DNA of 22,886 nt from Candidatus Thorarchaeota archaeon SMTZ1-45 (GTDB lineage: Archaea > Asgardarchaeota > Thorarchaeia > Thorarchaeales > Thorarchaeaceae). The notes beneath the pieces were generated by a model. That model did no database searches. It saw only the letters and a list, made by a program, of their open reading frames with translations, and was not told the DNA's origin. Below are positions 1-22,886 of this stretch, one piece after another. Made by a program: the position numbers and the translations under genes. Each line of letters starts with the position of its first letter. The stretch's first letter is position 1. The stretch is taken from assembly GCA_001563335.1 (NCBI GenBank), contig LRSL01000036.1, positions 1 through 22,886 on the forward strand, written 5' to 3'.

Positions 1-492
1 AGTTGGGGAGTACTCTGGAGTCCTGGCATTTCCAGGATATACCCACTTCACCCTGCCCTTGTCGTTGTATGTCTTCATAGGAGGAATAAAAGGAAACTTC
101 TCAGCTCCAAGGTTTCTGATGCCTGCACCATAGTAGTCTGCGAGACTGTTGATGTATTTTCTATCCTCTCTCCTCCTCTTCCTTGTTACCTCAATGTTTC
201 CATACGGGACAGATGTGTTGAAGATAATTTTCTGGAAGCTTCTGACGATACTACCCTCTCGTCGTTGAAGAGGACTCGCACTAGGTCTTCGTTCCCTCTT
301 CATTCTATAATACTCTTCCAATGCCTCCTCATGGATTTTTCTCATACCCTTGCATCCCTTCCCCCCCTCATACAGATGTCTGGTTTCCTTTGTGACTCTG
401 TATTTTCCCAAGTATACAGTTGCAGCAAGTCCTAGCTGTAGTGCTCGTGTGAGAACTTTACCGGGTGTGGACCTTGATTTTGTGCTTTTCAT
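1..492 (-). CDS. Hypothetical basic protein, 5' part only (runs off the window edge)
   Basis: Manual translation from ATG at 492: MKSTKSRSTPGKVLTRALQLGLAATVYLGKY...WVYPGNARTPEYSPT, 164 codons with no stop. Absent from the ORF track, presumably because it has no stop in the window. TATA-like element 20-36 bp upstream. No family recognised. Confidence 0.65.
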   Translation of the reverse strand, partial: MKSTKSRSTPGKVLTRALQLGLAATVYLGKYRVTKETRHLYEGGKGCKGMRKIHEEALEEYYRMKRERRPSASPLQRREGSIVRSFQKIIFNTSVPYGNIEVTRKRRREDRKYINSLADYYGAGIRNLGAEKFPFIPPMKTYNDKGRVKWVYPGNARTPEYSPT

Positions 493-511
493 TTCGATTT
501 ATTATCTCGTC

Positions 512-528
512 CTTATATACTATATAAG
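512..528. promoter_or_regulatory. Perfect palindrome CTTATATA-C-TATATAAG; likely TATA box of the left ORF and/or an operator
   Basis: 8-1-8 inverted repeat 20-36 bp upstream of ATG 492, consistent with a leaderless archaeal promoter. Confidence 0.5.
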
Positions 529-686
529 TAATCTGTAGACTATTATCCAAAATAGAATCTGTCTAAAACTCTGAATAATTGCAAAAATATGAGTTTAAAT
601 TATCTCAACATGACTAATCTTGTTAAATATAATAGTACCTTAAATAGTATCATCCAGACTGAATCCCGGAGAATTCAACGATGGGA

Positions 687-713
687 CAAGACAACCAGTG
701 CCAGTCCTGGAAG
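687..713 (+). repeat. Imperfect direct repeat, copy 1 (CAAGACaaCCAGTGCCagTCCTGGAAG)
   Basis: Matches 2681-2706 apart from two short differences; contains a CCAG...CTGG stem. Confidence 0.7.
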
Positions 714-772
714 CAAGGGAAGAGGTCTAAACCAAAACCAAAGCAAAAATCAATGACTGGCAAATATAATAG

Positions 773-2722
773 AACCCCCTCGGTGTCCATCAAACTACTC
801 AGCTATCTTCAATAATCCATAGTTCTGGAAGGAAAGTTAGGAGTATTGACCTACAGACCCTCACCCTCCATTTTGACAACTACGTACAGGCAGTTAATCT
901 TGTCCTCTCAAAAATCTACAAGACTGATGCACGTGCACAGTCACTTGGAAAGGCACTGTCTGAATATCGTGGTTTTGCTTACAACCTCCTTCGACGGGAA
1001 AAGGATCTCTGCTATCAACACAACCAAGATATCAAGGACCTTATCTATGAGCGACTTCATCGGAATGTCCTTGAACAAGCTGGACGAATGACACTTTCTG
1101 ACTGGACAAGACGAGGTTTGATTACCGCAGCAGTCAATGTTCTAAACGAATCGATTGATGATGCCTTAACACTTCTGAGAAGAAAGAGGATTCCCTCATA
1201 CCTTATCAGAAAGGTGCGTGACTCTTGTGACTCCCCAAAGAACAACGGGTCTGGGTACCACTATGCGATGGGTATTCTTCGTCAGGTACGACTAGCCCTT
1301 GATAAACATATACTGGACACAATGGAAGTCAAGATTGGATGGAGGGCACGACAGAGAAAGAAAGTTGCATCCCTACTGAAGAGTGGTTCTCCAGACTGTC
1401 AGAGAGTTTCGCACATAATAGAGTCCAAGCTAGATGATTGGGTCAAGAGCGGGTATGCTTTCACAGTCCCCCAACTCAGAAGCTACAGTCTGGATTTCTC
1501 AGCAAGTACGGAGAACTCCATCGGTCAGGGATACTGGTTCACTCTGGATGAAGAACGGGAAAACGAGATACACCTCCATCTGAAGCTTCCGCCGGGAATC
1601 AATGGCACCCATCACAAAGACTCACCCTATAAGGGGAAGACTCTCACTTTTCGTTTTCTTGACTGGTTGCCACGTGCAGCCAAACAAGACAGAAGAAAAA
1701 CACAGACTGCAAGAGAGAAACGAGAGGTGAATCGGGCTGAGAGTCTGATCTTTAGAGCAGCCAAGTTTGACGACATGCATAACCAGCTAATGAACACACT
1801 CAAGTTTCAACATCTGGCTCTCAAACTAGCCAGATTGAAACAACGAAAAGACTCGCCCCCAAAGGAGATTATTGAACTTCAGAAACAAATTACTGATTTG
1901 AAAGGAGCACGAAGGAGTGCACCACCACGACTCCTCTTGAGGGGACAAAGAGTGATTCTACAGATACCTTTCCTCTCACCCAACGGCTCAGTGAGTTCAA
2001 CAATCTTTGAAGATCGTAAATACTCTACCAAGGCAGGTGTTGATAGAGGTCTAAGAGCTCCGGTGGCTTTGTCAGTGGAGAAAGAACAATCTTTCGAGGA
2101 CCTCGTCATATCAGTTGACACTCTTATCAAGAACCGTGAGAAGCTTAGAAAACACGCATACAACCTCACTTCAAAGTTGACAAGAAAGAAGAATAACTGG
2201 GACCAAAAAAGGTCAGGACAGTCTTATCCAGCGCCTATCTTGAAACATGATAGACATGTTGAGGCGCTGTGGAGAAAGGTTCGTCGTCTTGACCGTGAGA
2301 TAGCTCGACAGGTTGCTTCAAGGACTGTATGGTTCTGTGAAGAACACAGAGTGAAAAAGCTGTTCTTTGAAGATTTAAGGTCCTTTCAAGGACATGCTGG
2401 GTCCAAAGATTTTTCGTATAATTTGACCTCAAACCTATGGGGGAAGATTATCGATACTGTAAGGTACATGCGAGAGTCGCTTGGACACAGCAAGTATAGC
2501 GTTTGGACAGTGAGCCCGAGGTACACTTCTCAGACTTGTCATGTGTGCGGAGAGAGAGGAAAACGAGTAGAAGATGAAAAATCAACAACCGAGAAAAGAG
2601 GTGGGGAGTATTTCTACTGCGAGAAGTGTGAAGGTCACTTTCATGCTGATATCAATGCAGCAAGGAACATAATTCATGTTCAAGACTCCAGTGCCGTTCC
2701 TGGAAGGACAATGTCCACTTAA
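773..2722 (+). CDS. tnpB: Large TnpB/Cas12-like RNA-guided endonuclease (RuvC + Zn finger); start uncertain (first in-frame ATG 1088, frame open from 773)
   Basis: RuvC-I GVDRG (D codon 2042), RuvC-II FFEDL (E codon 2369), YTSQTCHVCG...CEKC zinc finger, RuvC-III HADINAARNI (D codon 2648). No in-frame stop between TAG 770-772 and TAA 2720-2722. Confidence 0.9.
   Translation, partial: NPLGVHQTTQLSSIIHSSGRKVRSIDLQTLTLHFDNYVQAVNLVLSKIYKTDARAQSLGKALSEYRGFAYNLLRREKDLCYQHNQDIKDLIYERLHRNVLEQAGRMTLSDWTRRGLITAAVNVLNESIDDALTLLRRKRIPSYLIRKVRDSCDSPKNNGSGYHYAMGILRQVRLALDKHILDTMEVKIGWRARQRKKVASLLKSGSPDCQRVSHIIESKLDDWVKSGYAFTVPQLRSYSLDFSASTENSIGQGYWFTLDEERENEIHLHLKLPPGINGTHHKDSPYKGKTLTFRFLDWLPRAAKQDRRKTQTAREKREVNRAESLIFRAAKFDDMHNQLMNTLKFQHLALKLARLKQRKDSPPKEIIELQKQITDLKGARRSAPPRLLLRGQRVILQIPFLSPNGSVSSTIFEDRKYSTKAGVDRGLRAPVALSVEKEQSFEDLVISVDTLIKNREKLRKHAYNLTSKLTRKKNNWDQKRSGQSYPAPILKHDRHVEALWRKVRRLDREIARQVASRTVWFCEEHRVKKLFFEDLRSFQGHAGSKDFSYNLTSNLWGKIIDTVRYMRESLGHSKYSVWTVSPRYTSQTCHVCGERGKRVEDEKSTTEKRGGEYFYCEKCEGHFHADINAARNIIHVQDSSAVPGRTMST
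2681..2706 (+). repeat. Imperfect direct repeat, copy 2 (CAAGACtCCAGTGCCgtTCCTGGAAG), in the 3' end of tnpB where an omegaRNA/right end is expected
   Basis: Match to 687-713; TCCAG/CTGGA stem; a further small hairpin GGTG..CACC at 2731-2748. Confidence 0.7.
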
Positions 2723-2762
2723 CAATGAACGGTGTCTAATAAAGCACCACTGACAAGAAATT

Positions 2763-2975
2763 CTAACGCACCTTCAACGCGTATTTTCCTGGCTTGTCAA
2801 TATTGAGTCGGGAGGCTACATAAGAACTCAGTCTGGGATCTTCGCGTTTACTCCGACCTGGAAGAATGACCACAATTCCCGTGTATGAGGTAGAGAGATT
2901 GGTTCCTTTGCAATTAGGGCACATGCTCTCATCTGTGAGATAATGACAGGCTTTGCACGCTTTCATTTTAGCCAT
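2763..2975 (-). CDS. spt4: Transcription elongation factor Spt4 (RpoE'')
   Basis: KACKACH...CPNC zinc ribbon, YTGIVVI, PGKYALKVR C-terminus; directly after rpoE'. Start moved to ATG 2975 to remove the overlap. Confidence 0.95.
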   Translation of the reverse strand: MAKMKACKACHYLTDESMCPNCKGTNLSTSYTGIVVILPGRSKREDPRLSSYVASRLNIDKPGKYALKVR

Positions 2976-2992
2976 TTTTGCTCTCTCTCTGA

Positions 2993-3571
2993 TTATTTCT
3001 TCTTCTCTCCACGAGCAGCCCTGACATCTTCTTCTACCCAAGATTTGTCTGGACCAATCTTGCCAAGAAATGGTTGTCTCATTGTGAGACCTAGTTTTCC
3101 TGATTTATTTCCAGATTCAAAGCTTATCGAAGTTACTCTTGCTCTTACCATATCTCCCTCTGCTAGAGTCCTACCAGTTTCCTTCCCCAATAGTGTGTTA
3201 CCCTTGGAGTCCTGTGTGATGAAATCATCACAGATTTGACTGACATGACAGAGTCCATCAAGTGGCCCCATACGGATGAATGCTCCGAAGTCCATAAGTT
3301 CCACCACATTTCCCTCTACCAGTTCATGTCGCAGAGGTTTGAACACAAGCACACGATATGTCACAGAATGATATGTTGCACCATCACCCGGCATAAGACG
3401 ACCCTGACCAATCTCATCTATATCGATGACTGCGATCATTAAGCCTACATCTCGATCGAGGACATTCTCGTGTTGCTTCCGAAGATGAAGCATGGCTGCG
3501 TCTTCCATTGGGGACCCAAACTGTGCTGGTGGGATGCGTACCACATCTTTTACAGTCACTATACTATACAA
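2993..3571 (-). CDS. rpoE1: RNA polymerase subunit Rpo7 (E')
   Basis: VRIPP, GDGATY, S1 domain FGAFIRMGPLDGLCHVSQI, GLTMRQPFLGK; TTG start. Confidence 0.97.
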   Translation of the reverse strand: MYSIVTVKDVVRIPPAQFGSPMEDAAMLHLRKQHENVLDRDVGLMIAVIDIDEIGQGRLMPGDGATYHSVTYRVLVFKPLRHELVEGNVVELMDFGAFIRMGPLDGLCHVSQICDDFITQDSKGNTLLGKETGRTLAEGDMVRARVTSISFESGNKSGKLGLTMRQPFLGKIGPDKSWVEEDVRAARGEKKK

Positions 3572-3701
3572 CTATTGACGCTCCTTGCCTAGCAGGATGA
3601 TTCTTATCAGAACAATCAGACTCGAGAACTATCCCGAGGTCTGAACCCGACGGCTCAGCGCTGATTCGCTTTGTAAAACATAAAAAGATTGTGACACGGT
3701 C

Positions 3702-4121
3702 TCAAAAGATTGTCCCTCTCAGTTCCAAGTGTTTTCTACCTCGAAGAATGAGAATTGGTATCCCGCGTTCAATGGCACGTCTTTGAAGTTCTCTATCATT
3801 AGTTGCAAGTACTCCCTTAACTGCTGCAGCATACTCCAGAAGTTGGTCATCCACCATAGAGCCCTCCATTGACTGATCAACTGCTACAATTTTGCACCTT
3901 TCTGTCAAATCCAATGCAACCTTGAACAATCGACTCTCAGTCTTTCCTGCTCTTTCAAATTTGGTCTTAATCTCATCTAACACCGATTTCAGGAGAATAA
4001 ACTCAATACTTCTTTCAAGTACTCTCTCAGCCTCAGAAAACACATCTACTCCAAACTGCGCTGGTACAGTCAGGAAATTCGTGTCCAATATTACAGGAAG
4101 GGGCAAGACTCTCACCAACAT
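3702..4121 (-). CDS. PIN-domain protein (Fcf1/Utp24-like)
   Basis: VILDTNFL, VDDQLL, LATNDRELQRR; conserved position between eIF2gamma and rpoE'. Confidence 0.92.
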   Translation of the reverse strand: MLVRVLPLPVILDTNFLTVPAQFGVDVFSEAERVLERSIEFILLKSVLDEIKTKFERAGKTESRLFKVALDLTERCKIVAVDQSMEGSMVDDQLLEYAAAVKGVLATNDRELQRRAIERGIPILILRGRKHLELRGTIF

Positions 4122-4151
4122 GAGGTGGCAAGTACTATGGCTGAGTGTGCT

Positions 4152-5393
4152 TTAAATCTCAGCATAACCAATCAAACGCCACTTGTTTTCAACTCTGCGT
4201 CCGATCGCAACTCTCTGCCCTTTCTCAGCAGCAATAGGACGTTTGAGTGTCAGCTCAATCTCATCACCATGCAAACGGGTAATTATGCCAACTGTGGGTG
4301 CGGTCCCAATCACCAACATCATAGGCTCATTCAGTTTGAGATTCTCTACCTCTTTCTTCGAATCTATCCCAACTACTCTCTGCATGAGAATTGGTGTTAG
4401 CATTAGCTTGTCATAGATTTTTGGCATCTTTCCTACTTTTCCAACGACATTTCCAACCAATCGGTCAGCTCGTGTAAAGGCAGGGTCCAGTGCAGTTCCT
4501 ACACCTATCAGTCCTCCAGGATATGCTTCCTGTAGTGAATTTCCACTACCTGATAGAAGACTCACAACTTTTGCTTTGATAGGCTTGAATCCCTTTTCAC
4601 CCTTCGCACCTGGAGCTATCTCAATCTCGTCACCAACGCTCAATTTTCCTTGCACAATTGATCCACCTACGACACCACCACGCATATTCATCGGCAGTGT
4701 TCCAGGTCTGTTTATGTCAAAAGAACGTGCAACAAACATCTTGGGTGGTGCATCACCATCACGTTTTGGAGTTGGAATCACACTCTCAATCATTTGAATG
4801 AGTAGGTCTGTATTAGCCCCGAAAATTGCTGAAACAGGTACTATTGGAGCGTTTTCTGCAGACGTACCTTTCACAAAATTCTTGATTTGTTGAAAGTGTT
4901 TTTTGGCCCGCTCTTTGGACACAAGCTCTATCTTGTTCTGAACAATTATGATGTTCTTCACTCCGACAATCTCGAGAGCATGAAGGTGTTCCGAGGTCTG
5001 TGGCATTGGACAAGGTTCATTGGCTGCAATCACAAGAATTGCGCCATCCATCAGACTAGCACCACTGAGACAAGTCGCCATAAGGGACTCGTGACCAGGA
5101 CTATCAACAAATGAGATCTCTCTTAAGACTTCTAGTTCTTCACCACATTTGCTACATTTGCCCTCTTTTGCTAGATGTGAAGTGGTGAAAGCCTCAGGTT
5201 CAGGACAGCTATTACACTTCAACAGAGTCGTAGCTGCATATCCAAGTCTAATCGAGATTCCACGTCTTATTTCGTCTGAGTGACGATCAGTCCACTCTCC
5301 TGTTAGATACGAAACAAGTGTTGTCTTACCATGGTCGACATGACCTAGCGTGCCAATGCTGATCTCTGACTGTCCAGCGTATTTCCTGGTCAC
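4152..5393 (-). CDS. eif2g: Translation initiation factor 2 subunit gamma
   Basis: GHVDHGKT, RGISIRLGYA, Zn knuckle, DSPGHE, QNKIE, RSFDINRPG, WRLIGY; GTG start. Confidence 0.98.
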   Translation of the reverse strand: MTRKYAGQSEISIGTLGHVDHGKTTLVSYLTGEWTDRHSDEIRRGISIRLGYAATTLLKCNSCPEPEAFTTSHLAKEGKCSKCGEELEVLREISFVDSPGHESLMATCLSGASLMDGAILVIAANEPCPMPQTSEHLHALEIVGVKNIIIVQNKIELVSKERAKKHFQQIKNFVKGTSAENAPIVPVSAIFGANTDLLIQMIESVIPTPKRDGDAPPKMFVARSFDINRPGTLPMNMRGGVVGGSIVQGKLSVGDEIEIAPGAKGEKGFKPIKAKVVSLLSGSGNSLQEAYPGGLIGVGTALDPAFTRADRLVGNVVGKVGKMPKIYDKLMLTPILMQRVVGIDSKKEVENLKLNEPMMLVIGTAPTVGIITRLHGDEIELTLKRPIAAEKGQRVAIGRRVENKWRLIGYAEI

Positions 5394-5506
5394 CTAATCT
5401 TCACTTCCGACTGTTCGTTGCAGACGTTGGTCTGTGTCTTCCTGTTGCCCATATGAAGTATATGGTTCGCACCATAGATTCAACAATGACAGATTAAGGA
5501 GAACGT

Positions 5507-5890
5507 CTATGCAGGTTTCATCACAAGTTCCTCGAGAGGAGTACCACCCTTCTCTTCGACTCTCATGTTTACCTGTGATATCTCGAGACTCAGCTCTCTT
5601 CCACGGACTGTCTTTCTTCTCGCTATTCCTTTCCTTTTAGGCTTAAACCCAGGAGTACCATGTATCAAAACTCGTTTCTTACCACTACCATGAACATCAG
5701 GTCGAATTGGGAACCCGGAAGCATCGCTGCCACCTGTGATTTTCAACTTGTATCCAGGTAATCCTAAGACATCACCCTCCACAATCTCACCAACACTCTT
5801 TCCAACAAGAGCATTTGTTTTGGCGTCATCTAGTTCGTACTGGATGGCTTTTCCAGTTTCTGGGTCTGAAATCACAAGTCTGAAGGGCAA
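5507..5890 (-). CDS. rps6e: 30S ribosomal protein S6e
   Basis: LVISDPETG, LKITGGSDASGFP, RRKTVRG; conserved upstream neighbour of eIF2gamma; TTG start. Confidence 0.97.
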   Translation of the reverse strand: MPFRLVISDPETGKAIQYELDDAKTNALVGKSVGEIVEGDVLGLPGYKLKITGGSDASGFPIRPDVHGSGKKRVLIHGTPGFKPKRKGIARRKTVRGRELSLEISQVNMRVEEKGGTPLEELVMKPA

Positions 5891-6089
5891 TTATTCTTTC
5901 GCCTACCTTACTTAGTGGTAATAGGTTTCAAAGGACACCGGTGGTAGCCAATTTGGCTCACTTTATGAGCATTTTGGTTGGACCGCGCATTTACTCAATA
6001 TCGAAGGCTATCAACGATAATGTACCGCGTTCATAATGATTATAACACATATTCATCAATCCTCACAATCATCCAGAGGACTGACCACA

Positions 6090-7259
6090 ATGGATCCGTT
6101 GACAATTTTCGGAATCATAGGCTTCATTTGGCTTGCCATATACTTCATTGCTCAATACATAGGCGTTGAGAAACTAAGTGAGAAGGGTATAGATGCTGGA
6201 TTCCCCTTCTTCATTATGTGGCGAACAGAACGACTTAATGCATTTCTTACCCGGATGGGCAAGAAGTTTCCTCGAATATTCTTCAACATTGGTATCGTCG
6301 TGGGTTTTGGTGGAATGATATTCAGCTTCTGGCTGTTCGGTGACAACCTAATCAAATTCTTTGTTCAACCTGCAGCTGCAGGTGGCGTTGTACCCATAAT
6401 TCCAGGAGTTACAATCACAGGTCTTCCATTAGTCTATATGTTGATTGGTCTAGCAGTCACGTTACTCACACATGAGTTCGCCCACGGTCTAGCCGCCTCG
6501 AAGGATGACATTAAAATCAAGAGCTCTGGTCTTCTGGCTTTCTTAGTGCTATTTGGTGGTTTTGTTGAGCCCGATGAGGAGCAGTTCGAGAATAATGCAA
6601 CACCTCAATCACGCATGAGGATGTTGGCTGCTGGTTCATTCTCCAATTTTGCTTGGGGTTTTGTGTTTCTGATAATACTTGCGAATTTTTATCCCTTGAT
6701 GTCAATTGGATACTATCCACCAAGCGGTGCTTACATATATGATCTACAGGCTAGAAGCCCAGCCGCAGCCGCCCTTGAAATTGGTGATGTCATCATTGGA
6801 CTCAACGACACTGAGATTGCAAATTGGACTGCTATCAGTACATTCATGGATGATGCATCTCCAGGTTCTCAACTTACTATTCACAAACTCAATGGTAGCA
6901 GTGTGACAATTATACTGGCTGCAAATGTGCAAAATGAGAGTAGGGGGTATATAGGAATATACGGGGCTGACTATTGGGAGCCTAGACCTGGCTGGGATCT
7001 CATTCTGACACCCATGTTTGTGTTTCATCTTCAGCAGATTGTTTTCTGGTGCTACTTGATTCTGATATCAATTGCACTCTTCAATCTACTACCAATCCCT
7101 GTGTTTGATGGTGACAAGTTACTCTCAAATGGTCTAAGCCTTGTCATAAAGGATGAAAAGAAGGTCAAGTACATAATGTGGCCTCTACGAGTTGCAGCTC
7201 TTGGAATTGTTCTACTGAGCATCATTCTGAGCTTCATCATGGGCAAAGGACTGTTCTGA
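6090..7259 (+). CDS. Site-2 protease (M50 family) with PDZ-like domain
   Basis: HEFAH zinc motif, GGFVEPDE, LAAGSFSN, SPA...IGDVIIGLN (PDZ-like), NLLPIPVFDG; multiple TM segments. Start at 6090 preferred (6036 possible). Confidence 0.95.
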   Translation: MDPLTIFGIIGFIWLAIYFIAQYIGVEKLSEKGIDAGFPFFIMWRTERLNAFLTRMGKKFPRIFFNIGIVVGFGGMIFSFWLFGDNLIKFFVQPAAAGGVVPIIPGVTITGLPLVYMLIGLAVTLLTHEFAHGLAASKDDIKIKSSGLLAFLVLFGGFVEPDEEQFENNATPQSRMRMLAAGSFSNFAWGFVFLIILANFYPLMSIGYYPPSGAYIYDLQARSPAAAALEIGDVIIGLNDTEIANWTAISTFMDDASPGSQLTIHKLNGSSVTIILAANVQNESRGYIGIYGADYWEPRPGWDLILTPMFVFHLQQIVFWCYLILISIALFNLLPIPVFDGDKLLSNGLSLVIKDEKKVKYIMWPLRVAALGIVLLSIILSFIMGKGLF

Positions 7260-7322
7260 GTTACACTTTATCGTTACTGTGGGACCTAAAAAGGGTCAGA
7301 GTAGATGTTCTTCTGATGAAAG

Positions 7323-7745
7323 ATGATGACCCACCAGATTGGTACAAAGCAAGAAGTACGAGAAAATGCCAGGAAGGCGCTTACAGACTATCTGACAATG
7401 TTCATACCTAGTTCCTGGAAAGAGCCCCTTGACAAAGTGAGGCTATTGCTTCAGGCAAACAACGAAATTGACTGGGAAGCCCTCAAAGGTCATGCTCTTC
7501 TATACTTTGATGAACAGCGTCTCTCTGAGGACCGAGTCGAATGCCTAGCTCGTGTAGAGCGTCTGAGTGATACATTCAAAGAGATTCATAGTGTTCTCTC
7601 CCCAGCTGAATGGTACAAGACTGTCGATGATATTATACATGCAGCAAACTTTCGAACAAGCAAGGCTGCACTCCATGCAAGACGTATTCAGATTGTAGAT
7701 GACCTGAAAGAGAAAGAGAAGAAAGAAGCTAAGACAAAGGCATGA
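7323..7745 (+). CDS. Hypothetical alpha-helical protein
   Basis: 140-aa ORF that fills the gap, co-oriented with its neighbours, natural composition; no motif recognised. Confidence 0.8.
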   Translation: MMTHQIGTKQEVRENARKALTDYLTMFIPSSWKEPLDKVRLLLQANNEIDWEALKGHALLYFDEQRLSEDRVECLARVERLSDTFKEIHSVLSPAEWYKTVDDIIHAANFRTSKAALHARRIQIVDDLKEKEKKEAKTKA

Positions 7746-7796
7746 TCAAGTGACTGTATCCATGACATCTCTTGCAAAAGAAACGTGCATGTAAAT

Positions 7797-7813
7797 AGGT
7801 TTAACTTAAACCT
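7797..7813. promoter_or_regulatory. Perfect palindrome AGGTTTAA-C-TTAAACCT over the presumed promoter of the thiolase gene cluster
   Basis: 8-1-8 inverted repeat 30-46 bp upstream of ATG 7843. Confidence 0.5.
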
Positions 7814-7842
7814 CATGACATTGGCGACTTGGAGTCGCTAAC

Positions 7843-8769
7843 ATGCAGTTGGAATGTTCAAAATGTGGAAAACCCGCAGTATATCTACGTAGATACACAT
7901 CTGAACGATTATGTCAAGCATGTCTAGTCCAAACAACAACAGACCGGGTACGACGAACAATCAATCGACATAAGATGCTAAGAGAGGATGATCGAATAGC
8001 TGTAGCCATTTCTGGTGGAAAAGACAGTGCGGTACTACTCCATATTCTGAATAAGATTGAGAGCAACTTCCCAGAATCAGAACTGATTCCAGTAACCATT
8101 GATGAGGGTATCAAAGGATACAGGGATAAGGCTCTTGAAGCCGCGAAGGAATTGACGAAATCTCTTAATCTCGCTCTTGAAGTCTTTTCCTTCAAGAACA
8201 TGTTTGATTACTCACTAGACGAACTTGTAGAGTTGCGGACTGACAAATCACTGGGTGCTTGCTCATACTGTGGGGTGTTTCGTCGACGTGCGCTGAACGA
8301 GGTTGCAGAAACTCTAGAGGCGGATGTAATCGCAACTGGTCATAACTTGGATGATGAAACGCAGACCATTTTGATGAACATTATGCGTGGAGACAGTCGT
8401 AGAATAGCACGGACAAACGTTTCTCGAGAAAGATCTGTGGAGGGTCTAGTACCTCGCATCAAGCCTCTCTCAGAGTTGTCAGAGAGAGACATTGTTGCCT
8501 ACTCCCATCATTTGGGTCTTATCTACCATGATATCCCCTGCCCCTACTCCGGAGAAGCATATCGAAACGACATTAGATCTTTTTTGAATGATATGGAACA
8601 TAAACGGCCAGGTACATTGTTGGCAATATTACATTCTGCAGAGGCAGTGACAGAGGCATTGTTAACAAGTTCATCTGATTGGACTCTGAAAACATGCGAG
8701 AAATGCAATACACCATCTCCATCAGAGATATGCAAAGCATGCATGATGCTTGAGGAAATCAGGGGATGA
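7843..8769 (+). CDS. tRNA 2-thiolation protein, TtuA/NcsA/Ctu1 family
   Basis: N-terminal CxxC..CxxC, PP-loop SGGKDS, ACSYCGVFRR, TGHNLDD, CPY, C-terminal CxxC..CxxC. Confidence 0.93.
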   Translation: MQLECSKCGKPAVYLRRYTSERLCQACLVQTTTDRVRRTINRHKMLREDDRIAVAISGGKDSAVLLHILNKIESNFPESELIPVTIDEGIKGYRDKALEAAKELTKSLNLALEVFSFKNMFDYSLDELVELRTDKSLGACSYCGVFRRRALNEVAETLEADVIATGHNLDDETQTILMNIMRGDSRRIARTNVSRERSVEGLVPRIKPLSELSERDIVAYSHHLGLIYHDIPCPYSGEAYRNDIRSFLNDMEHKRPGTLLAILHSAEAVTEALLTSSSDWTLKTCEKCNTPSPSEICKACMMLEEIRG

Positions 8770-8776
8770 TTCTGGA

Positions 8777-9478
8777 GTGGCAAAAAAGCCAGAAATCATA
8801 CATCAGCCTCGAGAGATAAAGTATGATGAAAATCACTGGAAGAATTTGCAAGCCCTCAGAAACTCTGCCATTAAAACAATGCAAAGGCTTGAGTCAATTG
8901 GCATCGAGCCATTTGCATATGGGTCCATAGCTCGCGGAGATATCACAAAGTCTTCTGACATAGATATTATTGTTCTCCGTCCAGTGTCCAGTTACCGAAT
9001 TGAATTAGTCTTGGAACCTCTGCTCAAGAGAGAGCTTGTCCAGGCGACTCCTTCCATGATTCTTAAAGGACACATTCATCTCTCTGAAAATACTGTTGTG
9101 ACTTTTCCTCTATTCAAACTAATGCCAAGGGAGGAGGAGTTCTATCGTTGGGGTGGTATAATAGACAGCACTGGTTTGAAAAACAACACAAGAGTTCCTG
9201 GAGTAGACAAACGACTTGTTCTCATTGACCCAACAGAAACAGGTCATATCGAGCAGGGAGTCATAGGTCATGAGCAGGAAGTCTCTAAGAAACTTAATGT
9301 CAGCATTGAAATCGCCCAAGAACGAGTTCGAGTCCTGACACGACGTGATAGCGTTGGGAGGACAGGAGTCTACCTGACAAGAACCTTACATGATGATGAG
9401 AGCTTTGAGGCTGTTGCTAAGAACCTCCAAGATTCTGATCCTGCACTTCGCAGAACAATTCATCGAAGAGGTGGATAG
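8777..9478 (+). CDS. Archaeal nucleotidyltransferase (Pol-beta superfamily)
   Basis: YGSIARGD...SDIDI motif, RVPGVDKRL, GRTGVY; GTG 8777 avoids overlap with the upstream gene. Confidence 0.88.
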   Translation: MAKKPEIIHQPREIKYDENHWKNLQALRNSAIKTMQRLESIGIEPFAYGSIARGDITKSSDIDIIVLRPVSSYRIELVLEPLLKRELVQATPSMILKGHIHLSENTVVTFPLFKLMPREEEFYRWGGIIDSTGLKNNTRVPGVDKRLVLIDPTETGHIEQGVIGHEQEVSKKLNVSIEIAQERVRVLTRRDSVGRTGVYLTRTLHDDESFEAVAKNLQDSDPALRRTIHRRGG

Positions 9479-9481
9479 TGA

Positions 9482-10606
9482 TTGAAGTCGTCGAAACGTC
9501 AAATTAGAGAAATTGAAGGCGACTCACTTCTTGTTGGTAAATTACCACAAGGTTGCAATCTCTGTAGTAAAGGTTCGAAGATGGTTCTATTCGTGACTGG
9601 TCTGTGTGATAGTTTCTGCTATTACTGCCCATTATCACATGACAAATCAGGAAAGGATGTTGTGTTCGCAGATGAAATGCCTGTGTCTGAAGATGCTGAC
9701 ATCCTTTTTGAAGTTCGAGCAATTAGAGGAGAAGGTGCAGGTATCAGTGGTGGAGACCCTTTCTGTAATCTAGAACGTACACTGAAGTATATTCATCTAT
9801 TAAAACAACAATATGGATCTAGTTTTCATCTTCATCTCTATACTAGTCAGACAGATGTCAGTCAAGAAGTATTGAGTAGTTTACAAGATGCAGGACTAGA
9901 TGAGATTCGATTTCACCCACAGACCAGCAATTGGTCAGGAGTCCAACGAGCTGTAGAAATGAAACTGATTGTTGGACTTGAGGTTCCAGCAATCCCTGGA
10001 AAACTAGAAGAACTAAAGAAGGTAGCAAAAAGAGCTGAAGAGATAGGAGTTTCTTTTCTCAATATCAATGAGCTAGAGGCTAGTGAAACCAACTTTGACA
10101 AGCTAGTTTCCATGGGAATGCGTCTAACGAATCTTGAGAGTGCTAGCATTGAAGGCAGCTCCTCAACTGCACGAGAGGTTATAAAATGGTCAGCAGATTG
10201 TCTTCAAAACCTATCAGTGCATTACTGCTCCGCTCGTTTCAAAGACTCTGTTCAGATGAGAAGAAGGCTGGAACGCAGACTGAAACAAACGATAAGGGTC
10301 TTTGAGGAACGCGATGAGCTAGACCCTCTACTCATTCTTGGTGTAATAAGAGCAGTTCATGGTAGTCAGCTAAATCACGAACAACTGGTAATGATACATT
10401 CAGTTCTCCTGAATCAGTTTGATGTTCCCACAAACCTCACGAATATTGACGAGGTCAGAATGAGGGTAGAGGTTGCTCCTTGGGTCATAGAAGAAATATC
10501 CGAACAGCTCAAAGAGAAATTGGGAAACATCAATGACCTGGAGATTGGCATAGTATTTGAATATCCAACATGGGACCGACTTCAGACACTCTTCGACCCA
10601 CTATAG
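9482..10606 (+). CDS. Radical SAM protein (conserved archaeal family)
   Basis: GCNLC, LFVTGLCDSFCYYCP (CxxxCxxC), SGGDP, GLDEIRFHP, NINELE. Confidence 0.93.
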   Translation: MKSSKRQIREIEGDSLLVGKLPQGCNLCSKGSKMVLFVTGLCDSFCYYCPLSHDKSGKDVVFADEMPVSEDADILFEVRAIRGEGAGISGGDPFCNLERTLKYIHLLKQQYGSSFHLHLYTSQTDVSQEVLSSLQDAGLDEIRFHPQTSNWSGVQRAVEMKLIVGLEVPAIPGKLEELKKVAKRAEEIGVSFLNINELEASETNFDKLVSMGMRLTNLESASIEGSSSTAREVIKWSADCLQNLSVHYCSARFKDSVQMRRRLERRLKQTIRVFEERDELDPLLILGVIRAVHGSQLNHEQLVMIHSVLLNQFDVPTNLTNIDEVRMRVEVAPWVIEEISEQLKEKLGNINDLEIGIVFEYPTWDRLQTLFDPL

Positions 10607-11695
10607 TCACTGTATGATTTTGAAACGCAAGATGGCACCGATTCCTCCCAATCGTTGGAGTTGGTCGCCAGCAGGATGTTCTGTTGATACAATGTGGAAT
10701 GAGCCTCTAGTCTTCTCAGTGTTTCTAATCAACGAATCCATCCAACGCCTCTCGTTCTCTTCACCTTCTCTCAGTCTCTTGTCGGTGATTAGTAACTCTT
10801 CCACAGCCCCATATTGTACAGCATTAAAGACCTCATCATTCCCATATGCTCCAAGTCCATTATCTTTTGAAATATGCTCAATCAGTGTTTCGACAAGCCG
10901 CGTTTCAGTTTCTACCTTTAATTCAGTAACAGCTCTCGAGATGACACCTCTATAGAGTATCTCCTTTGCTCCAGGGACTCCTATCGAGTTTGTACTCTCA
11001 ACAACAACAGGAGGCAAATCTTTAATTTTAGCTCCAATCAGAAACTCTTTGAAATGATCTTTAACGAATCCTGGTCCTGCAATGACAATAAGACCAAATT
11101 CATATTGTTCAAGCTGAGATTGTAATGCCAGAAGGGTGTCTGCAAAGAAATCCCTCATTGTGGCATCATATGATTTCTGGTCGCCTCTTTTTCTTGAGAT
11201 GCTCATGCGAATTCGTACTGTTTCTTGAATGCCCGAATCTGCAGCCAAGAACAGCTCCGCAGTACCATCCTCTATTGTCACTATGAGACATATAGGTCTG
11301 ATCTGCGATTTCGTTGCCTCTTTGAGTCTATCAAGTACAAACTTTGGCCAATGCTCTTTGATAATAGTCAGAGTGTCTCCTGTTTCAATATTGATTGTAT
11401 GATAGGATCCAATATTGACAAGATCATCAGGTCCTTCAAGAATCACACCCTTAATCCGTACTCTGTTGGAAAAGTTATGAAATGAAACATCTTCCACCTT
11501 TAATTTCAGTACCATTGTCTTTCGTGTGCTTTCCTGTTTTCGACTATTCTCATCCCCTATTCGAACTCGACGAGAAGTCTTTGAGATGACAATATCATTG
11601 GTGCTAACTGTATTGTAAAGATGCCAAAGATCATCCAGCGTTTCTATCTTCAGCACTATCTTGCCTTCCTTTAGGACCTGCTTCATGATTTTCAA
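10607..11695 (-). CDS. pelA: Ribosome rescue factor Pelota
   Basis: ETLDDLWHL, GSYHTI, AGPGFVK, GAVEELL, LGGIGAILRF; SD-like GAGGTGA before the TTG start. Confidence 0.97.
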   Translation of the reverse strand: MKIMKQVLKEGKIVLKIETLDDLWHLYNTVSTNDIVISKTSRRVRIGDENSRKQESTRKTMVLKLKVEDVSFHNFSNRVRIKGVILEGPDDLVNIGSYHTINIETGDTLTIIKEHWPKFVLDRLKEATKSQIRPICLIVTIEDGTAELFLAADSGIQETVRIRMSISRKRGDQKSYDATMRDFFADTLLALQSQLEQYEFGLIVIAGPGFVKDHFKEFLIGAKIKDLPPVVVESTNSIGVPGAKEILYRGVISRAVTELKVETETRLVETLIEHISKDNGLGAYGNDEVFNAVQYGAVEELLITDKRLREGEENERRWMDSLIRNTEKTRGSFHIVSTEHPAGDQLQRLGGIGAILRFKIIQ

Positions 11696-11722
11696 GTGGT
11701 CACCTCTGGACTGCTTTCCTTG

Positions 11723-13177
11723 TTAGAAGAAATAGTCTCTGCTAATCGAGGACTCTTGACTTTTATGCCCCATAAACTGAAGATTACTCTCATCAATGCC
11801 TCTACCCAGCACTTCTGCTTGCTGTACATGACCTTGGAGCACATAATCGCTTCCATCTCTCACTGCAAGATCTCCTGCTATTCTGATTAGCCCTCCAAGC
11901 TCACGTAATCGTAGTGTCAAAGCATTCTTTTGACCATCAAGCTGAAGAGCCATACCTTCCGCAACCTCCAGAACACGCTCAACAGCTTTTACAGTGAGAT
12001 GTGGAATCCTCCCATCCTCTTCTACAGTTTGCGACATGAAGCGGACAAAATCATTAATGATCGCTTGGTTCTTCGGAGTCCAAGAATTAAGCATAATTTC
12101 ATACCCATATCCCCGAATCCGTGACCTAAGTGGTGGGAGAATGTTTTTGAGATTCTCAACGTTACATGATGCGAATAGAATAAAATCACAGGGAACATCA
12201 TCGACACGAACTGCAGCTCCTGAGCTTAATGGATTGTGTCCTGAGATTGGAAACACACGGTCTTGCATTGCGGTCAACAGGTGACTCTGAAAGACTCCAA
12301 GCGCTGCAATCTCATCAATATAGAGAATTCCCTCATGTGCTTCATGGATTGCTCCTGGGACAACTCGTAGATGTGCTGCCAATCCTAGTGCTTCTGCACT
12401 TCCATAGGGGTCGTGTTTAACATCCCCTAGCAGTTCGACTGGACTTGCTCCACTCACTCTGACATAGCGACTTGCCCTTAACGGAACAAGAACACGTTCT
12501 TGATGACTCTGAGTTTCAGCATATTGTTTTTCTTCAATCGTCATGCTTCGTTGAGTTATTTTGATCTCACCAGTTTCAATCCTCTCATATGTGACATGGT
12601 AAGACTCTCCGTTGATATCTTCAAGAGTGGTTATGGTTTCGAGTGCAGGTTCCCTAACAACATCGAGCATTCTGAATAATCCATGATATGACTCTCCAGG
12701 AGCCCAATCAAATCGTTTCTCAGACTCGCAATTCACACACACACTCGCTTCAGGATGTGATATATGACCACATGAGGGACATCTAAAGCCCATTTTGACT
12801 GATACATCAAAGGGAATTCTATCAGGAGTGACAAAGAACGTGTCATAAATCCGGCTCTCTGACTTTACATCTTCCATAGATGAATACTCCGTACAAATGA
12901 CAACCACCTCGGGGCGGTCAGGATGAACTGGGTTATATCGAAGGCGAATTTCCTCCTTAGGCGGATCGAGGAGCGAATATGCAGCCTTTGCTAGCATCGA
13001 CTTACCTATACCAGGCTCACCGCAGAGTAGGACATGTCTTCGTTGTTTCACTGCTGAACGAACCAATGACACAGCATGTTCTTGTCCAACAATCATCTTG
13101 AATGGGTCTTTGGAAATTTCCACCTGTTCAGTTGTTTCTAAACCGTCGATGATTGGTATCACATTCGAGTGCCTCAT
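11723..13177 (-). CDS. LonB-related AAA+ ATPase lacking the protease domain, with Zn-ribbon insertion
   Basis: IVGQEHA, Walker A GEPGIGKS, LLGDVKHDPYG, GAIHEAHEG, Walker B LYIDE, LRSRIRGYGYE, LTLRLRELGGLIR; ends shortly afterwards; CPSC..CVNC insert. Confidence 0.9.
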   Translation of the reverse strand: MRHSNVIPIIDGLETTEQVEISKDPFKMIVGQEHAVSLVRSAVKQRRHVLLCGEPGIGKSMLAKAAYSLLDPPKEEIRLRYNPVHPDRPEVVVICTEYSSMEDVKSESRIYDTFFVTPDRIPFDVSVKMGFRCPSCGHISHPEASVCVNCESEKRFDWAPGESYHGLFRMLDVVREPALETITTLEDINGESYHVTYERIETGEIKITQRSMTIEEKQYAETQSHQERVLVPLRASRYVRVSGASPVELLGDVKHDPYGSAEALGLAAHLRVVPGAIHEAHEGILYIDEIAALGVFQSHLLTAMQDRVFPISGHNPLSSGAAVRVDDVPCDFILFASCNVENLKNILPPLRSRIRGYGYEIMLNSWTPKNQAIINDFVRFMSQTVEEDGRIPHLTVKAVERVLEVAEGMALQLDGQKNALTLRLRELGGLIRIAGDLAVRDGSDYVLQGHVQQAEVLGRGIDESNLQFMGHKSQESSISRDYFF

Positions 13178-13246
13178 ATCTTCTACATATGATGATTCCC
13201 AAGAGCTGTGAGATAATTGTGAGTATTACTCAATTCAGCTACTCAT

Positions 13247-13279
13247 AAAAAGAAACAAAGCCTTGATCAAAACCAAGGC
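13247..13279 (-). terminator. Hairpin plus U-tract after dnaG
   Basis: Minus strand reads GCCTTGG-TTTTGA-TCAAGGC followed by TTTGTTTCTTTTT, 16 nt after the dnaG stop. Confidence 0.65.
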
Positions 13280-13295
13280 CCACAACCTTATGCTA

Positions 13296-14591
13296 CTACT
13301 GACCAAGATCATCAAAGGTAACTATCTTCATACTGGTAGGCTTGTTCTCAATATCTGCAACAGCAGCTCCTATCATCAGCTCTGTCTTTTTCTTACCAGC
13401 AATGTCCACTAGTCTTTGTGTAATCACGCCATCAAACACAATAGCTGGAACCCGTTCTTGCTCTTCTAGAATCTTTGCAAGTTCTGCTACTCCACACTCA
13501 ATGATGACCTGTTTGTCCTCTCCATACAGGAGTGCTTTGAATGATTCCTTGATATCTCCAATTTTAGACAAATACACTTCATCAATGGCCACCGGTATTC
13601 TTCTTGTCACAGCTCTCCGTCGACTTGAAATTTGATCATCTTCCTCTAATGCAGGCTTGTCAAAATCATCGACTGATTTTGTTCCTCGGCGAGTCTTTGT
13701 GACCTTCTTGCTTGGTCGTTTCCTCCTTGCGGGAGTTGCTTTTCTATCCTTCACTAGTGTGAGCGCTTGATCAGCTGGAATCTGAGCCTGAAGTGCTTTT
13801 GTGACCTCTCTTCGAGTGAGGTTCTCGACTTCTTTCCCTTCTGGAGCTCGAGCAATATAGTGGACTTTTGCAACCTGCATCAGCTCTCTAAGAATCAGGT
13901 CTCCGCCTCTATCCCCATCAAGGAATGCGATTATCTTCTTCCCTCTCTTCTTTGTGAGATCAACTATACTCTTTGGAATATGTGTGCCTTCAACAGCAAC
14001 TGTGTTTGTAATTCCACATTTCATGAGATTGATTACATCTGCTCGACCTTCAACGATTATGATTTCAGAGCCTTCGTCTAATCCTGGACCTGCTGGTAAG
14101 CTATCTGGACCATATTTCGCTACTGTTACCTTGCTACCCTTAGTGACAGCAGTCTGAATCTCTTCAGTGCCTGGTGAAATATCCTCTTCCCACCCCTTCA
14201 GGATACTAATAGCTCGACTGACCACCTTTCTCCTTTTTGCTCCTCTGATGTCCTCAAGCTTCTCTAGAATTACTCTCGCAGTGCACGGACCAACTCTATC
14301 AACAGTTTCCAATGATGCTGCAAGGATTGCTGTTGCAGTCTTGTTTAATGAAACGGGTATCACAATCTCTCCAGTACTATTCCCACCTTCGGATCTTATC
14401 ACAATCTGAATTCTTCCAATACGACCAGTGCGTTGAAGTTCTCGTAAATCAAGATCTTCCCCGAGTAATCCTTCAGTCTGGCCAAATATTGCTCCTACAA
14501 CATCAGGCTTGTCAACCACGCCTTCAATTTCAATCCGGGCGCGGATGACATATTTGGCTGCACTCTGGTCGAAGTCTGTTCCTATTTCTAT
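13296..14591 (-). CDS. dnaG: Archaeal DnaG (TOPRIM, exosome-associated)
   Basis: KYVIRARIEIEGVVDKPDVVGAIFGQTEGLLG, IIVEGRADV, FLDGDRGG, VFDGVITQRLVD. Start extended past the ORF-track GTG 14519 to a putative ATA. Confidence 0.95.
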   Translation of the reverse strand: MEIGTDFDQSAAKYVIRARIEIEGVVDKPDVVGAIFGQTEGLLGEDLDLRELQRTGRIGRIQIVIRSEGGNSTGEIVIPVSLNKTATAILAASLETVDRVGPCTARVILEKLEDIRGAKRRKVVSRAISILKGWEEDISPGTEEIQTAVTKGSKVTVAKYGPDSLPAGPGLDEGSEIIIVEGRADVINLMKCGITNTVAVEGTHIPKSIVDLTKKRGKKIIAFLDGDRGGDLILRELMQVAKVHYIARAPEGKEVENLTRREVTKALQAQIPADQALTLVKDRKATPARRKRPSKKVTKTRRGTKSVDDFDKPALEEDDQISSRRRAVTRRIPVAIDEVYLSKIGDIKESFKALLYGEDKQVIIECGVAELAKILEEQERVPAIVFDGVITQRLVDIAGKKKTELMIGAAVADIENKPTSMKIVTFDDLGQ

Positions 14592-14832
14592 ACACGTCTC
14601 CTATATTATGCTACCACGTTACCTTGCTCCTCAAACCAAGGTGATTCTACCTGCGTTTTGTCGCGGACCTACCTATGCATCTAGACTGTGCTTGGAATAA
14701 GACCTGTGTGATATACTCAAACCCATGCCCGAACATATGCTATGTTAATCGTAATGATAACCCTGTGAATGATAATCGTCCTAAGACTTTGCGCAGTGCT
14801 CTCACCGACTATTATTCTTTGGTCCAGAGCCG

Positions 14833-15343
14833 GGATTGCGTGGCGCTGTGATATGATGATATGATGATTTGCAAAGCACAGCTGAGTCTTAATCACCTGT
14901 GCTACACACGGGGGCTGTTTCCCGAGTGTATTTGAAGATGTCGCTATCACCATATAGTTCTTATCGAGATATGTTTCACCATCATCAATTTCAACCTGAA
15001 TCGCGCCATGTGACAATCCTAATAACACAAGAAATACAGGATCTCTTGTTCAGGAATATTCAGTCCCGTTCACGAGGGCGCACTGAGGATTGTCCTATGA
15101 GGTGTTGCGCATAGGGCGGGTCACATCCTGGACAAATGCCTGCCAAACACCGAATGGACGAGCCCTAACGGACTCGCTTGATGAGGATGTTGGTCCTTAG
15201 ATGAAGAGTGGGTCACCCAGGTTTCGTATATTGGCGGGCGGGTCGGTGTCAGCATACCCGACACGAGACAGCTCAGTGGAGCCAGATGTAATATCTGATG
15301 CTATGAATCTGGGAGTTAGTGTGAAGGGTTACAGACATCGACC
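14833..15343 (+). ncRNA. Candidate large structured non-coding RNA, family unknown
   Basis: No credible ORF; many nested helices (see findings); G-U pairs mostly favour the + strand; boundaries approximate. Confidence 0.55.
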
Positions 15344-15354
15344 ACCATCTAGTT

Positions 15355-16026
15355 CTAGATCTCTGTTGACTCACCAGGTTTAATGACAATCACCTTCGTG
15401 TCCGGACTAGACTCGGAAACAAGATGTTTGAACTTCTCAGGATTTGCCTCTATCACAGGGAATGTGTCATAATGCATAGGAATCACATTTCTCGCTTTGA
15501 GAAGTTTTGCTGCTAGAGCAGCTTGATGGATATCCATTACAAAATATGAGCCAATGGGCAATAGAGCGACGTCAATTGGACCATACAATTCTCCCAGTAA
15601 CCGCATAGATGAGAACACTCCTGTATCTCCCGCATGGTAGAAAGTACCACTTGGAAACCTAACCACAAAACCTGTTGGAGCTCCAATGCCTGATGAATGG
15701 AATGCTTGAACCAGTGTCACAACCACACCCCCAATATTCACACTTCCTCCAATATTGAGAGTGTGAATATTCTCAACCCCTTGAGAACCCGCTTTATGTG
15801 CTAGCTCATTTATTGCTACTAGGTATGCTCCAGTTTTCTTACAAATTCCAAGTGCTTCTGCATAACCATGATCACCATGGTCGTGAGTGACAAGCACAAT
15901 ATCCGCTTTATCAACATCTTCTACTGTTATAGGCGATGTTGGACCAGTGAGCCATGGGTCCACAAAGACAGTCTTTCCATCTTCTTCAATTTTGAATGAT
16001 GCGTGACCTAGAAACGTGATTTTCAT
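15355..16026 (-). CDS. Metallo-beta-lactamase-fold hydrolase (UPF0173-like)
   Basis: FLGHASF, VDPW, THDHGDH, AFHSS, YHAGDT, LLPIG, IPMHYDTFP. Confidence 0.95.
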   Translation of the reverse strand: MKITFLGHASFKIEEDGKTVFVDPWLTGPTSPITVEDVDKADIVLVTHDHGDHGYAEALGICKKTGAYLVAINELAHKAGSQGVENIHTLNIGGSVNIGGVVVTLVQAFHSSGIGAPTGFVVRFPSGTFYHAGDTGVFSSMRLLGELYGPIDVALLPIGSYFVMDIHQAALAAKLLKARNVIPMHYDTFPVIEANPEKFKHLVSESSPDTKVIVIKPGESTEI

Positions 16027-16150
16027 GATTCTGTATCTCCCATCGTACTGTCATCACTTCTTACTTCTATGTTTTCCCCTAAGGAACAATAATCCTGCTC
16101 AATCTGAAAGTTAATACCTACCAACGCAACCGAAAAGACAGTGACAATTA

Positions 16151-17065
16151 ATGGAACCAAAACCCCATCCAGACTTCATGAAAGCAGGAAAGATTGCTGC
16201 AAATGCATTAAGTTTTGTAGCTCCAATGGTGAGGCCAGGGGAGAAAGTGCTAAAAATCTGTCAACTGGCTGAGAAAAAGATACGAGAATCAGGAGCTACT
16301 GGAATCGCTTTTCCTTGCAATGTTTCAATCAATGATGAGGCTGCGCATTACACTAGTCCTCATGGTGATACCAAGAAGTTTCCGGAAAAGGGTCTTGTCA
16401 AGATCGACCTTGGTGCCCATGTGAATGGATATATCTCTGACACAGCTATCACTATTGATCTGGATGGATCTTACGAGAAATTTGTTCAAGCTGCTCGAGA
16501 GGCTTTAGAGTCCGCTATTGAAGTTGTGACTCCAGATGTTTCCTTGGGTGATGTTGGAAAAGCAATTGAGCGAACCATAAAACGCCACGGTCTTAGACCA
16601 ATTCATCAGCTCTCAGGACATCAATTAAAGCCATGGAATCTTCATGCTGGAAAGAATGTCCCTAATGTAGGGATGAAACTGACAGCAAAGATGCGTCTTG
16701 GAGAAACTTTTGCAATAGAACCCTTTGCCACAAATGGGAATGGCACAATAAAGAGCGGCCCTCGAGCCTATATTTTCTCGAATGATATGAGGAATAAGAA
16801 AAAGCTCGATGCGACCACCATGAGGGTACGAAATATTGCTCGCCAAAGATTTGGGAGTCTACCTTGGGCTGGAAGATGGCTTCACTCTAAAAGTGGCAAA
16901 ATCGATGTAGAAGCTGCGTTAAACAATCTTCAACGAGTAGGTGCCATTCATGGTTATGCAGTTTTATATGAGGGTAAAAATGGGATGGTTTCACAGTTTG
17001 AACATAGTATATTTGTTGGATCAACTGGAGCGATTGTATCGACGCGTCGAGATGATGAAGTCTAG
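16151..17065 (+). CDS. map: Type II methionine aminopeptidase, copy 1
   Basis: AFPCNVSIN, AAHYT, KIDLGAHVNGYISDTA, SGH, AIEPF, SQFEHS. Confidence 0.95.
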   Translation: MEPKPHPDFMKAGKIAANALSFVAPMVRPGEKVLKICQLAEKKIRESGATGIAFPCNVSINDEAAHYTSPHGDTKKFPEKGLVKIDLGAHVNGYISDTAITIDLDGSYEKFVQAAREALESAIEVVTPDVSLGDVGKAIERTIKRHGLRPIHQLSGHQLKPWNLHAGKNVPNVGMKLTAKMRLGETFAIEPFATNGNGTIKSGPRAYIFSNDMRNKKKLDATTMRVRNIARQRFGSLPWAGRWLHSKSGKIDVEAALNNLQRVGAIHGYAVLYEGKNGMVSQFEHSIFVGSTGAIVSTRRDDEV

Positions 17066-17120
17066 CGTGCATGGAACTGCTTAATAGCTCTATTTTCCAC
17101 TTTTCCTCCAAGGTGATGCT

Positions 17121-18020
17121 GTGACTACTGGTTTACACCCTTCAGCAATAGAATCAGGAAAAATTGCAGCACGTGTGTTGAGTGAAATCAGTACTGAGAT
17201 AGAACCTGGGAAGAGAATCATCAAGATTTGTGCATCAGCTGAAACAAAGATTAAGAAGTATGGTGGAGTCCCTGCTTTCCCCCTCAATGTTTCTATTAAT
17301 CATATAGCAGCTCACAGCACATCACCAAGGGGCGACCGAAGTGAGATTCCTGAGTTCGGGCTTGTGAAGCTGGATGTGGGTGTGCATGTTGATGGATATA
17401 TCACCGATACAGCACGCACCATAGACATCGATGGAACTCTTGAAGGATTTGTTTCTGCAACGGATGATGCTTTAGATGATGCGATTCGATTGATGCAGCC
17501 TGGGGCAGAGCTAGGTGATGTTGGACAGACCATTGAATCTGTAATTAAGGAATATGGGCTTAGACCGGTGAAGAACTTGTCAGGTCACAGTCTTAAGAGG
17601 TATAGACTTCACGCAGGGAAAATTGTACCAAATGTCAAGAAGAAAGGAATTGGTACAATAGAGGTTGGAGAATATTACGCAATTGAACCATTTGCCACCA
17701 CTGGAACCGGAACAGTCATTGATAGTGAGTACGTCTATATTTTTGCGAACACAGGAATTGATGAGCCTCTGGAAGGTGCTACTGAACAACTCCGAAAATA
17801 TCTTCGTGATAAATATGGCCCCTTCCCATTTGCATCACGGTGGATTGGTACATCCAGCAAAAAAGTGGACATAATTGAAGAAATCAAAGCACTACTCAAA
17901 GCAAAAGCAATCCGTGGTTATCCAATGCAGATAGAAAAGAAGGGACGACCAGTGAGTCAGACCGAGCACACGGTCTATATCTCAGAGGGTGGTCCCATTG
18001 TTTTGACTAAAATGGACTAG
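17121..18020 (+). CDS. map: Type II methionine aminopeptidase, copy 2
   Basis: AFPLNVSIN, AAHST, KLDVGVHVDGYITDTA, SGH, AIEPF, SQTEHT; GTG start after AGGTGA. Confidence 0.95.
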   Translation: MTTGLHPSAIESGKIAARVLSEISTEIEPGKRIIKICASAETKIKKYGGVPAFPLNVSINHIAAHSTSPRGDRSEIPEFGLVKLDVGVHVDGYITDTARTIDIDGTLEGFVSATDDALDDAIRLMQPGAELGDVGQTIESVIKEYGLRPVKNLSGHSLKRYRLHAGKIVPNVKKKGIGTIEVGEYYAIEPFATTGTGTVIDSEYVYIFANTGIDEPLEGATEQLRKYLRDKYGPFPFASRWIGTSSKKVDIIEEIKALLKAKAIRGYPMQIEKKGRPVSQTEHTVYISEGGPIVLTKMD

Positions 18021-18379
18021 ATCCTATCTTTGTCCTCTGTGTCTTCTCTTACCATGTATACGCCTTCAATAGTCATGGCACCCTGACATTTTGGACATGT
18101 GGCTTCAACAGCCTTCAAGACATAATCACCTTTCTGAAAGTCTCGAATCTCCTTGAAATCGCAGCTGCTGCACCTAATCTCTGTGACTGTCGGTGGTGGG
18201 GGTTTCTCCTCTTTTTGCTGTCGTCCCGAAGTCAATAATGCGAACCCCATTGCCATGACAAACATGCCTATGAATGAATAGAGGAGTGACAGTGCATCGT
18301 TTGTTCCCATTCCCCACCACAGGATTAAGAATCCTGATACCGCGAAAACAAGCCCAAGAAGTTTACCAGCGATTCCCAT
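18017..18379 (-). CDS. Small membrane protein with C-terminal Zn ribbon
   Basis: Two hydrophobic helices, then CSSC...RDFQKGDYV...CPKC; 10 bp downstream of DUF1512. Confidence 0.88.
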   Translation of the reverse strand: MGIAGKLLGLVFAVSGFLILWWGMGTNDALSLLYSFIGMFVMAMGFALLTSGRQQKEEKPPPPTVTEIRCSSCDFKEIRDFQKGDYVLKAVEATCPKCQGAMTIEGVYMVREDTEDKDRI

Positions 18380-18389
18380 AACTTATACC

Positions 18390-19517
18390 TCACAGACCAA
18401 TTCCTATTGTATTTCCAATCCCAGCAAGAATCACACTATCGCCTGGTTTTGTACGCTTGAGGATTGATGTCTTGATGCGCTCAATGACCTCTGGCACTGC
18501 ATCTAGGATTCGTTTGTCCATGACTCCCACAGCGGCAGCCTCATCCTCTTTGATGACAATAGCTTCTATACCAATTCCGCGTTCTGTTGCAGTCTGTTCC
18601 ATTGCATACTTTTCAGGACCTAGATCACCAATTGCCGCACCGGTGCCTTCAGAAACTCTTCCAAGCTCTTCACCTTCCAGTTTCAGAGCAGCATCTATTG
18701 TAATTATTCGAGTTACTTTATCTCCGAACTTATCTACCAGATGCTTTACTGCAAAACCTGGCTTTCCAACTGTACCCCCAGGACCAGTCGCTCTCAATGC
18801 ATATACGGTTCTCCCTTCTGTCTCAACCTTATAGTATCCCACATCTCGTGAAATCTCATGGTTGTAGTTATCTGGTGTGCCGCCATATTCCCTAGCGAAT
18901 TTTGTGACAACCAAGGGTCCGATTCCGTCACCGATCGGCTTGCCTTCTGCTATCGCGCCGAGTGCGTCAAAGTATGCCTTTGCAAGTCTGAGGAGATCTG
19001 GCATCTGCATCTGAATCTGCATAATCATTATCTGGCTTCCTGTTTTCTTCCCTAGCAAGTAGAAGTGTCTGACAACCCTGAAGATGAGGCCCAGTACCTG
19101 TGTGACCTCTAGGGTGTTCTCAAGGTTCTGATCTATTCCTCCTGTTGCCTCAGGAGCCACTTCAGCTACAAACTCTTGGTAGCGATCTCTACTTTCATCA
19201 AGAAGATGGTCAAGTCGTTTTAGGATACCTGCTGGGTCCAGATCGACTGGCATGATTGTGAAATAATCCATCCAACGATCCAAGTCTTTGGCAACTTCTT
19301 CCTCAGACTTCCCATATTGCTTGAATGTATCAATGGCTGTTTGCCGTGATTCTATGAACATACGTTTCAATTCATGTAAGCCTGTTTCAATCTGCTTCAA
19401 CCACTGCCACATCTGAAATTTAGCCCCATAAAGGCTGAAGATTATGATGAAAGCAAAGAATGCAAGATTTATTATCCAACTGAATTCATTCGGTTCGCCT
19501 AGCTGCATAAATATCAA
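18390..19517 (-). CDS. DUF1512-family protein
   Basis: N-terminal TM helix, PVDLDPAGI, KPIGDGIGPLV, GPGGTVGKPG, ITIDAALKLEGE, GIGNTIGIG. Confidence 0.88.
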   Translation of the reverse strand: MIFMQLGEPNEFSWIINLAFFAFIIIFSLYGAKFQMWQWLKQIETGLHELKRMFIESRQTAIDTFKQYGKSEEEVAKDLDRWMDYFTIMPVDLDPAGILKRLDHLLDESRDRYQEFVAEVAPEATGGIDQNLENTLEVTQVLGLIFRVVRHFYLLGKKTGSQIMIMQIQMQMPDLLRLAKAYFDALGAIAEGKPIGDGIGPLVVTKFAREYGGTPDNYNHEISRDVGYYKVETEGRTVYALRATGPGGTVGKPGFAVKHLVDKFGDKVTRIITIDAALKLEGEELGRVSEGTGAAIGDLGPEKYAMEQTATERGIGIEAIVIKEDEAAAVGVMDKRILDAVPEVIERIKTSILKRTKPGDSVILAGIGNTIGIGL

Positions 19518-19598
19518 GCTCGAGATTATTCATTGTTCTTTTAATGACTTCTATCTCTACATTTTTCATATGAGAGAGTAGTAGAGAAGAATGAGAAT

Positions 19599-19714
19599 GT
19601 GGCAGCTTCAGGGCCTGTCACGCGCTCGCGCAGCGCACATCTCCCTGAACGTCCTGAGGCTTAACTTCTGAGTTCGGCCGAGTTCAGGTGTACCCTCAGA
19701 ACTATGGCCGCCAT
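19599..19714 (-). rRNA. rrf: 5S rRNA
   Basis: Minus strand: TGGCGGCCATAG...ACACCTGA..CCGAACTCAGAAGTTAAGCC...GCTGCCA; helix I TGGCGGC/GCTGCCA; TTAAAA ~25-30 nt upstream. Confidence 0.93.
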
Positions 19715-19741
19715 CAAAACGTTTGTCCTTCATCTTTGGTT

Positions 19742-21727
19742 TTAAGCATTACTCTGTGACAATTCCTTTCGTTTAGAGCGAGCCTGTGAGAGAAATGCAC
19801 CAACATCATCATCCCAAGCACCATCATCTCTTAGTAGACGTCGGTAGAGATCAAGTGTGTAATTTCTGAATGCTGTTGGTCTCATACATCTAATTGTTAA
19901 ATCATTCTCAATACCATACTTTGGCATTTTCATCGTTAATTCATAAGCTGCATCTTGAGTGAATGTTGATAATATAATCCCCATATCCGCTTTTTTGTTC
20001 AGCATTGCTAAAGATGTTGGAGTATTATCAAGAAGAGCCTTAGTTAACGAGATTAGATGCTTAGATTCACCTTGGACAAGCGTGGCAATTGAAACTAACC
20101 GAGCATCTTCAACATCATAGGTAACATCAACAACACCCTGATTGTATAACTTGGATAGAATTGCATGGACTTGTTTCTTACTCAAACTCCAGTATTTGAA
20201 ACGATCTTCTCTTTCAAAATCAACTAGATAGATTCCCCTAGATGCTAATCCGGCAACAGTTGCTTCATCCTTAGACATCTGATATGTATCTAAACTAGTC
20301 CTTTTTCTATAATGTCTGTCAAGTTTTCTCATTGAACTCTTATTACTTAATGATTTAGTTATTTGATTCACTGGTATTACCCAATTCTCTAATTCATCAC
20401 TATACAAATCAAGATTAACTGACCTAATTGACCATGCAACTTCAATCACATTTGGAAGGAATCTCTTGATTCGCTCTGCAGCAGTTTGTGGCATTGTCAT
20501 TACGTGTATATGTGGAGGATTATCGCTAGACAAACCTAACTTTGCTATGAATTTCATATGTTGATGTGGCCATCTATAAGCAGCACCAAGATAAAGAAGC
20601 TCTGTGAGCCCAATAATTTTGAAATTAATATGTCCTCTAATCCTCAGACCGTGAGAAACAGCAGCTAAACGTTCTCTCCAGACTCTTTTGGATCTCTTAG
20701 CACGGGAAAACGTAGCAGGCATTCTAGTTACAACTTTTTCCGATTTATTCAACTCCCTTGCTGAATTAATGGCTGTACCAATCCAATTTGGAAATAACTC
20801 GTTTACTTTTTGCCTAAAAATATCCCATGGTGAATCCAAGTGAGCATGAAGCGTTGCTATTGGTTGCTGTAATTGTTTTCTCTCAGCCAACTTCAAGTAC
20901 TTTATGTAGGGTGGCCACTTGGTTTTTGAAGAAACACATCTTTGATGACCGCGTATTAGATTACCGAATAGCTGGAGGGACTGTGCACGAAATGAAAAAT
21001 TCACAGGATCTTCCATTAGAATTTCAGGTTTAATTGCATATGCAAGAAATGCCATCAATTCCTCTCTAATCTGATTTGGAAATGATTCTGGAACAAATTG
21101 CGACAAGGTGTTTCTCATTGACCCTCCAAGTTTCAGATTGGGTATAGTTACATCACCAATGAGTCTTGAAATGTTCTCCCATGATGCTGAAAAATCATCC
21201 AAAACACTCAGAATCTCGTTTCTGTTTGATTGTCCCTCCTCCTGAATAATATAATCATCCCACTGTTTCTGATGTTCTTGATTATCAAGCAAACGTATTG
21301 CTTCAACTTCATAGTCATGTATCACCTGCGATTCAAGGACTCTTCCTGTCTTCGGGTCCCCGATGAGCAGCCATTTCCTTGCTTCCTTCTCAATTCGTTG
21401 AACAACATAGATAGCACTCTCTATGCCTAATTTCATTCTCCCATAGAATCCTCCAGTAGATGGGGGGAACACATCCTCAATCAATTGACCGACATCTCTT
21501 AGATATGGTCGCTTTACAATGAGTATTGGATCAAAGAAAATTCTATTTTCACTACTTATTGAATCGTCCTTGAGTTTGTAAAATGCATTAGTAATTGTTT
21601 GATTTGATATTATTGCCCCAGTTCCCAATCTTATTGATATTCCATCATCCTCAATTCTGAGGACTCCATTCTCAACCTCTTCTTCAGTTATCCACACTAC
21701 TACTGCTAAGCTATTAGAAGAGTTCAT
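19742..21727 (-). CDS. Hypothetical 661-aa protein, possible C-terminal winged-HTH
   Basis: Long uninterrupted ORF; LSKKQVHAILSKLYNQGVV resembles a wHTH recognition helix and wing. Confidence 0.85.
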   Translation of the reverse strand: MNSSNSLAVVVWITEEEVENGVLRIEDDGISIRLGTGAIISNQTITNAFYKLKDDSISSENRIFFDPILIVKRPYLRDVGQLIEDVFPPSTGGFYGRMKLGIESAIYVVQRIEKEARKWLLIGDPKTGRVLESQVIHDYEVEAIRLLDNQEHQKQWDDYIIQEEGQSNRNEILSVLDDFSASWENISRLIGDVTIPNLKLGGSMRNTLSQFVPESFPNQIREELMAFLAYAIKPEILMEDPVNFSFRAQSLQLFGNLIRGHQRCVSSKTKWPPYIKYLKLAERKQLQQPIATLHAHLDSPWDIFRQKVNELFPNWIGTAINSARELNKSEKVVTRMPATFSRAKRSKRVWRERLAAVSHGLRIRGHINFKIIGLTELLYLGAAYRWPHQHMKFIAKLGLSSDNPPHIHVMTMPQTAAERIKRFLPNVIEVAWSIRSVNLDLYSDELENWVIPVNQITKSLSNKSSMRKLDRHYRKRTSLDTYQMSKDEATVAGLASRGIYLVDFEREDRFKYWSLSKKQVHAILSKLYNQGVVDVTYDVEDARLVSIATLVQGESKHLISLTKALLDNTPTSLAMLNKKADMGIILSTFTQDAAYELTMKMPKYGIENDLTIRCMRPTAFRNYTLDLYRRLLRDDGAWDDDVGAFLSQARSKRKELSQSNA

Positions 21728-22140
21728 TCGGGATTTTCCCCTATAACATCAACTTAGTTGATTGCATTGAGCATTTTAGAATTACTGAATGAATTCTCTC
21801 TAAATAGATATACAATTGAAAAAAAGCTAATCATCTCACTTCTGGATGATGTAAACGTGTTGCTAATTGCAACCTATGTTTTAGTGTTATAAACAGATAT
21901 TTACCGGCTCCAAGGTTCTGGATCGCCTACTCTATCACGTGGTGTCATTGTCTTATCACAATGATTTATCATCACAATTCAATGTGGGCACATCATCACT
22001 CTGAAAGATCATCCTGAAGACTTCTTTTGAACGAAAATTGCATTTTCCGTGATCAATTCATGTCTTTTTGGGGGTACTTTATTTAGAACACGAAATACAG
22101 TATTTGCACAAAATTAGTAAGGTTATTTGAGCATCCTGCA

Positions 22141-22722
22141 TCATTGCCTATCATTTGTTGCAGACATATCATCAGCATCTATTGCCTCAAGCGGCTTTAC
22201 TGTACTTGCATTGAATGTTACACCATATTCTCCATATGTTTCGATTCCAAAACGTTTACAGACATCCTGCAATGTTGAAATGGCTGTCTTTGTCCAACCT
22301 GACACATCCAATTCTCCAGGACACGCTACATCTCTTACCATTATACTAAAGGGTTTGACGTGCTCTGCTGTCAGAATTCTGGCGACCATACTTAGTACAT
22401 GCTTTCTCTCGTCTTTGAGTGATTGTGCGTAAACTAGTATTAGCCGATCTACAGCATCATGAGTGCCCAAAGCCACGAGTATGTCCAAACCCATGAGCCA
22501 TTTCTCATAATCCTCTGAAGCTAGGAGGTTCTCGCAATAATCCAATAGGTGCGAATCATGCCTACGAGCCAGCTCTAACAATGCTGGTCTTCTAAGGATA
22601 AGATGTACAGATTCATCCTCAACAAGATTCCACAACCGCGCACTACCGACATCGACATAAAGAGGGGTGTGGTCTTCAATGTGGGAAGGCGTCGATAGTA
22701 AGCGCAGCCGTGGCTGGGTCAT
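22141..22722 (-). CDS. Hypothetical protein with HEAT-like helices
   Basis: 193-aa ORF; amphipathic helical pairs (LLASEDYEKWLMGLDILVALGTHDAVDRL). Confidence 0.8.
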   Translation of the reverse strand: MTQPRLRLLSTPSHIEDHTPLYVDVGSARLWNLVEDESVHLILRRPALLELARRHDSHLLDYCENLLASEDYEKWLMGLDILVALGTHDAVDRLILVYAQSLKDERKHVLSMVARILTAEHVKPFSIMVRDVACPGELDVSGWTKTAISTLQDVCKRFGIETYGEYGVTFNASTVKPLEAIDADDMSATNDRQ

Positions 22723-22886
22723 GTACTCCGGTATAGACCATGACTATTAAGGTCGTATAAGAGAGTGTCAATTGGATAGCTTTTTATGAGGAAAATTCGG
22801 ACTCATTAGTAAGTCCTAGACAGAGGAGAATAAGATGCCTGGTTCACATGGTTCACTTACAAAGGCTGGAAAGGTTCGAGAATCCA

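Follow-up and report, generated by a model that had tools for sequence, protein, structure and literature searches.

Positions 15048-15343 of the window, the 22,886-nt stretch of Candidatus Thorarchaeota archaeon SMTZ1-45 DNA that was analyzed, encode on the + strand, with a probability of about 85%, a box H/ACA small RNA of about 300 nt with three guide hairpins for pseudouridines in the core of 23S rRNA. The L7Ae protein would bind the K-turn of each hairpin and Cbf5-Nop10-Gar1 would bind each lower stem with its A-N-A box, while the two pocket strands would base-pair with 23S rRNA so as to flank a uridine, the presumed substrate for conversion to pseudouridine by Cbf5. Hairpins 2 and 3 would then be the Asgard counterpart of the double stem-loop RNA sR-h45 of Haloferax. 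The hairpins are the 3' portion of a larger structured RNA region (14745-15345, + strand) that lies between dnaG and a gene for an MBL-fold protein, both of which are on the - strand. This 3' portion of about 300 nt, for which H/ACA-type hairpins are the most likely identity, and the 5' portion of about 280 nt are treated here as separate questions.

A preliminary description had proposed a structured RNA of about 520 nt that starts at 14833, and all of the words that it quoted are found at their coordinates. The 511-nt stretch does fold below its shuffles, with z-scores of -3.36 for the + strand and -3.30 for the - strand, and 0 of 100 shuffles are equal to it. The proposed extent was too short on the 5' side, in that the conserved element begins near 14745, about 90 nt further upstream. 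The element is present in single copy in its own genome, and not in the manner of a multicopy MITE, and motif searches that allowed up to two mismatches gave only chance matches, such that a repeat or mobile element was rejected. One exact 13-mer on another contig (C44) falls within an ORF, in antisense orientation, and lacks a hairpin. The DNA of the element is present in 75 of 86 Thorarchaeaceae genomes and in all 16 genera, with the arrangement of dnaG, RNA and MBL gene retained. A hidden protein gene was also rejected, given that the overlapping ORFs are all of 103 amino acids or fewer.

The only Rfam 15 family that reaches its gathering score in the window is 5S rRNA (19597-19715). A cmscan search of 14450-15450, with E values up to 10, gave no credible family match, H/ACA families included, and Rfam likewise gave no match to the homologous RNA at 20 loci of other Asgard families. 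Identity as RNase P or SRP RNA, whose hallmarks had been described as absent, was rejected, because both RNAs are located on other contigs of the same genome: the RNase P RNA on contig C11 (6966-7304, 168.5 bits) and the SRP RNA on contig C24 (47149-47457, 85.5 bits, which is below the cut-off). The earlier assignment to an unknown family is true only insofar as the RNA has no matching Rfam model, because the predicted targets of hairpins 2 and 3 are those of sR-h45, in the same order, which would place the RNA in the known H/ACA class.

Each of the three tandem H/ACA-type hairpins in 15048-15343 has a lower stem, a conserved pocket, an upper stem with a K-turn and an A-N-A box 3' of the lower stem, and each is enclosed by an additional, covarying outer clamp helix of 8-10 bp. 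All of the coordinates that follow are on the + strand. Hairpin 1 (D2, 15048-15133) is enclosed by the clamp 15048-15055/15126-15133; its lower stem pairs 15065-15071 with 15114-15120, its upper stem begins at 15078, and its pocket is formed by 15072-15077 (ACGAGG) on the 5' side and 15109-15113 on the 3' side. The G-A dinucleotides of its K-turn are at 15085-15086 and 15099-15100, and its ACA box is at 15123-15125. Hairpin 2 (D3, 15138-15239) has the clamp GCCTGCCAA (15138-15146) with TTGGCGGGC (15231-15239), a lower stem of 15158-15164/15220-15227, an upper stem from 15173, pocket strands at 15165-15172 (CUAACGGA) and 15213-15219 (UCACCCA), K-turn G-A dinucleotides at 15180-15181 and 15203-15204, and an ANA box, AUA, at 15228-15230. 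In hairpin 3 (D4, 15241-15343), the clamp is GGTCGGTGTC (15241-15250) with GACATCGACC (15334-15343) and the lower stem is CCC (15257-15259) with GGG (15326-15328), perhaps extended by CAC/GUG. The upper stem begins at 15272, the pocket strands are 15265-15271 (GAGACAG) and 15314-15318 (AGUUA), the K-turn G-A dinucleotides are at 15279-15280 and 15305-15306, and the ACA box is at 15331-15333.

The A-N-A boxes run straight into the 3' strand of the outer helix, with no free tail, and we know of no tested H/ACA RNA in which the box is placed between two helices. The distance from the G-A dinucleotide to the base of the upper stem, counted on the sequence, is 9 nt in each hairpin. By our own count, the ANA box is spaced from the pocket by 14 nt in hairpin 1, 13-15 nt in hairpin 2 and 16-17 nt in hairpin 3, where the range depends on the choice of the last-pairing pocket base. 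The rules given in work on Haloferax sR-h45 place the K-turn G-A 9-10 nt from the upper-stem base and the ANA box about 15 ± 1 nt from the target position (the n+15 rule), with activity up to 17 nt given an ACA box (PMC7075261).

The hairpins are supported by covariation, which had been named as a check on the preliminary description. In a family alignment of hairpins 2 and 3 (n=53), 97.1% of the cells are paired and 34 of the 57 pairs show changes on both sides, as compared to 17.2 ± 2.3 in shuffles, of which 0 of 500 reach 34, and to 10-14 in slid controls. The outer clamps of hairpins 2 and 3, which had been proposed as the helices of domains 2 and 3, each have two-sided changes in 7 of 9 pairs in this alignment and in 9 of 9 pairs among the 20 other Asgard loci. 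Across those 20 loci, 46 of the 57 hairpin 2-3 pairs change on both sides, in an alignment that was fitted to the model. For hairpin 1, the count is 14 of 21 pairs in a 33-sequence family alignment; this hairpin is absent in 6 of 20 genus members, which have a short hairpin in its place. The linker hairpins that had been drawn at 15026-15049, 15061-15085 and 15092-15099/15110-15117 clash with the covariation-supported fold of 15048-15133. A proposed pseudoknot of 15123-15129 with 15184-15190 is likewise not supported: its 5' half coincides with the ACA box and a strand of the outer helix, and by eye the two halves do not covary in other genera.

The ACA box of hairpin 1 is invariant (33/33), as are both A's of the A-N-A boxes of hairpins 2 and 3 (53/53), where the middle base is C, U or G. 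The K-turn G-A dinucleotides are invariant or near-invariant on both strands (n=53), and would be expected to form sheared pairs and to bind L7Ae. While the stems covary, the pocket strands of all three hairpins show conservation without pair-like behavior. The pocket of hairpin 3 is not a helix, because all 20 sequences from outside the Thorarchaeaceae have a non-standard combination at column pair 263/343.

Genes for Cbf5 (434.9 bits), Nop10 (75.1 bits) and Gar1 (41.4 bits) are present in the genome. Expression, another of the checks proposed earlier, is represented by RNA-library contigs from four runs in two studies that fall on 15059-15355; these derive from relatives (85-99% alike), may contain DNA and do not show strand or ends. 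One contig of 250 nt covers 15074-15322, and another stops at 15344 and continues as sequencing-adapter letters. None fall on 14600-15058, which is not evidence of absence. A near-invariant CTAATAAC (15019-15026, + strand), which precedes the first outer helix by about 22 nt, is possibly the TATA box of the H/ACA RNA; TAATAAC is found at that box in 35 of 39 family sequences. In other Asgard lineages, judged by eye, T-rich boxes precede the start of the homologous RNA by about 22 nt.

A covariance model of hairpins 2 and 3 (R1) was used to search 151 genomes of the phylum. It matches 51 of them: the genome itself, 26 of 26 other Thorarchaeaceae and 24 of 124 outside the family. The latter matches span 15 of 26 other families, mostly with one full-length match per genome, and in 17 of 20 loci from outside the Thorarchaeaceae hairpin 1, with the same pocket words, is directly upstream of the hairpin 2-3 match.

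Targets were predicted by a scan of Thorarchaeaceae 23S and 16S rRNA under a permissive rule, with sites required to be conserved in all LSU copies. The rRNAs were read from relatives, because those of the genome itself are not assembled. For each of the three hairpins, the best conserved site is in the functional core, with complementarity of 5+5 bp for hairpin 1, 6+6 for hairpin 2 and 6-7+5 for hairpin 3, and the sites recur in other lineages. Shuffled pocket strands gave an equal or better site in the same scan in 89, 61 and 11 of 200 cases, respectively. The proposed check for complementarity to rRNA yields core 23S sites for all three hairpins, but pocket complementarity by itself is not significant as compared to shuffles. 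The putative assignment of targets is based on which sites are matched and on the agreement across lineages.

The candidate target of hairpin 1 is the U two bases before a conserved CCUCGAUGUCGG stretch in the peptidyl-transferase loop. By our own numbering we take this U to be E. coli 2496, equivalent to yeast Psi2865; the yeast/E. coli offset of 369 used here is that between Um2921 and E. coli 2552, and likewise that between m5C2870 and E. coli 2501. The candidate for hairpin 2 is the UUU run that separates helices 90 and 93, corresponding to U2603-U2605 of H. volcanii. That for hairpin 3 is the helix 69 loop UAUG, corresponding to U1940/U1942 of H. volcanii, and the match leaves this UAUG unpaired. 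Under a strict canonical rule, with two unpaired bases and contiguous pairing from the target U, a site is found for hairpin 1 only, and none for hairpins 2 and 3. The canonical 2-nt gap is likewise confined to hairpin 1; in the Thorarchaeaceae, 4-5 target bases stay unpaired with each of the other two hairpins. Hairpin 1 of the genome itself makes only 3+5 bp under the strict rule, because its 3' pocket is GCAUA, where the family has GCAAG.

Guide and target change together in several lineages. Helix 69 of the Thorarchaeaceae has GUCUC facing the guide GAGAC, and four other families have CUCUC and GAGAG. Likewise, the Thorarchaeaceae target CCGUUG is matched by the guide UAACGG, and two other genomes (G120 and G031) have the target CCGUCG with the guides CGACGG and UGAUGG. 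Genome G031 is without hairpin 1, and its hairpin-1 target word is altered too. There are also exceptions: hairpin 3 keeps a guide G in its 3' pocket in genomes whose helix 69 carries G or A (G120, G031, G030, G107 and G042), G042 loses one pair per side, and the 5' pocket of hairpin 2 of G026 could not be paired. A match of 7+8 bp in the 23S rRNA of a relative (G001) was rejected, given that it falls within a variable hairpin for which other genera show no conservation, and a second match at position 2817 of the same rRNA was rejected as likewise not conserved. A target scan across the whole genome of SMTZ1-45 gave noise only. Same-sense mimicry of 23S rRNA by the pocket words was dropped, as blastn-short gave only 9-13-mers with E values of at least 0.077.

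The H/ACA sRNAs of Pyrococcus and Archaeoglobus have one to three hairpins, each with a K-turn or K-loop and its own ANA box, and the Asgard RNA is similar to these in its several hairpins, its K-turns and the ANA box of each hairpin. To our knowledge, those sRNAs do not have outer clamp helices. The closest described likeness is to sR-h45 of Haloferax, whose proven targets are, in 5'-to-3' order, the H90/H93 UUU run (Psi2605) and the helix 69 loop (Psi1940/1942), the latter by a 'UNUN' mode that leaves the UAUG of the loop unpaired (PMC7075261). As sR-h45 is described there, the two RNAs have in common a 5' hairpin aimed at the UUU run followed by a 3' hairpin aimed at helix 69, an upper stem that carries a tandem G-A K-turn, and an ANA box after each hairpin. 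Several Asgard lineages start the 3' pocket of hairpin 2 with two A's that are able to pair with the first two U's, as in stem-loop SL1 of sR-h45 (PMC7075261); the two U's are unpaired in the Thorarchaeaceae hairpin 2 target because the first A is C. Features of the Asgard RNA that sR-h45, as described, does not share are an additional 5' hairpin aimed at another target, an extra helix of 8-10 bp on each hairpin with the ANA box between two helices, and a distance of 1-5 nt between consecutive hairpins, as compared to a 56-nt spacer in haloarchaea (PMC7075261). The likeness of hairpins 2 and 3 to sR-h45 is one of predicted function, drawn from the described targets.

In eukaryotes, two different hairpins serve the two helix 69 sites (PMC7075261). 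Yeast Psi2865 is guided by snR46 and Psi2258/2260 by snR191, and both sites are marked as also modified in E. coli, in a listing that is without E. coli numbers (PMC8307265). The Asgard RNA would guide modification at what are taken to be the same helix 69 and peptidyl-transferase-center positions as those served by snR191/U19 and snR46 (PMC8307265, PMC7075261). The latter are separate RNAs, each with two hairpins, H and ACA boxes and no K-turn. If this is true, a single RNA carries the guides for the presumed most conserved LSU pseudouridines, for which eukaryotes use separate snoRNAs, and would be a useful marker for snoRNA-guided rRNA modification in archaeal relatives of eukaryotes. It would also be the first described H/ACA guide RNA of Asgard archaea, and one without an Rfam model; a literature search by exact-word matching found no earlier report of one. 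Model R1 could be used to annotate the RNA across the phylum. The clamp helices and the 5' domain would be small, testable oddities of an otherwise ordinary housekeeping RNA.

A very improbable alternative, which the UGAUGA and CUGA words might suggest, is a cluster of methylation guides of the box C/D type. Numerous RUGAUGA-like words are present in the 5' region, and there is a weak cmscan match to the C/D family sR33 at 14836-14887 (14.5 bits, E = 3.7, with a gathering score of 37), but no conserved CUGA D or D' box occurs at the required spacing, the CUGA words of this genome vary in relatives, and no conserved rRNA-antisense stretch of at least 10 bp was found in 14600-15050. In hairpins 1-3, the UGA and GAUGA words are the two halves of the apical K-turns. 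The preliminary description had read such words as K-turn or box C/D-like, and the K-turns are those of the three hairpins, with no conserved D boxes. Its cluster of guide RNAs survives as three tandem guide hairpins, made up of its domains 2 and 3 and its supposed linkers, and of the H/ACA rather than the C/D type. Almost no weight can be given to a cis-acting role for the region, as a leader or promoter of dnaG or a 3' element of the MBL-fold gene, instead of a stable RNA of its own. The element does fill the space between the two genes in every genome inspected, and conserved words are also present in 14604-14745, the first 140 nt or so from the dnaG start. However, as the preliminary description had noted, G-U pairs favor the + strand, where many pairs alternate G-U with A-U or G-C; read on the - strand, where both genes lie, the G-U pairs would become C-A mismatches. 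Furthermore, the same RNA adjoins unrelated genes in other Asgard families, once 250 nt downstream of 23S rRNA.

The 5' region (14745-15019) is a Thorarchaeaceae-specific, + strand structured stretch that may be either an independent RNA or the 5' domain of the same transcript. D0 (14745-14832, + strand) has two direct copies of a GUGA(U/A)UGAUAAUC-like word and then UCCUAAGAC; it is conserved in the genus alignment and recognizable in other genera, and neither a D box nor an Rfam match was found in it. D1 (14833-15019, + strand) has a closing helix (14840-14846/15003-15009), a UGAUAUGAUGAUUUGCA word, hairpins A (14875-14903) and B (about 14902-14930) and an invariant UAUUUGAAGAUGUCGCU (14929-14945), and is nearly full length by nhmmer profile in loci of most, not all, of the 16 genera. 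Hairpin A, proposed earlier as AGCACAG (14875-14881) with CTGTGCT (14897-14903), covaries within the genus, with two-sided changes in 3 of 5 pairs, and G-U/A-U alternation in D1 points to the + strand. The proposed closing helix GTGGCGC/GCGCCAT is conserved but with hardly any variation, and the pairing of TGATGAT (14854-14860) with ATCATCA (14981-14987) is not supported, as its 3' partner is in a non-conserved stretch. RNAalifold gave no family-level consensus fold for D1, and a hand-drawn structure is only 68.2% paired at that level; domain 1 of the preliminary description stands as a + stranded stretch that is conserved across the family. D1 was rejected as an H/ACA hairpin, since the ACA-like words after the closing helix or hairpin A are not invariant, and long-range D0-D1 pairings from a column-pair screen were unconvincing, with wobble-type variation only.

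It is possible, but unlikely, that 14745-15343 is one RNA of about 600 nt, in which the H/ACA hairpins are at least in part an assembly and stability module for a functional D0-D1 domain, much as in the composite scaRNAs of eukaryotes or in vertebrate telomerase RNA with its H/ACA domain. A related and equally doubtful proposal is that D0-D1 is a new Thorarchaeaceae-specific RNA domain with L7Ae-type UGAUGA words, joined to or co-expressed with the H/ACA RNA to form a composite RNP. The guide hairpins would supply assembly and stability, the 5' domain would have a task in ribosome biogenesis, and the clamps would be a phylum-wide Asgard variation on H/ACA RNA. D0-D1 adjoin the hairpins on the same strand, in an order kept in 16 of 16 genera, the G-U evidence places D1 on the + strand as it does the hairpins, and in other Asgard lineages the homologous RNA has at its 5' end a short GCGAUGA-like word, which resembles the start of D1. 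An H/ACA RNA that consists of the three hairpins is favored instead by the near-invariant TATA-like box before hairpin 1, by the lack of a demonstrable family-level fold for D1, and by a sister family (L190) in which the RNA begins directly before hairpin 1, with AT-rich DNA alone upstream. In one genome (G008), a 1.35-kb TnpB element on the opposite strand is inserted immediately 5' of the TATA-like box and splits it from D1, and the two halves are still 86-91% identical to those of SMTZ1-45.

The gap between dnaG and an MBL-fold gene (15355-16026, Lactamase_B_3), both on the minus strand, is unusually long at about 750 nt in the 3.54-Mb, 119-contig genome of SMTZ1-45. No open reading frame longer than 103 aa overlaps this gap, and GC content is 0.52 at 15000-15300 vs about 0.44 in the surroundings. 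The preliminary description had placed here a large multi-domain RNA of no known family. The words that it quoted are all present where it had located them, about half of its pairings are supported and the remainder are not. The presence of structure was borne out, given that the 511-nt stretch has z-scores of -3.36 on the plus strand and -3.30 on the minus strand, with none of 100 dinucleotide shuffles as stable. At Rfam gathering scores the window gives 5S rRNA (19597-19715) alone, and a search of 14450-15450 at E up to 10 returned two matches, both at chance level. The RNase P and SRP RNAs, rightly discounted earlier, sit on other contigs of the same genome, in which the stretch itself is single copy.

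DNA searches found the stretch in 22 of the 24 other genomes of the genus and in 75 of 86 family genomes, SMTZ1-45 included, representing all 16 genera. The order dnaG, stretch, MBL-fold gene is kept in every locus whose fetched piece included neighbours. Nucleotide identity of the stretch is 70-88% and protein identity of DnaG, which carries Toprim domains, is 76-87%; the stretch is therefore conserved about as tightly as its flanking genes. Covariation was detected at both levels. In a 20-sequence genus alignment, RNAalifold predicted 114 pairs, of which 23 show changes on both sides, with 97.4% paired; shuffled alignments gave 13.5 +/- 2.0 such pairs (0/500 reached 23) and slid controls 2-7. 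The 3' half, aligned over 53 family sequences, has two-sided changes in 34 of 57 pairs, with 97.1% of cells paired, as compared to 17.2 +/- 2.3 two-sided pairs after shuffling (0/500) and 10-14 in slid controls. Many pairs switch between G-U and A-U or G-C on the plus strand, where the minus-strand equivalent would be a C-A mismatch. Therefore the RNA lies on the plus strand, divergent from dnaG as first proposed and convergent with the MBL-fold gene.

The 3' part consists of three successive units of like architecture, at 15048-15133, 15138-15239 and 15241-15343. Each is closed by an outer helix of 8-10 bp, in which 7/7, 7/9 and 7/9 pairs of units 1, 2 and 3 show two-sided changes within the family; across 20 loci of Asgard families outside Thorarchaeaceae, 9/9 outer-helix pairs show them in unit 2 and likewise in unit 3. 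In the inner hairpin of each unit, the lower stem covaries and two conserved strands oppose each other without behaving as pairs, and one nominal pair in the third of these pockets is non-standard in 20/20 sequences from outside the family. The upper stem runs 9 nt to a G-A step, faced by three bulged bases and then G-A; the G and A of both steps are invariant or nearly so in the 53 sequences, and the arrangement matches the K-turn pattern. Directly 3' of each lower stem is an A-N-A box, which is ACA in 33/33 sequences for unit 1 and has both A's invariant in 53/53 for units 2 and 3, with C, U or G as the middle base.

Archaeal box H/ACA guide RNAs, as described in passages of PMC7075261, combine a lower stem, a pocket, an upper stem, tandem G-A pairs 9-10 nt above the pocket and an ANA box about 15 nt from the target. 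The units carry these defining parts, with box-to-pocket distances, by our own counts, of 14, 13-15 and 16-17 nt for hairpins 1, 2 and 3. Judged from sequence and covariation, the 3' 300 nt is most likely a three-hairpin box H/ACA pseudouridylation guide RNA, for which the clamping outer helices would be unusual. It corresponds to no Rfam family, and no earlier description from Asgard archaea was found in the literature searched. Genes for three protein partners of such RNAs are present in the genome: Cbf5 (434.9 bits), Nop10 (75.1 bits) and Gar1 (41.4 bits). Contigs from four metatranscriptome runs of two studies, 85-99% alike, fall on 15059-15355; they come from relatives and show presence in RNA libraries, not strand or true ends. 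One contig of 250 nt (15074-15322) reaches across all three hairpins, and another breaks off at 15344, where adapter sequence follows. None lies on 14600-15058, which does not count against expression there. In six species of the genus (G017, G006, G023, G003, G012 and G001), the inner part of hairpin 1 is lost (columns 339-408 of the genus alignment), such that the clamp helix alone remains as a short hairpin.

The 5' 280 nt is a conserved, family-specific, RNA-like stretch. Positions 14745-15019, which take in domain 1 of the preliminary description, are conserved in the family, G-U evidence again points to the plus strand, and the region holds several RUGAUGA-like words and the near-invariant blocks AUAUGAUGAUUUGCA and UAUUUGAAGAUGUCGCU. 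A hairpin at 14875-14903 covaries within the genus. At the family level, RNAalifold returned no consensus for this region and a hand-drawn structure is 68.2% paired, with slid controls little lower, so that the fold is established within the genus at most. Searches of 14745-15019 found no conserved D boxes, no invariant ANA box, no conserved antisense to rRNA of at least 10 bp and no second copy in the genome. A sister family (locus L190) is without it.

That this 5' part and the H/ACA hairpins form a single composite RNA is improbable. A near-invariant CTAATAAC box at 15019-15026 precedes the first outer helix by about 22 nt, and in other Asgard lineages T-rich boxes stand at equal distance before the 5' end of the homologous RNA, which starts just before hairpin 1. 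In one relative (G008), a 1.35-kb element lies between the 5' part and the CTAATAAC box (L025:1838-3188; G008:C50, ~20335-21685), and both halves are still well conserved. Oriented against the RNA, the element encodes a 402-aa TnpB-type protein (OrfB_IS605, 90.9 bits; Cas12f1-like_TNB; HTH_OrfB_IS605). The box, the RNA starts in other lineages and this insertion suggest that 14745-15019 may be separate from the H/ACA RNA, but they fall short of proof.

Since the rRNA genes of SMTZ1-45 are unassembled, targets were read from the 23S and 16S rRNA of three family relatives. A strict canonical scan gave a site for hairpin 1 and none for hairpins 2 and 3. A relaxed scan tolerated 2-7 unpaired bases in the target and at most 2 in the pocket, with the site conserved in all LSU copies. 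The best conserved sites in Thorarchaeaceae 23S are CUUGC-UU-CCUCG for hairpin 1, adjoining the peptidyl-transferase loop; CUGGGU-UUAGA-CCGUUG for hairpin 2 (6+6 pairs), at the UUU run of that loop; and ACUAAC(U)-(U)AUGA-GUCUC for hairpin 3 (6-7+5), in the helix 69 loop. The family-consensus pocket of hairpin 1 forms 5+5 Watson-Crick pairs around the canonical 2-nt gap; in SMTZ1-45 itself the 3' pocket is GCAUA, leaving 3+5 pairs only. Shuffled pocket strands gave an equal or better site in 89/200, 61/200 and 11/200 relaxed scans for hairpins 1, 2 and 3. The extent of complementarity is thus not special in itself, and the assignment rests on known guided sites and on agreement among lineages.

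The best conserved sites coincide exactly with known guided sites. By our own approximate numbering, we take the hairpin 1 site to be yeast Psi2865 and, presumably, E. coli 2496. Yeast Psi2865 is guided by snR46, according to a table in PMC8307265. For the Haloferax H/ACA RNA sR-h45, passages of PMC7075261 assign stem-loop SL1 to Psi2605, the last in a run of three U's lying between helices 90 and 93, and SL2 to the helix 69 positions Psi1940 and Psi1942, where UAUG stays unpaired. Among lineages, helix 69 GUCUC faces guide GAGAC in Thorarchaeaceae, and CUCUC faces GAGAG in genomes G120, G031, G030 and G107. For the 3' arm of target 2, Thorarchaeaceae have CCGUUG facing UAACGG; the other families have CCGUCG, which faces CGACGG in G120 and UGAUGG in G031; G031 is without hairpin 1, and its first target word is altered too. 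Against this agreement, G030 and G107 keep GAACGG opposite CCGUCG, one hairpin 3 guide G fails to track its helix 69 partner in five genomes, G042 has one pair fewer on each side, and no pairing was found for the 5' pocket of hairpin 2 in G026. In G001, where hairpin 1 is reduced, its 23S target word is unchanged. At 2411 nt, the 16S gene of G065 (L195, G065:C2:589938-592348) is longer than its 1478-position model, indicating a large insertion that may be an intron. The 23S gene of G065 carries 30 extra nt immediately before the hairpin 1 target (L193, ~2600), which are absent from the other two Thorarchaeaceae 23S genes.

When 151 genomes drawn from the phylum were searched with a covariance model built on hairpins 2 and 3, 51 had a match: SMTZ1-45, 26/26 others of its family and 24/124 from elsewhere, the latter spread over 15 of 26 further families. 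Under Infernal's stricter filters, matches were mostly one full-length copy per genome, with E of 1e-13 to 1e-2, and Rfam gave nothing at the non-family loci. Directly upstream, 17 of 20 non-family loci have a hairpin with the hairpin 1 pocket words (CGAGG ... GCAA[G/A] ... ANA). Therefore the three-hairpin RNA is a phylum-wide feature. Its neighbour genes vary by family, with dnaG or the MBL-fold gene close by in several. In the closed genome G120, of another Asgard family, it lies about 250 nt downstream of 23S on the same strand (L175:1-3247, G120:C1), which suggests that this lineage transcribes it together with the rRNA operon. In most loci outside Thorarchaeaceae (L172-L191), a GCGAUGA(A/U)GGAA-like word is conserved 85-115 nt before the match. 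The RNA seems to start with this word, which follows a T-rich, TATA-like box at a distance of about 22 nt and could be half of a K-turn or pair with the first lower stem.

The coding conservation of dnaG extends 22-24 codons upstream of its first canonical start, GTG at 14519 on the minus strand, and ends at an in-frame ATA (14585-14583), after GGAG and an in-frame TAG (14583-14603, minus strand). At the same position G020 has ATG and another genus, judged by eye, TTG, so that in most of the genus of SMTZ1-45 dnaG may begin at a non-canonical ATA. Between it and the 5' part, positions 14604-14745 hold the conserved words CCTGCGT and CCTATGC and a small covarying hairpin at about 14620-14642, and could represent the promoter or leader of dnaG, or a further part of the RNA region. 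Beyond the MBL-fold gene are tandem plus-strand open reading frames at 16151-17065 (Peptidase_M24, methionine-aminopeptidase type) and 17121-18020, the latter resembling a paralogue of the former as judged from its translation. Downstream of both, the 5S rRNA gene (19597-19715, minus strand) stands alone.
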